Virus record (IMG/VR): IMGVR_UViG_2537562012_000007 | Span: 1 to 40,599 of that record | DNA: 40,599 nt | Source of the DNA: a virus | Taxonomy: Duplodnaviria; Heunggongvirae; Uroviricota; Caudoviricetes | Direction: 5' to 3' (one strand) | Shown here: positions 1 to 40,599 of the stretch, one piece after another | Numbering within the stretch: the stretch's first letter is position 1 | How the letters are laid out: every line of letters starts with the position of its first letter | Translations under genes and position numbers: made by a program | Notes under the pieces: model-generated | The model's input: only the letters and a program-made list of their open reading frames with translations | Databases searched by the model: none | Told to the model about the DNA's origin: nothing

Positions 1-1119
1 TCAAATAACCAACTTAACCCATTCCTGACCTCGAGTATCGTTATAGCGATCGGTGGTTGCCTGGACTTTATGCCCTAGTAATGTTTTTGTATCGATACCC
101 TGTGCACGGTACAGCCGTTCTGATAGAGAGCGTTGTTCATGAAATGTTGGCGGAGTTTTTCCTGCTGGTGGAATTATCCCAGCCAGATCCCGTGCTTTGG
201 CAAAGTAGTCGCTCAGGTTGTCTTTACTCATCGGCTTCGGTTGTTTCTGGTGCCGACTATGGATTAGATATGGACTTAATATTCTGTCTCGGCACCCATC
301 AATAACTTCTTTTAACGTTATCCCAATGGCATCACAGCGTAGTGTAAGCGGTAACGCCAGACGCATTCCGGTTTTTCCCTGGGTGATATGCAAGTGTTCG
401 TTCCACACATCTGAAAAACGCATGTGGCAAATGTCATCACGGCGCTGACCAGTAACAATCGCAAGAAGCATTGCGTTACGGATAAAGTGTTTTTCAGGCG
501 TTGCATTGTAAATTTTTTGCCAGTCTTCCATGGTGAGCCTGGCTCTGGTTACTTTAGGGATCGGTTTACGGGTAGCCTCCGGAGGATTCCATCCAGGAGG
601 AACTTCCCCTGCATGCTGTGCTTCTTTATAAATATCAACCCATAATCCACGATTTACTCTCGCTGTGCTGACCATGTCTTTATCCAGCCACTCATCCAGT
701 ATTAATGCAAAGTCTCTTACTTCCAGTTCTTTCAATGGGTGGTTTCCCAGACGGGAAACCAAGTATGCAGCCATTCGAGTTTTTTCTTTGTGAGTTGTAG
801 CTGCAATATCTCCATTTTTCAGTCGCGTGTCCTGTATTTTCAGATATCGATCAACCCATGCCTTTAATCTGATACCCCGACGTTTTGTTGCTGACGGACT
901 TTCATCAATTTTGCGCATGAAATATTCAGCTTCTGCTGCAGCTATTCGCTGATTGGCTGTGGAAGCGATTTTTTCTGCCTTACCTTTGTCTGTTCCGAGT
1001 CCGTGAAATTTTCCAGTCACAGGATTTTTATACTGGTAGTAAACTCTGCCAGTTCTGCGATCAAACTTTTCGTAAAGACCGGCTACGTCAGTGCTGTTTT
1101 TTCGTGGCCTCGGTGACAT
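1..1119 (-). CDS. int: Tyrosine site-specific integrase
   Basis: 372 aa ORF with lambda-Int-like C-terminal catalytic region (TGQRRDD ... HEQRSLSERLY); overlaps the upstream xis-like gene as is typical. Confidence 0.9.
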   Translation of the reverse strand: MSPRPRKNSTDVAGLYEKFDRRTGRVYYQYKNPVTGKFHGLGTDKGKAEKIASTANQRIAAAEAEYFMRKIDESPSATKRRGIRLKAWVDRYLKIQDTRLKNGDIAATTHKEKTRMAAYLVSRLGNHPLKELEVRDFALILDEWLDKDMVSTARVNRGLWVDIYKEAQHAGEVPPGWNPPEATRKPIPKVTRARLTMEDWQKIYNATPEKHFIRNAMLLAIVTGQRRDDICHMRFSDVWNEHLHITQGKTGMRLALPLTLRCDAIGITLKEVIDGCRDRILSPYLIHSRHQKQPKPMSKDNLSDYFAKARDLAGIIPPAGKTPPTFHEQRSLSERLYRAQGIDTKTLLGHKVQATTDRYNDTRGQEWVKLVI

Positions 1120-1357
1120 GAGTTAAAATCTCCTTCAGTGCATCATCATCGCCAGTATGAATTTCCGGCGCAATTCCCGTTTCACCAGGCCCAACAAATA
1201 CTGCTCGGCGATCTATCAGCCAACGCCCACGAATTTTTTGTGGCCTTGGAACGATGTATCCTAGTTTTCCGTATTTCACCAGGGTAGTGTTTGTTATTGG
1301 GAGACTGAACCGTTTTGGTTTCCACTCGTCGAGCGTTATCAGGTACTGTTCGCTCAT
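1088..1357 (-). CDS. Excisionase-like small DNA-binding protein
   Basis: Small ORF directly upstream of and overlapping int; ATG at 1357 preceded by GGAG at about 9 nt spacing. The track start at 1366 is a GTG. Confidence 0.6.
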   Translation of the reverse strand: MSEQYLITLDEWKPKRFSLPITNTTLVKYGKLGYIVPRPQKIRGRWLIDRRAVFVGPGETGIAPEIHTGDDDALKEILTHVTEATKKQH

Positions 1358-1418
1358 GGCTATCACTCCGGAACGCGCCAGTTGCAGAATATCAACGACA
1401 ACTGGCGACGGTTGAACA

Positions 1419-3890
1419 TTAAAAATCAGCCTGACTCGGGATCAGTTTTTGCCAGATAACTGAAACGTATTTTGCCTGGTAACGGGCGTCATCAAGTGCA
1501 TTATGGCGCTCACCTTCGAATGGAATAGCCGTTCTGGCATCGAAGTCTATGGCTTTCCCCAGCTCAACGATTGTGCGTACATCGCGATCGTTGTAGTAAC
1601 GCCACGGGCAGGGGATCCCCTGCCGTTCGTATGAACGGCGCAAAATCGTGTTGTCGAAGTTGGCTCCATTTCCCCAGACCTGAACAAAAAATTCATCGGA
1701 GTTTTCGTCGATAAATTCCCGCAATTGTAACAGTGCATCATCTAACGGGATTTCATCGGTCATAATGGCAGATTGCGCCTCGCGTGATTGCTTAAGCCAC
1801 CATTTAATGGTGTCACGATCAATGACTCCGCCAGCAGTTTCCAGATCGATAGTCTTACTAAATTCCGGTCCCATATCTCCGGTTTGCGGATCGAAAAATA
1901 TTGCACCTATTGAGATAATCGGGGCATCAGGATTTTTTCCCATGGTTTCAAGGTCGATCATTAGATGGTCACACGTCCTGCTGGTGGATGTGATAACGCG
2001 ATGACCGTTCACCGTAATTAAGGGATCTGCCGTCTCGCCAGTTTCACTATCGCTGGCGTGATCCTGAGCGCTGCCAGCATTCTCCTTGTGTGGGTGTTCA
2101 GCGCCTTCCATTTTCTCCGAATCGTCTTCCTGAACTTCAACCTGGTTCTTGTCATCGAATGTTTCCTGGTATGTTGCGTCGCCCATCACCGCACCACAAT
2201 CAGGGCAGTTGCCACCACCGCTCTGACCGCAGGCGGTGCAGATTTTTTCCGGTTCCTGTTGCACTACTGGTTCAGGTTGTTTCGTTTCTGGCTCGTTTTG
2301 TTGCGTATTTGGGCTGTTTTGTTCCGCTTTCTGGTCGTTCTGTTCCGTTTCTTGCTGGTTCTGGTTCACAGTATCGCGGGTCTGGATCCCCTTAACCCAT
2401 TTCGGATCATTCGGGTCGCTAATCCCTTCAATAAATTCACCACGTGATGCAGCAAGCAACTTATCGGCGTCAGGCTGGCTGATATTGGCTGCCTGCATAA
2501 TTTTGTTTACTTCGTCAGCGGTAACTTTTACCGGTTCTGGCTGTGCGGTCGTGTCAGATGCACCAGTATTTTGTTGTGAACCTGAGTATGTACTGTTTTT
2601 GCGGGCGAAATATTCTTCTTTCGTGATTTCAGTAGCCCCGGCAGCCAGCGCCTTATCCAGACCAGAAAGTTTGTTTGCGCGACCGTATTTTTCGCCATCC
2701 TTGTCGGTGAAGAGGAAGTAGAACGGCCCCTCACGCTCTACAGATGGTTCGACTTCCACTTTGCATTCGGTTTTTTCGTTGTCCGGAATTGCCGTTTCCA
2801 CTGCATCAGTTTCTGGTACTGGCGACGAGAGAGTATCAGTTGCGCTCTGATTTGTTCCTTCATCTTCAAACACGCCCTTTGTAGTCAGGTATTCAGTAAT
2901 GTATTTGTTCAGTGCCACAGGATCTTTGTGAATGTCGATCGGACGTCCACGGACAAGGCCAAAAATAGTCTGGCGGTCGTAGCGAAGGGCATCAGGCTGT
3001 TTGCGCATCGATGCCGAGATACGCTTCCAGTCTTCGCGGTCGTTGTCGATAACTTCATTTTTTGCCCAGCGATGGATGCTGCCGTCAATGTTTCCGGCAT
3101 CCACATCACCAGGCCAGAGAGCGTAGGCCAGTTCGTCATCCAGTGTTTTCCATGTCTGCTTGTATTCGCGATGAATGACTGCAGTGACAGGGGAGATATT
3201 TTCTGCTGAGTTTTCAGTGTGCTGTCGGTTGACTCTGGCGCGGGCGAGATCAACAGCAGACGTGTATTTTCCGGTTTCCTTGCGTTCACCTTCGCGACGT
3301 TTTTTCCAGATGCGCATCTCTGCCTGAATTTCGGGCCATTTAGCTCCAGGCTTACATTTATGCTTAACCCACCCGATGGCATGCAACTTAAGTTCTGGAT
3401 ACATGGCGTTAACTTCTGGCATTTTCATCAACGCTTCAACGATATGTCCGTCGAATGTTGCCATGTCTTCCTGCAACAATTCCTGCGCGCTAATCACCAT
3501 ATCAACGGTGATGTTTTCACATGTGTCGAACTTAACCATGACAGCGTTCTGTACTTCAGGGGCCAGCTTGTCAAAAGTGACGTTCATCGGATCTGATTCA
3601 GTCTCAACCGGGACAAAGGAAGCAGACTCCTCATCCCAGCGGTTTTCCTGCATATATTCAGCATCCCAGGAATCGAGGGCAGGGCGGGGTATACCGGGTT
3701 TATCCTCGCAAACAAGAAATTTATAAGCGCAGTCCTGAGCAGCCGGATAATGCTCCAGGAATTGCCAGTGAAATTTTGCGCGGGCGCGACGTTCATCACC
3801 GGCTTCAATGGCAGTGGCTACAGCGACTGCACCTTCTTCCTTTATTGCCTGTTCGTCCGGAATGGCGGCGCAAATAAAGACTTTACTCAT
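1419..3890 (-). CDS. Large exonuclease: RecE-like central region, Zn-ribbon, C-terminal DnaQ-like (DEDDh) 3'-5' exonuclease domain
   Basis: 823 aa. C-terminus has DLETMG ... H-x4-D motifs; a central stretch ([33 protein letters not shown]) resembles RecE as I recall it; CxxC-x9-CxxC ribbon; Q/E/N-rich linker. GAGGT RBS upstream of the ATG at 3890. Confidence 0.75.
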
Positions 3891-3982
3891 TTTGTTTTAC
3901 CTCATTACAGATTTAAGGGTGAACAAATCCCTGCCATTGCTGGCATATAAGAATGAAAGCGGATGTTTATTACGGAACTGTT

Positions 3983-4174
3983 TTAAAGACCTGCCGGGAT
4001 TTCGTTATTATCCTGGTGAATAACTTTATCGACCGGGTAACAGTTACCGGGAATTTTCTGTTCGGTTGCTGCAGTCATACATTCCTGCATTGTCCTGTGA
4101 ACACTGACTGCAATATCAACTGGCTCTCCGGAAACAAGATAAACTGTCAGAACAAGCGCAAATGCTGAATTCAT
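3983..4174 (-). CDS. ydfD: YdfD-like small lysis-associated protein
   Basis: 63 aa, MNSAFALVLTVYLVSGEPVD..., closely matches my recollection of E. coli Qin YdfD; start overlaps the dicB stop (ATGA coupling). Confidence 0.7.
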   Translation of the reverse strand: MNSAFALVLTVYLVSGEPVDIAVSVHRTMQECMTAATEQKIPGNCYPVDKVIHQDNNEIPAGL

Positions 4175-4359
4175 TGTGCACATCCTTTTGGCATCAGACG
4201 TAAACGAGCCAGCATTGAAACAATGCATATTTTATTTAATAGCTCCCCTTCTTGTTTTCTCTTGTTAATGGCATCTTCAGTAAATACTGAGTTACTGATA
4301 GTGACACCAATTTCAAAACAACCTTCAGACGTATTAACGTTTGGTAATAACGTTTCCAT
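4171..4359 (-). CDS. dicB: Cell division inhibitor DicB
   Basis: 62 aa, METLLPNVNTSEGCFEIGVTISNSVFTEDAINKRKQEGELLNKICIVSMLARLRLMPKGCAQ, near-identical to Qin DicB as recalled; GAGGA RBS. Confidence 0.8.
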   Translation of the reverse strand: METLLPNVNTSEGCFEIGVTISNSVFTEDAINKRKQEGELLNKICIVSMLARLRLMPKGCAQ

Positions 4360-4533
4360 TATCGCGTCCTCAACAATGAATTTTGTGATGCGGTGCCTGG
4401 TGCCTCCAGGTGACGTTAACCAGTTAACAATTAACGCCGGATACAGAGAACCCACCCATAACACTGTTTTTGGTTTTAACTGTTCCGCGTGCGCTTAGCC
4501 GCATTCACCGCATCACAAAATTCACTTTAAAAA

Positions 4534-4586
4534 GGGCGGCAGAGCAGTCACGGAGTAAAACTGATACCGCTAAACGCCACCAGAAA
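4534..4586 (-). ncRNA. dicF: DicF small regulatory RNA
   Basis: Minus-strand 53 nt TTTCTGGTGGCGTTTAGCGGTATCAGTTTTACTCCGTGACTGCTCTGCCGCCC followed by a T-run; differs at about 2 positions from my recollection of E. coli DicF; lies immediately upstream of dicB as in Qin. Confidence 0.75.
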
Positions 4587-4917
4587 ATTGATAACAGAGG
4601 GCGTTGCAGCGGGGTTGTCACTTAAGCGTATGGTCAACCTGACAACCCGGTGTCCTCAACGGGGAAGGAATAACCCCGCCATACTTACCGCCGCGCCATT
4701 TCGCGGATTGCCACAACCGGAAGCGCACGGTCGAATTAAATTTAACGACACCGTACAGACAGAATAACTTCGCCGTGCGCTTTCGCGTTATGTCCTGATT
4801 TTTCAGGGATATATCCTTCCAGTAAACTGCCAGTGCCGGATGCTCACCCGTGTCCGGCGCACGCACTCCACCTGACCCGTGGAGAACTCCTTAATTACCA
4901 ACCCTCAGGAGGGGGAA

Positions 4918-5139
4918 ATGACTAGTAAAAATGTAAATATCCAGTTTAACCACGATGTTTCTCCTGCTGGACTTGCGGATGAGCTCACTGCTATAAAAAC
5001 GGCAATTATGCTACTTGCTGCTAAGTTGCCTGCGTCATCAAAGCCAGCGGAAATTTGTGACTCATTGCGTAAGATGAATTCAACAAAATGCAATGAGATG
5101 GCATCACTTATTGAAAGTGCAATTGATTTTAATGATTAA
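4918..5139 (+). CDS. Hypothetical small protein (73 aa), convergent with the early-left operon
   Basis: ATG at 4918 with AGGAGG 6 nt upstream; no recognisable domain. Confidence 0.4.
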   Translation: MTSKNVNIQFNHDVSPAGLADELTAIKTAIMLLAAKLPASSKPAEICDSLRKMNSTKCNEMASLIESAIDFND

Positions 5140-5503
5140 TCGAAATTTCATGGCTAACTGTAACACTCCCATCTGTGGCGGGATGGTTTAAATCGCTGGG
5201 ATTAATGCCGCACTCAGTAAAATGGTTCTTAAGGGGTTCTATCCGAATCCCTTTCTTTTTCATTAACAAGCCAAACCCCTTATCAATGATATCCATTAAT
5301 TCCAGGAGGTATTTTTCATGTAAATCCTGGTTATCAGAGAGCTGCTTCTCTTCGTACAGACCGATAAAGGCACGACGCACGTTACCGGATATAGTATCGA
5401 TGGTTTCTTTTTCTACGGTACTCAGGTCAAGAGTCGCCAGTTGGGAACGAACTATATTCGCTGCCATTTCCTGGAATTGCATTGGTAAATCTTTAAATTC
5501 CAT
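5129..5503 (-). CDS. Hypothetical protein (124 aa), early-left operon
   Basis: ORF with GAGG RBS about 7 nt upstream of the ATG at 5503; no recognisable domain. Confidence 0.55.
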   Translation of the reverse strand: MEFKDLPMQFQEMAANIVRSQLATLDLSTVEKETIDTISGNVRRAFIGLYEEKQLSDNQDLHEKYLLELMDIIDKGFGLLMKKKGIRIEPLKNHFTECGINPSDLNHPATDGSVTVSHEISINH

Positions 5504-5525
5504 TATTAGCCTCGTTGGTTAGCTA

Positions 5526-5744
5526 TTAACGTGGGTATGTAATCATTCTGGCAATGCTTAATGCCGCTGCTTTTTCCAAATTGGTGATATCCTGCTCCAG
5601 AGCGGACAGATTTTCAGCCTGCTTAGCCTTGGCTTCATTGGCCCATTTCAGGTCCTGCGCGGCCTTAATTTTCTGGCGCATCCACTCATAAAGCTCATCA
5701 TCGGTATAGTCTGGCGCGATGATGACGGGTTCTCGTTTCTGCAT
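5526..5744 (-). CDS. Small early protein, YdfC-like by size and position (72 aa)
   Basis: 72 aa ORF in the operon upstream of dicF; family assignment is by position and size only. Confidence 0.55.
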   Translation of the reverse strand: MQKREPVIIAPDYTDDELYEWMRQKIKAAQDLKWANEAKAKQAENLSALEQDITNLEKAAALSIARMITYPR

Positions 5745-5773
5745 ACTGATTCCTCGCGGTGCTGTTTCGCTTA

Positions 5774-5902
5774 TCAGCCGTTAGATTTTGCCGAGCTGGA
5801 AAGCGCCCGTTTAAATTCGCTGAAGCTGAGAGCTTCTTCGCCTTCGGCAAGGCCTTCGAAGTATTCTTCGTAAGCCTTTTCCATGATTGTGTCGAAATCC
5901 AT
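5774..5902 (-). CDS. Small early protein, YdfB-like by size and position (42 aa)
   Basis: Below the 60 aa track cutoff; found by manual translation (MDFDTIMEKAYEEYFEGLAEGEE...); AGGTGA RBS upstream of the ATG at 5902. Confidence 0.4.
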   Translation of the reverse strand: MDFDTIMEKAYEEYFEGLAEGEEALSFSEFKRALSSSAKSNG

Positions 5903-5903
5903 A

Positions 5904-6059
5904 TCACTCACCTGAGTTTCTTTCCAGCCAGCGACGGGCACCATTTTCGGTTTTAAACGTTTTGCTTTTGGTATACGTCATCGCGGTGAACGTACCGTCC
6001 TGGTTGGGGAACACGCCACATACCAGAGATTCGCTGTTGCCAAGATCGATAGTATCCAT
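5904..6059 (-). CDS. Small early protein, YdfA-like by size and position (51 aa)
   Basis: Internal ATG at 6059 with GAGGT RBS gives a 51 aa product (MDTIDLGN...); the 78 aa track ORF starts at an alternative codon further upstream. Confidence 0.45.
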   Translation of the reverse strand: MDTIDLGNSESLVCGVFPNQDGTFTAMTYTKSKTFKTENGARRWLERNSGE

Positions 6060-6351
6060 GCTGACCTCATTTCCCCTTAACGCCGGGGTAGCGGAACAAA
6101 AACCTGCTGCATAGTTATTAAAGTTGAACCCTGCCGTCATGTTCTTACGCCTCGGGCTGGCTACTTAACCCCTGACCACTGCCTGGTAACTCGAAGTATT
6201 GCCCTGCATTCTGTGGGGTGGGGTGAGGGAATGAATTGAGTTTAGAAAAATGAACTTTTCAGGTCAATGTTTTTTTATCAAAACATTTTAGGCAGGCAGC
6301 TGTTAAGCCATCACCACGATGGCATACAGTTAATCAAATAGATGAGGTTGG

Positions 6352-6990
6352 TTAAATATCTTGTTGAATTTTAAAGCATACGCCCAATATGCAAGATAGA
6401 TCATCCAGCATAATTGAAGGGTAGCGAGGATTCGTGGGGACTAAAAGAATATCCGGCCCTTCTATCTCCAGTTTACGAATGACAGGTGTTGTGGTCCCTT
6501 TGGGTAAGGCAAGGACAATATTTCCTGGTTGTACGGTTCGATCGGGATCAACAAAAACTGTTGAACCATTTGGGATGGAAACTCCCCCACCAGATGTTGA
6601 CATACTGTCACTCTCTAGAACAACTGCAAAGGTATTGGCCGGGATTTCTCCGACAAGCTGCACACAAGAGGTTATTGAGGAATTTTTCATATAATCACTC
6701 CAGCTTGCTGCCTGCTGAAGTGATAGTAGCGGAACCGTTTTTATCGGCGGTAAAGATAGATCAAGCGAATCACCTGTATTTAACTCTCCTCCATTAAGAA
6801 GCCAATTTTCGTTTACTTTCAATATCTTTGCCAGTGAACTTATGTAACGCGAGGACGGCGCTCCTCCACCGTTCATCCATTGACTTACGGAGCCTTTTGA
6901 TGCGCCAGTGGCATTGACAAGGTCTTTGCCTTTCAGGTTTAGCGCATGCATACGTTGGGTTATGCGTTCAGATATTGTTTGCTTGCTCAT
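6352..6990 (-). CDS. cI-like prophage repressor (XRE-type HTH plus LexA/S24 autopeptidase domain)
   Basis: 212 aa; N-terminal HTH (GASKGSVSQWMNGGGAPSS), C-terminal S24-like region with ESDSM serine motif; no SD sequence before the ATG at 6990, consistent with a leaderless PRM-type transcript; divergent from the cro-like gene. Confidence 0.85.
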   Translation of the reverse strand: MSKQTISERITQRMHALNLKGKDLVNATGASKGSVSQWMNGGGAPSSRYISSLAKILKVNENWLLNGGELNTGDSLDLSLPPIKTVPLLSLQQAASWSDYMKNSSITSCVQLVGEIPANTFAVVLESDSMSTSGGGVSIPNGSTVFVDPDRTVQPGNIVLALPKGTTTPVIRKLEIEGPDILLVPTNPRYPSIMLDDLSCILGVCFKIQQDI

Positions 6991-7081
6991 GTTTTGATTT
7001 TAAAACACAGATGGTTTTGTTTCTTGACTTTCTTTGGTTTTGATTATTAAACTTTTGGCGTTCAGTTTTATGGAGCGACTC

Positions 7082-7324
7082 ATGAAAAAATCAGAAGTAT
7101 TAGGCTATTTTGGCGGAGTTGTTAAAACAGCCGCAGCTCTAGGAACGTCAAAAACCACAGTCAGCATGTGGGGGGAAGAGGTTCCGTGGAAATGGGCGTT
7201 GCTAATTCAGGCAGTCACTGCCGGGGCGCTCAAATATGAGTTACACATACCGACGGTTGTCATTCCCGGTTCTGATCATAATCCGCCTTCTAACCAAGGG
7301 GGGATTCATGAAAATCAAGCATGA
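7082..7324 (+). CDS. Cro/DicC-like small DNA-binding protein
   Basis: MKKSEVLGYFGG...TAAALGTSKTTVSMWGEEVP, resembles P22-type Cro; GGAG RBS; first gene of the rightward operon opposite the repressor. Confidence 0.7.
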   Translation: MKKSEVLGYFGGVVKTAAALGTSKTTVSMWGEEVPWKWALLIQAVTAGALKYELHIPTVVIPGSDHNPPSNQGGIHENQA

Positions 7325-7733
7325 ACACATCCGCATGGCGATGAATGCCTGGGCGCGTCCTGATGGCGAAAAAGTTCCAGCAGCTGGAATAACCCAGGCT
7401 TATTTTGAGTTGGGTATGACGTTTCCTGAACTGTATGACGACAGCCATCCGGAAGCCCTGGCTCGCAATACCCAGAAAATTTTCCGCTGGGTAGAGAAAG
7501 ACACCCCTGATGCAGTTGAAAAAATTCAGGCGTTGTTACCAGCGATCGAAAAAGCAATGCCACCTCTGCTGGTGGCCCGAATGCGCAGCCACAGTTCAGC
7601 CTATTTTCGGGAGCTGGTGGAGACGCGGGAACGACTGGTGAGAGACGCTGATGATTTTGTCGCAGTGGCGATCGCTGGTTTCAACCAGATGAATCGTGGT
7701 GGCCCTGCAGGAAATATTGTGGCTGTGCATTGA
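7308..7733 (+). CDS. YdaT-like protein (cII position)
   Basis: Starts MKIKHEHI like Rac YdaT as I recall it; GGGGGG RBS; sits between cro-like and the replication gene. Confidence 0.65.
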   Translation: MKIKHEHIRMAMNAWARPDGEKVPAAGITQAYFELGMTFPELYDDSHPEALARNTQKIFRWVEKDTPDAVEKIQALLPAIEKAMPPLLVARMRSHSSAYFRELVETRERLVRDADDFVAVAIAGFNQMNRGGPAGNIVAVH

Positions 7734-7804
7734 CTCGCAATATTCATACCGGATCACTTCCGGCAATTTGTGAGTAAAAAGATTCGGTATCAAAAGAGGT
7801 GAGT

Positions 7805-8875
7805 ATGGCTAACGCCTGGCTCAGATTATGGCATGACATGCCAAATGACCCTAAGTGGCGAACAATTGCCAGGGTGTCAGGGCAGCCAATTGCAACAGTG
7901 ATGGCAGTGTATATCCACCTCCTGGTGAGCGCGTCACGAAATGTCACGCGAGGTCACATTGATGTCACGACAGAAGATTTGGCAAGTGCGCTCGACGTGA
8001 CAGAAGAGGTAATTGATTCAATTTTGCAGACGATGCAGGGGCGGGTACTTGATGGTGATTTAATCACTGGATGGGAAAAACGCCAGGTGCTGAAAGAGGA
8101 CAACGGCAATATTTCGCAAACCGCAAAATCTCCGGCAGAGCGCAAGAGGGCGCAGCGAGAGAGGGAAAGAAAGCGGGAACAAAATGGCGATTGTCACGGC
8201 GAGTCACGAAATGTCACGCACATGTCACGACGAGTCACGACAGATAAAGATACAGATAAAGATACAGATCAAGAAGATCAAAACACTATGGTCCATGGCG
8301 TAAAAAACGCCACGAACCAGGCAGGGGATGTTCAGACCGTCACTCCTGGCCAGCCCGCAGGCACGACACCGGAAGCCGATTCAGCGTATGCGCTGAAAGC
8401 CGATTCGGGCGCTGTGCAGCAGGTGATGACCGCAAGGCAGGAGCAATCACACCAACTTCAGCAGCCTGAAGCCGATTCCGCCATTCAGCGGGAAGCCGAT
8501 CGGGTAGTCCCGGAAAACACCGGGCAGCCTGTGGGACGAGTGGATTATCCTGATGTGTTCGAACAGGTCTGGCGGGAATACCCGTTGCGTGCCGGGGCAA
8601 ACCCGAAGAAATCCGCTTTCAGTGCCTGGAAGGCCAGATTACGCGAGGGGGTGCCACCAGAGGCCATGCTGGATGGCGTGAGGCGTTACGCAAGATACTT
8701 GGCGGCTACCGGGAAAACGGGAACGGAATTTGTTCAGCGAGCGACGACGTTTTTTGGACCGGACCGGAATTTTGAGAACCCCTGGTTGCTCCCGGTAAGC
8801 GGCACGAACAACCAGCGTTGTGTGAATCATATTTCTGAACCGGATAACGAAATTCCGCCGGGCTTCAGGGGGTAA
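7805..8875 (+). CDS. Replication initiator, O-like / replisome-organiser N-terminal domain
   Basis: N-terminus MANAWLRLWHDMPNDPKWRTIARV...; the gene body contains iteron-like GTCACG repeats (see repeat features); AGAGG RBS 5 nt upstream of the ATG at 7805. Confidence 0.7.
   Translation: MANAWLRLWHDMPNDPKWRTIARVSGQPIATVMAVYIHLLVSASRNVTRGHIDVTTEDLASALDVTEEVIDSILQTMQGRVLDGDLITGWEKRQVLKEDNGNISQTAKSPAERKRAQRERERKREQNGDCHGESRNVTHMSRRVTTDKDTDKDTDQEDQNTMVHGVKNATNQAGDVQTVTPGQPAGTTPEADSAYALKADSGAVQQVMTARQEQSHQLQQPEADSAIQREADRVVPENTGQPVGRVDYPDVFEQVWREYPLRAGANPKKSAFSAWKARLREGVPPEAMLDGVRRYARYLAATGKTGTEFVQRATTFFGPDRNFENPWLLPVSGTNNQRCVNHISEPDNEIPPGFRG
7931..8006. repeat. Iteron cluster 1 inside the replication gene (GTCACGA / TGTCACG units)
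   Basis: GCGTCACGAAATGTCACGCGAGGTCACATTGATGTCACGACAGAAG ... CGACGTGACAGAAG. Confidence 0.6.
8191..8267. repeat. Iteron cluster 2 inside the replication gene, plus a GATAAAGATACA direct repeat
   Basis: TTGTCACGGCGAGTCACGAAATGTCACGCACATGTCACGACGAGTCACGACAGATAAAGATACAGATAAAGATACAGATC; the 15-mer TCACGAAATGTCACG is shared with cluster 1. Confidence 0.6.
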
Positions 8876-8915
8876 GTGTTAATTTCTGGTCATGAGGTAA
8901 TTTTCAGGAGGGCTT

Positions 8916-9371
8916 GTGGCAAAAGTTTTTACACAAGAAGAGCGGGAAAAAATTAAAGGGCAGGTTGTTGAACTCGTACGCCAGAGTGGGCGCGAGACGT
9001 TACGACAACTGGAAACTAAAACTGGGGCAACAAGATATCTGATGAGCGTTCTGGCCAGAGAGCTGGTTGCCAGTGGCGATGTATACAACTCTGGTTACGG
9101 GTTATTCCCGTCTGAACAGGCGCGTAAGGACTGGCAAAATGCCCGTAAAAAGCTCTCAAGGGCAAAGCTGAAGAAACCATCTGCGGTTGATCCGGACCTT
9201 ATCTGGTCATTACCTGACGGAGAAATACGTCGCTACGACAGGCGTCAGAACATAATCTGTCGCGAGTGCCGGAAGAGTGAAGCTATGCAGCGTGTACTGG
9301 CATTTTACCAGAATGGTTTTCGAGAGACATTCGGTGAACAGGTTGTGCATGAGGGAAATCATGGCGCTTAG
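8916..9371 (+). CDS. Hypothetical protein (151 aa), replication module
   Basis: GTG start with AGGAGG 5 nt upstream; no recognisable domain. Confidence 0.5.
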   Translation: MAKVFTQEEREKIKGQVVELVRQSGRETLRQLETKTGATRYLMSVLARELVASGDVYNSGYGLFPSEQARKDWQNARKKLSRAKLKKPSAVDPDLIWSLPDGEIRRYDRRQNIICRECRKSEAMQRVLAFYQNGFRETFGEQVVHEGNHGA

Positions 9372-9799
9372 GCAATTGTGTAGACGCGTTGACGGTCGAA
9401 AGCATAGGAGGGTTGATTGATCGTTCTAGTTATGCTGTCAGAGCGAAAGCGCAGGAACTGGGTATCAATAGGATGTTAAGAGGGGGGGGGGGTATAACCA
9501 ATCAAAAAAACATCCGCAAAGCGATATTGAGCTAGTGCGGAAGCTTCATCAGTGTGGAGTTCCCCGCCGTGATATCGCTGTAAAACGCGAAATGTCCTTG
9601 GGCATGATTAATCAGTACGTTTATTTCGACAGGAGAGCGCATGAAGTTTGACATCTAGACAACTGGGGGAGCGCTGAAAACGTTCTTAATTGATGTTGGA
9701 TTCGCTTTACATACTGAACTGTTTGGCTGAAAGACACGGTAGTATCACCAATCAAGGTGCTTTTGATAAACGCTTGTGTGTTTGTTTTTTAATCCATTG

Positions 9800-9828
9800 T
9801 TGACAACTAGGTTAGTTTTCCATATCAT
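9800..9828 (+). promoter_or_regulatory. Sigma70-like promoter upstream of the ParA-like gene
   Basis: TTGACA (9800-9805), 17 bp spacer, TATCAT (9823-9828). Confidence 0.5.
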
Positions 9829-9858
9829 CAATAAAAGTGTAAAACTAATGGTGGCGAT

Positions 9859-10905
9859 ATGACTAGTGAATCAAATGTTAATGCTCTGATAGAGCGTCAA
9901 TTCGAAGTTGCTGACGGTAATGTAAGAAGTCTTAATTTGCCGAAATATGATAAATATACAGTATGTAATTTACGGGGAGGCATTGGTAAGACATCTTTAA
10001 CTTTTAATCTGTCATATTTGGCGGATAACGCATTAATCGTGGATACGTGCCCGCAAGGAAATTTATCATATTTTTTTGACAATAATTATGCATCTTCGTC
10101 TAGCACAACTGCAAATGACCTCTTAATGCCTTATTTTGTTCCAGGGCTTGGATTTGCAACGCGTGCTGCAAAGCTAGTATCATCAACTAATGCTTGGTTT
10201 GCGGGCAAGAATAACTATTTTATTCAATCTGATAGTCAACTTTATCTTCTACCTACGCAAATGGCGAATGCTCTGGCTCAAGCCAGAACAATTTCTGGGG
10301 CTACTCAGCAGGTTGTTATTGATACAATTCTTTTTTCTCTGAAGAAAGAAATAGCCAGAGAAATGGTTGAAACTGGTACTACAAAAGCGTTAATTGATAC
10401 ATCACCTTTTTTCTCTGGAGCGACGCATTTATCTTGGCATGCAACAGATGCTTTAATAGTTCCAGTGAGGACAGATCAGCAATCGATTAATTCATTAAGA
10501 TTACTTATTGATACTCTGACTAAACCAACATCAGAATTTAGAAAGATAATGCCGTCTGATGGCCATACACCAAAAATTCAGATGGTGGTTATTACCCATT
10601 GCGGATGGTCAACAGTGGCAGGAGCAAGGAATAAACCAAATCAACAGACAAAAATGTACATCGAAGCTGTAAGAGAGGTAATTCGACAAAATATTAGTAA
10701 TTTTACAACAGATGATCCTAATAATCACATTGTGATTCTTGATGATTTTCTGGGTAGTGGCAGAATGTCAAGTGCTAAGTCTAAACCATTAGAGTTGTTA
10801 AATCCAGGAGATGCAATGACTGTGAATAGAGTTAGGACATCCGTGAATTTATCTGTTAACAAAATAAAAAATGAATTAAAGTTCATTCACAACTCCATAT
10901 GGTAA
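9859..10905 (+). CDS. ParA/MinD-family P-loop ATPase with C-terminal extension
   Basis: Deviant Walker A CNLRGGIGKTSLT followed by DTCPQGN, as in ParA/Soj; 348 aa; markedly AT-rich codon usage by eye relative to the phage backbone. Confidence 0.75.
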   Translation: MTSESNVNALIERQFEVADGNVRSLNLPKYDKYTVCNLRGGIGKTSLTFNLSYLADNALIVDTCPQGNLSYFFDNNYASSSSTTANDLLMPYFVPGLGFATRAAKLVSSTNAWFAGKNNYFIQSDSQLYLLPTQMANALAQARTISGATQQVVIDTILFSLKKEIAREMVETGTTKALIDTSPFFSGATHLSWHATDALIVPVRTDQQSINSLRLLIDTLTKPTSEFRKIMPSDGHTPKIQMVVITHCGWSTVAGARNKPNQQTKMYIEAVREVIRQNISNFTTDDPNNHIVILDDFLGSGRMSSAKSKPLELLNPGDAMTVNRVRTSVNLSVNKIKNELKFIHNSIW

Positions 10906-11250
10906 ATGACATTTTATTTGAATAATCTGGATTGATAATCATTGTTACATTAATTGTTATTAATTCTAAATAATCCTATCGTTCTTCAGGATGAGATAAT
11001 TTATATTTATTTGTGTTGTGATTTTTTGAATTTATTTAGGTTTATGAACTGTTTTAGATGAAATGAATCATGAATACGAAATTGTTGCGGTACTGATAAC
11101 GAGGAAAGACCTCTGCGAGGTACGAATCCGAACCGGCCAGACGGAGGTCGCTGTCTTCACAGCTTACGAACCTGAGGAGTAAGAGACCAGGCGAGGGAGA
11201 AATCCCTCGCCACCTCTGATGTGTCAGGCATCCTCAACGCACCCGCACTT

Positions 11251-11273
11251 AACCCGCTTCGGCGGGGTTTTTA
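11251..11273 (+). terminator. Rho-independent terminator
   Basis: ACCCGC-TTCG-GCGGG stem-loop followed by a T-run. Confidence 0.6.
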
Positions 11274-11355
11274 TTGGTTGACAAAATTATGAATATGCAC
11301 CAATATCTTGGTTGACAAAAGTCGTTTTTTGCACGGATTAGGCGGAGAAGTGTCT

Positions 11356-11949
11356 ATGCAGAACCATCCATTCCCTTGGGAGTTCTTTCCTGAGTTAACA
11401 GAGGAGCGTTTAACCATTATAGCTGAGGAGTTGCTCAGGATACAGGATATTACTCATGAGTTATTGTCATCGCCCTATGATGATAATTACACTCGTGGTG
11501 GTTGTACATTTGGGCGTCAGCGGCAGGCGTTGCTACAAATGTGCGTACGAAAGACATATGACTGGTTAAGACTACTTAATCCTGGCATGGATCTTACGTT
11601 TTCAATTGGGAATGTCCCTATTCGTTTCTTTACTGATGACGCAGATAACCCCAAGAAACGCGGTTTTTTCAAAAGAAATGATGCTGATCGACTCTTCGAG
11701 TCAGAGGAGACTACTCCAACTATGCATCGCTTTGTGGTTGAAAAGCCTGAATTTGAAGGCGAGGGTGGTAGAGTCATTTTTAATGGCTATAACGTGTTTG
11801 GTGAGATCGTGTCAACTTGGACATATGGTGCGGACCGTGTTGTTATGCTGAACTCTGTCGATGATGTACCTCCAGCACCGGTACCTATCGAACTAGAACC
11901 TATCAGTGCGTCTAAGACTGAGAAGGAAAAGAAACAAAATAGCAAATAG
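11356..11949 (+). CDS. Hypothetical acidic protein (197 aa), accessory cassette
   Basis: ATG at 11356 with GGAG RBS; the TTG at 11308 used by the track lies inside a promoter-like repeat; no recognisable domain. Confidence 0.6.
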   Translation: MQNHPFPWEFFPELTEERLTIIAEELLRIQDITHELLSSPYDDNYTRGGCTFGRQRQALLQMCVRKTYDWLRLLNPGMDLTFSIGNVPIRFFTDDADNPKKRGFFKRNDADRLFESEETTPTMHRFVVEKPEFEGEGGRVIFNGYNVFGEIVSTWTYGADRVVMLNSVDDVPPAPVPIELEPISASKTEKEKKQNSK

Positions 11950-11959
11950 TGGGTGAAAT

Positions 11960-13081
11960 GTGTTTAACGGTACTAATTTAAGACTTGCTCGTCTGTATCA
12001 CGAGCTATCTCTGGAGCAGGTTGCTGAGAAGGTTGAAAAAACACGCCAGTATGTACAGCGACTGGAGTCTGGTTCAGCTACTCCATCCCCAGAGCTTATA
12101 AATAAATTAGCCGAGGTTTTGCGCGTGAAGCCCGCCTTTTTCGAAGGGCAGGAACATTCTCCTGTTAATGAAGAGATTGTACATTTTCGTAAACGCGCCT
12201 CGACAAGGATGTCAACGAAGCTATCAACACTCGCTAAGGCTGAGTTTTATCGTCGTTTTATTGATGTATTTGAAGATAACCTTAATTTGTCACCTGTTCG
12301 ATTTCCTGAATTTCGTGTCCATACACAAGAAGATATCGAGCGAGCGGCAGAAAAATGTCGTATTGAGTGGGGCTTAGGCTTTGGCCCAATTGAAAATATG
12401 ACTCGCCTTGCCGAGAAACTTGGGGCGTTTGTTACTTCATTTGACTCCGTTTCGGATGAAGTAGATGCACTGTCTGTTCCTCTACGAAGGCCTTTTATTG
12501 TTCGAAATACAGCTAAAAATTCACCTTGTAGGCAACGCTTTGATATTGCTCATGAGGTTGCCCATTTGATTCTTCATGAAGGAATTTCTACTGGGGATAG
12601 ATTAACTGAATCCCAGGCAAACCGTTTTGCCTCTGCTCTGTTGCTTCCCAGAACGTCGATGGCGAAATATTTTCCAAGACCTGTGGGGGGGAGGATAAAT
12701 TGGCAGGGACTAAGCCAATTTAAGTTGACATGGAAAGTAAGTAAGGCTGCCATTGTTTACAGGGCTCATCAATTAGGACTTTTGACTGATGAGCAGTACA
12801 GAACTGCATTTATGGGGTTGAAACGGAAAGGGGAAGCTATTGATGAAAAAGAAGATTATCTAATCCCTCATGAGCGTCCTGAGTTATTCCGTCGGGCTTT
12901 ATCGTTTTTATTTGAAGAGTTAGGATACGACCCACAGCGTATAGCTGATGAAATGGATATAGAAGTGGACATTTTTTATGAGTTAGTAGGAGATGATCTT
13001 CCTGCGGTTCATGAACTGCCAGGAAGTGGTGATGTTGTTTCACTACAATCTTACCGAACTCTTAGAGGCAAAATTCACTAG
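11960..13081 (+). CDS. XRE-family HTH fused to ImmA/IrrE-type zinc metallopeptidase
   Basis: N-terminal HTH (LRLARLYHELSLEQVAEKVEKTRQYVQRLESG), central HEVAHLILHE (HExxH) motif typical of ImmA/IrrE (COG2856-like); GTG start. Confidence 0.8.
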   Translation: MFNGTNLRLARLYHELSLEQVAEKVEKTRQYVQRLESGSATPSPELINKLAEVLRVKPAFFEGQEHSPVNEEIVHFRKRASTRMSTKLSTLAKAEFYRRFIDVFEDNLNLSPVRFPEFRVHTQEDIERAAEKCRIEWGLGFGPIENMTRLAEKLGAFVTSFDSVSDEVDALSVPLRRPFIVRNTAKNSPCRQRFDIAHEVAHLILHEGISTGDRLTESQANRFASALLLPRTSMAKYFPRPVGGRINWQGLSQFKLTWKVSKAAIVYRAHQLGLLTDEQYRTAFMGLKRKGEAIDEKEDYLIPHERPELFRRALSFLFEELGYDPQRIADEMDIEVDIFYELVGDDLPAVHELPGSGDVVSLQSYRTLRGKIH

Positions 13082-13085
13082 GCAT

Positions 13086-13108
13086 AACCCGCTTCGGCGG
13101 GTTTTTTG
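13086..13108 (+). terminator. Rho-independent terminator, near-identical to the one at 11251
   Basis: ACCCGC-TTCG-GCGGGT followed by TTTTTT; shares the core TAACCCGCTTCGGCGGG with 11249-11267. Confidence 0.65.
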
Positions 13109-13182
13109 TTTTACGTATTCTGGTTTACAATCTACAGGCCAGCCTGAACAACTGGCACCTGCTGCGCCAGCAGAGAAAACCG

Positions 13183-13455
13183 ATGGCGCACAATACCAAA
13201 CATCACAATTCTGATACCGACCTTGCCAGCTGGCACGGGCGGCGTTCTCATACATTCAAATATGACTGGTACCAGCATGCCCCATGCACTGAAGAACAGG
13301 CCGAATGGCTGATTCAGAACTACCGCAGGCGTGGGTACGACTTTCAGAAAGACCTCGGCCCTGACTTCCGACACTGGATAATTTCTGTCAGGCTCCCTTA
13401 TTCCGAACGCCCACCGCGTCCGTCCCGCACATTCCAGCAACGCATCTGGAGGTAA
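13183..13455 (+). CDS. Hypothetical protein (90 aa), nin-like region
   Basis: ATG-initiated ORF; no recognisable domain. Confidence 0.45.
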   Translation: MAHNTKHHNSDTDLASWHGRRSHTFKYDWYQHAPCTEEQAEWLIQNYRRRGYDFQKDLGPDFRHWIISVRLPYSERPPRPSRTFQQRIWR

Positions 13456-13456
13456 C

Positions 13457-14506
13457 GTGCGGGTATTACTTCGACCTGTTCTGGTGCCGGAACTTGGGGT
13501 GGTTATCGTTAAGCCAGGTCGTGAATCCATGCAGGTATTCCATAACGGCAGAGTGCTGGTTGAACCGGAGCCAAAAAGCATGCGCGGTCTGCCGTCCGGG
13601 GTCGTTCCTGCCGTTCGCCAGCCGCTGGCGGAGGATAAATCATTACTGCCATTTTTCAGCGATGAGCGGGTGATTCGTGCTGCTGGTGGTGCTGGTGCAT
13701 TGTCTGACTGGCTGTTGCGCCATATTAAATCCTGCCAGTGGCCACACGGCGATTATCATCACAGCGAAACCGTCATTCACCGTTATGGTACCGGCGCAAT
13801 GGTGTTGTGCTGGCACTGCGACAACCAGCTGCGTGACCAGACATCCGAATCACTCGAGCAACTTGCTCATCAAAACCTGTCAGCATGGATGATTGACGTC
13901 ATCGGTCACGCAATAAGCGGTACGCAGGAGCGTGAATTATCTCTGGCTGAATTATCCTGGTGGGCGGTCCGCAATCAGGTGGCGGACGCGCTACCGGAAG
14001 CGGTATTACGTCGTTCGCTGGGGTTGCGTGTGGAAAAAATCCGCTCCATGTACCGTGAAAGCGACATCGTACCGGGAGAGCAGACCGCCACCAGCATACT
14101 GAAACAGCGCACAAAAAATCTTGCGCCGCTGCCTCACGCCCACCAGCAACAGAACCCACCACAGGAAAAGACGGTGGTCAGCATTGCCGTTGATCCTGAG
14201 TCTCCGGAATCTTTCATGAAACGACCTAAACGTCGCCGCTGGGTTAACGAGAAATACACTCGCTGGGTGAAGACACAGCCGTGTGCGTGTTGTGGTAAGC
14301 CAGCCGACGATCCCCATCACCTGATTGGTCATGGTCAGGGCGGAATGGGGACAAAATCTCACGATATTTTCACGCTACCGCTGTGTCGGGAGCATCACAA
14401 CGAGCTTCATGCGGATCCGCTGGCGTTCGAAGAAAAGCATGGTTCTCAGGTTGATTTAATTTTTCGTTTTCTTGATCACGCCTTTGCAACTGGCGTGCTT
14501 GGGTAA
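13457..14506 (+). CDS. DUF968-like prophage protein (YdfU-like)
   Basis: 349 aa; C-terminal CxxC ... HH-rich region (CACCGKPADDPHHLIGHGQGG ... CREHHNELH) as in Qin YdfU-type proteins by recollection; GGAGG RBS before the GTG start. Confidence 0.55.
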   Translation: MRVLLRPVLVPELGVVIVKPGRESMQVFHNGRVLVEPEPKSMRGLPSGVVPAVRQPLAEDKSLLPFFSDERVIRAAGGAGALSDWLLRHIKSCQWPHGDYHHSETVIHRYGTGAMVLCWHCDNQLRDQTSESLEQLAHQNLSAWMIDVIGHAISGTQERELSLAELSWWAVRNQVADALPEAVLRRSLGLRVEKIRSMYRESDIVPGEQTATSILKQRTKNLAPLPHAHQQQNPPQEKTVVSIAVDPESPESFMKRPKRRRWVNEKYTRWVKTQPCACCGKPADDPHHLIGHGQGGMGTKSHDIFTLPLCREHHNELHADPLAFEEKHGSQVDLIFRFLDHAFATGVLG

Positions 14507-14518
14507 AAGAGGTGACTG

Positions 14519-14890
14519 ATGCTCATAGATTTGGTTTTACCTTCCCCGCCGACGGTGAACACTTACTGGCGACGCCGTGGCAGCACATATTTTATCTCGG
14601 AGGAGGGAAAGCGTTATCGCCGGGCTGTGGCGCTTATTGTTCGCCAGCAGCGGCTGAAATTAAGCCTGTCCGGAAGGCTGGCGATAAAGGTGATTGCAGA
14701 GCCACCGGATAAGCGCCGCCGCGACCTGGACAATATCCTGAAGGCACCACTGGATGCGCTGACGCATGCCGGACTACTTATAGACGACGAGCAGTTTGAT
14801 GAAATCAATATTGTGCGCGGTCAGCTCGTTCCTGGTGGGCGGCTGGGCGTGAAGATTTGCGAAATCAGAGGCGATGGTAATGGGGCGTGA
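14519..14890 (+). CDS. rusA: Holliday junction resolvase RusA
   Basis: 123 aa; PSPPTVNTYWRR ... DKRRRDLDNILKAPLDALTHAGLLIDDEQ matches the RusA family. Confidence 0.85.
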   Translation: MLIDLVLPSPPTVNTYWRRRGSTYFISEEGKRYRRAVALIVRQQRLKLSLSGRLAIKVIAEPPDKRRRDLDNILKAPLDALTHAGLLIDDEQFDEINIVRGQLVPGGRLGVKICEIRGDGNGA

Positions 14891-15230
14891 TATGTATGAG
14901 GTTTTAGATCGCTGGGGGGCATGGGCTGCAGCAGAAAATAGCGGTGTCGATTGGCAACCGATAGCAGCGGGCTTCAAGGGGCTTTTGCCACATGGCAAAA
15001 AGTCACGTCTCCAGTGTGATGATGATGAAGGCATCATGATAGACGGTTGTGTGGCTCGGTTGCGAAAGGATAAACCAGAGGAATATGAGCTGCTCATAGC
15101 TCACTTTGTTATTGGTGTTTCTCTACGCTCAATCGCGAAGAAACGCAGGTGCTCAGATGGAACTATAAGAAAGGAGCTGCAAACTGCATTAGGCTTTATT
15201 GATGGATGTATATGCTTGATTCTATCATAA
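14880..15230 (+). CDS. Late-gene antiterminator Q (quuD/phage-82 type)
   Basis: MGRDMYEVLDRWGAWAAAENSGVDWQPIAAGFKGLLP...CDDDEG closely resembles DLP12 QuuD as recalled; the start may instead be the ATG at 14874. Confidence 0.8.
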   Translation: MGRDMYEVLDRWGAWAAAENSGVDWQPIAAGFKGLLPHGKKSRLQCDDDEGIMIDGCVARLRKDKPEEYELLIAHFVIGVSLRSIAKKRRCSDGTIRKELQTALGFIDGCICLILS

Positions 15231-15243
15231 GTTATGACTGTTA

Positions 15244-15630
15244 CTACTCGTTTGCTTGAGCTTTCGATTCGGCGTCAGATAAAGCATCAATACGAATATT
15301 TATGTTTTTTAATAGCTTATTGTCTAGATCGATAAGACATTGGTTGTAGTGCGCAATTTGGTCTGGTGTTAGGTTAGGGTTGGCCAGGCAGTTCGTGATG
15401 AATTTTCTGGCCGTTTTTATTTCCCTTTTCATTCTTACATCATTAAGCGTAGGCAAACCTATGTAAGCGATAAGAAGAATTACCACATGAGATAAGCCGA
15501 CAGCAGCTCCAGGCGCCAATGATTTGAAGAAGGCTAATTGAGGAAGCCAGTCAAAAAGGAAATTCAATCCCGCAGTGATAAGGGTGGTAAACCATGCCTG
15601 CATTGCCAGGTAGGATTTAGTGTTCGCCAT
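15244..15630 (-). CDS. Predicted membrane protein (128 aa; two hydrophobic helices), moron operon gene 3
   Basis: GGAAGGTGA RBS; start overlaps the upstream gene stop; hydrophobic segments FTTLITAGLNFLF and GLSHVVILLIAYIGL. Confidence 0.6.
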   Translation of the reverse strand: MANTKSYLAMQAWFTTLITAGLNFLFDWLPQLAFFKSLAPGAAVGLSHVVILLIAYIGLPTLNDVRMKREIKTARKFITNCLANPNLTPDQIAHYNQCLIDLDNKLLKNINIRIDALSDAESKAQANE

Positions 15631-15876
15631 TCACCTTCCTGCACTTGCTTCGTTGCGAGTTTTGAGTTCGCGTAGCAGTAGCGCCAACTCTTCTGCGTCA
15701 TTTTCGTTTCTAACGCTGACTTTCCTTTTAGCGGTTCTGCCTTCAGGATCGGTGTAGGTTAGTTCAATATACGCATTCGGCTTTACCCAAACCAAGAACC
15801 TAAGCACAGCATATCTGACCGTCGCTGCGACAGCCATGAATACAGTGATGTAAAGCATAATGCTTAGGATTGACAT
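15631..15876 (-). CDS. Predicted small membrane protein (81 aa; N-terminal TM), moron operon gene 2
   Basis: AGGAAA RBS; N-terminal hydrophobic helix ILSIMLYITVFMAVAATV. Confidence 0.55.
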   Translation of the reverse strand: MSILSIMLYITVFMAVAATVRYAVLRFLVWVKPNAYIELTYTDPEGRTAKRKVSVRNENDAEELALLLRELKTRNEASAGR

Positions 15877-15879
15877 GAT

Positions 15880-16758
15880 TTAAAGTAGTTTCCTATCTGC
15901 CGCCGCTCTGTGGCGTATAACCTTAGTAATACTATAGCGTGGTTTAGACAGCGCGCCATTTGTTTCTTTTGTTGTTTCTGTCAGTTCTACAACAAAAAGA
16001 TCACCCTTACAGAATGCTGCTTGGTTGTGTTCAACCCGTTCAAGAAAAGCCTCATCTTTCATAGATGCACTAACTTCTTCGCCATTTGGCAGGATGATAT
16101 CCCAGCTTTTGCCTTGCTTGAATCGAACATTAGCAAAATGTACATTAGCTTGGCGTGTCGTTACGTGCGTTTTCTCGACAAAGGTGGATTTTGCAGTTTT
16201 AAAACTTACTGCTTCAGCTTGCGTCACCCTGACTACCTTATGCTTCTGCTGTGAAACTGAGAACGTGGATGGTTTTTCAGTCTGCAGGGGTTTATAGATT
16301 AATTTATCCAGTTCTTTTCGGATGATTGGACTGGTTATTAATTTTTGAATGTCGTTACTGCATTTAACCTTCTCACCATCCACTTCGATTTCTGCTGTAT
16401 CTTTTTGTTCATCGACGACAATGGAGCTGATTTTACGCCCTTTGAGCCATTCGATTATCCCGAGTACGCCACCTGCGGCAACTCCACCACCTGCAACGAG
16501 GCCAAGGGCGTTAATAGTTTTTATGCTCCCCATCACAGCAACAAGCAAAGTAAATGAACCTTCTTTTGTTGCCTTGATGTTGACTTTCGGCTCTGCTGTT
16601 TCGCCATTAATTATTTTTTCGGCGTGTTCAATCAGGGCACTAAGAGAGGTTAAGGCTTCGCCTAATGTTTTCGCGTCGATCTGATTATCTGCGTATGCCT
16701 CTCCACCGTAGGCAATTTCGATTTCTGTTATTGGCATGTTTTCGAGTTGCTGCGTCAT
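15880..16758 (-). CDS. Hypothetical protein (about 292 aa) with central glycine-zipper hydrophobic segment, moron operon gene 1
   Basis: Likely start is the ATG at 16758 (AGGA about 10 nt upstream); the track uses a GTG at 16791; central LGLVAGGGVAAGGVLGIIEW segment. Confidence 0.6.
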   Translation of the reverse strand: MTQQLENMPITEIEIAYGGEAYADNQIDAKTLGEALTSLSALIEHAEKIINGETAEPKVNIKATKEGSFTLLVAVMGSIKTINALGLVAGGGVAAGGVLGIIEWLKGRKISSIVVDEQKDTAEIEVDGEKVKCSNDIQKLITSPIIRKELDKLIYKPLQTEKPSTFSVSQQKHKVVRVTQAEAVSFKTAKSTFVEKTHVTTRQANVHFANVRFKQGKSWDIILPNGEEVSASMKDEAFLERVEHNQAAFCKGDLFVVELTETTKETNGALSKPRYSITKVIRHRAAADRKLL

Positions 16759-16878
16759 CAAAAGCATCCTTTGCGCAAGAGAAATAGCCACAGGATACAG
16801 ATAATTATGAAAAAATCACTAACGCGTACGCAAAAACTATCTTAATCTGTTAAGAGTGGTCGCTTCGCCACACAACTT

Positions 16879-16903
16879 AAACCCGCATCAAGCGGGTTTT
16901 TTT
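16879..16903 (+). terminator. Rho-independent terminator, possibly bidirectional
   Basis: ACCCGC-ATCAA-GCGGGT followed by TTTTTTT; A-rich on the 5' side. Confidence 0.6.
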
Positions 16904-16985
16904 GTGTCACTTATCTCGGATAGACATGGTGAATGCGCTGGTGGAGGAGATAAGGGTGATTTTTAACCAGGTGATTTTTGAATGC

Positions 16986-17014
16986 TTGCAACATTGATTT
17001 CGTAACGTTATTAT
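16986..17014 (+). promoter_or_regulatory. Strong sigma70-like promoter upstream of the tRNA cluster; candidate late promoter (pR' analogue)
   Basis: TTGCAA (16986-16991), 17 bp spacer, TATTAT (17009-17014); predicted start just before tRNA 1. Confidence 0.5.
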
Positions 17015-17023
17015 CCTGCGCCC

Positions 17024-17099
17024 GGCCCTTTAGCTCAGTGGTGAGAGCGAGCGACTCATAATCGCCAGGTCGCTGGTTCAAATCCAGCAAGGGCCACCA
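17024..17099 (+). tRNA. ileZ: tRNA-Ile2-like (anticodon CAU)
   Basis: Manual cloverleaf: acceptor GGCCCTT/AAGGGCC, D-arm GCTC/GAGC, anticodon loop CTCATAA, T-loop TTCAAAT, CCA end; resembles E. coli tRNA-Ile2 more than elongator tRNA-Met by recollection. Confidence 0.8.
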
Positions 17100-17100
17100 A

Positions 17101-17177
17101 CCGCCACTAGCTCATCAGGAAAGAGCGTCAACCCTTTAAGTTGAGTGTGCGAGGTTCGAGTCCCCGGTGGCGGTCCA
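17101..17177 (+). tRNA. tRNA-like gene, anticodon apparently UUU (Lys-like), atypical
   Basis: Acceptor CCGCCAC/GTGGCGG, anticodon stem TCAAC/GTTGA with loop CCTTTAA (C at position 33), T-loop TTCGAGT, CCA end; D-loop lacks the usual GG. Confidence 0.55.
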
Positions 17178-17179
17178 GT

Positions 17180-17255
<76 letters not shown>

Positions 17256-17258
17256 TAT

Positions 17259-17333
<75 letters not shown>

Positions 17334-17540
17334 GTCAGAGTCTTTCAGTCTGCGATGATGGGAAATCCCGGAGTGACTGAAGGACGTTTAAGTTATGAAT
17401 GATCGCCTTTTTTTGCAAAATTGCTGTGCAGAAATACTAACCTTCGGGCAGGCGATCATTCATAAGCACTCTGCTTTTATTCCGATTAACTGTGGGTGGT
17501 TTGTTGGATAGAGTGCTTTCCTTACTGTATATATTGTTTC

Positions 17541-17565
17541 GCCCGCTTTTGCGGGCTTTTCTTTT
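17541..17565 (+). terminator. Rho-independent terminator upstream of the holin gene (candidate tR' analogue)
   Basis: GCCCGC-TTTT-GCGGGC followed by TTTTCTTTTC. Confidence 0.6.
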
Positions 17566-17625
17566 CAAATCCCTTTCATTTCTCAGTGTAAAACTACGCC
17601 ATCCGTTATTTGCGGAGGTGAGGCT

Positions 17626-17841
17626 ATGAAATCCATGGACAAAATTTCAACGGGCATTGCCTATGGCACCTCCGCAGGCAGTGCTGGCTACTGGTTTTTA
17701 CAGTGGCTTGATCAGGTCAGTCCGTCACAGTGGGCTGCGATTGGTGTACTGGGGAGTCTGGTTCTGGGCTTCCTGACTTATCTGACAAATCTGTACTTCA
17801 AAATCAGAGAAGACAAGCGTAAGGCTGCACGGGGAGAGTAA
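17626..17841 (+). CDS. Phage-21-type pinholin S21 (dual-start S71/S68)
   Basis: [30 protein letters not shown]... matches S21 as recalled; Met1 and Met4 (17635) give the antiholin/holin dual-start arrangement. Confidence 0.9.
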
Positions 17842-17845
17842 TTCA

Positions 17846-18160
17846 ATGACTCAAAACTATGAACTGATTGTGAAAGGGATCCGCAATTTTGAGAATAAAG
17901 TTACGGTAACTTTAGCGTTACGGGACAAAAAACGCTTTGACGGTGAAATTTTTGACCTGGACATCTCGCTGGACCGTGTTGAAGGTGCAGCGCTGGAGTT
18001 TTATGAGGCAGCAGCCAGAAGGAGCATCAGACAGGTCTTCCTGGATGTTGCTGCCGGGTTATGTGAAGGGGACGAGCTGTTGCCAGAAACGCGCCCCTGT
18101 TCAGAGGCGCGGTATACCATAAAAATTAACAGTTCTGATAACTCGATTACGGGTTGTTAG
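17846..18160 (+). CDS. Hypothetical protein (104 aa) between holin and endolysin
   Basis: ATG 4 nt after the S21 stop with GGGGAGAG RBS; no recognisable domain. Confidence 0.5.
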   Translation: MTQNYELIVKGIRNFENKVTVTLALRDKKRFDGEIFDLDISLDRVEGAALEFYEAAARRSIRQVFLDVAAGLCEGDELLPETRPCSEARYTIKINSSDNSITGC

Positions 18161-18215
18161 CTTTTTGCAGTTGGCTTTCCAGTATCTTTCATTGGTAGCA
18201 TCCTGATAAATATCC

Positions 18216-18749
18216 ATGAGCGCAAAAATCAAATACGGCCTGTCAGCTGCTGTTCTGGCGCTGATTGCTGCAGGCGCGTCTGCTCCTCAAATACTTGACC
18301 AGTTTCTGGATGAAAAAGAGGGTAACCACACTACGGCATACCGCGATGGTTCCGGTATATGGACCATCTGTCGTGGTGCCACAATGGTGGATGGTAAGCC
18401 CGTCATACCGGGAATGAAGCTGTCGAAGGAAGAATGCGACCAGGTTAACGCCATTGAGCGTGATAAGGCGCTGGCATGGGTGGAGAAAAACATCAAAGTG
18501 CCATTGAGCGAACCCCAGAAAGCGGGTATAGCGTCATTTTGTCCCTATAACATTGGCCCCGGTAAGTGTTTCCCGTCGACGTTTTATAAGCGGCTGAATG
18601 CCGGTGATCGTAAGGGTGCATGCGAGGCGATTCGCTGGTGGATAAAAGATGGTGGGCGCGATTGCCGCATACGTTCAAATAACTGCTATGGACAGGTTAT
18701 TCGCCGTGACCAGGAAGCGGCACTGGTGTGCTGGGGTATCGACAGCTAG
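18216..18749 (+). CDS. Endolysin, T4-lysozyme-like muramidase with N-terminal signal-anchor (SAR)
   Basis: N-terminal hydrophobic LSAAVLALIAAGASA followed by an E-x8-D-x5-T catalytic triad pattern (EGNHTTAYRDGSGIWT); follows a pinholin, as in phage 21. Confidence 0.85.
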   Translation: MSAKIKYGLSAAVLALIAAGASAPQILDQFLDEKEGNHTTAYRDGSGIWTICRGATMVDGKPVIPGMKLSKEECDQVNAIERDKALAWVEKNIKVPLSEPQKAGIASFCPYNIGPGKCFPSTFYKRLNAGDRKGACEAIRWWIKDGGRDCRIRSNNCYGQVIRRDQEAALVCWGIDS

Positions 18750-19451
18750 CAGAATATTTTGCTGAAAAATGGCGTGTGCTCCCGCGAGCGGATAACACGA
18801 AATCCTGCAAACTGGCAAAAGGTAAGTGAATAAAAGTAAAACCCCGGCTGGGGGAACAGTCCGGGGTTGCATTTTGACAAATCAGACATGGATATAATTC
18901 ATGCAGGTAAAGGATAACAATAAAACCTTTCTGAGTATAGGGTGCAGTATGACACCTAAAGCAGCAAATATTGCCGGAATTATTCTTGCATTATCGGCAA
19001 TGATCGGGGCAATTGGTTTTGCGGTTGCAGCGATAGCATATGTTTGTAGATAAGACAGAAAATACGGCGAATCTCTGCCTTATCCGGGCGGTGGCTTTTG
19101 CCATTAAGTGGGTGGCGGTTGGCATCGCCGTGTCTCCGATGCTGTATGGGCTGGCAAAATTGATTGTTGCTCTGAAATCGTGAGTGGTGATGGGTGTCAT
19201 GAGGGACATGGCAACTGATGATAAAAGCAGAAACAACTTCGCAGGGTGCTGACGATGCCGCAAAAATCATCGCGGTATGCCGGGGCATCAGACATATACT
19301 GACGCCAGTTGCATGGATTATTTGTACTGCACTGGTTGCATACACAACAATTTATTTAAACAGATGAGTGCTGATTTTATTCGGGCAACGGCCTTTGCAA
19401 TTCGCCTTGTGGCGGTCGCTGTTCTGGTCTGGGCAATCCGTTGGTGGTGAT

Positions 19452-19919
19452 ATGAACCGTGTTCTGTATGTAGTGATTGCTATGCTGCTGGTGGCCTGTG
19501 TTGTGCTTAGTCTGGGGCTGAATCATTACCGTGATAACGCCATCGCCTACAAAGAACAGCGTGATAAAAAAGTCAGTGAGCTGAAGCAGGCGACCGCCAC
19601 CATCGCTGACATGCAGCAGCGTCAGCGTGATGTTGCTGCGATCGATGCAAAATACACGAAGGAGTTAGCCGATGCGAAAACTGAAAATGAAACTCTGCGC
19701 GCTGATGTTGCCGCTGGTCGTAAGCGCCTGCGGGTCAATGCCAGTTGCTCCGCAGCCGTGCGTGAAGCCACCGGACCCACCAGCATGGATAATGCAACCA
19801 GCCCCCGACTGGCAGACACCGCTGAACGGGATTATTTCACCCTCAGAGAACGGTTGATGACGATGCAGAAGCAACTGGAAGGGGCGCAGGAATATATCCG
19901 CACCCAGCGCATTAAGTAG
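19452..19919 (+). CDS. Spanin, inner-membrane subunit Rz
   Basis: MNRVLYVVIAMLLVACVVLSLGLNHYRDNAIAYK... aligns to lambda Rz along its length. Confidence 0.85.
   Translation: MNRVLYVVIAMLLVACVVLSLGLNHYRDNAIAYKEQRDKKVSELKQATATIADMQQRQRDVAAIDAKYTKELADAKTENETLRADVAAGRKRLRVNASCSAAVREATGPTSMDNATSPRLADTAERDYFTLRERLMTMQKQLEGAQEYIRTQRIK
19672..19857 (+). CDS. Spanin, outer-membrane lipoprotein subunit Rz1 (embedded in Rz, +1 frame)
   Basis: MRKLKMKLCALMLPLVVSACGS... lipobox and proline-rich body, as in lambda Rz1. Confidence 0.8.
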   Translation: MRKLKMKLCALMLPLVVSACGSMPVAPQPCVKPPDPPAWIMQPAPDWQTPLNGIISPSENG

Positions 19920-19940
19920 CTGGAGAAAAAACACGAATCT

Positions 19941-20303
19941 GTGGTTTTTACTGAGCGCGGTGTACACGGTGGAACATATGGCGGGAAGTTTGTTGCTTAT
20001 GATTATGCAGCATGGCTAAACCCCGGATTTAAATATGCAGCCTATAAAGTCCTGGATGACTACTTCACCGGAGAACTTCAGCATCGCAACAGCTTAAGTG
20101 CGCAGCTCAATATGAAGTGTCATGAGTTTGATCAGAAAAAAGATATGGCGAGCTTCTGTGGACAAGGGCTGGCGGCATGGCGCTATACGAAGCCAGTGTT
20201 GGTCGCTGAGATTAACTCCCTGGCTAACCAGCTGCAGATAACGATCCCCGGGCTGTCCGGTATTTGCCGGTATGAAATTACCGGAAGGCGCGGTCGTTAC
20301 TGA
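19941..20303 (+). CDS. KilA-N-like domain protein, possibly 5'-truncated
   Basis: GGTYGGKFVAYDYAAWLNPGFKYAAY resembles the conserved C-terminal half of KilA-N domains; the frame opens directly after the Rz stop and the only start is a GTG. Confidence 0.4.
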   Translation: MVFTERGVHGGTYGGKFVAYDYAAWLNPGFKYAAYKVLDDYFTGELQHRNSLSAQLNMKCHEFDQKKDMASFCGQGLAAWRYTKPVLVAEINSLANQLQITIPGLSGICRYEITGRRGRY

Positions 20304-20559
20304 GTAACAGCAGGCATTACAGCAGCCCTTCACTGAGGGGCTGCGATAATGTGAGGAATAAAAAACCGGCAGGGGAAATCCATTGAAGATTTGCCGGTGG
20401 CAAAAGATGGCCATGCTTTTAACCTTAGTAGCAGAGTTACGGAGTTCAACAACGACCGTCGCCGTTATCTTGCTGAAAGGCGTTTCAATGATTTTCATCA
20501 ATTTATTCATCAGCAATGGTGATAATCACTCTCATTTTGGCGGGTCCTTCCGGTGGGGT

Positions 20560-20640
20560 GGCCTGCCACGGGGCGGGAGCGTCGCGGATTTTCGCTATTT
20601 ATGAAAATTTTTCGGGAAAAAGCGTGTCGGTACTTCTCGT
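20560..20640. other. cos site (cosN and adjacent cosB-like region)
   Basis: GGGCGGGAGCGTCGCGGATTTTCGCTATTTATGAAAATTTTTCGG is highly similar to the lambda left end as I recall it (GGGCGGCGACCTCGCGGGTTTTCGCTATTTATGAAAATTTTCCGG); about 180 bp upstream of Nu1. Confidence 0.6.
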
Positions 20641-20758
20641 GTATAACTCATTGTTTTTTCATCAATCACATCCGTAAAAGGTCCGACATGAAAGTGCCCG
20701 AAAAAGACGTTTTTGAGCACTTCCATGTCGGACCCTGCATTTGATATGGAAATGTTTT

Positions 20759-21307
20759 ATGAAGGTTAATAAAAAGAAGCTCGCGGAAATTTTCAACGTG
20801 GATCCACGAACGATTGAACGCTGGCAGTCTCAGGGGCTCTCTTGTGTCTCTGGTGGTAGTAAGGGGGTTGAATCTGTATTTGATACCGCCATGGCAATTC
20901 AGTGGTATGCGCAGCGCGAAGCCGATATTGAAAACGAAAAACTCCGCAAAGAGACCGAGGATTTGCGTGCGGCTGCGGAATCAGATTTACAACCCGGCAC
21001 CATTGACTATGAGCGCTACCGACTCACAAAAGCACAGGCTGATGCACAGGAACTGAAAAATGCCCGCGAAGAAGGGCTGGTACTGGAAACGGAATTGTTT
21101 ACCTTCATTCTGCAACGTGTGGCACAGGAGATTTCGGGGATACTTGTACGTGTGCCGCTGACATTACAGCGTAAATATCCGGATATTTCACCGTCACACC
21201 TTGATGTGGTGAAAACTGAAATCGCAAAAGCCTCCAACGTTGCAGCTAAAGCTGGTGAGAACGTAGGCGGGGGGATTGATGATTTCAGACGCACAGAAGG
21301 CAGCTAA
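20759..21307 (+). CDS. Terminase small subunit (Nu1)
   Basis: [27 protein letters not shown]... aligns with lambda Nu1. Confidence 0.9.
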
Positions 21308-23195
21308 TGCAGCCGGTGCGATAGCAACAGGGCTTGTATCTCTCAATATTCCGGTACCACTGACGACAGTTCAGTGGGCTGATCAGCATTATTATCTGCC
21401 AAAAGAGTCTTCATATACTCCCGGGCAATGGGAAACACTGCCGTTTCAGGTTGCCATCATGAACAGCATGGGGAATGACCGGATCCGCACCGTTAATCTG
21501 ATTAAATCGGCGCGTGTTGGTTACACCAAAATGCTGTTGGGGGTGGAGGCTTATTTTATTGAACACAAATCCCGTAACAGCCTGCTTTTTCAGCCGACAG
21601 ATTCTGCGGCAGAAGATTTTATGAAATCCCATGTCGAACCAACGATAAGAGACGTTCCTGTATTACTGGAGCTGGCTCCGTGGTTTGGCAGAAAACATCG
21701 GGACAACACGCTTACCCTGAAACGTTTCTCCTCCGGTGTGGGATTCTGGTGTCTGGGCGGAGCTGCTGCCAAAAACTACCGTGAAAAATCTGTGGATGTG
21801 GTCTGCTATGACGAACTCTCCTCGTTTGAACCGGATGTGGAAAAAGAAGGTTCACCAACTCTGCTTGGCGATAAGCGTATCGAAGGTTCGGTATGGCCTA
21901 AATCCATACGCGGCTCAACGCCCAAAATTAAAGGTTTTTGCCAGATTGAAAAAGCCGCGAACGAATCTGCACATTTTATGCGGTTTTATGTGCCATGCCC
22001 TCATTGTGGTGAAGCCCAGTATCTGAAGTTTGGCGATGATGCGACAACCTTTGGCCTGAAATGGGAGAAGGGCAAGCCGGAGACGGTGTATTACCTGTGT
22101 GAACATAATGGCTGCGTGATCCGTCAGTCGGAACTTGACCAGACCGACGGGCGGTGGATTTGTGACAATACCGGGATGTGGACGCGTGACGGTCTGACAT
22201 TTTACAGCGCCGGTGATGAGGAAATCCCGCCACCGCGCTCAATCTCGTATCACATCTGGACGGCATACAGCCCGTTCACCACCTGGGTACAGATTGTTTA
22301 TGACTGGCTTGATGCACTGAAGGATCCGAATGGCGTCAAGACGTTCATTAACACCACGCTGGGGGAGCCTTATGAAGAGGCTGTGGCAGAAAAACTGAGC
22401 TTTGAGTTGTTGCTGGAAAAAGTCTGCCACTATGATGCGCAGGTTCCCCTGCGGGTGGTTTACCTGACCGCAGGGATCGACTCTCAGAAAAACCGTTATG
22501 AGATTTATGTCTGGGGCTGGGCTCCTGGCGAAGAAGCTTTTCTGATTGACAAGCAGATCATCATGGGGAGACCGGAAGATGAGGACACCCTTAAACGCGT
22601 TGATGCCGTGATCCGGAAAAAATACCGTCATGCAGATGGCACTGAAATTTCCATTTCCCGCGTCTGCTGGGATACCGGTGGTATTGACCAGGACATTGTG
22701 TATCAGCGATCCAGAAAACACGGCACTTTTTTTGTGCTCCCCATCAAAGGGGCGTCGGTGTACGGCAAGCCGGTGATCACCATGCCAAAAAAGCGAAACC
22801 AGCGTGGGGGGTTTTTGTGTGAGGTGGGTTCCGATACCGTCAAGGAAATGCTGTATGCGCGTTTTGCCCTGCCGGTGGTATCTGCCAGTGAAGTCGCACC
22901 GTATACCTTCCGTTTTCCGGATAACCCGGACATTTTTTCTGATGTTGAAGCTAAACAACTCGTGGCAGAAGAGCTGGTTGAAAAAGTTGTGAACGGGCGG
23001 GTGAAACTCCAGTGGGATGCCAGAAAACGGCGTAATGAAGCTCTGGACTGTCTGGTGTATGCCTATGCAGCGCTGCGCATTTCCGTTCAGCGGTGGCAAC
23101 TGGATCTGGATGCACTGGCCCGCGCCAGAAGAGATGAACAGGACGACGATGAAATGACTATTGAAGAAATCGCGGCTGCTCTGAGTGGAGGATAA
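21279..23195 (+). CDS. Terminase large subunit (gpA)
   Basis: Aligns with lambda gpA over its whole length (e.g. [42 protein letters not shown]). Confidence 0.95.
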
Positions 23196-23198
23196 GTG

Positions 23199-23408
23199 AT
23201 GATTTATACGCATGAAATGCTATGCGATGCCCGCCGGGCGTTACATGAACTGATGATCGGACGTGCTGTGGTTTCCGTCAGCAAGGACGGGCGTCAGGTT
23301 CAGTATTCGCGGGCGACAATTGGTGAACTGCGTCAGTATATTGAAGAGCTGGAAAGTGCGCTGGGTGTATCCGGACGGCGTCGTGGCCCGGCAGGAGTGG
23401 GGCTGTGA
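23199..23408 (+). CDS. Head-tail joining protein (gpW)
   Basis: ARRALHELMIGRAVVSVSKDGRQVQYSRATIGELRQYIEELE ... RRRGPAG matches lambda W. Confidence 0.85.
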   Translation: MIYTHEMLCDARRALHELMIGRAVVSVSKDGRQVQYSRATIGELRQYIEELESALGVSGRRRGPAGVGL

Positions 23409-24976
23409 ACGGGGAACTGGTGGATATTCATGGGCAGCCTTTACGGCAAAGCATGGGATATTCTGGTGGTGGTTCCGGGTTCGGTGGGCAAATGGCAGAA
23501 TGGCTGCCTGCACCGGAAAGTGCCGACGTGGCGCTCTTACCTTCCATTCAGCTGGGTAACGCCCGTGCGGATGATCTGGTCCGTAACAACGGTATTGCCG
23601 CAAATGCTGTGGAAATTCATAAAGACCATATCGTCGGCCACATGTTTCGCCTGAGCTATCGACCCAACTGGCGCTGGCTGGGGATGTCGGAAGCTGATTC
23701 GCATGCCTTTATTGAAGATGTGGAGGCGGCGTGGATGGAATATTGCGATCCTGTGTTTGGTTCGATGGATGTGGAGGGACGTCGTTCGTTTACCGAATTT
23801 ATTCGTGAAGGGGTGGGCGTTCATACGTTTAACGGTGAAATTTTTGTCCAGCCCGTATGGGATACGGAATCCACGTCATTATTCAGAACAAAATTCAAGA
23901 CCATCAGTCCGAAGCGCGTCAGCACGCCCGGTTATGGCATCGGCGATCGTTTTATGCGTGCCGGAGGGGAAATCAACCGTTACGGAAAGGCGATGGCTTA
24001 TCATGTTCAGAACGATGACTGGCCTGGCTACGGTGTCAGTAACTGGACACGGATTGCGGCGACGCTGCCCTCCGGGCGGCCGGGAATGATCCATGTGTTT
24101 CAGCCACAGGAGGACGGACAGACGCGCGGGGCCAACCAGTTTTATTCCGTGATGGAGCGCCTCAAGATGCTCGACACACTGCAGGCTACGCAACTGCAGT
24201 CGGCGGTGGTGCGGGCGATGTATGCCGCGACGATTGAATCCACACTGGATTCGGAAAAAGCATTTGAATATATCGCCGGGGTGGGAAATGGCGGTAAAAA
24301 TCCCCTGAACACCATCATGAAAGGCTATGCGCGCTATTACGCCACCAATACGGTAAAGATGGGTGGGGTTCGTATTCCGCATCTTTATCCGGGGGATTCA
24401 CTGAATCTGCAGACAGCACAGAATGCGGATAATGGTTTCTCTGAACTGGAAAAGGCGCTGTTACGTTACATTGCTGCCGGACTGGGCATGTCCTATGAGC
24501 AGCTTTCCCGTGATTATTCACAGGTCAGTTATTCCAGTGCCAGGGCATCCGCCAATGAGTCGTGGCGGTATTTTATGGGGAAACGAAAATTTGTGGCCAG
24601 CCGACTGGCGTCACAGATGTTTGCCTGCTGGCTGGAGGAAGCCCTTATTCGCGGTGTGATCCGCCCGCCGAAATCCCGTTTCTCATTCTGGGAGGCCCGT
24701 TCCGGGTGGTGTCGTGCCGAGTGGATTGGTGCCGGCCGCATGGCGATTGATGGCCTTAAGGAGGTGCAGGAGGCGGTGATGCGTATTGAAGGTGGCCTGA
24801 GTACATACGAGAAGGAGCTGGCCCTGATGGGAGATGACTATCAGGAGATTTTCCGCCAGCAACTGCGTGAAAGCCAGGAGCGACAGGCTGCCGGTCTTCC
24901 CCGCCCCATCTGGATAAAGGATACGTTTCAGCAGCAGATCCGACAGACAACGGGAGGAAAAGGCGATGCGTCGTAA
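23405..24976 (+). CDS. Portal protein (gpB)
   Basis: Aligns with lambda gpB (GGGSGFGGQ, NARADDLVRNNG, SYEQLSRDYSQVSYSSARASANESW); GTG start overlapping the W stop. Confidence 0.9.
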   Translation: MNGELVDIHGQPLRQSMGYSGGGSGFGGQMAEWLPAPESADVALLPSIQLGNARADDLVRNNGIAANAVEIHKDHIVGHMFRLSYRPNWRWLGMSEADSHAFIEDVEAAWMEYCDPVFGSMDVEGRRSFTEFIREGVGVHTFNGEIFVQPVWDTESTSLFRTKFKTISPKRVSTPGYGIGDRFMRAGGEINRYGKAMAYHVQNDDWPGYGVSNWTRIAATLPSGRPGMIHVFQPQEDGQTRGANQFYSVMERLKMLDTLQATQLQSAVVRAMYAATIESTLDSEKAFEYIAGVGNGGKNPLNTIMKGYARYYATNTVKMGGVRIPHLYPGDSLNLQTAQNADNGFSELEKALLRYIAAGLGMSYEQLSRDYSQVSYSSARASANESWRYFMGKRKFVASRLASQMFACWLEEALIRGVIRPPKSRFSFWEARSGWCRAEWIGAGRMAIDGLKEVQEAVMRIEGGLSTYEKELALMGDDYQEIFRQQLRESQERQAAGLPRPIWIKDTFQQQIRQTTGGKGDAS

Positions 24977-26582
24977 TTTATCGCATATTGCCGCCATGGC
25001 ATTTAATGAGCCGCTTTTACTGGAACCCGCCTATGCGCGGGTTTTCTTTTGCGCGCTGGGTAAGGAGATAGGGGCCGGCAGCCTTGCTGTTCCTCAGCAG
25101 GCTGTTCAGCTTGATGCTGATGGTATGCAACTGGCTGTGACTGACTATATGGCGGGTGGGCAGCGTCCGGCAAAGAGTTACCAGGTGAAGAATGGCATCG
25201 CCATTCTGCCGGTGAGCGGCACGCTGGTGCATAAACTGGGTACCCTGCGCCCTTACTCCGGCATGACAGGTTATGACGGCCTGACAGCCCGTCTTCAGAT
25301 GGCGGTGAATGATCCGGATGTGCGCGGCATTTTGCTGGATATCGACAGCCCGGGCGGTCAGGCTGCCGGGGCGTTTGACTGTGCTGACATGATTTACCGC
25401 CTGCGGGAACAGAAGCCCGTGTGGGCGCTGTGCAATGACATGGCCTGTTCAGCCGCCATGTTGCTGGCGGCAGCCTGTACGCGTCGGCTGGTCACGCAGA
25501 CGGCAAAAATTGGTTCGATTGGTGTGATGATGGCGCACACCAGTTACGAGAAACAACTGGCACAGGAAGGGGTGGACATCACGCTGATTTACTCCGGGCG
25601 GCACAAGGTTGACGGCAACAGTATTCAGGCATTGCCGGCAGGTGTGCGTGCAGATTTTCAGCGCCGTATTGATGAGGCCCGCCGGATGTTTGTCGACAAG
25701 GTGGCGCTTTATACGGGGCTGAGTTCAGAGGCGGTGATGAATACCGAGGCTGCCGTTTATGACGGTCAGGCAGGCATTGATGCAGGTCTGGCTGATCAAC
25801 TGATTAATGCTGCAGATGCCGTTGAAGTGATGGTTTCTGCACTGAATGACTCTGTTACGAAGGAGAATGCAATGACTGTTAAAAATCTCACCGTTGCTGA
25901 AGCGGTGGCCCAGGAAAATCAGCGCGTGATGGGGATCCTGAATTGTCAGGAGGCGAAAGGGCGCGAGCAACTGGCGCAAATGCTGGCAGGTCAGCCTGGA
26001 ATGACGGTTGAGCAGGCGAAAACGTTGCTTGCAGCTGCGCCGGTTGCCGGTACTGACAGCACGGGTGATCAGATTATGGCGCTGCCGGAAGCAAAGGGGC
26101 GTGAGCAACTGGCACAGATGCTGGCAGGTCAACCTGGGATGACGGTGGAGCAGGCGAAAGCGTTTCTGGCGGCAGCCCCTGCTGCCAGTGCTGCAGGCAC
26201 AGGCGATCAGATTATGGCGTTGCCGGAAGCTAAAGGGCGTGAACAACTCGCGCAGGCGCTGGCTGAACAGCCGGGAATGACCGTTGACCAGGCAAAAACG
26301 TTACTGGCGGCGGCACCGGTTGCCGGTTCTGCAAGTGTCGGCGATCAGATTATGGCGCTGCCGGAGGCGAAAGGGCGCAAGCAACTTGCACAGGCACTGG
26401 CAGAACAACCGGGAATGACGGTGGCGCAGGCGAAAAAGTTGCTGGCAGCCGCACCGGCGGCATCGCAACCGTCACAGGAAACACTTTTTGATCGCTTTAT
26501 GGCACAGCATGCTGCCAGTGCGGTTTCCGGAGGCGGAACTGCCGGACACGGAGAAGAAGATCTGCTGATGAGTATGCCGTAA
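24966..26582 (+). CDS. Head maturation protease (gpC, ClpP/S49-like) with C-terminal scaffold region
   Basis: Aligns with lambda gpC (MAFNEPLLLEPAYARVFF, PYSGMTGY, GSIGVMMAH); the C-terminus carries four tandem 46-aa repeats. Confidence 0.9.
   Translation: MRRNLSHIAAMAFNEPLLLEPAYARVFFCALGKEIGAGSLAVPQQAVQLDADGMQLAVTDYMAGGQRPAKSYQVKNGIAILPVSGTLVHKLGTLRPYSGMTGYDGLTARLQMAVNDPDVRGILLDIDSPGGQAAGAFDCADMIYRLREQKPVWALCNDMACSAAMLLAAACTRRLVTQTAKIGSIGVMMAHTSYEKQLAQEGVDITLIYSGRHKVDGNSIQALPAGVRADFQRRIDEARRMFVDKVALYTGLSSEAVMNTEAAVYDGQAGIDAGLADQLINAADAVEVMVSALNDSVTKENAMTVKNLTVAEAVAQENQRVMGILNCQEAKGREQLAQMLAGQPGMTVEQAKTLLAAAPVAGTDSTGDQIMALPEAKGREQLAQMLAGQPGMTVEQAKAFLAAAPAASAAGTGDQIMALPEAKGREQLAQALAEQPGMTVDQAKTLLAAAPVAGSASVGDQIMALPEAKGRKQLAQALAEQPGMTVAQAKKLLAAAPAASQPSQETLFDRFMAQHAASAVSGGGTAGHGEEDLLMSMP
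25872..26582 (+). CDS. Nu3-like scaffold protein, in-frame internal start within gpC
   Basis: In-frame ATG at 25872 preceded by AAGGAG at about 6 nt; analogous to lambda Nu3 nested in C. Confidence 0.5.
   Translation: MTVKNLTVAEAVAQENQRVMGILNCQEAKGREQLAQMLAGQPGMTVEQAKTLLAAAPVAGTDSTGDQIMALPEAKGREQLAQMLAGQPGMTVEQAKAFLAAAPAASAAGTGDQIMALPEAKGREQLAQALAEQPGMTVDQAKTLLAAAPVAGSASVGDQIMALPEAKGRKQLAQALAEQPGMTVAQAKKLLAAAPAASQPSQETLFDRFMAQHAASAVSGGGTAGHGEEDLLMSMP
25945..26475. repeat. Four tandem copies of a 138-bp (46-codon) unit within C/Nu3
   Basis: Protein repeats ALPEAKGREQLAQ(M/A)LA(G/E)QPGMTV(E/D/A)QAK..LLAAAP...GDQIM; lambda C has one such unit as far as I recall. Confidence 0.8.
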
Positions 26583-26619
26583 GCGTTATCCGTGATTCAG
26601 ATAAATCAGGAGACTGAAA

Positions 26620-26955
26620 ATGATTAAAACCACCACAGAAAAGCGCGCGGACAGGCGCATTTTTGCCGGAAGCGATCCGGTGTATACCGCAACAGGTACC
26701 AGTGGTATCAGTGTTGCCACGCCTTCACTGACGCCACTGATGCTGGATGACGCCAGCGGAAAACTGGTGGCATGGGATGGTCAGAAAGCCGGAACGGCTG
26801 TGGGGGGGCTGGTACTGGCGCTGGCCGGGACCGAGCCCACACTGACGTACTACAAAAGCGGTACGTTTGCCACCGAATCGCTGGTCTGGCCGGATTCGGT
26901 GGATGCAGTGAAAAAAGCCAACGCGTTTGTGGGAAGTGCCATCAGCCACGCCTGA
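26620..26955 (+). CDS. Head decoration protein (gpD)
   Basis: TPLMLDDASGKLVAWDG ... TYYKSGTF ... AFVGSAIS matches lambda D. Confidence 0.9.
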   Translation: MIKTTTEKRADRRIFAGSDPVYTATGTSGISVATPSLTPLMLDDASGKLVAWDGQKAGTAVGGLVLALAGTEPTLTYYKSGTFATESLVWPDSVDAVKKANAFVGSAISHA

Positions 26956-27024
26956 TGGTGAAGTGATTAACTGAAAAAACGGGTCGTGATGCGGCCCGTT
27001 TGTGTTTTTAAAGGAAAGTCAATT

Positions 27025-28053
27025 ATGGGGTTATTTACCACGCGTCAGTTGCTCGGCTACACCGAGCAGAAAGTGAAATTCCGTGCGCTGTTTCTGGAGC
27101 TGTTTTTTCGTCGTACGGTCACTTTCCATACTCAGGAAGTGATGCTGGATAAAATCACCGGAAAAACACCGGTTGCGGCATATGTGTCTCCGGTTGTGTC
27201 AGGTAAGGTACTGCGCAGTCGTGGTGGTGAAACCCGCGTGTTACGCCCCGGCTATGTTAAACCAAAACACCGGCTGGATTATCAGCAGGCGGTGGAGCGT
27301 CTTCCGGGGGAAGATCCGGCCCGTCTTAATGACCCGGCCTACCGTCGCCTGCGTATTCTGACGGACAACCTGAAACAGGAAGAGCAGGCGATTGTGCAGG
27401 TGGAAGAAATGCAGGCGGTCAGCGCTGTTCTGCAGGGTAAGTACACCATGAGCGGTGAACAGTTTGAGACGGTGGAAGTGGATTTTGGTCGTTCTGCCGC
27501 CAATAACATTACGCAGGCAGGGGGACGCGAATGGTCAAAACAGAATGCTGACACCTTTGATCCGACGCATGATCTGGATGCGTACTGCGATTTTGCTTCC
27601 GGTACCATCAATATTGCGATTATGGACGGTACTGTCTGGCGTATGCTGAACGGTTTTAAGCTGTTTCGTGAAAAACTGGATACCCGCCGTGGCTCAAAAT
27701 CTGAACTGGAAACCGCGCTGAAAGATCTGGGTTCCGTGGTTTCTTTTAAAGGTTATTACGGTGATCTGGCCATCATGGTGGCGAAAACAACGTATGTTGA
27801 TGAAAACGGGGATGAGCAGCGTTATCTGCCGGAAGGCACACTGATTCTTGGAAACACTCAGGTGGAGGGTGTCCGTTGTTATGGCGCAATCCAGGATAAC
27901 CAGGCGCTGAGTGAAGGGATCACCTCTGCAATTCGTTATCCGAAACACTGGTTAGAGGTGGGGGACCCGGGGTGCGAATATACCATGACGCAGTCTGCGC
28001 CGTTGATGGTGTTGCCGGATCCGGACGCGTTTGTGGTAGTTCAGGTGAAATAA
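27025..28053 (+). CDS. Major capsid protein (gpE)
   Basis: Aligns with lambda E throughout (YVSPVVSGKVLRSRGG, VEEMQAVSAVLQGKYTMSGE, SAPLMVLPDPDAFVVVQV). Confidence 0.9.
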   Translation: MGLFTTRQLLGYTEQKVKFRALFLELFFRRTVTFHTQEVMLDKITGKTPVAAYVSPVVSGKVLRSRGGETRVLRPGYVKPKHRLDYQQAVERLPGEDPARLNDPAYRRLRILTDNLKQEEQAIVQVEEMQAVSAVLQGKYTMSGEQFETVEVDFGRSAANNITQAGGREWSKQNADTFDPTHDLDAYCDFASGTINIAIMDGTVWRMLNGFKLFREKLDTRRGSKSELETALKDLGSVVSFKGYYGDLAIMVAKTTYVDENGDEQRYLPEGTLILGNTQVEGVRCYGAIQDNQALSEGITSAIRYPKHWLEVGDPGCEYTMTQSAPLMVLPDPDAFVVVQVK

Positions 28054-28057
28054 GGTC

Positions 28058-28083
28058 AGGCGGGATATTCCCGCCTTTTTCTT
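28058..28083 (+). terminator. Rho-independent terminator (partial) after the capsid gene
   Basis: GGCGGG-ATATT-CCCGCC followed by TTTTTCT. Confidence 0.55.
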
Positions 28084-28103
28084 TATCGCACAGGAGAGAT
28101 GTG

Positions 28104-28484
28104 ATGACAAAAGAAGAAATAACAGCGCGTCTTCAGGAGCTGGCGGCAGTACTCGGGCGCGATGCCGATATTTCAGGCTCTAAAGCTGATCTTGAACAAC
28201 GTCTGGCGGAGTGGGAAGAAGAATTAAGTGATGGTTCAGACGGCCTGTATAAGGATGATGAAGAACCACAACAAAAAAACGAAACAGGATCCGAACGTGG
28301 GGAGAGTGAGAACCGAAATTCTGTGGATATGGTCATGGTCAAAGCTGTGGTGATGTTACATGTCAATGCACTCCACGCCACACGGGATAACCCCGTGGCA
28401 TTTGTACGTCCGGGAGAAGTGTTTCGTGTATCTGCTGTGGTGGCAGCCAGCATGGCAGAAAGTGGCCTCGTGAAAATGTGTTGA
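28104..28484 (+). CDS. DNA packaging protein FI
   Basis: MTKEEITARLQELA ... LHATRDNPVAFVRPGEVFRVSAVVAASMAESGL matches lambda FI. Confidence 0.85.
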   Translation: MTKEEITARLQELAAVLGRDADISGSKADLEQRLAEWEEELSDGSDGLYKDDEEPQQKNETGSERGESENRNSVDMVMVKAVVMLHVNALHATRDNPVAFVRPGEVFRVSAVVAASMAESGLVKMC

Positions 28485-28497
28485 ATGTGGGGGAAAG

Positions 28498-28872
28498 GTG
28501 GCAGATTTCGATAATCCGTTTGATGCCGCCGTCGCCATGGCTGACGAGGTCATTCTTTGTCATATGGGGATTACGGCGGTAATTACGTCCGGTCAGCTTG
28601 AAGGAAAAACACTCAGGGGTGTTTTTGATGATCCTGAAAAAATTTCGTTCGTTGCCGGAGGAGTACGGTTTGAAGATTCTTCACCGTCTTTGTTTGTGAA
28701 AACAGCAGATATTACGGGACTGCGCCGTCTGGATACGCTGGAGGTTGGTGGGGATCTTTTTCGGGTGGATCGCATTACTCCGGACGACGGGGGATGCTGT
28801 TATATCCGCCTGCAACGGTGTGACAGTTCCCGGGGTGATATCAGTACGGGGCGATATTATGAAAGGTCTTGA
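28498..28872 (+). CDS. Head completion protein FII
   Basis: (M)ADFDNPFDAAVAMADEVI ... RGVFDDPE ... SPSLFV ... SPDDGG matches lambda FII; GTG start. Confidence 0.85.
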   Translation: MADFDNPFDAAVAMADEVILCHMGITAVITSGQLEGKTLRGVFDDPEKISFVAGGVRFEDSSPSLFVKTADITGLRRLDTLEVGGDLFRVDRITPDDGGCCYIRLQRCDSSRGDISTGRYYERS

Positions 28873-29449
28873 AAACGCCATCCGTAATCTGGACATCCTT
28901 GATACCCGTATGGTGCCACAGGCCAGCGCCTGGGCAATAAATCGTGTGGCACAGAAAGCCATTTCTCAGGCTACCCGACAGGTTGCCCGCGATACCGTAG
29001 CCGGTGATAACCAGGTGAAGGGGATCCCCCTGAAACTGGTCAGGGGGCGCGTCAGGATGCTGAGTGCCAGCCCTTCCGGAAAAATGTATGCCAGGATCCG
29101 CATTAACCGTGGCAACCTTCCCGCCATCAAACTGAACACAACGCGACGGCGTGCCGGTGACGGGCTGAGGGTGGGGAAATATTTTTTCCGTGGCGCGTTT
29201 ATCCGGCAACTGGCGAATGGTCGCTGGCATGTTCTGAGACGTCTTCCTGAAGCGCGTTTCGCAACAGGGCGCGACCATCAGGGCAGACCGAAAAAAAATC
29301 GTCTACCTGTGGAGGTTGTGAAAATCCCGCTGGCCGGAGCGCTGACACAGGCATTTGAGGATGCCCGTAAAAGCGTCATTGATAACGAGATGCCGAAACA
29401 GCTGGGGTATGCCCTGAAACACCAACTGAGGTTATATCTGACCCGATGA
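28859..29449 (+). CDS. Tail completion protein Z
   Basis: MKGLENAIRNLDILDTRMVPQASAWAINRVAQKAISQAT matches lambda Z; overlaps the FII 3' end. Confidence 0.85.
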   Translation: MKGLENAIRNLDILDTRMVPQASAWAINRVAQKAISQATRQVARDTVAGDNQVKGIPLKLVRGRVRMLSASPSGKMYARIRINRGNLPAIKLNTTRRRAGDGLRVGKYFFRGAFIRQLANGRWHVLRRLPEARFATGRDHQGRPKKNRLPVEVVKIPLAGALTQAFEDARKSVIDNEMPKQLGYALKHQLRLYLTR

Positions 29450-29847
29450 ACCGACACACACAAATTCGTCAGGCCGTACTTTCGCGCCTGAAAACGACGT
29501 GCGGGGAGAAGACCGTCCTGTTTGACGGCCTTCCTGCCTTTATTGATGCGCAGGAGCTGCCTGCCGTGGCGGTGTGGCTGAGTGATGCACAGTACACCGG
29601 AAAAATGACGGATGAGGATGACTGGCTGGCAGTTCTGCATGTCGCCGTCTTTATCCGTGCACAGGCACCGGATTCTGATCTGGATACGTGGATGGACAAC
29701 ATTATTTACCCGGCACTGGAGGATATTCCGGCGCTTTACGGCCTTATCGATACCATGATCCCACGGGGATTTAACTATCAGCGTGATAACGATATGGCAA
29801 CATGGGCGATGGCGGAAATCACGTATCAAATCACATATACAAATTAA
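29446..29847 (+). CDS. Tail terminator protein U
   Basis: Aligns with lambda U (FDGLPAFIDAQELPAVAVWL, YGLIDTMIPRGFNYQRDNDMATWA). Confidence 0.9.
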   Translation: MNRHTQIRQAVLSRLKTTCGEKTVLFDGLPAFIDAQELPAVAVWLSDAQYTGKMTDEDDWLAVLHVAVFIRAQAPDSDLDTWMDNIIYPALEDIPALYGLIDTMIPRGFNYQRDNDMATWAMAEITYQITYTN

Positions 29848-29857
29848 GGGGTGGGAA

Positions 29858-30598
29858 ATGACGACACCGAATCCACTTGAAAAAATGAAAGGGGCGGGGA
29901 CGACGTTCTGGATGTATACCGGCAAGGGCGACGCATTTGCGAATCCTTTGTCAGATACGGACTGGCTGCGCCTCGCGATGGTGAAGGATCTGCAGCCGGG
30001 GGAAATGACTGCAGATGCGGAAGATGACGATTATCTCGATGATGAAAATGCTGACTGGAAAACGACAACTCAGGGGCAAAAATCTGTTGGTGATACATCC
30101 GCGACGCTGGCCTGGCGTCCGGGTGACAGCGGACAGAAAAAACTGATTCAGTTGTTTGATTCCGGTGAAGTTCGTGCATTCCGCATTAAATACCCTAACG
30201 GTACCGTTGATGTGTTCCGCGGCTGGCTGAGTTCGCTGGGTAAAACCATTACGTCAAAAGATGTGATGACCCGTACGGTTAAAATCAGCGGTGTGGGGCG
30301 TCCGTATCTGGCTGAGGAGGGGACTGAAATTGTGGGGGTGACCGGGCTGACAGTAATGCCGGTTTCCGCCAGTGTCAGAGTGGGGGCAACGACGACGCTG
30401 ACATTCAGCACAGTACCGGAAGATGCTTCTGATAAAACGGTGAGTGTGGCGTCATCATCTCCTGATATCGCCACGGTTACGCTGAGTGGCATGGTGGCCA
30501 CGGTGAAAGGTGTGAAAGCGGGCAGCACCTCGATTGTGGGGATGACTGCGGGTGGTGCGCAGGTTGCTGTGGCCGGTATTACCGTTAATGGTGATTAA
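29858..30598 (+). CDS. Major tail protein V with C-terminal Ig-like domain
   Basis: MKGAGTTFWMYTGKGDAFANPLSD ... FRGWLSSLGKT matches lambda V; the C-terminus is Big2-like. Confidence 0.9.
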   Translation: MTTPNPLEKMKGAGTTFWMYTGKGDAFANPLSDTDWLRLAMVKDLQPGEMTADAEDDDYLDDENADWKTTTQGQKSVGDTSATLAWRPGDSGQKKLIQLFDSGEVRAFRIKYPNGTVDVFRGWLSSLGKTITSKDVMTRTVKISGVGRPYLAEEGTEIVGVTGLTVMPVSASVRVGATTTLTFSTVPEDASDKTVSVASSSPDIATVTLSGMVATVKGVKAGSTSIVGMTAGGAQVAVAGITVNGD

Positions 30599-30616
30599 CC
30601 TGGCAGTCTGTTTTTT

Positions 30617-30640
30617 ACCCCGGTATGCCGGGGTTTTTTG
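30617..30640 (+). terminator. Rho-independent terminator after V
   Basis: CCCCGG-TATG-CCGGGG followed by TTTTTTG. Confidence 0.65.
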
Positions 30641-30654
30641 TTTACGGAGGGGAC

Positions 30655-31044
30655 ATGTTTCTGAAACAGGACACATTTAACTACGGTAATCAGTCTGTGG
30701 TACTGACGGAATTATCCGGACTTCAGCGGGTGGAGTATCTGGCGTTTGTCCAGAAACGGACAGCTGAGTTTGACGCCCTGGATGATGCCATGCCAGTGGC
30801 GGATCGTCAGATTGAATTTCTGCGTATGGGGATGGATATCAATGCCTGGCTGGTTTCCCGGTCAATGTGGAATACGGACCCGTCACAGGATGTGGATGCG
30901 CTGAATGAGGATGTAAAAAACACCTGGTCTTATGACGCGCTTGGCGACGGGGGCAGTCTGGTTTTATCCCTGAGTGGTATGCCGGTCTCCACCGGTGATG
31001 TTCAGAACGGTGAACAGGTTCCCCTGACACCGGAAAAGTCCTGA
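30655..31044 (+). CDS. Tail assembly chaperone G
   Basis: MFLKQDTFNYGNQSVVLTELSGLQRVEYLAF resembles lambda G; GGAGGGG RBS. Confidence 0.85.
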   Translation: MFLKQDTFNYGNQSVVLTELSGLQRVEYLAFVQKRTAEFDALDDAMPVADRQIEFLRMGMDINAWLVSRSMWNTDPSQDVDALNEDVKNTWSYDALGDGGSLVLSLSGMPVSTGDVQNGEQVPLTPEKS

Positions 31045-31367
31045 CGCGGGAGATGCAGTTTGTGATGCAGCTTGCCCGTGAGTTCCGGCGGGCAGACTGG
31101 CGGCGGATGTTATCAGAAATGTCAGCGTCAGAACTGGGCGAATGGGGGGATTTCTTCCGGAAGCAGAGTTTCGGGGATATCTGGCTGGATGCACAGATTT
31201 CCACACTGAAGTCGCTGATGGTTCAGATGGTGTCCGGTGAACGTATTCCGGCGGATGATTTCAGTCTGGTTACGGATGACAGGGTGATCCCTGAACGCAC
31301 GGATGAAGAGCTGATGCATCTGGGGGAAGGTATATCGGGAGGAATGAGATTTGGACCAGATTGCTGA
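31014..31367 (+). CDS. T-frame portion of the G-T tail assembly fusion (made by -1 frameshift from G)
   Basis: The -1 frame is open from 31014 and overlaps the G 3' end; candidate slippery heptamer G GAA AAG at 31032-31038, at the position of lambda's G GGA AAG. Confidence 0.6.
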   Translation, partial: TGSPDTGKVLTREMQFVMQLAREFRRADWRRMLSEMSASELGEWGDFFRKQSFGDIWLDAQISTLKSLMVQMVSGERIPADDFSLVTDDRVIPERTDEELMHLGEGISGGMRFGPDC

Positions 31368-34300
31368 CCTTGTCATTGATTTAAGCATTGATACCGCCGA
31401 TTTTAAAGAGCAGCTTCCGCGTGTAAAAAATCTGCTGAATGGTACAGCAAGGGAGGCGGAGCGGGCCGAAGCCCGTATGAAACGGTTTGAGGAAAGTCAG
31501 AAACAGGCTGCCAGCGCGACGGTGATACAGACTCAGGCCGTGGTGAAGCATGCGCAGGGGCATGTTTCGCTGGCGGAAGATGTGGAAAGGGCGCGCCTGC
31601 GGATGGAGGCCCTGAGTCGTCAGATGCGGGAGGAGCAGGTTCAGGCGGCTGCGCTGGCTGCGGCGCAGGATAAGATGGCAGCCGCATTTTATCGTCAGAT
31701 CGACAGCGTAAAACAGGCCAGTGCGGGGCTGCAGGAGTTACAGCGTATTCAGCAGCAGATCCGACAGGCCAGAAACAGTGGCGGGATTGCTCAGCAGGAT
31801 TATCTGGCCCTGATTTCTGAGGTGACAGCGAAAACCCGCGTTCTGACACAGGCAGAGGAAACGGCCACCCGCCAGAAAACCGCATTTATTCGTCAGCTGA
31901 AAGAACAGACAAGTCGCCAGAAAATGACCACGACGGAACTGCTTCGGGCAAAGGCGGCACAACTTGGGTGCAGCAGTGCCGCGGAGGTGTACATCCGTAA
32001 AATGGAGAAAGCTGGAAACACCACACATTCGCTGGAACTGAAAAGTGCGGCAGCCCGTCGGGAGCTGGGGGTCATGATTGGTGAACTGGCGCGTGGTAAT
32101 TTCGGTGCGCTTCGTGGCTCCGGGATCACCCTGGCTAACCGTGCCGGCTGGATTGATAAATTAATGACTCCGAAAGGCCTGGCGGTGGGGGGAGTTATCG
32201 GAGGGATCACTGCTGCGGTTATTGGTCTGGGTAAAGCCTGGATGGAGGGGCGGGAAGAAGGCGAAGCCTTTAACCGGCAGCTTGAGCTCACCGGACACTA
32301 TGCCGGTGTGACAGCCGGGCAGTTGTGGGCGCTCAGTAAAAATCTTTCCGGTAATGGCATCACGCAACATGCCATGGCGGGGTCACTGGCGCAGGTAGTG
32401 GGGAGCGGTGCATTTCACGGTAACGATATTGGTATGGTGGCGAAAGCTGCCGCACAGATGGAACGCTCGGTAGGGCAGTCTGTCAGTGACACCATCAGTC
32501 AGTTTAAACGGCTGAAGGATGATCCGGTCAGTGCTGCGAAGGCGCTGGATGATGAACTGCATTTTCTGACAGCCACCCAGCTTGAACAGATCCGTGTGCT
32601 CGGAGAGCAGGGGCGCACCAGTGACGCCGCCCGGATAGCCATGTCTGCACTGGCAGAGGAAACCGGTAAACGTACGTCGGATATTGATAATAACCTCAAT
32701 GCGCTGGGCAGTACGCTGCAAACCTTGTCTGACTGGTGGAAGCAGTTCTGGGATGCGGCCATGAACATTGGTCGGGAAGATTCCCTTGATGCGCAGATTG
32801 CGTCGCTGCAGGAAAAAATTCAGCGGGCGAAGAAATTTCCGTGGACTAAGGTGTCCACCACGGGGGAATACGATCAGCAACAACTGGATGCGCTGCAAGA
32901 GCGAAAACGCCAGCAGGATTTGCAGGATGCAAAAGAGCAGGCTGAGCGAAATTATCAGGAGCAGCAGAAACGCCGGAATGCTGAAAATGCCGCGCTGAAC
33001 CGGATGAACGAAACGGAAGCAGCACGACATCAGCGTGAAATTGCGCGTATTAATGCCATGCAGTACGCCGATCAGGCGGTCAGGGACGCAGCGATACAGC
33101 GTGAAAATGAACGTTACGAAAAAGCCATTAAGAAAAAAACGCCTGCCACCCGTAATGATGAGGCCACCCGGTTATTGCTGCAGTACAGTCAGCTACAGGC
33201 ACAGGTGGAAGGACAGATTGCTGCTGCCAGACAGTCAGCAGGCATTGCCACGGAAAGGATGACAGAAGCGCATAAACAGCTTCTGGCTCTGCAGCAGCGC
33301 ATCAGCGACCTGGACGGGAAAAAACTGACGGCAGATGAAAAGAGTGTGCTGGATCACAAGGATGAGCTGATTCAGGCACTGACGCTGCTGGATGCAAAAC
33401 AGCAGGAGCTGCAGAAGCAGACGGCGCTGAATGATTTGAAGAAAAAATCCATTCAGCTTTCCAGCCAGCTGGCGGAAGAGGAGCGGGCTCTGCGTCAGCA
33501 ACATGACCTGGATATCGCCACGACAGGGATGGGGGATAAACAGCGTCAGCGATACCAGGCACAGTTCAGTCTGCAACAAAAATATCAGCAGCAGCGGGAA
33601 CAGCTGGAGCGTGACAGTAAGCAGAAAGGAACATATGGCACAGATGAATACCAGAATGCTGAGCAGATGCTGACAGACAGTCTTAACCGGCAACTGAACG
33701 AAAACAGACGTTACTGGCAGGAGCAGGAACTGATGCAGGCAGACTGGAAAAACGGTGCCATGCGGGCGTTTCAGAATTTTACAGAGAGTGCGGATAACGC
33801 GGCAGGTACCGCTGAGCAGATGTTTACAGCGGCATTTAACAGCGCAGGTAATGCACTGGCGACGTTCTGTACCACCGGAAAACTGAACTTCAAATCTTTT
33901 ACCGCCTCGCTCCTTTCTGATCTGGCAAAAATCATGTCGCAGATGGCCATGATGCAGGCAGTTAAGGGGATTGGTTCGGCGTTTGGCTGGGGGAGTGCAG
34001 CAACTGCCAGTGTGACGCCCAATGCTGATGGTGGTGTTTATCAGTCTGCTGATTTGAGTCGCTACAGTGGCACGGTGGTTAACCGTCCGACGTTTTTTGC
34101 TTTTGCAAAAGGCGCGGGTGTGATGGGAGAAGCGGGGCCTGAAGCCATTCTGCCATTGCGTCGTGGTGCTGATGGCAAGCTGGGTGTTGTGGCGGATATT
34201 GGTGGTTCAGGTATGGTGATGTTTGCCCCGCAGTACAACATCGAGATCAATAACGATGGTACGAACGGGCAGATAGGTCCGGCTGCCCTGAAGGTGGTTT

Positions 34301-34383
34301 ATGACCTCGGGAAAAAAGCAGCAGCGGACTTTATGCAACAGCAGTCCCGTGATGGTGGTCAGTTAAGCGGAGCATATCGGTAA
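31351..34383 (+). CDS. Tail tape measure protein H
   Basis: 1010 aa; N-terminus DLVIDLSIDTADF and C-terminus INNDGTNGQIGPAALKVVYD match lambda H; TTG start with GGAGG 9 nt upstream. Confidence 0.9.
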   Translation: MDQIADLVIDLSIDTADFKEQLPRVKNLLNGTAREAERAEARMKRFEESQKQAASATVIQTQAVVKHAQGHVSLAEDVERARLRMEALSRQMREEQVQAAALAAAQDKMAAAFYRQIDSVKQASAGLQELQRIQQQIRQARNSGGIAQQDYLALISEVTAKTRVLTQAEETATRQKTAFIRQLKEQTSRQKMTTTELLRAKAAQLGCSSAAEVYIRKMEKAGNTTHSLELKSAAARRELGVMIGELARGNFGALRGSGITLANRAGWIDKLMTPKGLAVGGVIGGITAAVIGLGKAWMEGREEGEAFNRQLELTGHYAGVTAGQLWALSKNLSGNGITQHAMAGSLAQVVGSGAFHGNDIGMVAKAAAQMERSVGQSVSDTISQFKRLKDDPVSAAKALDDELHFLTATQLEQIRVLGEQGRTSDAARIAMSALAEETGKRTSDIDNNLNALGSTLQTLSDWWKQFWDAAMNIGREDSLDAQIASLQEKIQRAKKFPWTKVSTTGEYDQQQLDALQERKRQQDLQDAKEQAERNYQEQQKRRNAENAALNRMNETEAARHQREIARINAMQYADQAVRDAAIQRENERYEKAIKKKTPATRNDEATRLLLQYSQLQAQVEGQIAAARQSAGIATERMTEAHKQLLALQQRISDLDGKKLTADEKSVLDHKDELIQALTLLDAKQQELQKQTALNDLKKKSIQLSSQLAEEERALRQQHDLDIATTGMGDKQRQRYQAQFSLQQKYQQQREQLERDSKQKGTYGTDEYQNAEQMLTDSLNRQLNENRRYWQEQELMQADWKNGAMRAFQNFTESADNAAGTAEQMFTAAFNSAGNALATFCTTGKLNFKSFTASLLSDLAKIMSQMAMMQAVKGIGSAFGWGSAATASVTPNADGGVYQSADLSRYSGTVVNRPTFFAFAKGAGVMGEAGPEAILPLRRGADGKLGVVADIGGSGMVMFAPQYNIEINNDGTNGQIGPAALKVVYDLGKKAAADFMQQQSRDGGQLSGAYR

Positions 34384-34712
34384 TGGAAACTTTTCACTGG
34401 AAAATTCGCCCTGATATGACTGTGGCATCGGAACCGAAGGTGTTGACGGTAAAGCTGGGGGATGGCTATGAGCAGCGGCGACCGGCAGGGCTGAATAATG
34501 TATTGCCCGTTTACAGTGTGACTATCCGGATACGTAAAGGAGAACATCAGTCGCTGGAGGATTTTCTGGTGCGACATGGCGGTGTCAGAGCGTTTCAGTG
34601 GACACCACCTTATGGCTGGAAACCTGTCAGGGTGGTTTGTCGTAAATGGTCGGCAAGCGTTGGTGCGTTATGGGTAACTGTAACGGCAGATTTTGAGCAG
34701 GTGGTAAACTGA
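34383..34712 (+). CDS. Tail tip protein M
   Basis: METFHWKIRPDMTVASEPKV ... FEQVVN aligns with lambda M. Confidence 0.9.
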   Translation: METFHWKIRPDMTVASEPKVLTVKLGDGYEQRRPAGLNNVLPVYSVTIRIRKGEHQSLEDFLVRHGGVRAFQWTPPYGWKPVRVVCRKWSASVGALWVTVTADFEQVVN

Positions 34713-35410
34713 TGCAGGATATACAGCAGGAAACACAGAATGAGTGTACAAAATCGGAGCAATCCGCGCTGGTCGATCTCTGGGAAATCGATCTGACAGA
34801 GGTCGGTGGAGAACGTTATTTTTTCTGTAATGAGCAGAACGAAAAAGGTGAGCCGGTCACCTGGCAGGGGCGACAGTATCAGGCGTATCCCATTCAGGGG
34901 AGCGGTTTTGAACTGAACGGCAAGGGCAGTGCTGCCCGTCCGACACTGACGGTCTCTAACCTGTACGGTATGGTCACCGGGATGGCGGAAGATCTGCAGA
35001 GTCTGGTCGGCGGAACGGTGGTCAGGCGTAAGGTTTACGCCCGTTTTCTGGATGCGGTGAACTTCGTCAACGGAAACAGTGACGCCGATCCGGAGCAGGA
35101 GGTGAGCAGCCGCTGGCGCATTGAGCAGTGCAGCGAACTGAGCGCGGTGAGTGCCTCTTTTGTACTGTCCACGCCGACGGAAACGGACGGCGCTGTTTTT
35201 CCGGGACGTATCATGCTGGCCAACACCTGCACCTGGACTTATCGCGGCGATGAGTGCGGTTATCACGGTCCGGCGGTCGCGGATGAATATGACCAGCCAA
35301 CGTCCGATATCACGAAGGATAAATGCAGCAAATGCCTGAGCGGTTGTAAGTTCCGCAATAACGTCGGCAACTTTGGCGGCTTCCTTTCCATTAACAAACT
35401 TTCGCAGTAA
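34712..35410 (+). CDS. Tail tip protein L
   Basis: Near-identical to lambda L as recalled (MQDIQQETQNECTKSEQSALVDLWEIDLTEVGGERYFF...). Confidence 0.9.
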   Translation: MQDIQQETQNECTKSEQSALVDLWEIDLTEVGGERYFFCNEQNEKGEPVTWQGRQYQAYPIQGSGFELNGKGSAARPTLTVSNLYGMVTGMAEDLQSLVGGTVVRRKVYARFLDAVNFVNGNSDADPEQEVSSRWRIEQCSELSAVSASFVLSTPTETDGAVFPGRIMLANTCTWTYRGDECGYHGPAVADEYDQPTSDITKDKCSKCLSGCKFRNNVGNFGGFLSINKLSQ

Positions 35411-35414
35411 TCCC

Positions 35415-36158
35415 ATGACACAGACAGAATCAGCGATTCTGGCGCACGCCCGGCGATGTGCGCCAGCGGAATCGTGCGGCTTCGTGGTGAGAACGCCGGA
35501 GGGGGAAAGATATTTTCCCTGCGTGAATATTTCCGGTGAGCCGGAGGATTATTTCCGGATGGCTCCGGAGGACTGGCTGCAGGCAAAGATGCAGGGTGAG
35601 ATTGTGGCGCTGGTCCACAGTCATCCCGGTGGTCTGCCCTGGCTGAGTGAGGCCGACCGGCGGCTGCAGGTACAGAGTGATTTGCCGTGGTGGCTGGTCT
35701 GCCGGGGTGAGATTCATAAATTCCGATGTGTGCCGCATCTCACCGGGCGGCGCTTTGAGCACGGGGTGACGGACTGTTACACGCTGTTCCGGGATGCTTA
35801 TCATCTGGCGGGAATTGAGATGCCGGATTTTCATCGCGGGGATGACTGGTGGCGTCACGGCCAGAATCTCTATCTGGATAATCTGGAGGCCACAGGGCTG
35901 TATCAGGTGCCGTTGTCCTCAGCACAACCGGGCGATGTGCTGCTGTGCTGTTTTGGTTCATCGGTGCCGAATCACGCCGCAATTTACTGCGGCGACGGCG
36001 AGCTGCTGCACCATATTCCTGAACAACTGAGCAAACGAGAGAGGTACACCGACAAATGGCAACGACGCACACACTCCCTCTGGCGTCACCGGGCATGGCG
36101 CGCATCTGCCTTTACGGGGATTTACAACGATTTGGTCGCCGCATCGACCTTCGTGTGA
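35415..36158 (+). CDS. Tail tip assembly protein K (MPN/JAB and NlpC/P60-like)
   Basis: MTQTESAILAHARRCAPAESCGFVV ... HSHPGG matches lambda K. Confidence 0.85.
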   Translation: MTQTESAILAHARRCAPAESCGFVVRTPEGERYFPCVNISGEPEDYFRMAPEDWLQAKMQGEIVALVHSHPGGLPWLSEADRRLQVQSDLPWWLVCRGEIHKFRCVPHLTGRRFEHGVTDCYTLFRDAYHLAGIEMPDFHRGDDWWRHGQNLYLDNLEATGLYQVPLSSAQPGDVLLCCFGSSVPNHAAIYCGDGELLHHIPEQLSKRERYTDKWQRRTHSLWRHRAWRASAFTGIYNDLVAASTFV

Positions 36159-36697
36159 AAACGGGGGCTGAAGCCATCCGGGCACTGGCCACACAGCTCC
36201 CGGCGTTTCGTCAGAAACTGAGCGACGGCTGGTATCAGGTACGGATTGCCGGGCGTGATGCAGGCGAAAATGAATTATCAGCCCGTCTTAATGAACCGCT
36301 GGCAAATGGTGCTGTGATCCATATCGTGCCGCGTCTGGCAGGAGCCAAAAGTGGCGGTGTGTTTCAGGCTGTGCTGGGGGCGGCTGTTATGGCGGTTGCT
36401 ATATGGATGCCGGGGGTAGGAATTATGGCGAGTAATCTGCTGTTTTCTCTCGGTGCCAGTATGACGCTTGGCGGTGTTGCACAGATGCTGGCCCCTAAAC
36501 CCAAAACCCCCCGCACACAGACAACGGATAACGGCAAACAGAACACCTATTTTTCTTCACTGGATAATATGGTTGCCCAGGGCAATGTTCTGCCCGTTCT
36601 GTACGGTGAAATGCGCGTGGGATCACGTGTGGTATCTCAGGAGATCAGCACAGCAGACGAAGGGGACGGTGGTCAGGTTGTGGTGATTGGTCGCTGA
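36056..36697 (+). CDS. Tail assembly protein I
   Basis: MATTHTLPLASPGMARICLYGDLQRFGRRIDLRVKTGAEAIRALATQLPAFRQK... near-identical to lambda I as recalled. Confidence 0.85.
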   Translation: MATTHTLPLASPGMARICLYGDLQRFGRRIDLRVKTGAEAIRALATQLPAFRQKLSDGWYQVRIAGRDAGENELSARLNEPLANGAVIHIVPRLAGAKSGGVFQAVLGAAVMAVAIWMPGVGIMASNLLFSLGASMTLGGVAQMLAPKPKTPRTQTTDNGKQNTYFSSLDNMVAQGNVLPVLYGEMRVGSRVVSQEISTADEGDGGQVVVIGR

Positions 36698-36716
36698 TGA
36701 AAAACGTTTTATGTGA

Positions 36717-36740
36717 AACCGCCTCCGGGCGGTTTTGTCG
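36717..36740 (+). terminator. Stem-loop with short T-run between I and J (weak terminator or attenuator)
   Basis: ACCGCC-TCCG-GGCGGT followed by TTTG. Confidence 0.4.
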
Positions 36741-36757
36741 TTTATGGAGCATGACGA

Positions 36758-39700
36758 ATGGGTAAAGGCAGCAGTAAGGGGCATACCCCGCGCGAAGCGA
36801 AGGACAACCTGAAGTCCACGCAGTTGCTGAGTGTGATCGATGCCATCAGCGAAGGGCCGATTGAAGGTCCGGTGGATGGATTAAAAAGCGTGCTGCTGAA
36901 CAGTACGCCGGTGCTGGACAGTGAGGGGAATACCAATATATCCGGCGTCACGGTGGTGTTCCGGGCAGGTGAGCAGGAGCAGACACCGCCGGAGGGATTT
37001 GAATCCTCCGGCTCCGAGACGGTGCTGGGTACGGAAGTGAAATATGACACGCCGATCACCCGGACCATCACGTCGGCAAACATTGACCGTCTGCGTTTTA
37101 CTTTCGGCGTGCAGGCACTGGTGGAAACCACCTCAAAGGGGGACAGGAATCCATCGGAAGTCCGCCTGCTGGTTCAGATACAACGTAACGGTGGCTGGGT
37201 GACGGAAAAAGACATCACCATTAAGGGCAAAACCACCTCACAGTATCTGGCCTCGGTGGTGGTGGATAACCTGCCGCCGCGCCCGTTTAATATCCGGATG
37301 CGCAGGATGACGCCGGACAGCACCACAGACCAGCTGCAGAACAAAACGCTCTGGTCGTCATACACCGAAATTATCGATGTGAAACAGTGCTACCCGAACA
37401 CGGCACTGGTCGGCGTGCAGGTGGACTCGGAGCAGTTCGGCAGCCAGCAGGTGAGCCGTAATTATCATCTGCGCGGGCGTATTCTGCAGGTGCCGTCGAA
37501 TTATAACCCGCAGACGCGGCAATACAGCGGTATCTGGGACGGAACGTTTAAACCGGCATACAGCAACAACATGGCCTGGTGTCTGTGGGATATGCTGACC
37601 CATCCGCGCTACGGCATGGGGAAACGTCTTGGTGCGGATGTGGAAAATGGCGCTGTATATCGGCCAGTACTGCGACCAGTGTCCGAGGTTTGGCGGCACG
37701 GAGCCGCGCATCACCTGTAATGCTCTGACCACACAGCGAAGGCGTGGGATGTCTCAGTGATTTCTGCTCGCGATGCGCTGTATGCCGGTATGGAACGGGC
37801 AGACGCTGACGTTCGTGCAGGACCGACCTCGATAAGGTTGGACCTATAACCGCAGTAATGTGGTGATGCCGGATGATGGGCGCCGTTCCGCTACAGCTTC
37901 AGCGCCCTGAAGGACCGCCATAATGCCGTTGAGGTGAACTGGATTGACCCGAAAACGGCTGGGAGACGGCACAGAGCTTGTGAGAACGCAGGCCATTGCC
38001 CGTTACGGTCGTAAGTCACGAAGATGGATGCTTTGGCTGTACCAGCCGGGGGCAGGCACACCGCGCCGGGCTGTGGCTGATTAAAACAGAACTGCTGGAA
38101 ACGCAGACCGTGGACTTCAGCGTGGGTGCTGAAGGGCTTCGCCATGTACCGGGCGATGTCATTGAAATCTGCGATGATGACTATGCCGGTATCGCACCGG
38201 CGGGCGCGTGCTGGCGGTAACACCAGACCCGGACGCTGACGCTCGACCGTGAAATCACGCTGCCATCTCCGGACCACGCTGATAAGCCTGGTTGACGGGC
38301 AGGGGAGTCCGGTAGCGTGGAGGTCAGTCCGTCACCGACGGCGTGAAGGTGAAAGTGAGCCGTGTTCCTGACGGCGTTGCTGAATACAGCGTTGGGGGCT
38401 GAAGCTGCCGACGTGCGCCAGCGCCTGTTCCGCTGCGTGAGTATCCGTGAGAACGAGACGGCACGTATGCCATCACCGCCGTGCAGCATGTCCGGAAAAG
38501 AGGCCATCGTGGATAACGGGGCGCACTTTGACGGCGACCAGAGCGGCACGGTAATGGTGTCACGCCGCCAGCGGTGCAGCACCTGACCGCAGAAGTCACC
38601 GCAGACAGCGGGGAGTATCAGGTGCTGGCGCGCTGGGACACGCCGAAGGTGGTGAAGGGCGTGAGCTTCCTGCTTCGCCTGACCGTGGCAGCGGATGACG
38701 GCCGTGAGCGGCTGGTCAGCACGGCCCGGACGACGGAAACCACTTACCGCTTCACACAACTGGCTCTGGGGAACTACAGGCTGACAGTCCGGGCAGTAAA
38801 TGCGTGGGGGCAGCAGGGCGATCCGGCGTCGGTATCGTTCCGGATTGCCGCACCGGCAGCGCCGTCGCGGATTGAGCTGACGCCGGGCTATTTTCAGATA
38901 ACCGCCACGCCGCATCTTGCGGTTTATGACCCGACGGTACAGTTTGAGTTCTGGTTCTCGGAAAAACGGATTGCGGATATCAGGCAGGTTGAAACCAGCG
39001 CGCGTTATCTTGGTACGGCACTGTACTGGATAGCCGCCAGTATCAATATCAAACCGGGCCATGATTATTATTTTTACGTTCGCAGTGTGAACACCGTTGG
39101 CAAATCGGCATTCGTGGAGGCTGTCGATCAGCCGAGTGATGATGCATCAGGCTATCTGGATTTTTTCAAAGGCGAGATAGGGAAAACCCATCTGGCTCAG
39201 GAGCTGTGGACGCAGATTGATAACGGTCAGCTTGCGCCTGACCTGACTGAAATCAGGACGTCCATAACGGATGTCAGCAATGAAATAACACAGACCGTCA
39301 ATAAGAAACTGGAAGACCAGAGTGCAGCGATCCAGCAGATACAGAAGGTTCAGGTTGATACAAATAATAACCTGAACAGCATGTGGGCAGTGAAGCTGCA
39401 GCAGATGCAGGACGGACGCCTTTATATTGCGGGTATCGGTGCCGGTATTGAGAACACCCCTGACGGCATGCAGAGTCAGGTGCTGCTGGCAGCAGACAGG
39501 ATTGCGATGATTAATCCTGCGAATGGCAACACAAAGCCGATGTTTGTTGGTCAGGGCGATCAGATATTCATGAATGAAGTGTTCCTGAAACGCCTGACGG
39601 CCCCCACCATTACCAGCGGCGGTAATCCTCCGGCATTTTCCCTGACATCAGACGGGAGACTGACGGCGAAAAATGCGGATATCAGTGGCAGTGTGAATGC

Positions 39701-40211
39701 GAACTCAGGAACGCTCAACAATGTCACGATTAACCAGAACTGTACGATTAAGGGCATGCTGGAGGCGACCCAGGTCAGAGGAGATTTCGTTAAAGCTGTA
39801 TCAAAAGCCTTCCCGAAAAAAGTCGGTACGTGGGGTAACACGGAAACACCAAACGGTACGGTTACAGTCACCATCAGCGATGATCATAACTTTGACCGCC
39901 AGATTATTATTCCGCCCATTATTTTTAACGGTATAGCGTATGACGATCCGGGGAGCGGAAATAACCCAGGAGGCACGCGATACACGGGTTATGGTTTTGA
40001 AGTTCGCAAAAACGGCGTATTAATCGCATCCAGAGAAACTAAAGGGGCCATTCCCGGTAGTTACAGTGCAGTTATTGATATGCCGAGTGGCAGGGGAAGC
40101 GTCACTCTGGAGTTTAAGATTTTCCAGAAAGGCAATCAGGGGGCAGGCAATATCACCGACTGTACGGTGATTGTGACCAAAAAAGCCGCTTCCGGCATCA
40201 GTATTCGTTGA
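36758..40211 (+). pseudogene. Tail tip / host-specificity protein J, split by multiple frameshifts in its middle section
   Basis: ORFs 36758-37720, 37996-38220, 38362-38586 and 38574-40211 each match consecutive parts of lambda J as recalled; between about 37640 and 38600 the reading frame changes repeatedly. Confidence 0.75.
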
Positions 40212-40232
40212 CATATTTATAACCCCAATAAA

Positions 40233-40257
40233 GGGCGTCAGGAATGACGCCTTTTTT
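40233..40257 (+). terminator. Rho-independent terminator after J
   Basis: GGCGTCA-GGAA-TGACGCC followed by TTTTTT. Confidence 0.7.
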
Positions 40258-40281
40258 ATTGCAGAAAAGCGAGAGGTAATT

Positions 40282-40599
40282 ATGCGTAAAGTTTGTGCAG
40301 CAATTTTGTCCGCAGCCATTTGTCTGGCCGTATCCGGTGCGCCTGCATGGGCGTCTGAACATCAGTCCACGCTGAGCGCGGGGTATCTTCATGCCTCGAC
40401 GAACGTTCCCGGCAGTGATGATCTGAACGGGATTAACGTGAAATACCGTTATGAGTTTACGGACACACTGGGGCTGGAGACGTCGTTCAGCTATGCAGGA
40501 GACAAGAATCGCCAGCTGACCCGTTACAGCGATACCCGCTGGCATGAAGATTCCGTTCGTAACCGCTGGTTCAGCGTAATGGCGGGGCCGTCTGTGCGC
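40282..40599 (+). CDS. lom: Lom/Ail/OmpX-family outer membrane protein (3' end beyond window)
   Basis: MRKVCAAILSAAICLAVSGAPAWA signal peptide, then GINVKYRYEF ... SVMAGP resembling lambda Lom; GAGAGG RBS; absent from the track because no stop lies within the window. Confidence 0.7.
   Translation, partial: MRKVCAAILSAAICLAVSGAPAWASEHQSTLSAGYLHASTNVPGSDDLNGINVKYRYEFTDTLGLETSFSYAGDKNRQLTRYSDTRWHEDSVRNRWFSVMAGPSVR

What the first reader, a model, noticed from the sequence alone, without database searches (positions are those of the whole stretch)
15244..16860. Translationally coupled three-gene membrane-protein operon on the opposite strand between Q and the tRNA/lysis region, at the locus Shiga toxin occupies in Stx phages
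Seen: three minus-strand ORFs (about 292, 81 and 128 aa) with overlapping or abutting stop/start codons and good RBSs, each with predicted hydrophobic helices, in a segment that looks AT-richer than the neighbours; Q ends only 14 bp from the operon's 3' end, so rightward transcription from Q runs antisense through it. Established: the Q-to-lysis interval is a classic moron site (stx in Stx phages, nmpC in DLP12). Inference: a membrane-targeted accessory module such as superinfection exclusion, abortive infection or a lysogenic-conversion factor; I cannot assign the proteins to a family.
Basis: partly seen in the sequence, partly recalled or inferred. Interest (0 to 1): 0.75.

Follow-up and report, generated by a model that had tools for sequence, protein, structure and literature searches.

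The report
Three-gene prophage anti-phage defence cassette
The three opposite-strand genes are real and form a mobile cassette. Its large protein is a distant relative of mycobacteriophage MichelleMyBell gp29, part of a system known to protect lysogens from other phages, and here it is paired with two small membrane proteins that have not been described.

Summary
Three tightly packed minus-strand genes lie 13 nt beyond Q in an AT-richer insert: A 15880-16758 (292 aa), B 15631-15876 (81 aa), C 15244-15630 (128 aa). All three are under strong purifying selection (dN/dS 0.05-0.08), including B, which RefSeq does not annotate.

A can be placed in a family. It matches PADLOC candidate PDC-S42 (3e-53) and NCBIfam "LAPAL". 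A profile of the family aligns end to end with MichelleMyBell (MMB) gp29 (hhalign E 1e-17, probability 98.9%; shuffles E ≥ 0.1). Gp29 is the toxic component of the validated gp29/gp30 prophage defence, described as abortive-infection-like.

The A-B-C triad is conserved down to about 24% identity of A. It occurs in lambdoid, Mu-like and P2-like prophages, an integrative island, a Vibrio tectivirus-like element, a Pseudomonas megaplasmid and a 6-kb Mob plasmid. In a related E. coli prophage, a paralogous triad sits between the same flanks as the RosmerTA system of this window.

B and C show no detectable homology to gp30. The mechanism is unknown; a membrane-acting abortive infection is my inference. 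A weak EACC1 (pore-former) match did not survive testing. The stx slot lies one position further downstream.

Verdict: a new three-gene variant of a known but poorly understood defence family. Interest is moderate.

The parts
15880..16758 (-). Gene A (292 aa; alternative GTG start at 16791). It belongs to the PDC-S42 / LAPAL / MMB gp29 family. Predicted layout: an N-terminal alpha/beta domain, a central Gly/Ala-rich hydrophobic segment (residues about 69-105), a middle domain and a C-terminal OB-like beta-barrel.
15631..15876 (-). Gene B (81 aa). It has an N-terminal TM helix, a conserved Pro, and a small cytoplasmic beta-hairpin/helix domain (motif YxDxxG). It is not annotated in RefSeq.
   Evidence: ORF and hydrophobicity. 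phrog_27630 8e-57. Conserved downstream of A in all loci. dN/dS 0.06-0.08. Absent from the RefSeq feature table.
15244..15630 (-). Gene C (128 aa). Its N-terminal half is hydrophobic (motif K.YLA.QAW, then a PG.AV TM helix). Its C-terminal half is a long charged helix, probably cytoplasmic.
   Evidence: ORF and hydrophobicity. phrog_26468 7e-89. Conserved as the third gene. dN/dS about 0.06. No Pfam or PADLOC family.
15206..16798 (.). Approximate extent of the inserted cassette DNA (GC 0.40-0.45).
   Evidence: Homology to the Q gene of Stx1a phages stops at 15205. Backbone homology to the Stx1a phage resumes at about 16799-16822. Composition.
16804..16833 (-). Candidate leftward promoter for A-B-C: -35 TTGCGT (16833-16828), an 18-nt spacer, -10 CATAAT (16809-16804). 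Low confidence.
   Evidence: Read from the sequence. It scores 8 of 12, below the scan threshold, and was not reported by the scan. This is inference only.
14874..15230 (+). Antiterminator Q (118 aa), convergent with C across a 13-nt gap.
   Evidence: PF06530 8e-45. 90% amino-acid identity to the Q of Stx1a phage Stx1_14040.
16879..16899 (+). Intrinsic-terminator-like hairpin followed by a T run. It lies in a segment shared with other lambdoid phages just downstream of their Q or cargo slot, and it marks the right-hand edge of the variable slot.
   Evidence: Terminator scan. Alignment with the Stx1a phage and PPompW. A homologous segment follows an ORF6N cargo gene in L002.

Best explanation
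The cassette is a prophage-borne anti-phage defence system. It is a three-gene proteobacterial version of the mycobacteriophage MichelleMyBell gp29/gp30 system, the same family as PADLOC's untested candidate PDC-S42.

Shown here:
- A is a full-length homologue of gp29.
- A is always followed by two co-evolving, translationally coupled small membrane-protein genes.
- The unit moves as cargo between variable slots of unrelated mobile elements, including a slot that otherwise holds RosmerTA.

Taken from the literature on MMB: gp29 is toxic, gp30 is a putative membrane protein, and the prophage cuts Tweety plating by 4-5 logs. Adsorption and DNA injection are said to proceed, so the behaviour is abortive-infection-like.

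Inferred for this locus:
- The lysogen expresses A, B and C from a leftward promoter.
- A, a non-enzymatic cytoplasmic protein, is held inactive at the inner membrane by the cytoplasmic domains of B and C.
- A product of an infecting heterotypic phage, perhaps sensed through A's C-terminal OB-like domain, releases or activates the complex.
- The cell is then arrested or killed, most likely by loss of membrane integrity. Candidates for that step are A's conserved hydrophobic Gly/Ala-rich hairpin and the B/C helices.
For: Homology of A:
- hhalign of the 59-sequence family profile against MMB gp29 gives E 1.2e-17, probability 98.9%, covering A 8-291 and gp29 8-298.
- Fifteen shuffles and the reversed sequence score 17.3 or less, against 115 for the real sequence.
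- The PDC-S42 HMM hits window A (3e-53), MMB gp29 (1.6e-16), Pipsqueaks gp31, Lactobacillus phage A2 ORF19, a Vibrio element and a Pseudomonas megaplasmid.
- Foldseek matches the A model to Pipsqueaks gp31 at E 2.4e-7.
- An independent annotation of the Vibrio homologue reads 'MMB_gp29_gp30__gp29'.

The MMB phenotype comes from PMC11856565, PMC6426606 and PMC8549241.

Conservation and mobility of the triad.

Slot sharing with RosmerTA between identical flanks.

Purifying selection on all three genes.

The family was also flagged independently by guilt-by-embedding in BREX, DISARM and type I RM loci.

The invariant and near-invariant residues are W, F, G, P, D, R and L. I see no catalytic motif among them, and no enzymatic Pfam domain was found.
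Against: - No experiment exists for this cassette or for any proteobacterial member. PDC-S42 is explicitly untested.
- Homology to gp29 is remote: 19% identity in the profile alignment.
- B and C show no detectable homology to gp30, so the partner logic may differ.
- The primary MMB paper could not be read here, so its phenotype is taken from secondary sources.
- Expression in the lysogen is unknown. The candidate promoter is weak and the gene is convergent with Q.
- Phage A2 carries A alone, so the membrane partners are not universal.
- The membrane-disruption step is pure inference. A's hydrophobic segment reaches a TM-like score in only 28 of 59 family members.
Confidence: 0.7

Rival explanations
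1. Superinfection exclusion. B and C, small inner-membrane proteins, block DNA entry of incoming phages with help from A, without killing the cell.
For: Small inner-membrane proteins encoded by prophage morons are typical exclusion factors (established knowledge). B and C are predicted membrane proteins. The cargo distribution fits any anti-phage role.
Against: The homologous MMB system is described as abortive-infection-like, with adsorption and DNA injection proceeding, and gp29 is reported as toxic. The conserved core of the family is the cytoplasmic-looking protein A, not the membrane partners, which are replaced or absent in other lineages.
Confidence: 0.1
2. A toxin-antitoxin-like addiction module. 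A is the toxin and B and/or C the membrane antitoxin. Its main role would be to stabilise the carrying element rather than to defend against phages.
For: Gp29 is reported as toxic and is paired with gp30. One member sits on a 6-kb Mob plasmid and others on integrative islands.
Against: The MMB prophage gives a 4-5 log drop in Tweety plating. The two roles are not exclusive. The cassette occupies slots shared with defence systems.
Confidence: 0.1
3. A is a latent pore-former related to EACC1. Its N-terminal half would be an autoinhibited EACC1-like module that oligomerises into membrane pores once released.
For: A weak Pfam EACC1 match covers the part corresponding to the toxic fragment (E 0.016-0.018). 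The order of secondary-structure elements is similar: beta-alpha-beta-beta-hydrophobic helix-beta-beta-alpha. The EACC1 mechanism is described in bioRxiv 10.1101/2025.11.14.688446.
Against: Only 1 of 59 family members gives the Pfam match, and it is below the gathering score. hhalign against KrEACC1 and against a 7-sequence EACC1 alignment gives E 0.1-0.25, the same as shuffled controls. Foldseek of an EACC1 model finds an A-like viral protein only at rank 9, E 0.049. No protease gene lies in or next to the cassette.
Confidence: 0.08
4. An ordinary phage function: a structural protein, as the NCBIfam name suggests, or a lysis accessory.
For: NCBIfam NF053583 is named 'putative phage structural protein'. 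In an Orbaceae Mu-like prophage the triad lies directly upstream of holin and endolysin on the same strand.
Against: The position and orientation vary between prophages: nin region, Q-proximal slot, and between repressor and gpD. The cassette also occurs on a Mob plasmid, a megaplasmid and an integrative island without virion genes. It is present in only 37 of 5426 E. coli genomes, although the flanking backbone is common. The MMB homologue is a defence gene.
Confidence: 0.02

Closest known systems
MichelleMyBell (MMB) gp29-gp30 prophage-mediated defence (Dedrick et al. 2017; DefenseFinder 'MMB_gp29_gp30')
   Same: A is a full-length homologue of gp29 (hhalign E 1e-17; both hit the PDC-S42 HMM). 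The large gene is followed at once by an overlapping or abutting small membrane-protein gene. The cassette sits in a variable accessory region of a temperate phage.
   Different: Profile identity is only about 19%. There are two downstream genes instead of one. B (1 TM plus a soluble domain) and C (a hydrophobic N-terminal half plus a long helix) show no detectable homology to the 67-aa, 2-TM gp30. The host is a Gram-negative. No phenotype has been tested.
PADLOC PDC-S42 (phage defence candidate from guilt-by-embedding; Payne et al., bioRxiv 2024)
   Same: A matches the PDC-S42 model PDLC05015 at 3e-53, and all 59 sampled family members match it.
   Different: PDC-S42 is defined as a single-gene, untested candidate. 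Here, and in every proteobacterial locus examined, it is a three-gene unit. Its equivalence to MMB gp29 does not appear in the literature I could search.
Lambda RexAB, and Sbash gp30/31 - CarolAnn gp44/43
   Same: The same logic: a cytoplasmic protein of about 280-370 aa plus small membrane protein(s), expressed from a prophage and giving abortive infection. This is established knowledge; the RexAB comparison is.
EACC1 protease-gated pore-forming effector
   Same: The N-terminal half of A has a similar order of secondary-structure elements and a central hydrophobic helix.
   Different: Homology is not supported statistically. There is no associated protease. A carries about 150 extra residues, including an OB-like domain.

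Membership tests
MMB gp29-gp30 defence system | A gp29 homologue is present | tested here: met
   hhalign of A2 against MMB gp29: E 1.2e-17, probability 98.9%, 270 aligned columns. Shuffled controls give E >= 0.11. The PDC-S42 HMM hits both proteins. Foldseek matches Pipsqueaks gp31 at 2.4e-7.
MMB gp29-gp30 defence system | A gp30 homologue (small membrane protein) is encoded immediately downstream | tested here: not met
   Small membrane-protein genes do follow A (B and C). However, hhalign of the B and C family alignments against gp30 gives E 0.08 and 0.17. They are analogous in position and not detectably homologous.
MMB gp29-gp30 defence system | Anti-phage phenotype with abortive-infection behaviour, and toxicity of the gp29 component | not testable with these tools
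   Known only for MMB, and only from secondary sources. The primary paper is not held.
MMB gp29-gp30 defence system | Expression from the prophage during lysogeny | not testable with these tools
   Only a weak candidate promoter (8 of 12) was read from the sequence.
PADLOC PDC-S42 | Match to the PDC-S42 HMMs | tested here: met
   PDLC05015 at 3.3e-53. 59 of 59 family members match.
PADLOC PDC-S42 | Single-gene system | tested here: not met
   The A-B-C triad is conserved in all proteobacterial loci examined. A stands alone only in Lactobacillus phage A2.
NCBIfam NF053583 LAPAL_fam ('putative phage structural protein') | Score above the curated cut-off | tested here: met
   225.3 bits against a cut-off of 60.
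NCBIfam NF053583 LAPAL_fam ('putative phage structural protein') | A structural role in the virion, as the name implies | tested here: inconclusive
   There is no proteomic test. The contexts argue against it: plasmids, an integrative island, variable non-structural slots.
EACC1 (PF19953) | Pfam gathering score reached, and the signal shared across the family | tested here: not met
   15.5 bits against 23.6. Only 1 of 59 members matches. hhalign E 0.1-0.25.
EACC1 (PF19953) | An adjacent activating protease | tested here: not met
   No protease gene lies in or next to the cassette in the window or in related loci.
RexAB-like (DUF4747 protein plus 4-TM partner) | DUF4747 domain in the large protein | tested here: not met
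   No DUF4747 hit in Pfam scans of A or of 59 family members.
Stx-slot moron of lambdoid phages | Located downstream of the late promoter/terminator module, between the tRNAs and the lysis genes | tested here: not met
   The cassette lies between Q and the shared terminator segment, upstream of the tRNAs. In Stx1_14040 the equivalent slot holds another cassette, and stx1AB lies beyond the shared segment.

The most novel reading that the evidence does not exclude
The gp29/PDC-S42 family has about 2,900 clusters at 50% identity across phyla. It may be a widespread class of non-enzymatic abortive-infection effectors. In this reading, the conserved central hydrophobic hairpin is a latent membrane-disrupting element, and lineage-specific small membrane proteins (gp30 in actinophages, B and C in Proteobacteria, none in some Firmicutes phages) act as interchangeable docking or restraining partners. 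The control logic would resemble EACC1 or gasdermin but use no protease.
Probability: 0.2. Interest if true: 0.65.

Novelty: new variant of a known kind. Interest (0 to 1): 0.45.

Why it matters
The result links three annotations that currently stand apart: the untested PADLOC candidate PDC-S42, NCBI's 'LAPAL putative structural protein', and the validated mycobacteriophage MMB gp29/gp30 defence.

It shows that in Proteobacteria the unit has three genes, one of which RefSeq annotation misses.

It also supplies an E. coli (ETEC) representative. The mechanism of the MMB system has stayed unknown since 2017, and this representative could be dissected with standard coliphage panels and genetics.

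Finally, it documents a Q-proximal cargo slot in lambdoid phages that is distinct from the stx slot.

Tried and rejected
- EACC1 homology. The lead came from a Pfam hit at E 0.018. I took the KrEACC1 sequence from the paper's supplement and built a 7-sequence alignment. hhalign gave E 0.1-0.25, no better than shuffles. An EACC1 AlphaFold model had no significant hits in BFVD. Rejected as homology; kept only as a loose analogy.
- DUF7946 (PF25678). It gives sub-threshold matches to the N-terminal half in 23 of 59 members. No literature on it was found.
- B and C. They have no Pfam, PADLOC or NCBIfam family.
- Literature searches for PDC-S42, the LAPAL motif and the WP accessions returned nothing.
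- Tool failures and dead ends:
  - The search for related loci with the diverse alignment failed for lack of a conserved stretch.
  - afdb50 was unavailable.
  - A second word-index protein search with the profile added only four distant members.
  - Dedrick 2017 was not readable.
  - One accession guess was wrong.
- Rfam found only the four tRNAs in 14000-18500.
- The late promoter pR' of this Q type could not be located. The scan's only candidate near the tRNAs (16986-17014) lies downstream of the terminator hairpin.
Full report
**Observation**

The window carries three consecutive minus-strand ORFs at the stated place:
- A, 15880-16758 (292 aa from the ATG; 303 aa from an upstream GTG at 16791)
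- B, 15631-15876 (81 aa)
- C, 15244-15630 (128 aa)

The A stop is separated from the B start by 3 nt, and the B stop TGA abuts the C ATG. A and C have Shine-Dalgarno-like sequences at good spacing. B has only a distant one, so it probably depends on coupling to A.

Q (PF06530, 8e-45) ends at 15230, 13 nt from the C stop. GC is 0.40-0.45 over the cassette, against 0.50-0.56 to its left. Four tRNA genes follow at 17024-17333, and then the lysis genes.

On a Kyte-Doolittle scale:
- B has one N-terminal TM-like helix.
- C has one strong hydrophobic segment preceded by a weaker one.
- A has a single central Gly/Ala-rich hydrophobic stretch (residues 81-105) in an otherwise soluble-looking protein.

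**The genes are real**

RefSeq annotates A and C but not B. Against diverged copies in IMG/VR contigs, all three genes show dN/dS of 0.05-0.08 at dS 0.5-1.4.

The identical cassette is present in 37 of 5426 complete E. coli genomes, several of them named ETEC strains (for example TW10598, B2C and an O6:H16 isolate), always next to this Q.

**Family of A**

A matches the following:
- PADLOC PDC-S42, at 3e-53
- NCBIfam NF053583, 'LAPAL motif-containing putative phage structural protein', at 225 bits against a cut-off of 60
- phrog_3243, function unknown

An exhaustive HMMER search with a 21-sequence profile found 2,918 cluster representatives at E <= 1e-3, nearly all 280-320 aa. All 59 sampled members match PDC-S42.

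PDC systems are untested candidates. They were derived from genes embedded in BREX, DISARM and type I RM loci (bioRxiv 10.1101/2024.01.29.577857).

**The link to a validated system**

A tblastn search of cultured phages found a Vibrio tectivirus-like element whose A homologue carries the depositor's note 'MMB_gp29_gp30__gp29'. I located the mycobacteriophage MichelleMyBell genome, KF986246.1. Its gp29 is 310 aa. Gp30 is 67 aa, overlaps the 3' end of gene 29, and has two TM-like segments.

The evidence for homology:
- The 59-sequence A profile aligns with gp29 over essentially the full length of both: hhalign E 1.2e-17, probability 98.9%, 270 columns.
- Fifteen shuffles and the reversed sequence score no better than E 0.11.
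- The PDC-S42 HMM hits gp29 at 1.6e-16.
- The third-best Foldseek match of my A model in BFVD (E 2.4e-7) is Pipsqueaks gp31, a truncated gp29 homologue.

What the literature says about MMB:
- Gp29 is a toxic protein and gp30 a putative membrane protein; the mechanism is unknown (PMC11856565, citing Dedrick 2017).
- The MMB system behaves like abortive infection, with adsorption and DNA injection proceeding (PMC6426606).
- The MMB prophage lowers Tweety plating by 4-5 logs (PMC8549241).

I could not read the primary paper.

**The triad is the unit in Proteobacteria**

Every locus with sequence downstream of A has a B-like gene and then a C-like gene, usually overlapping or abutting. B-like genes are 71-85 aa, with an N-terminal TM helix, a conserved Pro and a D..G hairpin. 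C-like genes are 108-161 aa, with a hydrophobic N-terminal half and a long charged helix.

| Context |
|---|
| E. coli lambdoid prophages, with the cassette in the nin region on the phage's own strand (A 52% identical) |
| An Orbaceae Mu-like prophage |
| Serratia |
| A 6-kb MobA plasmid (A 37% identical) |
| P2-like prophages of Wohlfahrtiimonas and relatives (A about 24% identical) |
| An Enterobacter integrative island with a serine recombinase and a VapE-like primase |
| Pantoea |
| The Vibrio element |
| Pseudomonas megaplasmids |
| IMG/VR contigs |

B and C diverge faster than A. They have no Pfam or PADLOC family and show no detectable homology to gp30. Lactobacillus phage A2 carries A alone, between its lysin and integrase genes.

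So A is the conserved core of the family, and its membrane partners are lineage-specific.

**Cargo behaviour**

In the related E. coli prophage L002, the paralogous triad lies between the same backbone flanks (the hok 3' region on one side, the 90-aa gene and DUF968 on the other) that enclose RmrT and RmrA in this window. RmrT scores 7e-93 and RmrA 4e-201 in PADLOC, which together identify a RosmerTA system.

The Q-proximal slot is also variable:
- A Stx1a phage whose Q is 90% identical carries a different, unknown three-gene reverse cassette there. An ~85-nt segment shared with window 16822-16905 follows, including the terminator-like hairpin at 16879-16899, and only then stx1AB.
- L002 has an ORF6N gene between Q and the same segment.

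The cassette therefore sits one slot upstream of the stx position.

**Structure and mechanism**

AlphaFold2 (pLDDT 76, pTM 0.60) predicts four parts for A:
- an N-terminal alpha/beta domain
- the low-confidence hydrophobic segment
- a middle beta/alpha domain
- a C-terminal beta-barrel

The invariant or near-invariant residues are W219, F238, L32, G67, G86, R147, P157 and D235. I see no catalytic motif among them.

The segment between the conserved EGSF and KxLKGRK motifs is the most hydrophobic part of all 59 members (median score 1.56, against 0.83 elsewhere). It reaches a TM-like score in only 28 of them.

From this and the MMB phenotype I infer the following mechanism. None of it is shown.
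- A is a non-enzymatic sensor and effector, held at the membrane by the cytoplasmic domains of B and C.
- A phage product triggers it.
- It then causes growth arrest or death through membrane damage.

**The EACC1 lead**

Pfam gave a sub-threshold EACC1 match on A (E 0.018). EACC1 is a protease-released pore-former. The order of secondary-structure elements in a KrEACC1 model resembles that of A's N-terminal half. The rest of the evidence is negative:
- Only 1 of 59 family members shows the Pfam match.
- hhalign E values of 0.1-0.25 equal those of shuffled controls.
- Foldseek cross-matching is not significant.
- There is no protease nearby.

I treat this as an analogy at most.

**Transcription**

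No terminator-like site lies in the 13-nt Q-C gap. Read-through from pR through Q into the cassette in antisense, and of the cassette transcript into Q, is therefore plausible but untested.

A weak candidate leftward promoter (TTGCGT, 18 nt, CATAAT; 16833-16804) lies upstream of A. I could not locate the late promoter for this Q type.

**Verdict**

The locus is a new three-gene variant of a known but mechanistically unsolved prophage defence family. Interest is moderate. The main value is the link between PDC-S42, LAPAL and MMB gp29, together with a tractable E. coli representative.

Noticed in passing
window 11308-13081 (+): A complete RosmerTA system sits in the nin-region slot of the same prophage: RmrT 11308-11949 (PADLOC 7e-93) and RmrA 11960-13081 (HTH plus M78 peptidase, 4e-201). 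In the related prophage L002, a paralogue of the A-B-C cassette occupies this slot between the same flanks.
   Followed up: yes
window 15631-15876 (-): Gene B (81 aa) is missing from the RefSeq annotation of identical prophages, despite dN/dS 0.06-0.08 and conservation in all related loci. This is an annotation gap.
   Followed up: yes
window 16856-16966 (+): RefSeq annotates a 36-aa 'antiterminator' CDS here. It overlaps a terminator-like hairpin (16879-16899) in a non-coding segment shared with other lambdoid phages downstream of their Q, and it does not resemble the C-terminus of the Q at 14874-15230. It is probably not a gene.
   Followed up: partly
L041/L042 (Stx1a phage Stx1_14040, LC567819.1 13620-15727): A different three-gene minus-strand cassette (350, 130 and 220 aa) fills the same Q-proximal slot, upstream of stx1AB. 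It has no Pfam or significant PADLOC match, so it is another candidate unknown accessory system.
   Followed up: partly
L001 1479-2973 (E. coli E66 prophage): This prophage matches the window at 98.4% identity from window 13166 to 17334. It carries a Ser/Thr kinase plus PP2C phosphatase gene pair upstream of hokD, in the region where the window has other cargo.
   Followed up: no
window 17024-17333 (+): An array of four tRNA genes (CAT, Lys-TTT, Thr-TGT, Gly-TCC) lies between the terminator segment and the holin. ARAGORN calls the CAT tRNA Met; RefSeq calls the corresponding gene Ile.
   Followed up: no
window 17334 onward vs L001: Near-identity to the E66 prophage stops right after the tRNA array. 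The lysis modules differ: the window has a 177-aa lysozyme-like ORF at 18216-18749, whereas E66 has an M15 peptidase. This points to a mosaic joint at the tRNAs.
   Followed up: no
window 9859-10905 (+): A 348-aa ORF upstream of RosmerTA has only a weak PADLOC match (PRTase_III-A, 1e-4). Its identity is unresolved.
   Followed up: no
L059 / L060 (MichelleMyBell vs Pipsqueaks): Pipsqueaks gp31 is a 184-aa N-terminally truncated copy of MMB gp29, identical over the shared part, and is still followed by an identical gp30 homologue. This may be a decayed or differently started version of the system.
   Followed up: no

Follow-up and report, generated by a model that had tools for sequence, protein, structure and literature searches.

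The prohead protease gene studied here carries a four-unit tandem array of a scaffold module that is conserved in the lambda family, and this array probably serves as a multivalent scaffold and, in addition, anchors the protease in the procapsid. Head scaffold and protease of the lambda type are essential and are poorly understood structurally. We analyzed a DNA stretch of 40,599 nucleotides from a Caudoviricetes virus, a lambda-like E. coli prophage (IMG/VR record IMGVR_UViG_2537562012_000007), hereafter referred to as the window. The four-copy array in the window is real, but it is an ordinary variant of a repeat that is already known from phage 21, where its annotation dates from the early 1990s.

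Architecture of the repeat array and its gene

The gene that harbors the array is placed between a B-type portal gene and D-like and E-like genes, as judged from the ORFs, Pfam and RefSeq annotation (Table 1). The portal gene lies directly upstream and overlaps the start of the protease gene. The 538-residue product matches Pfam Peptidase_S49 (PF01343; 115.5 bits against a cutoff of 24.9) over residues 146-290 and PHROG 53, head maturation protease, with an E-value of 7e-219. Its Ser162 aligns with Ser166 of the lambda protein and with the catalytic serine of SppA. A PDB sequence search employing the whole protein matched only the protease domain (SppA at E = 1e-16, and ClpP) and returned nothing for the repeat apart from a hit to bL12 (E = 0.25) that was attributed to chance. 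A near-identical gene in NZ_CP025892 (99.6% nucleotide identity) is annotated in RefSeq as 'S49 family peptidase'. The E-like major capsid protein encoded downstream is presumed to be the partner of the scaffold.

Within the C-terminal third of this gene, positions 25917-26480 comprise four in-frame units of 138 bp (46 residues). TRF reported a single array at 25949-26457 with a period of 138, 79% matches and a score of 571; its count of 3.7 copies arises because unit 4 passes into the unique C-terminal tail. Self-comparison of the region confirmed the tandem repeat, with a self-identity of 0.72 at lag 138 compared to 0.31 ± 0.03 at other in-frame lags (z of about 15), while the protease part of the gene peaked at only 0.33. 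In the translation, EAKGR recurs at residues 329, 375, 421 and 467, i.e., at a spacing of exactly 46 residues. The initial annotation had described four consecutive 138-bp units at 25945-26475, a span that falls inside our phasing and is borne out by TRF and the translation; the in-frame position in the C-terminal third of the protease gene likewise agrees with the ORF translation and Pfam. Unit 1 deviates in its N-terminal context, which reads RVMGILNCQ where the other units have DQIMALP. Alignment of the window, lambda and phage 21 units yields the motif I[ML]xxxEAxGRExxAxxLAxxPGM[TS]VExA[KR]xxLAA, which is present in frame in the scaffold part. In the alignment, the C-terminal tail that follows has a conserved counterpart in phage 21 (MFEHFMANH...MLMAMP) and a weakly conserved one in lambda (ALDRLMQG...DLLNTPV), and it stands after the last unit in all two- to five-copy alleles. 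An antisense ORF of 173 residues (25725-26246) runs opposite the repeat region; it was discounted solely because it faces a strongly constrained sense frame.

Table 1 Features of the head-gene region in the window.
Feature	Positions	Strand	Details
Portal gene, lambda B-like	23405-24976	+	ORF list, RefSeq annotation of near-identical locus
Prohead protease-scaffold gene, lambda C / phage 21 gp5-like	24966-26582	+	538 aa; ORF list, Pfam, PHROG
Shine-Dalgarno AAGGAG of nested ORF	25860-25865	+	read directly; 6-nt spacer to ATG
Nested in-frame ORF, predicted Nu3/gp6-like scaffolding protein	25872-26582	+	236 aa; in-frame ATG, Met303
Repeat unit 1	25917-26066	+	aa 318-367; NQRVMGILNCQEAKGRE...AAAPVAGTDSTG
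Repeat unit 2	26067-26204	+	aa 368-413
Repeat unit 3	26205-26342	+	aa 414-459
Repeat unit 4	26343-26480	+	aa 460-505; start of tail in place of linker
Unique C-terminal tail (TLFDRFMAQH...EEDLLMSMP)	26481-26579	+	opens with partial copy of the unit's first helix
Head decoration protein, lambda D-like	26620-26955	+	Pfam HDPD, 69 bits; downstream of protease gene
Major capsid protein, lambda E-like	27025-28053	+	Pfam Phage_cap_E, 219.7 bits

The array is also enclosed in the nested ORF, whose ATG at 25872 occupies the same alignment position as the annotated start of phage 21 gene 6 with its ribosome-binding site. Across 58 loci of the window lineage and the phage 21 group, which represent 14 distinct sequence variants, Shine-Dalgarno core and ATG are retained. 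All relatives examined keep a GGAG core followed by 5-7 nt and the ATG, while the neighboring codons vary; the Shine-Dalgarno variants are AAGGAG, CAGGAG and CAGGAGG, and AGGAGG in phage 21. Furthermore, PHROG 8399 (head scaffolding protein) and PHROG 8940 (capsid assembly protein) each show four matching stretches in the nested ORF. Because the internal Shine-Dalgarno sequence and ATG are conserved, we infer that a separate 236-residue scaffolding protein is produced from position 25872. A Nu3-like internal ORF had been proposed at this site by the initial annotation. Its AAGGAG/ATG is present and the array lies inside, but the start is homologous to that of phage 21 gene 6 and not to that of lambda Nu3: the latter, Met239 of C, lies 68 codons upstream of the position shared by phage 21 and the window, and this start codon is absent here, where the residue is Ile.

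Relationship to phage 21, lambda and other scaffolds

The closest described counterpart of the array is found in phage 21, whose GenBank entry M81255 carries the labels 'Tri1 box/Tri box/Tri3 box, function unknown'. The coordinates of these boxes coincide with the three phage 21 units; a literature search retrieved no paper discussing Tri boxes. Genes 5 and 6 of phage 21 (M81255; OL657228) share the layout of the window, in which the portal gene is followed by an S49 protease gene that encloses an in-frame scaffold gene (predicted in the window) and then by the genes for decoration protein and major capsid protein. Gene 6 starts at the same place behind a strong Shine-Dalgarno sequence, and its tandem motif leads into the same C-terminal tail. 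Amino acid identity amounts to 74% for the protease part (gp5) and 82% for the major capsid protein. The two arrays nevertheless differ, with four copies in the window instead of a triplication and a predicted scaffold of 236 residues compared to 200 in phage 21. The three phage 21 units are strongly diverged (19-21 of 36 core identities, about 59% at the nucleotide level), whereas the four window units share 27-33 of 36 core residues with each other and 19-23 of 36 with Tri2 and Tri3. Only unit 1 has a clear orthologue in phage 21. With core identities of 28/36 to Tri1 and 23/36 to the one lambda copy, unit 1 is orthologous to both.

Lambda C/Nu3 also combines an S49 protease with a scaffold as its C-terminal part, and contains one copy of the motif (ENSRIMGILNCEEAHGREEQARVLAETPGMTVKTARRILAAAP) and a related tail. 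According to Shaw and Murialdo (1980), as cited in PMC8508860, the separate lambda scaffold protein originates from an internal in-frame start. In lambda, however, the single unit follows a long unrelated acidic segment, in contrast to the four units of the window; identity is 62% for the protease and 59% for the major capsid protein. The single copy given for lambda C/Nu3 in the initial annotation was thus correct, and alignment revealed one copy in lambda C and not the four that would have spoken against an expansion. There are closer comparators than lambda, and three copies are already found in phage 21, Gifsy-1 and most E. coli and Salmonella relatives. The gpC homologues of Gifsy-1 and other Salmonella, E. 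coli and Trabulsiella lambdoid prophages carry the same tandem module in S49 head proteases, and they contain three copies at 45-63% identity to the window scaffold.

[quoted passage not shown] In otherwise flexible phage scaffolds such as P22 gp8, a small helical element binds the coat protein (PMC11565965). The P22 element shows no detectable sequence or fold similarity to the window repeat. Moreover, it is single, lies at the extreme C-terminus and is not fused to a protease, whereas the module of the window occurs several times within the protein, ahead of a separate tail.

Conservation, age and copy number of the module

To follow the module beyond these phages, a unit profile was employed, which identified 403 representative proteins at E<=1e-3. 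Nearly all of them have one copy, either about 80 residues from the C-terminus of proteins of 400-550 residues or in proteins of 100-230 residues. Peptidase_S49 was found in 9/9 long unit-bearing proteins tested. At the level of sequence, these data show that the module is associated exclusively with S49 head proteases. Ten residues (I, E, A, G, R, A, L, A, A and L) are kept at a level of at least 90% across 97 diverse units. An HMM built from the window, lambda and phage 21 units detects four domains here and three in phage 21-like proteins. No Pfam or NCBIfam family covers the repeat. Among the sub-threshold matches (Bac_DNA_binding N-terminal hairpin, DUF732, T2SSK etc.), none had a stretch that was significant on its own, and they were put down to composition.

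An AF2 model of a single unit (unit 3) reached a pLDDT of 84-86 over the first 40 residues, which form three short helices (DQIMAL, REQLAQAL and TVEQAKTLLAA), and fell below 60 in the linker. This linker is a variable, flexible stretch of about 6-10 Ala, Gly, Ser and Thr residues. Each unit is thus predicted to be a three-helix mini-domain of about 40 residues followed by a flexible linker. The model of the whole 236-residue scaffold was too poor to be used in a fold search (pLDDT 62, pTM 0.25), and given this pTM no fixed packing between units is predicted. The predicted unit has no significant structural analogue, and comparison with solved scaffold proteins, the C-terminal domain of P22 gp8 among them, revealed no similarity in fold.

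The units of the window array share 62-78% nucleotide identity in pairwise comparison and exact matches of only 10-17 bp. Between unit pairs, 11-17 synonymous and 9-18 non-synonymous codon differences were counted. For the paralogous unit cores we obtained a dS of 0.57-1.52 and a dN/dS of 0.03-0.28, and the orthologous comparison with strain N61 gave a dN/dS of 0.14 in the repeats and 0.10 in the protease. Judging from these rates, the units are old duplicates maintained by purifying selection that acts on the protein and not on the DNA. The label 'amplification' used in the initial annotation is misleading in this respect, because the units are old (dS 0.6-1.5).

As the homologue search returned mostly truncated proteins, many of them 'partial' S49 peptidases ending inside the array, units were counted by HMM and, in addition, in complete genomes and IMG/VR. 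The lineage of the window is carried by about 2% of complete E. coli genomes; a GTDB scan with the window units found 9 loci only. Of the roughly 90 alleles listed from complete genomes, most have four copies. Four complete E. coli genomes contain the four-unit array at 99.5-99.6% identity, and dozens of others contain it at 87-97%. The four-copy state is stable across alleles that are 87-99.6% identical. Among the alleles listed, nine complete STEC genomes have five copies, and their units 2 and 3 are 96% identical in nucleotide sequence. IMG/VR relatives have 2, 3, 4 or 5 copies, corresponding to stop-to-stop ORFs of 462, 508, 554 and 600 residues, and in a three-copy relative unit 2 is cleanly missing. 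In one IMG/VR sub-lineage (L042-L049) the internal units do not differ in DNA sequence (100% identity). The allele of UMNF18 was rejected as a short allele, being a truncated prophage remnant and not a true low-copy allele. The major capsid proteins of the IMG/VR relatives with two to five copies are 94-99% identical to that of the window (94-100% across relatives), and this range of copy numbers on a near-identical capsid protein supports length variation across the lineage.

Comparison across related prophages thus revealed the variation in copy number that was suspected initially. On the further claim of a recombinational length-variation hotspot, the findings point both ways. As in VNTR-type loci, copy number varies between two and five among close relatives and units are 96-100% identical in some sub-lineages, but the window array itself, at 62-78% identity, is a poor recombination substrate because its longest exact inter-unit match is 17 bp. 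For the same reason, collapse or expansion of the array during assembly is not credible.

Proposed function and alternative explanations

In lambda, yeast two-hybrid interactions were reported for Nu3-E, Nu3-Nu3 and Nu3-C, and Nu3 is needed for portal incorporation (PMC3224144); the Nu3-E interaction is indirect evidence that the units may bind the major capsid protein. Lambda procapsid assembly depends on the scaffold, and the protease degrades it (PMC3224144; PMC10695390). In the window, the array would be made in two forms, as the C-terminal third of the 538-residue protease and as the putative separate scaffold. Each unit may be an independent interaction module that binds the E-like capsid protein, further scaffold molecules or both, and the tandem arrangement would then make the scaffold flexible and multivalent and allow it to nucleate the procapsid. 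An expanded valency, as suggested in the initial annotation, may influence head assembly. Because the protease bears the same array, it would be co-assembled inside the procapsid and subsequently digest the scaffold. Copies may be gained and lost via unequal recombination or slippage between units, and the synonymous divergence that the window units have since acquired would have stabilized the four-copy state.

Several other explanations were weighed against this multivalent scaffold. The units might be length or volume elements, i.e., largely disordered filler or spacer that determines how large the scaffold is or takes up space in the procapsid but binds nothing specifically, with a nearly neutral copy number and the capsid-binding determinant in the C-terminal tail. 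The coexistence of two to five copies with a near-identical capsid protein would fit such a role, as would the similar scaffold lengths of about 200 residues in lambda (one unit plus the acidic segment) and phage 21 (three units), the poor AF2 model of the whole protein, the description of lambda gpNu3 as intrinsically disordered in the title of a cited paper, and the tail common to lambda, phage 21 and the window. However, ten residues kept at the level given above would be unexpected of a spacer, and both the low dN/dS between paralogues with saturated synonymous sites and the moderately confident model of the single unit argue against it, so that we regard this explanation as rather unlikely. 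Copy number might also be an adaptive tuning knob and not subject to neutral drift: a change between two and five units would shift the valency or length of the scaffold, and with it how fast procapsids nucleate, how faithfully or to what size they assemble, or how susceptible the phage is to capsid-hijacking satellites or to host defences sensing head-assembly proteins, and synonymous divergence would be selected as locking the optimal count. We consider this a speculative proposal with a low probability.

A role in protease handling appears similarly doubtful. Each unit or junction would here contain an S49 recognition or cleavage site, and more units would allow the scaffold to be cut to pieces of at most 46 residues able to exit the shell. 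Every unit boundary indeed reads x-Q/R-x-M followed by A or G (DQIM/AL, QRVM/GI, DRFM/AQ), and the window portal sequence RQSM/GYSGGGSG aligns with the annotated lambda gpB processing site REYA/GYHGGGSG. Yet the P1 residue of lambda's own site is Ala and not Met, and the Ile of DQIM, conserved at a level of at least 90% and located in the first predicted helix, suggests a buried core instead of an exposed site. The exclusive occurrence of the module with S49 head proteases would fit as well, but follows trivially from the nested-gene arrangement. Hardly any weight is left for explanations other than a protein feature, be it recent amplification, an artefact of assembly or an element acting at the DNA level, e.g., repeated protein-binding sites. 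Mis-assembly is a classic problem with tandem repeats of 138 bp, the internal units of one IMG/VR sub-lineage are identical in DNA, many database homologues are partial proteins ending inside the array, and OL657228 marks CII-site pattern matches on the opposite strand of phage 21 gene 6. Recent amplification and artefact are nevertheless contradicted by the divergence of the window units (62-78% identity, at most 17 bp of exact match) and by the recurrence of same-span four-unit arrays in most of the complete-genome alleles listed. DNA-level function was rejected as well, since the variation is concentrated at synonymous sites and the DNA sequence itself is hence not conserved.

As the repeat itself has been on record for phage 21 since the early 1990s, our findings add to knowledge only incrementally. 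In practical terms, the array breaks short-read assemblies, and sub-lineages with identical units may be mis-counted. Our analysis delimits a module of about 40 residues; across hundreds of S49 protease-scaffold proteins, no other part of the scaffold is as well conserved. Moreover, it reveals a natural allelic series of one, two, three, four and five copies, several of them on a near-identical capsid protein, which constitutes a ready-made experiment on scaffold valency in T=7 head assembly.

The four-unit array in the protease gene

The window, a lambdoid prophage of E. coli, has an integrase at the left end. Its head module is of the lambda type, and the repeats lie in the scaffold part of the C-like S49 protease gene (Table). 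Tandem Repeats Finder detected a single array, self-identity at lag 138 reached 0.72 compared with 0.31 ± 0.03 at the remaining in-frame lags, and EAKGR recurs at residues 329, 375, 421 and 467 of the 538-aa protein, exactly 46 residues apart. These results bear out the four in-frame 138-bp units described in the initial annotation. Its AAGGAG and in-frame ATG at 25872 are likewise present, 6 nt apart, and all its checkable details were correct.

Coordinates of the array, the head module and other features of the window
Feature	Position	Remarks
823-aa ORF, minus strand	1419-3890	C-terminus is an Rv2179c-like 3'-5' exoribonuclease domain
21-bp tandem repeat, x 4	2277-2360	TTGTTCCGTTTCTGGCTCGTT, 74% matches; inside the 823-aa ORF, would encode a 7-aa protein repeat
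358-aa ORF	7799-8875	Early/replication region; no Pfam match
Short tandem repeat cluster	8193-8274	GTCACGACAA x 4.9, ACAGATAAAGAT x 2.9; inside the 358-aa ORF; may be an origin-type iteron cluster
AAA_31 ATPase-like ORF	9859-10905	Early region (9859-13081); may be accessory or regulatory cargo
HTH_3 + Peptidase_M78 (IrrE-like) ORF	11960-13081	Early region; may be accessory or regulatory cargo
Four adjacent tRNA genes	17024-17333	Late-regulatory region; Met-CAT, Lys-TTT, Thr-TGT, Gly-TCC
Terminase large subunit	21276-23195	
W	23196-23408	
Portal	23405-24976	
538-aa ORF (C-like protease)	24966-26582	Peptidase_S49 domain aa 146-290; PHROG 53 (head maturation protease), E 7e-219
173-aa antisense ORF, minus strand	25725-26246	Spans repeats
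AAGGAG	25860-25865	
Nested scaffold ORF	25872-26582	In frame, 236 aa
Repeat unit 1	25917-26066	
Repeat unit 2	26067-26204	
Repeat unit 3	26205-26342	
Repeat unit 4	26343-26480	
Tandem Repeats Finder array	25949-26457	Period 138, 3.7 copies, 79% matches
D-like decoration protein	26620-26955	
E-like major capsid protein	27025-28053	
FI		Part of the head module

DNA identity between unit pairs is only 62-78%, and the longest exact match between any two units is 10-17 bp. Differences lie mostly at synonymous sites: over 34-codon cores, paralogous units show a dS of 0.57-1.52 and a dN/dS of 0.03-0.28, and comparison with the orthologous gene of strain N61 gives a dN/dS of 0.14 for the repeats and 0.10 for the protease. 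Each unit is thus an ancient duplicate in which selection maintains the protein sequence, whereas the DNA itself shows no such conservation. Four complete genomes carry this array, with all four units, at 99.5-99.6% identity, and arrays of the same span are found in complete-genome alleles down to 87% identity. Unit divergence, the short exact matches and this recurrence rule out an assembly artefact or a recent amplification.

Against the N61 orthologue (L006), dS is twofold higher in the repeat region (0.52) than in the protease region (0.25), an indication of mosaic ancestry or of earlier gene conversion within the array. The antisense ORF lies opposite the strongly constrained sense frame and was set aside as its presumed by-product.

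The repeat unit and the nested scaffold frame

An AlphaFold2 prediction of a single unit, run with a 97-sequence unit alignment, yielded three short helices (GDQIM, REQLAQAL and TVDQAKTLLA; pLDDT 84-86) followed by a low-confidence linker. The model of the whole 236-aa protein had a pTM of 0.25, so no fixed arrangement of the units is predicted. Positions at least 90% conserved across diverse units (I, E, A, G, R, A, L, A, A, L) are the hydrophobic ones and a polar E-x-x-G-R signature. No significant structural neighbour of the unit was found in the PDB or BFVD, and no family in Pfam or NCBIfam covers it.

The SD core and ATG of the nested ORF are kept in 58 of the 58 related loci where the segment could be located, with varying codons around the start (AAGGAG, CAGGAG, CAGGAGG). 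The nested start aligns with the annotated start of phage 21 gene 6 (AGGAGG, 5 nt, ATG), whereas lambda Nu3 starts at Met239 of C, 68 codons upstream. This methionine (25677-25688 in the window; L001 5132) is not conserved in the window lineage or phage 21, being Ile, and the in-frame ATG that comes next in the window, at 25686, is preceded by just a weak and distant GAGG. In this alignment, the scaffold start is shifted 60-70 codons downstream relative to lambda. With a start that matches phage 21 gene 6 and not lambda Nu3, the nested ORF is thus a homologue of gp6; its predicted product comprises 236 aa compared with 200 aa for gp6.

Copy number among relatives

Of 5426 complete E. coli genomes, 106 (~2%) carry the window's C lineage, and most of the alleles listed have the four-copy span. 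An identical 584-aa five-copy allele (WP_250696612.1; in STEC005 at L004 1767-3521) occurs in nine STEC genomes (STEC005, 306, 307, 308, 313, 316, 367, 383 and 719). In this allele, units 2 and 3 have 96% DNA identity, share a 91-bp exact match and are mosaics of adjacent units, and this near-identity and mosaicism indicate a recent duplication or gene conversion. Among IMG/VR loci of the lineage, stop-to-stop ORFs of 462, 508, 554 and 600 aa correspond to two, three, four and five units, with counts of 4, 9, 45 and 1 over all 76 loci returned, including phage 21-like arrays and two fragments. One locus (L019) is a clean loss of the window's unit 2, and three (L042, L043, L060) retain only a first and a last unit. 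Within the L042-L049 sub-lineage the number of internal units, all 100% identical in DNA, runs through 0, 1, 2 and 3; short-read collapse could affect its counts of three, four and five but not the two-copy state. Relatives are 94-100% identical to the window in the capsid protein and 92-99% in the protease part. The comparison across related prophages proposed initially thus revealed two to five units, so that the predicted length variation holds for the lineage; the window's own array, however, is too diverged to recombine well.

UMNF18 (L085 1767-3047) was rejected as a short allele, as it is a truncated prophage remnant. Its C-like gene is truncated within or beside the array and abuts a shikimate-transporter pseudogene, with a rearrangement breakpoint at the array. 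Many database homologues (among P0060-P0087) are 'S49 family peptidase, partial' clusters ending inside a unit. Some of these comprise hundreds to thousands of sequences from contigs of 400-600 bp, and short-read assemblies apparently often break at the array (25917-26480). Strain 503025, otherwise the closest complete-genome relative, carries a different set of tRNA genes (Ile, Thr, Gly) at the tRNA position.

Family membership and possible role of the units

Alignment shows one motif copy in lambda C (ENSRIMGILNCEEAHGREEQARVLAETPGMTVKTARRILAAAP), as the initial annotation stated, three in phage 21 gp5 and four in the window, followed in all by a related C-terminal tail. GenBank M81255 (phage 21 head operon) lists the three copies as repeat_regions 'Tri1 box', 'Tri box' and 'Tri3 box' ('function unknown; putative'), so the repeat is already on record as a lambdoid scaffold-gene feature. 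The window array is a four-copy member of this family of Tri box scaffold repeats; the observation holds and its interpretation was right in outline, but it is an ordinary one. The window units share 27-33 of 36 core identities among themselves and 19-23 with phage 21 Tri2/Tri3; clear orthology to Tri1 is confined to unit 1 (28/36). As the units are closer to each other than to Tri2/Tri3, this points to expansion or homogenisation within the window lineage since it separated from the phage 21 type.

By a unit HMM, most homologues from E. coli and Salmonella have three copies, and some stand-alone proteins of ~195 aa, including three under the name Bradyrhizobium, have two. When 1.84 billion representative proteins were searched with a profile, 403 matched, almost all single-copy and none with more than three; the single copy sits ~80 residues before the C-terminus in proteins of 400-550 aa, or inside proteins of 100-230 aa. 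Peptidase_S49 was present in 9 of 9 long representatives tested. GTDB species representatives have three copies in Trabulsiella and one in alphaproteobacterial and other hosts. No sequenced INPHARED phage has a four-copy array: the longest belong to phage 21-like phages (three in phage 21) and Gifsy-1, lambda has one, and N15, phi80 and 434 matches extend over about one unit. Judged from these searches, a single copy is the usual condition, and arrays of several copies are mostly confined to enterobacterial lambdoids.

In two-hybrid assays, lambda Nu3 interacts with E, itself and C, and portal incorporation needs Nu3 (PMC3224144). The lambda C and Nu3 genes overlap, C being the protease (references in PMC8508860, PMC10695390), and a title cited in PMC11922011 calls gpNu3 an intrinsically disordered assembly catalyst. 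Other scaffolds bind coat protein via small helical or HTH elements (PMC11565965). Most probably, the units are small interaction modules that act independently and are strung together flexibly, so that the array would make the scaffold multivalent; the protease, which has this array at its own end, would be co-assembled into the procapsid and later digest the scaffold. The main rival is that the units are chiefly filler and binding lies in the conserved tail, which fits the tolerance of two to five copies but is at odds with the strong sequence constraint on every unit. Modestly new is the documented allelic series of two to five copies (one in lambda, three in phage 21) combined with an almost unchanged capsid protein, so that what scaffold valency contributes can be tested directly.

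Follow-up and report, generated by a model that had tools for sequence, protein, structure and literature searches.

Programmed -1 frameshifting between the tail genes G and T has been described for phage lambda, in which roughly one GT fusion is made per 30 G and this ratio is crucial for tail assembly (PMC5009743). Further examples are found in phage records. In N15 (NC_001901), a misc_feature at 10027-10033, annotated as "slippery sequence for -1 translational frameshift", reads GGAAAAG, and in LLS (PQ299149) a misc_feature at 9222-9228 is annotated as "minus-one programmed translational frameshift site GGAAAAG" together with a joined CDS. GGAAAAG as a slippery sequence of the G-T gene pair is therefore already known. 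For Gifsy-2, a "G+G' frameshift hybrid protein" is annotated. A search of the phage collection, including tblastn, identified GGAAAAG in phages N15, phi80, Gifsy-2, mEp237, mEp460, Ayreon, Tritos, PhiR55_1, and LLS.

Related -1 frameshift sites are known from other genetic contexts. The NNA_AAG hexanucleotide sites are driven by the preference of tRNA-Lys for AAA (PMC5009743), and A_AAG alone, without a stimulator, reaches about 0.15% in vivo (PMC4066793). The dnaX gene of E. coli shifts with a frequency of about 80% in a reconstituted system, and a single codon-anticodon mismatch is tolerated in this context, as G_AAA_AAG keeps 28% compared to about 80% for the wild type (PMC6787027). Furthermore, re-pairing from GAA to GGA via a G.U pair was noted by PRFect for chaperone sites of actinophages (PMC10885494).

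The window, i.e., the whole stretch of 40,599 nucleotides which was analyzed here, is a lambda-like prophage with an integrase gene (1-1119, minus strand) at one end. Its genes are arranged in the order Nu1, A, portal, C, D, E, FI, FII, Z, U, V, G, T, H, M, L, K, I, and J, of which the tail module Z-U-V-G-T-H-M-L-K-I-J shows the canonical order. G and T overlap each other and are set between V upstream and H downstream. The features of the locus are listed in Table 1.

Table 1. Features in and around the G-T locus; positions are those of the window.
Feature	Position	Strand	Basis
Gene V, major tail tube protein with C-terminal Big_2	29858..30598	+	Phage_TTP_12 (E=9e-68), Big_2; coordinates taken from the RefSeq annotation of a 99.8% identical prophage
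Gene G, tail assembly chaperone, 0-frame product, 129 aa	30655..31044	+	ORF, translation, Pfam
TGA in the -1 (T) frame, 5' boundary for the position of the shift	31011..31013	+	
G/T overlap, -1 frame open within G, 31 nt	31014..31044	+	
Slippery heptamer GGAAAAG in the phase G_GAA_AAG; P site, GAA (tRNA-Glu); A site, AAG (tRNA-Lys)	31032..31038	+	
T segment, -1 frame after the predicted slip, G31038 read twice	31038..31367	+	Fusion translation, Pfam
ATG annotated as start of a stand-alone T ORF, probably no real start	31053..31055	+	PGAP
Gene H, tape measure protein, overlaps the end of T	31351..34383	+	Pfam TMP_2, Tape_meas_lam_C, TMP_4

Gene G starts with the ATG at 30655 and ends with the TGA at 31042-31044. 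Its product matches PF06894 (Phage_TAC_2) over residues 1-119 with E=1.5e-37 in a Pfam search, and an identical gene is labeled gpG in E. coli R1 (RefSeq). The 3' end of the G frame reads GAA CAG GTT CCC CTG ACA CCG GAA AAG TCC TGA. The overlap comprises nine sense codons and the stop codon of G, and the T frame continues to its own stop at 31365-31367. A -1 slip after decoding of AAG is predicted to give a GT fusion of 237 aa with the junction ...VPLTPEK-VLTREMQFVMQLAREF..., in which PF06223 (Phage_tail_T) was found at residues 157-231 (E=5e-13, Pfam search). An earlier sequence-only reading of the locus had reported the -1 frame to be open from 31014, which can be read directly, and had assigned the locus to the lambda type, which agrees with the Pfam matches of G and T and with the place of the pair between V and H.

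Two observations were made elsewhere in the tail module. The V-G intergenic region contains a terminator-like hairpin (30617-30644, ACCCCGG-TATG-CCGGGGT) followed by TTTTTTG, and a putative rho-independent terminator is annotated at the same place in the records of mEp460 and N15. This hairpin may lower the transcription of G-T-H relative to V. Gene J (36758-40208) is interrupted, with its N-terminal part in one ORF (36758-37717) and its C-terminal part in another (38532-40208). Compared to an intact gpJ of 98.4% identity, it carries about 38 scattered deletions of 1-3 nt, all of them within a 900-bp patch (37636-38553), which looks like a low-quality or misassembled stretch or possibly like a decayed pseudogene.

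The heptamer G_GAA_AAG is located where lambda has G_GGA_AAG. This had been proposed from the letters of the window and was confirmed by a protein alignment with lambda GT, in which ...TPEK|VLTREMQF of the window corresponds to ...SAGK|VFDGELSF of lambda. Since both the Lys and the Val after it are unchanged in the alignment, the two heptamers are positionally homologous. The re-pairing which had been proposed for the slip is right by inspection, since tRNA-Lys stays paired when moving from AAG to AAA, and tRNA-Glu (anticodon 3'-CUU-5') would have a G.U pair in the middle of the codon when moving from GAA to GGA. The importance of the G to GT ratio for tail assembly, which the same reading had given as established, is in line with the literature (PMC5009743).

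G_GAA_AAG does not follow the canonical pattern X_XXY_YYZ, in which positions 1-3 as well as positions 4-6 are identical, as it has an A at position 3. It fits the pattern XXYYYYZ, the "twofour" class of PRFect (PMC10885494). The sequence-only reading had also considered an alternative slippery site upstream. Within the 31-nt overlap no such site exists, and no other in-phase motif of the type Z_ZZN or similar to X_XXY_YYZ was found there. G_GAA_AAG is the only plausible slip site at the G-T locus of the window. With 7 matches in the window and 6.45 expected, the bare sequence GGAAAAG shows no enrichment, and it is only through phase, position, and conservation in relatives that the heptamer becomes significant. 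The parts of a lambda-type G/GT frameshift which can be read from sequence were found in the window, i.e., the gene position, a homolog of gpG, a homolog of gpT in the -1 frame, and a slippery site, and sequence comparison supports a retained programmed -1 frameshift between G and T.

In public records of the clade to which the window belongs, T is given as a stand-alone ORF from the ATG at 31053 and a frameshift is not annotated. The corresponding protein of 104 aa starts at this internal ATG (RefSeq WP_001161001.1, window 31053-31367). In a collection of about 15 billion proteins, the GT fusion of 237 aa does not occur, whereas the exact G was found on at least 1000 contigs and the exact T on 984. 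If T were made independently from this ATG, as RefSeq/PGAP and several phage records have it, a frameshift would not be needed. A GGGAG sequence just 5' of the ATG fits such a start, but it touches the ATG with zero spacing. Moreover, the Met is missing in many relatives in which the T frame is open through the heptamer, e.g., in those reading GKALTRELAF or GKVLAGELNF. Since the Met is not conserved and GGGAG lacks a spacer, the ATG is probably not a real start. An independent start would also not require a conserved heptamer, its phase, or the G at its first position, and the curated records of N15, LLS, and Gifsy-2 annotate the frameshift. An independently made T is thus considered very unlikely.

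Prophages in 16 complete E. coli genomes, most of which come from cattle, align gap-free with the G-T region of the window at 99.5-99.8% identity, and two further genomes match this region at 96.4%. About 1,830 more chromosome records match at 60-80%, and at any level matches were found in 1,843 of 5,426 complete genomes. Compared to mEp460, cdtI, Ayreon, Tritos, and similar phages, the nucleotide identity is about 75%. The sequence CCGGAAAAGTCCTGA is present in all relatives which were read at the G-T junction, and GGAAAAG is kept in IMG/VR loci ranging from 57% to 100% protein identity. A sequencing error as the origin of the change from GGA to GAA was rejected, since the same sequence is found in many independent genomes. 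Transcriptional slippage was regarded as implausible on general knowledge, as the run of A is only 4 nt long.

To cover the family more broadly, a collection with one genome per species was scanned by means of an alignment which included lambda, and 69 loci were returned. G_GAA_AAG was found at the homologous junction in prophages of about 20 genera of Enterobacterales, among them Citrobacter, Kosakonia, Leclercia, Atlantibacter, Kluyvera, Enterobacter, Pseudocitrobacter, Providencia, Sodalis, Trabulsiella, Phytobacter, and Pluralibacter. In this survey, G_GGA_AAG occurs only in lambda, E. albertii, one other Escherichia species, and Edwardsiella. GGAAAAG is kept in 124 of 148 related loci. 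When all collected sites were clustered at 92% identity, 66 clusters were obtained, of which 51 have GGAAAAG, 5 have GGGAAAG, and 10 have other sequences. In a neighbor-joining tree of the GT proteins, GGAAAAG is scattered over the tree and the lambda type forms a derived clade and one deep branch. The sequence-only reading had presented the heptamer as a peculiarity of this phage, which does not hold, as the same heptamer is that of the family majority and is annotated in N15 and LLS. On this distribution, GGAAAAG is a variant only relative to lambda, whose own version is the one in the minority.

Lambda-identical G-T sequences were also detected on short low-coverage contigs assigned to unrelated organisms, such as Pseudomonas, Neobacillus, Oceanobacillus, Kitasatospora, Shewanella, Leeuwenhoekiella, and others. 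Most likely, these represent contamination of the assemblies with lambda DNA.

Pattern scans of IMG/VR returned both GGAAAAG and GGGAAAG in abundance, with at least 120 matches each. With the first three positions left free, A_AAA_AAG, G_AAA_AAG, C_GCA_AAG, one A_GAA_AAG, and one A_GGA_AAG were identified in addition. In loci from Ewingella, Kluyvera, and Providencia, the homologous junction reads G_GCA_AAA_UAG or G_GGA_AAA_UAG. AAA as the Lys codon occurs only together with P-site codons other than GAA and only directly before a UAG stop, which suggests that these lineages may use a P-site slip at a slow stop. Over all site variants the slip of Lys in the A site (A_AAG or A_AAA) is invariant, whereas the P-site codon varies between GGA, GAA, AAA, and GCA.

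The overlap of G and T ranges from 16 to 163 nt in the relatives and always includes the heptamer, across which the -1 frame is always open. The smallest permissible interval is 16 nt long, e.g., A TCA CTG GAA AAG TAG. Among the 52 clusters of the GAA_AAG class, the stop codon of G follows 0, 1, or 5 codons past AAG in 3, 26, and 23 clusters, respectively, and never further; the window has the form with one codon (UCC UGA).

A stretch of about 70 nt on the 3' side of the heptamer is nearly the same in the window (31039-31110) and in the mEp460 locus (1882-1953), with only about 5 differences, whereas the upstream C-terminal part of G and the more distant part of T are far more diverged between the window and the mEp460 clade. 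The low divergence could be due to a mosaic boundary or to a constraint on the N-terminus of T. An RNA structure which would explain the conservation of these 70 nt was not found.

The mode of the slip can be addressed by means of the first position of the heptamer. In the GAA_AAG class, in which the Glu codon is GAA by definition, as A_AAG requires, and the Lys codon is AAG in every site found, position 1 is a G in 51 of 52 clusters (entropy 0.14 bit), and the remaining cluster has A_GAA_AAG. This G is the last base of six codons (GCG, CCG, CTG, TTG, GTG, and ACG) for five amino acids. The third positions of the four codons before the site are freely variable in the same 52 clusters, with 1.45-1.96 bit. 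Re-pairing of tRNA-Glu to GGA needs a G at position 1 and a slip of tRNA-Lys alone does not, so that the retention of this G favors a tandem slip of both tRNAs. Judged from this pattern, all seven positions of the heptamer are under selection.

A slip of tRNA-Lys alone, by the mechanism of the A_AAG or NNA_AAG hexanucleotides, would lead to the same product with tRNA-Glu not re-pairing and position 1 being irrelevant. It would fit with A_AAG or A_AAA as the sole invariant over all P-site variants and with the one natural A_GAA_AAG cluster, and single-tRNA slippage on A_AAG is established in E. coli (PMC5009743, PMC4066793). However, it fails to predict the nearly invariant G behind codons for five different amino acids. 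The tRNA-Glu, with mnm5s2U34, is not known to belong to the wobble-prone tRNAs. It is a wobble-prone tRNA on the NNA codon that favors slippage on a hexamer (PMC5009743). Furthermore, the known hexamer sites need strong downstream stimulators, and none was found at the site of the window. The slip of tRNA-Lys alone is accordingly held to be unlikely, and the tandem slip of both tRNAs seems to be favored.

Stimulating elements were searched for on both sides of the heptamer. Neither the region from +1 to +72 nor the 161-nt context folds more stably than shuffled sequences do (z = -0.23, -1.0, and +0.30), and an RNAalifold analysis of 23 diverse sequences yielded no consensus pairs. One candidate, a hairpin in the window 6 nt past the heptamer (CGCGGG/CCCGUG), was rejected, as it is broken in the mEp460 clade and not conserved; hairpins in other lineages pair in different registers. 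Another candidate, an upstream Shine-Dalgarno-like stimulator, was rejected as well. A GAGG about 10 nt upstream is present in several lineages and absent in others, and 27% of the background positions form a duplex at least as good as the best Shine-Dalgarno-like one of the window (-5.8 kcal/mol). An Rfam scan of 30000-32000 gave nothing meaningful. Overall, no conserved stimulator of the GGAAAAG site was found, be it a Shine-Dalgarno-like element upstream or a structure downstream. The lambda site, too, is reportedly one at which no strong stimulator was found.

In the open-access papers that were searched, the only match for GGAAAAG as a phage slippery site was an in-vitro study using the heptamer as a control. 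There, AUG GAA AAG was the control with poor slippage for G GGA AAG and gave "mainly the 0-frame product" in a reconstituted E. coli system (PMC6924986). Because of this poor slippage in vitro and the lack of a detectable stimulator, the efficiency of GGAAAAG in vivo may be lower than that of the lambda site. On the other hand, phage isolates carry GGAAAAG, so that the site must deliver enough GT, if T is essential as in lambda. The poor slippage in vitro is thus in tension with the dependence of isolates such as N15, phi80, and mEp460 on this site. Either a low level of GT suffices, or the efficiency in vivo is above what the in-vitro result hints at.

The poor slippage in vitro, together with the many small deletions in J, could also be taken as a sign of decay, i.e., of a non-functional site in a defective prophage which no longer makes GT. 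The G-T region itself, however, aligns without gaps to 7 complete genomes at 99.8% identity, and the identical heptamer with its context is conserved at the nucleotide level in phage isolates and across genera. Decay of the site is therefore regarded as extremely improbable.

With rather high confidence, the best explanation as a whole is that a rare -1 slip on G_GAA_AAG would yield GT beside G. We infer from the arrangement of the locus that a small fraction of the ribosomes translating G would slip back by one nucleotide at the heptamer. In this step, tRNA-Lys would move from AAG to AAA and tRNA-Glu from GAA to GGA, with the G.U pair at the middle position being tolerated. Translation would then go on in the T frame to 31367, giving the 237-aa GT (...LTPEK-VLTREMQF...) beside the abundant 129-aa G. 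By analogy with lambda, the tape measure protein H would be chaperoned by G and GT together, which would also recruit the tail tube protein V.

A more far-reaching reading joins several of these points. G_GAA_AAG would be the ancestral and preferred G-T site of the enterobacterial lambda-like phages, with all seven nucleotides selected and a tandem slip in vivo, the efficiency of which would be either lambda-like or deliberately several-fold lower. Taken with all its parts, this reading is tentative and rather doubtful. If it is true with a lambda-like efficiency, it contradicts the use of the heptamer as a non-slippery in-vitro control; if it is true with a deliberately several-fold lower efficiency, a different optimal ratio of G to GT is implied.

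The G-T site of the window is of the N15 type, the commonest in the family, and thus an ordinary one, so that there is little to discover at the locus itself. Its significance lies rather in annotation and in its comparison with relatives. In a very common clade of E. coli prophages, automatic annotation gives T as a stand-alone ORF and misses GT, and frameshift finders which accept only X_XXY_YYZ will overlook the G-T site that is most common in the family. In addition, the members of the family form a natural series at a single homologous position, in which the P site holds GAA, GGA, AAA, or GCA and the A site holds AAG or AAA plus stop. This series could be used to calibrate the effect of P-site mismatches on -1 frameshifting and on the chaperone ratio.

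Among the known systems, dnaX of E. coli (A_AAA_AAG) shares the event in the A site with the window, and a few members of the G-T family carry A_AAA_AAG themselves. It differs by its upstream Shine-Dalgarno-like element and its downstream hairpin, neither of which is detectable in the window.

The NNA_AAG hexanucleotide sites, such as those of IS3, IS1222 (G_CGA_AAG), and cdd of B. subtilis (A_CGA_AAG), have the in-phase A_AAG in common with the window. They rely on a pseudoknot, a hairpin, or a Shine-Dalgarno stimulator and have a wobble-prone tRNA at the NNA codon, whereas the site of the window lacks a detectable strong cis stimulator and its 5' base is not free, position 1 being under selection.

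Lambda shares with the window homologous G and T domains, the gene order V-G-T-H, a shift site at the same aligned codon, and the re-pairing from AAG to AAA in the A site. The P-site codon is GGA (Gly) in lambda and GAA (Glu) in the window, for which reason re-pairing needs a G.U pair at the middle position in the window and a third-position wobble in lambda. The 0-frame stop is located 5 codons after the site in lambda, but only one codon after it in the window.

Finally, GGAAAAG is annotated as the slippery sequence in genes 14/15 of N15 and genes 11/12 of LLS. Their T segments are only 39-41% identical to that of the window, and the site is preceded by GCG or GUG and followed by CCC, compared to CCG and UCC in the window. 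Nevertheless, heptamer, phase, and position in these homologous G-T pairs are identical to those of the window, which has the N15-type GGAAAAG site at 31032-31038.

Follow-up and report, generated by a model that had tools for sequence, protein, structure and literature searches.

The locus examined here raises a question about the tail tip gene of a prophage: has gene J been inactivated by mutation, or is J broken only in the sequence that was deposited? The window, by which we mean the whole analysed stretch of 40,599 nt, carries J near its right end. As deposited, this gene reads as an open reading frame of 320 aa, then short open reading frames and then one of 545 aa. It amounts to four CDS in total, whereas one uninterrupted open reading frame of about 1130–1230 aa is expected of J. 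The parts of the gene, the CDS annotated on it and the gene that follows it are these:

36758..40211, + strand: tail tip / host specificity gene J as deposited, 3454 nt (intact alleles have 3498 nt)
36758..37633, + strand: clean 5' part of J, 876 nt, in frame, gap-free against the relatives L001 and L002
37634..38553, + strand: deletion patch of J, 38 events, 44 bases missing, no insertions
38554..40211, + strand: clean 3' part of J (receptor-binding half), 1658 nt, no differences from L002 after 38130
36758..37720, + strand: CDS EMV34198.1, 320 aa, very probably spurious, J residues 1–292 plus a frameshifted tail
37996..38220, + strand: CDS EMV34267.1, 74 aa, very probably spurious, J fragment in a shifted frame with a match to Pfam Phage-tail_3
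38362..38586, + strand: CDS EMV34300.1, 74 aa, very probably spurious, J fragment in a shifted frame
38574..40211, + strand: CDS EMV34253.1, 545 aa, C-terminal half of J, starting at an internal GTG
40282..40599, + strand: lom, truncated by the contig end (according to the gene list, the contig coordinates and the sequence)

Compared at the sequence level, the gene under the patch is an ordinary lambda-type J (TipJ, host specificity protein J). As in lambda, it is positioned after L, K and I and before lom; the full gene order of tape measure, M, L, K, I, J and lom is seen in the gene lists of L003 and L084 and in the relatives L002 and L090. The fragments also carry the domain set of lambda gpJ, i.e. 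FNIII-A_GpJ, Phage-tail_3, Ig_J, Phage_Tail_Tip and Ig_GpJ_C in the precomputed Pfam annotation. What distinguishes the gene in the window from lambda gpJ is its division into four CDS as deposited. At the DNA level the deposited J is 97.7% identical over 100% of its length to the annotated J of phage PhiR42_1 and others, and 12 nucleotide substitutions separate it from gpJ of E. coli 120899. The I protein encoded beside J is widespread (406 blocks).

Global alignment of J of the window to two intact J genes of 3498 nt, those of phage PhiR42_1 and E. coli 120899, reveals 44 deleted bases, no inserted base and substitutions at background level only. The missing bases are distributed over 38 deletion events, of which 34 comprise 1 nt, two comprise 2 nt and two comprise 3 nt; 36 of the 38 shift the reading frame. 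All of them are confined to positions 37634..38553 and both flanks are clean. An earlier note on this DNA, made from the sequence alone, had described a localized cluster of frameshifting lesions in the middle of J (37640–38600), had found the first 880 bp or so and the last 1.6 kb or so of the gene to read cleanly, and had taken the lesions for single-base deletions rather than substitutions. The alignment agrees on each of these points. The same note had the frame switching several times; the switches are real, yet with 36 frame-shifting events their number was understated. The segment holding the patch measures 1601 nt in the window and 1645 nt in 91 of 91 examined homologues, and because all 91 span exactly this length we regard the segment as free of natural length variation. 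The patch retains 917 columns, and in these the nearest allele and the window differ by a single base. Deletion density is highest at the left edge of the patch, where 14 bases are missing in the first 100 nt.

The position of the deletions relative to natural variation in J was analysed with a panel of J alleles drawn from 80 IMG/VR loci together with phage and chromosomal copies, which gave 75 distinct alleles. A deletion within a run was scored over the whole equivalence class of columns in which it could lie, and the null distribution consisted of 5000 random placements treated in the same way. Allele-variable columns are hit by 36 of the 38 events, as compared to 14.3 ± 3.0 expected from the simulations (maximum 24, 75 alleles). 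An equal number of events, 36 of 38, include codon position 3 (null 20.7 ± 3.0, maximum 31), and 30 of the 38 fall on a column with a minor-allele frequency of at least 0.1 (null 5.5 ± 2.1, maximum 15). When only single-base deletions with an unambiguous placement are taken, 19 of 20 lie on variable columns versus 198 of the 894 other columns of the patch (Fisher p = 1e-11). Codon position 3 is likewise the site of 19 of these 20 (binomial p = 1e-8). Replication with eight independently fetched alleles gave 15 variable columns out of 20 versus 71 out of 894 (p = 1.3e-12). The 2- and 3-nt deletions match runs of adjacent variable columns. Many real alleles, when compared with the nearest allele, differ from it throughout long runs of consecutive deleted columns and are identical to it at the retained columns in between. 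Deleted bases show no preference for homopolymers: runs of one, two and at least three bases account for 57, 32 and 11% of them versus 59, 31 and 11% of the background. Mutation has no means of telling at which synonymous sites the copies of a gene differ, while a consensus drawn from the reads of multiple copies does register such sites. Judged from the alignments, the errors are at sites where J copies differ from each other, mostly synonymous third positions, and it is only an assembly process that would explain this.

These observations weigh directly on the reading that J is a genuine pseudogene, with 38 real small deletions and a receptor-binding tail tip protein inactivated by natural decay. 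The deposited J sequence is indeed broken, and tail genes of prophages do decay in nature. There is, however, no reason why natural deletions should gather at synonymous positions at which paralogues differ (p ~ 1e-11). Decay would also be expected to prefer homopolymers and repeats, which is not seen here, and to bring along insertions, substitutions and nonsense changes, whereas the patch has no insertion and one substitution in 917 nt. After the first frameshift nothing would keep 37 more within 920 nt while 39.7 kb stayed clean. In addition, the pattern occurs in no related assembly, and four assemblies whose J has the identical 3' half do contain the base lacking at 38553. Real decay of tail genes in cryptic lambdoid prophages proceeds through IS insertions, large deletions and nonsense changes, which are spread over the element and common to related strains. 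The window resembles the decayed cryptic lambdoid prophages of E. coli in having a fragmented tail gene within a prophage, but it has none of their mixed, spread and strain-shared lesions; nor do its deletions prefer slippage-prone contexts or recur by inheritance in related strains. We therefore consider a genuine pseudogene very improbable.

Intactness of the rest of the prophage had been claimed as well, and this holds. Outside J, comparison of the window with its nearest relatives gives isolated small gap events only; a cluster like that in J is not seen, and the structural genes are all intact open reading frames. The first 20 kb of the window contain six small gap events against a relative that is 99.2–99.7% identical. 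The tail module outside J, compared with a 94.5% identical relative, has small gap events that are located in a few divergent spots.

The lesion is confined to one assembly. Among public assemblies the 320-aa fragment is encoded by exactly one contig, AQDA01000058.1 of E. coli BCE002_MS12 (GCA_000354295.1). The window is the final 40.6 kb of this contig of 128,844 nt and its end lies within 1 nt of the contig end. The contig terminates inside lom, 388 nt past J, which puts the patch about 2–3 kb from the contig end. A 31-mer across three of the J deletions is absent from IMG/VR viral contigs and from species-representative genomes. The frameshift-specific 74-aa peptides EMV34267.1 and EMV34300.1 form singleton clusters among about 15 billion proteins and are found in no other assembly. 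The 545-aa C-terminal fragment is also present on four short contigs of unrelated assemblies (L085–L088). All four have their first base about 5 nt ahead of the last deletion site, reading ACGGTAAATGG; they contain the A that is absent from the window at 38553, and from there on they are 100% identical to the window over 1905–2026 nt. Strains that share the identical 3' half of J thus have this base. Independent assemblies break where the patch ends on the right, which is what a repeat boundary there would lead one to expect.

Partial N-terminal J proteins of other drafts frequently end at residues 292–299, near the left edge of the patch, in a list that is biased by clustering. The 320-aa fragment belongs to a 90%-identity cluster of 5380 members, most of which are J N-termini of 274–335 aa that are labelled 'partial' and come from draft assemblies. 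This suggests that J is a habitual breaker of contigs in short-read drafts of E. coli, with the caveat that clustering biases the lengths. The 545-aa fragment has been deposited also as EMX78443.1, from another genome in the same submission series.

BCE002_MS12 (AQDA00000000, reads SRR446817) is among the isolates sequenced by Sahl et al. in 2017, and for its genome 100-bp Illumina HiSeq reads were assembled with Celera Assembler, which builds a consensus from overlaps and accepts overlaps that contain mismatches (PMC5469772). SPAdes was run by the authors as well. The nature of the data is important for the possibility that we are dealing with a generic stretch of low quality that has nothing to do with paralogues and results from low coverage or from indels typical of a platform, such as homopolymer miscounts or an unpolished long read. 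Patches of deletions only are typical of an unpolished long-read or 454 consensus, and the gradient in deletion density is like that of a decaying read. In 100-bp Illumina data, on the other hand, indel errors are rare; homopolymer enrichment is absent, and random read errors would not select variable third-codon positions. We leave this explanation only a very small chance. The tail of a Sanger read or a long-read error, which had been considered because of the density gradient, is rejected in view of the Illumina data and the lack of homopolymer bias. More generally, the homopolymer errors of 454, Nanopore and PacBio data are similar to the J patch in that clustered 1-nt deletions break open reading frames in DNA that otherwise matches its relatives. 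They differ in that the patch shows no homopolymer bias, comes from Illumina data and has its sites tied to paralogue variation.

We consider it highly likely that the broken J is a consensus artefact, produced when reads of several J paralogues were merged and the columns in which they disagreed were dropped, and that no gene decay is involved. J occurs at a median of three places per complete E. coli genome and at up to 14. It is most likely that BCE002_MS12 has several lambdoid prophages, and the middle parts of their J genes are presumed to differ by a few per cent. Reads of 100 bp from more than one J copy would then have been placed by the assembler in one stretch of the contig. In columns where the copies agree the base would be called correctly. 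Columns without a majority base would turn into a gap, or into an ambiguity code that was later stripped, and one base would be lost per paralogue-variable site. A gap may arise, for example, if a mismatch is laid out as two half-filled columns. As for the software step that would convert disagreement into a gap, surrogate or gap-fill placement, contig merging and the stripping of ambiguity codes are the candidates. The lack of insertions and substitutions, the bias towards sites that vary at high frequency and the multi-base events would all be explained by the dropping of columns without a majority. Mixed bases and excess read depth across the patch are predicted.

A local assembly or consensus problem was also what the earlier note had favoured, and the location of the deletions at copy-variable sites, together with a pattern unique to one draft made with Illumina reads and Celera Assembler, bears this out. 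Its supporting argument was that decay in nature would leave substitutions; the site-specificity of the deletions is the stronger argument. Real inactivation of the receptor-binding protein, which it had put forward as the other option, is not supported in view of this site-specificity, the exclusive occurrence of deletions and the restriction to one assembly. Co-assembly of J paralogues as the specific cause goes beyond that note, which named no such cause.

Repeat-induced mis-assembly in short-read drafts has been described in general terms as a source of artificial frameshift 'pseudogenes' (PMC6742220). The J patch has in common with such collapsed or merged repeats a target that is multi-copy in E. 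coli, an adjoining contig break, frameshifts that exist in the assembly only and inflated counts of partial CDS. In the usual repeat mis-assembly identical copies are collapsed and the depth is in excess, whereas here we propose that copies differing by a few per cent were merged. The signature of the patch is also unlike that of the usual collapse: one nucleotide is deleted per disagreement, the sites are paralogue-variable third-codon positions, and there are deletions only. A literature search for this deletion signature from Celera Assembler found nothing specific.

Deletions at the sites where paralogues differ would also be expected if diverged J copies had recombined in the cell and each mismatch in the heteroduplex had been resolved as a one-base deletion, in which case the deletions would be physically present in the genome. 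Such a process is without precedent. We know of no repair pathway in which a mismatch ends up as a single-base deletion; repair by MutHLS or VSP restores one base or the other. Furthermore, one short-read draft is the only place where the pattern is found, and thousands of J genes in complete genomes do not show it. The probability of a real heteroduplex process is in our view close to nil; if it were true, it would be an outcome of mismatch repair, from mismatch to deletion, never described before.

Returning to merged paralogues, we searched 83 distinct J alleles for partners that would reproduce the deletions, using a pairwise tie and models with three to four copies in which columns are lost under 'no-majority' or 'any-disagreement' rules. 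No pair of these alleles and no set of three to four reproduces the deletions. Over all models 15–24 of the 38 events are explained, with 1–17 false positives; for the best sets the figures are 19–24 events and 4–17 false positives. An incomplete reconstruction would be expected if the strain's own mosaic J copies are outside the panel, but the paralogue model is left incomplete to this extent. With 14 bases lost within about 55 nt, the left edge exceeds the divergence that a single read overlap should tolerate. Similarity between alleles does not change along J at the limits of the patch, the 5' part being as conserved as the patch, and the start of the patch at 37634 is not explained by the identity profile of the panel.

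When the 44 columns are filled from the nearest allele, an open J of 1165 aa without a stop codon is obtained, with two amino acid differences from WP_000515638.1. Going by this reconstruction, the real J of the strain is probably intact and 1165 aa long. The patch very probably represents no real biological feature, and the J of the prophage is very probably intact. To call the prophage defective or tail-defective, or to call J a pseudogene, on the basis of the deposited sequence would be wrong. GenBank contains four spurious CDS as a consequence (EMV34198.1, EMV34267.1, EMV34300.1 and EMV34253.1), three of which are singletons. The combination of deletions only, paralogue-variable third-codon sites, no homopolymer bias and a location near a contig end offers a diagnostic for consensus errors of this kind that does not need the reads. 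The same artefact may well recur in other genomes of the project that went through the same pipeline (PMC5469772), which comprises 93 further genomes assembled with Celera Assembler.

Some further features of the element are worth recording. The prophage is a mosaic. Several complete ETEC genomes contain a prophage that matches the integration, regulatory and lysis half of the window (1–20588) at 99.2–99.7% identity. For the head and tail half (20357–40599) there is no relative above about 94.5% among 5,426 complete E. coli genomes. Position 1 of the window coincides with the stop codon of the integrase gene (1–1119, − strand), and in the relative L089 potC and potD adjoin at this place. On the right the element is truncated by the assembly, and what lies beyond lom, i.e. 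the side tail fibre genes and the right attachment site, is missing. A segment of about 1.1 kb (6226–7302), with an open reading frame of 212 aa on the minus strand (6352..6990), is without counterpart in the otherwise near-identical L089 and looks like a replacement of the immunity region. Near the corresponding place L089 has an IS1 copy that is absent from the window. At 20256, in the region of the lysis genes, the window has one extra base relative to L089, and the CDS of L089 at this position is annotated as incomplete. The late-regulatory region contains a cluster of four tRNA genes (17024–17333, + strand), one with the anticodon CAT and the others for Lys (TTT), Thr (TGT) and Gly (TCC). 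The tRNA with the CAT anticodon is called Met by ARAGORN and tRNA-Ile in the annotation of the relative NZ_CP029981.1.
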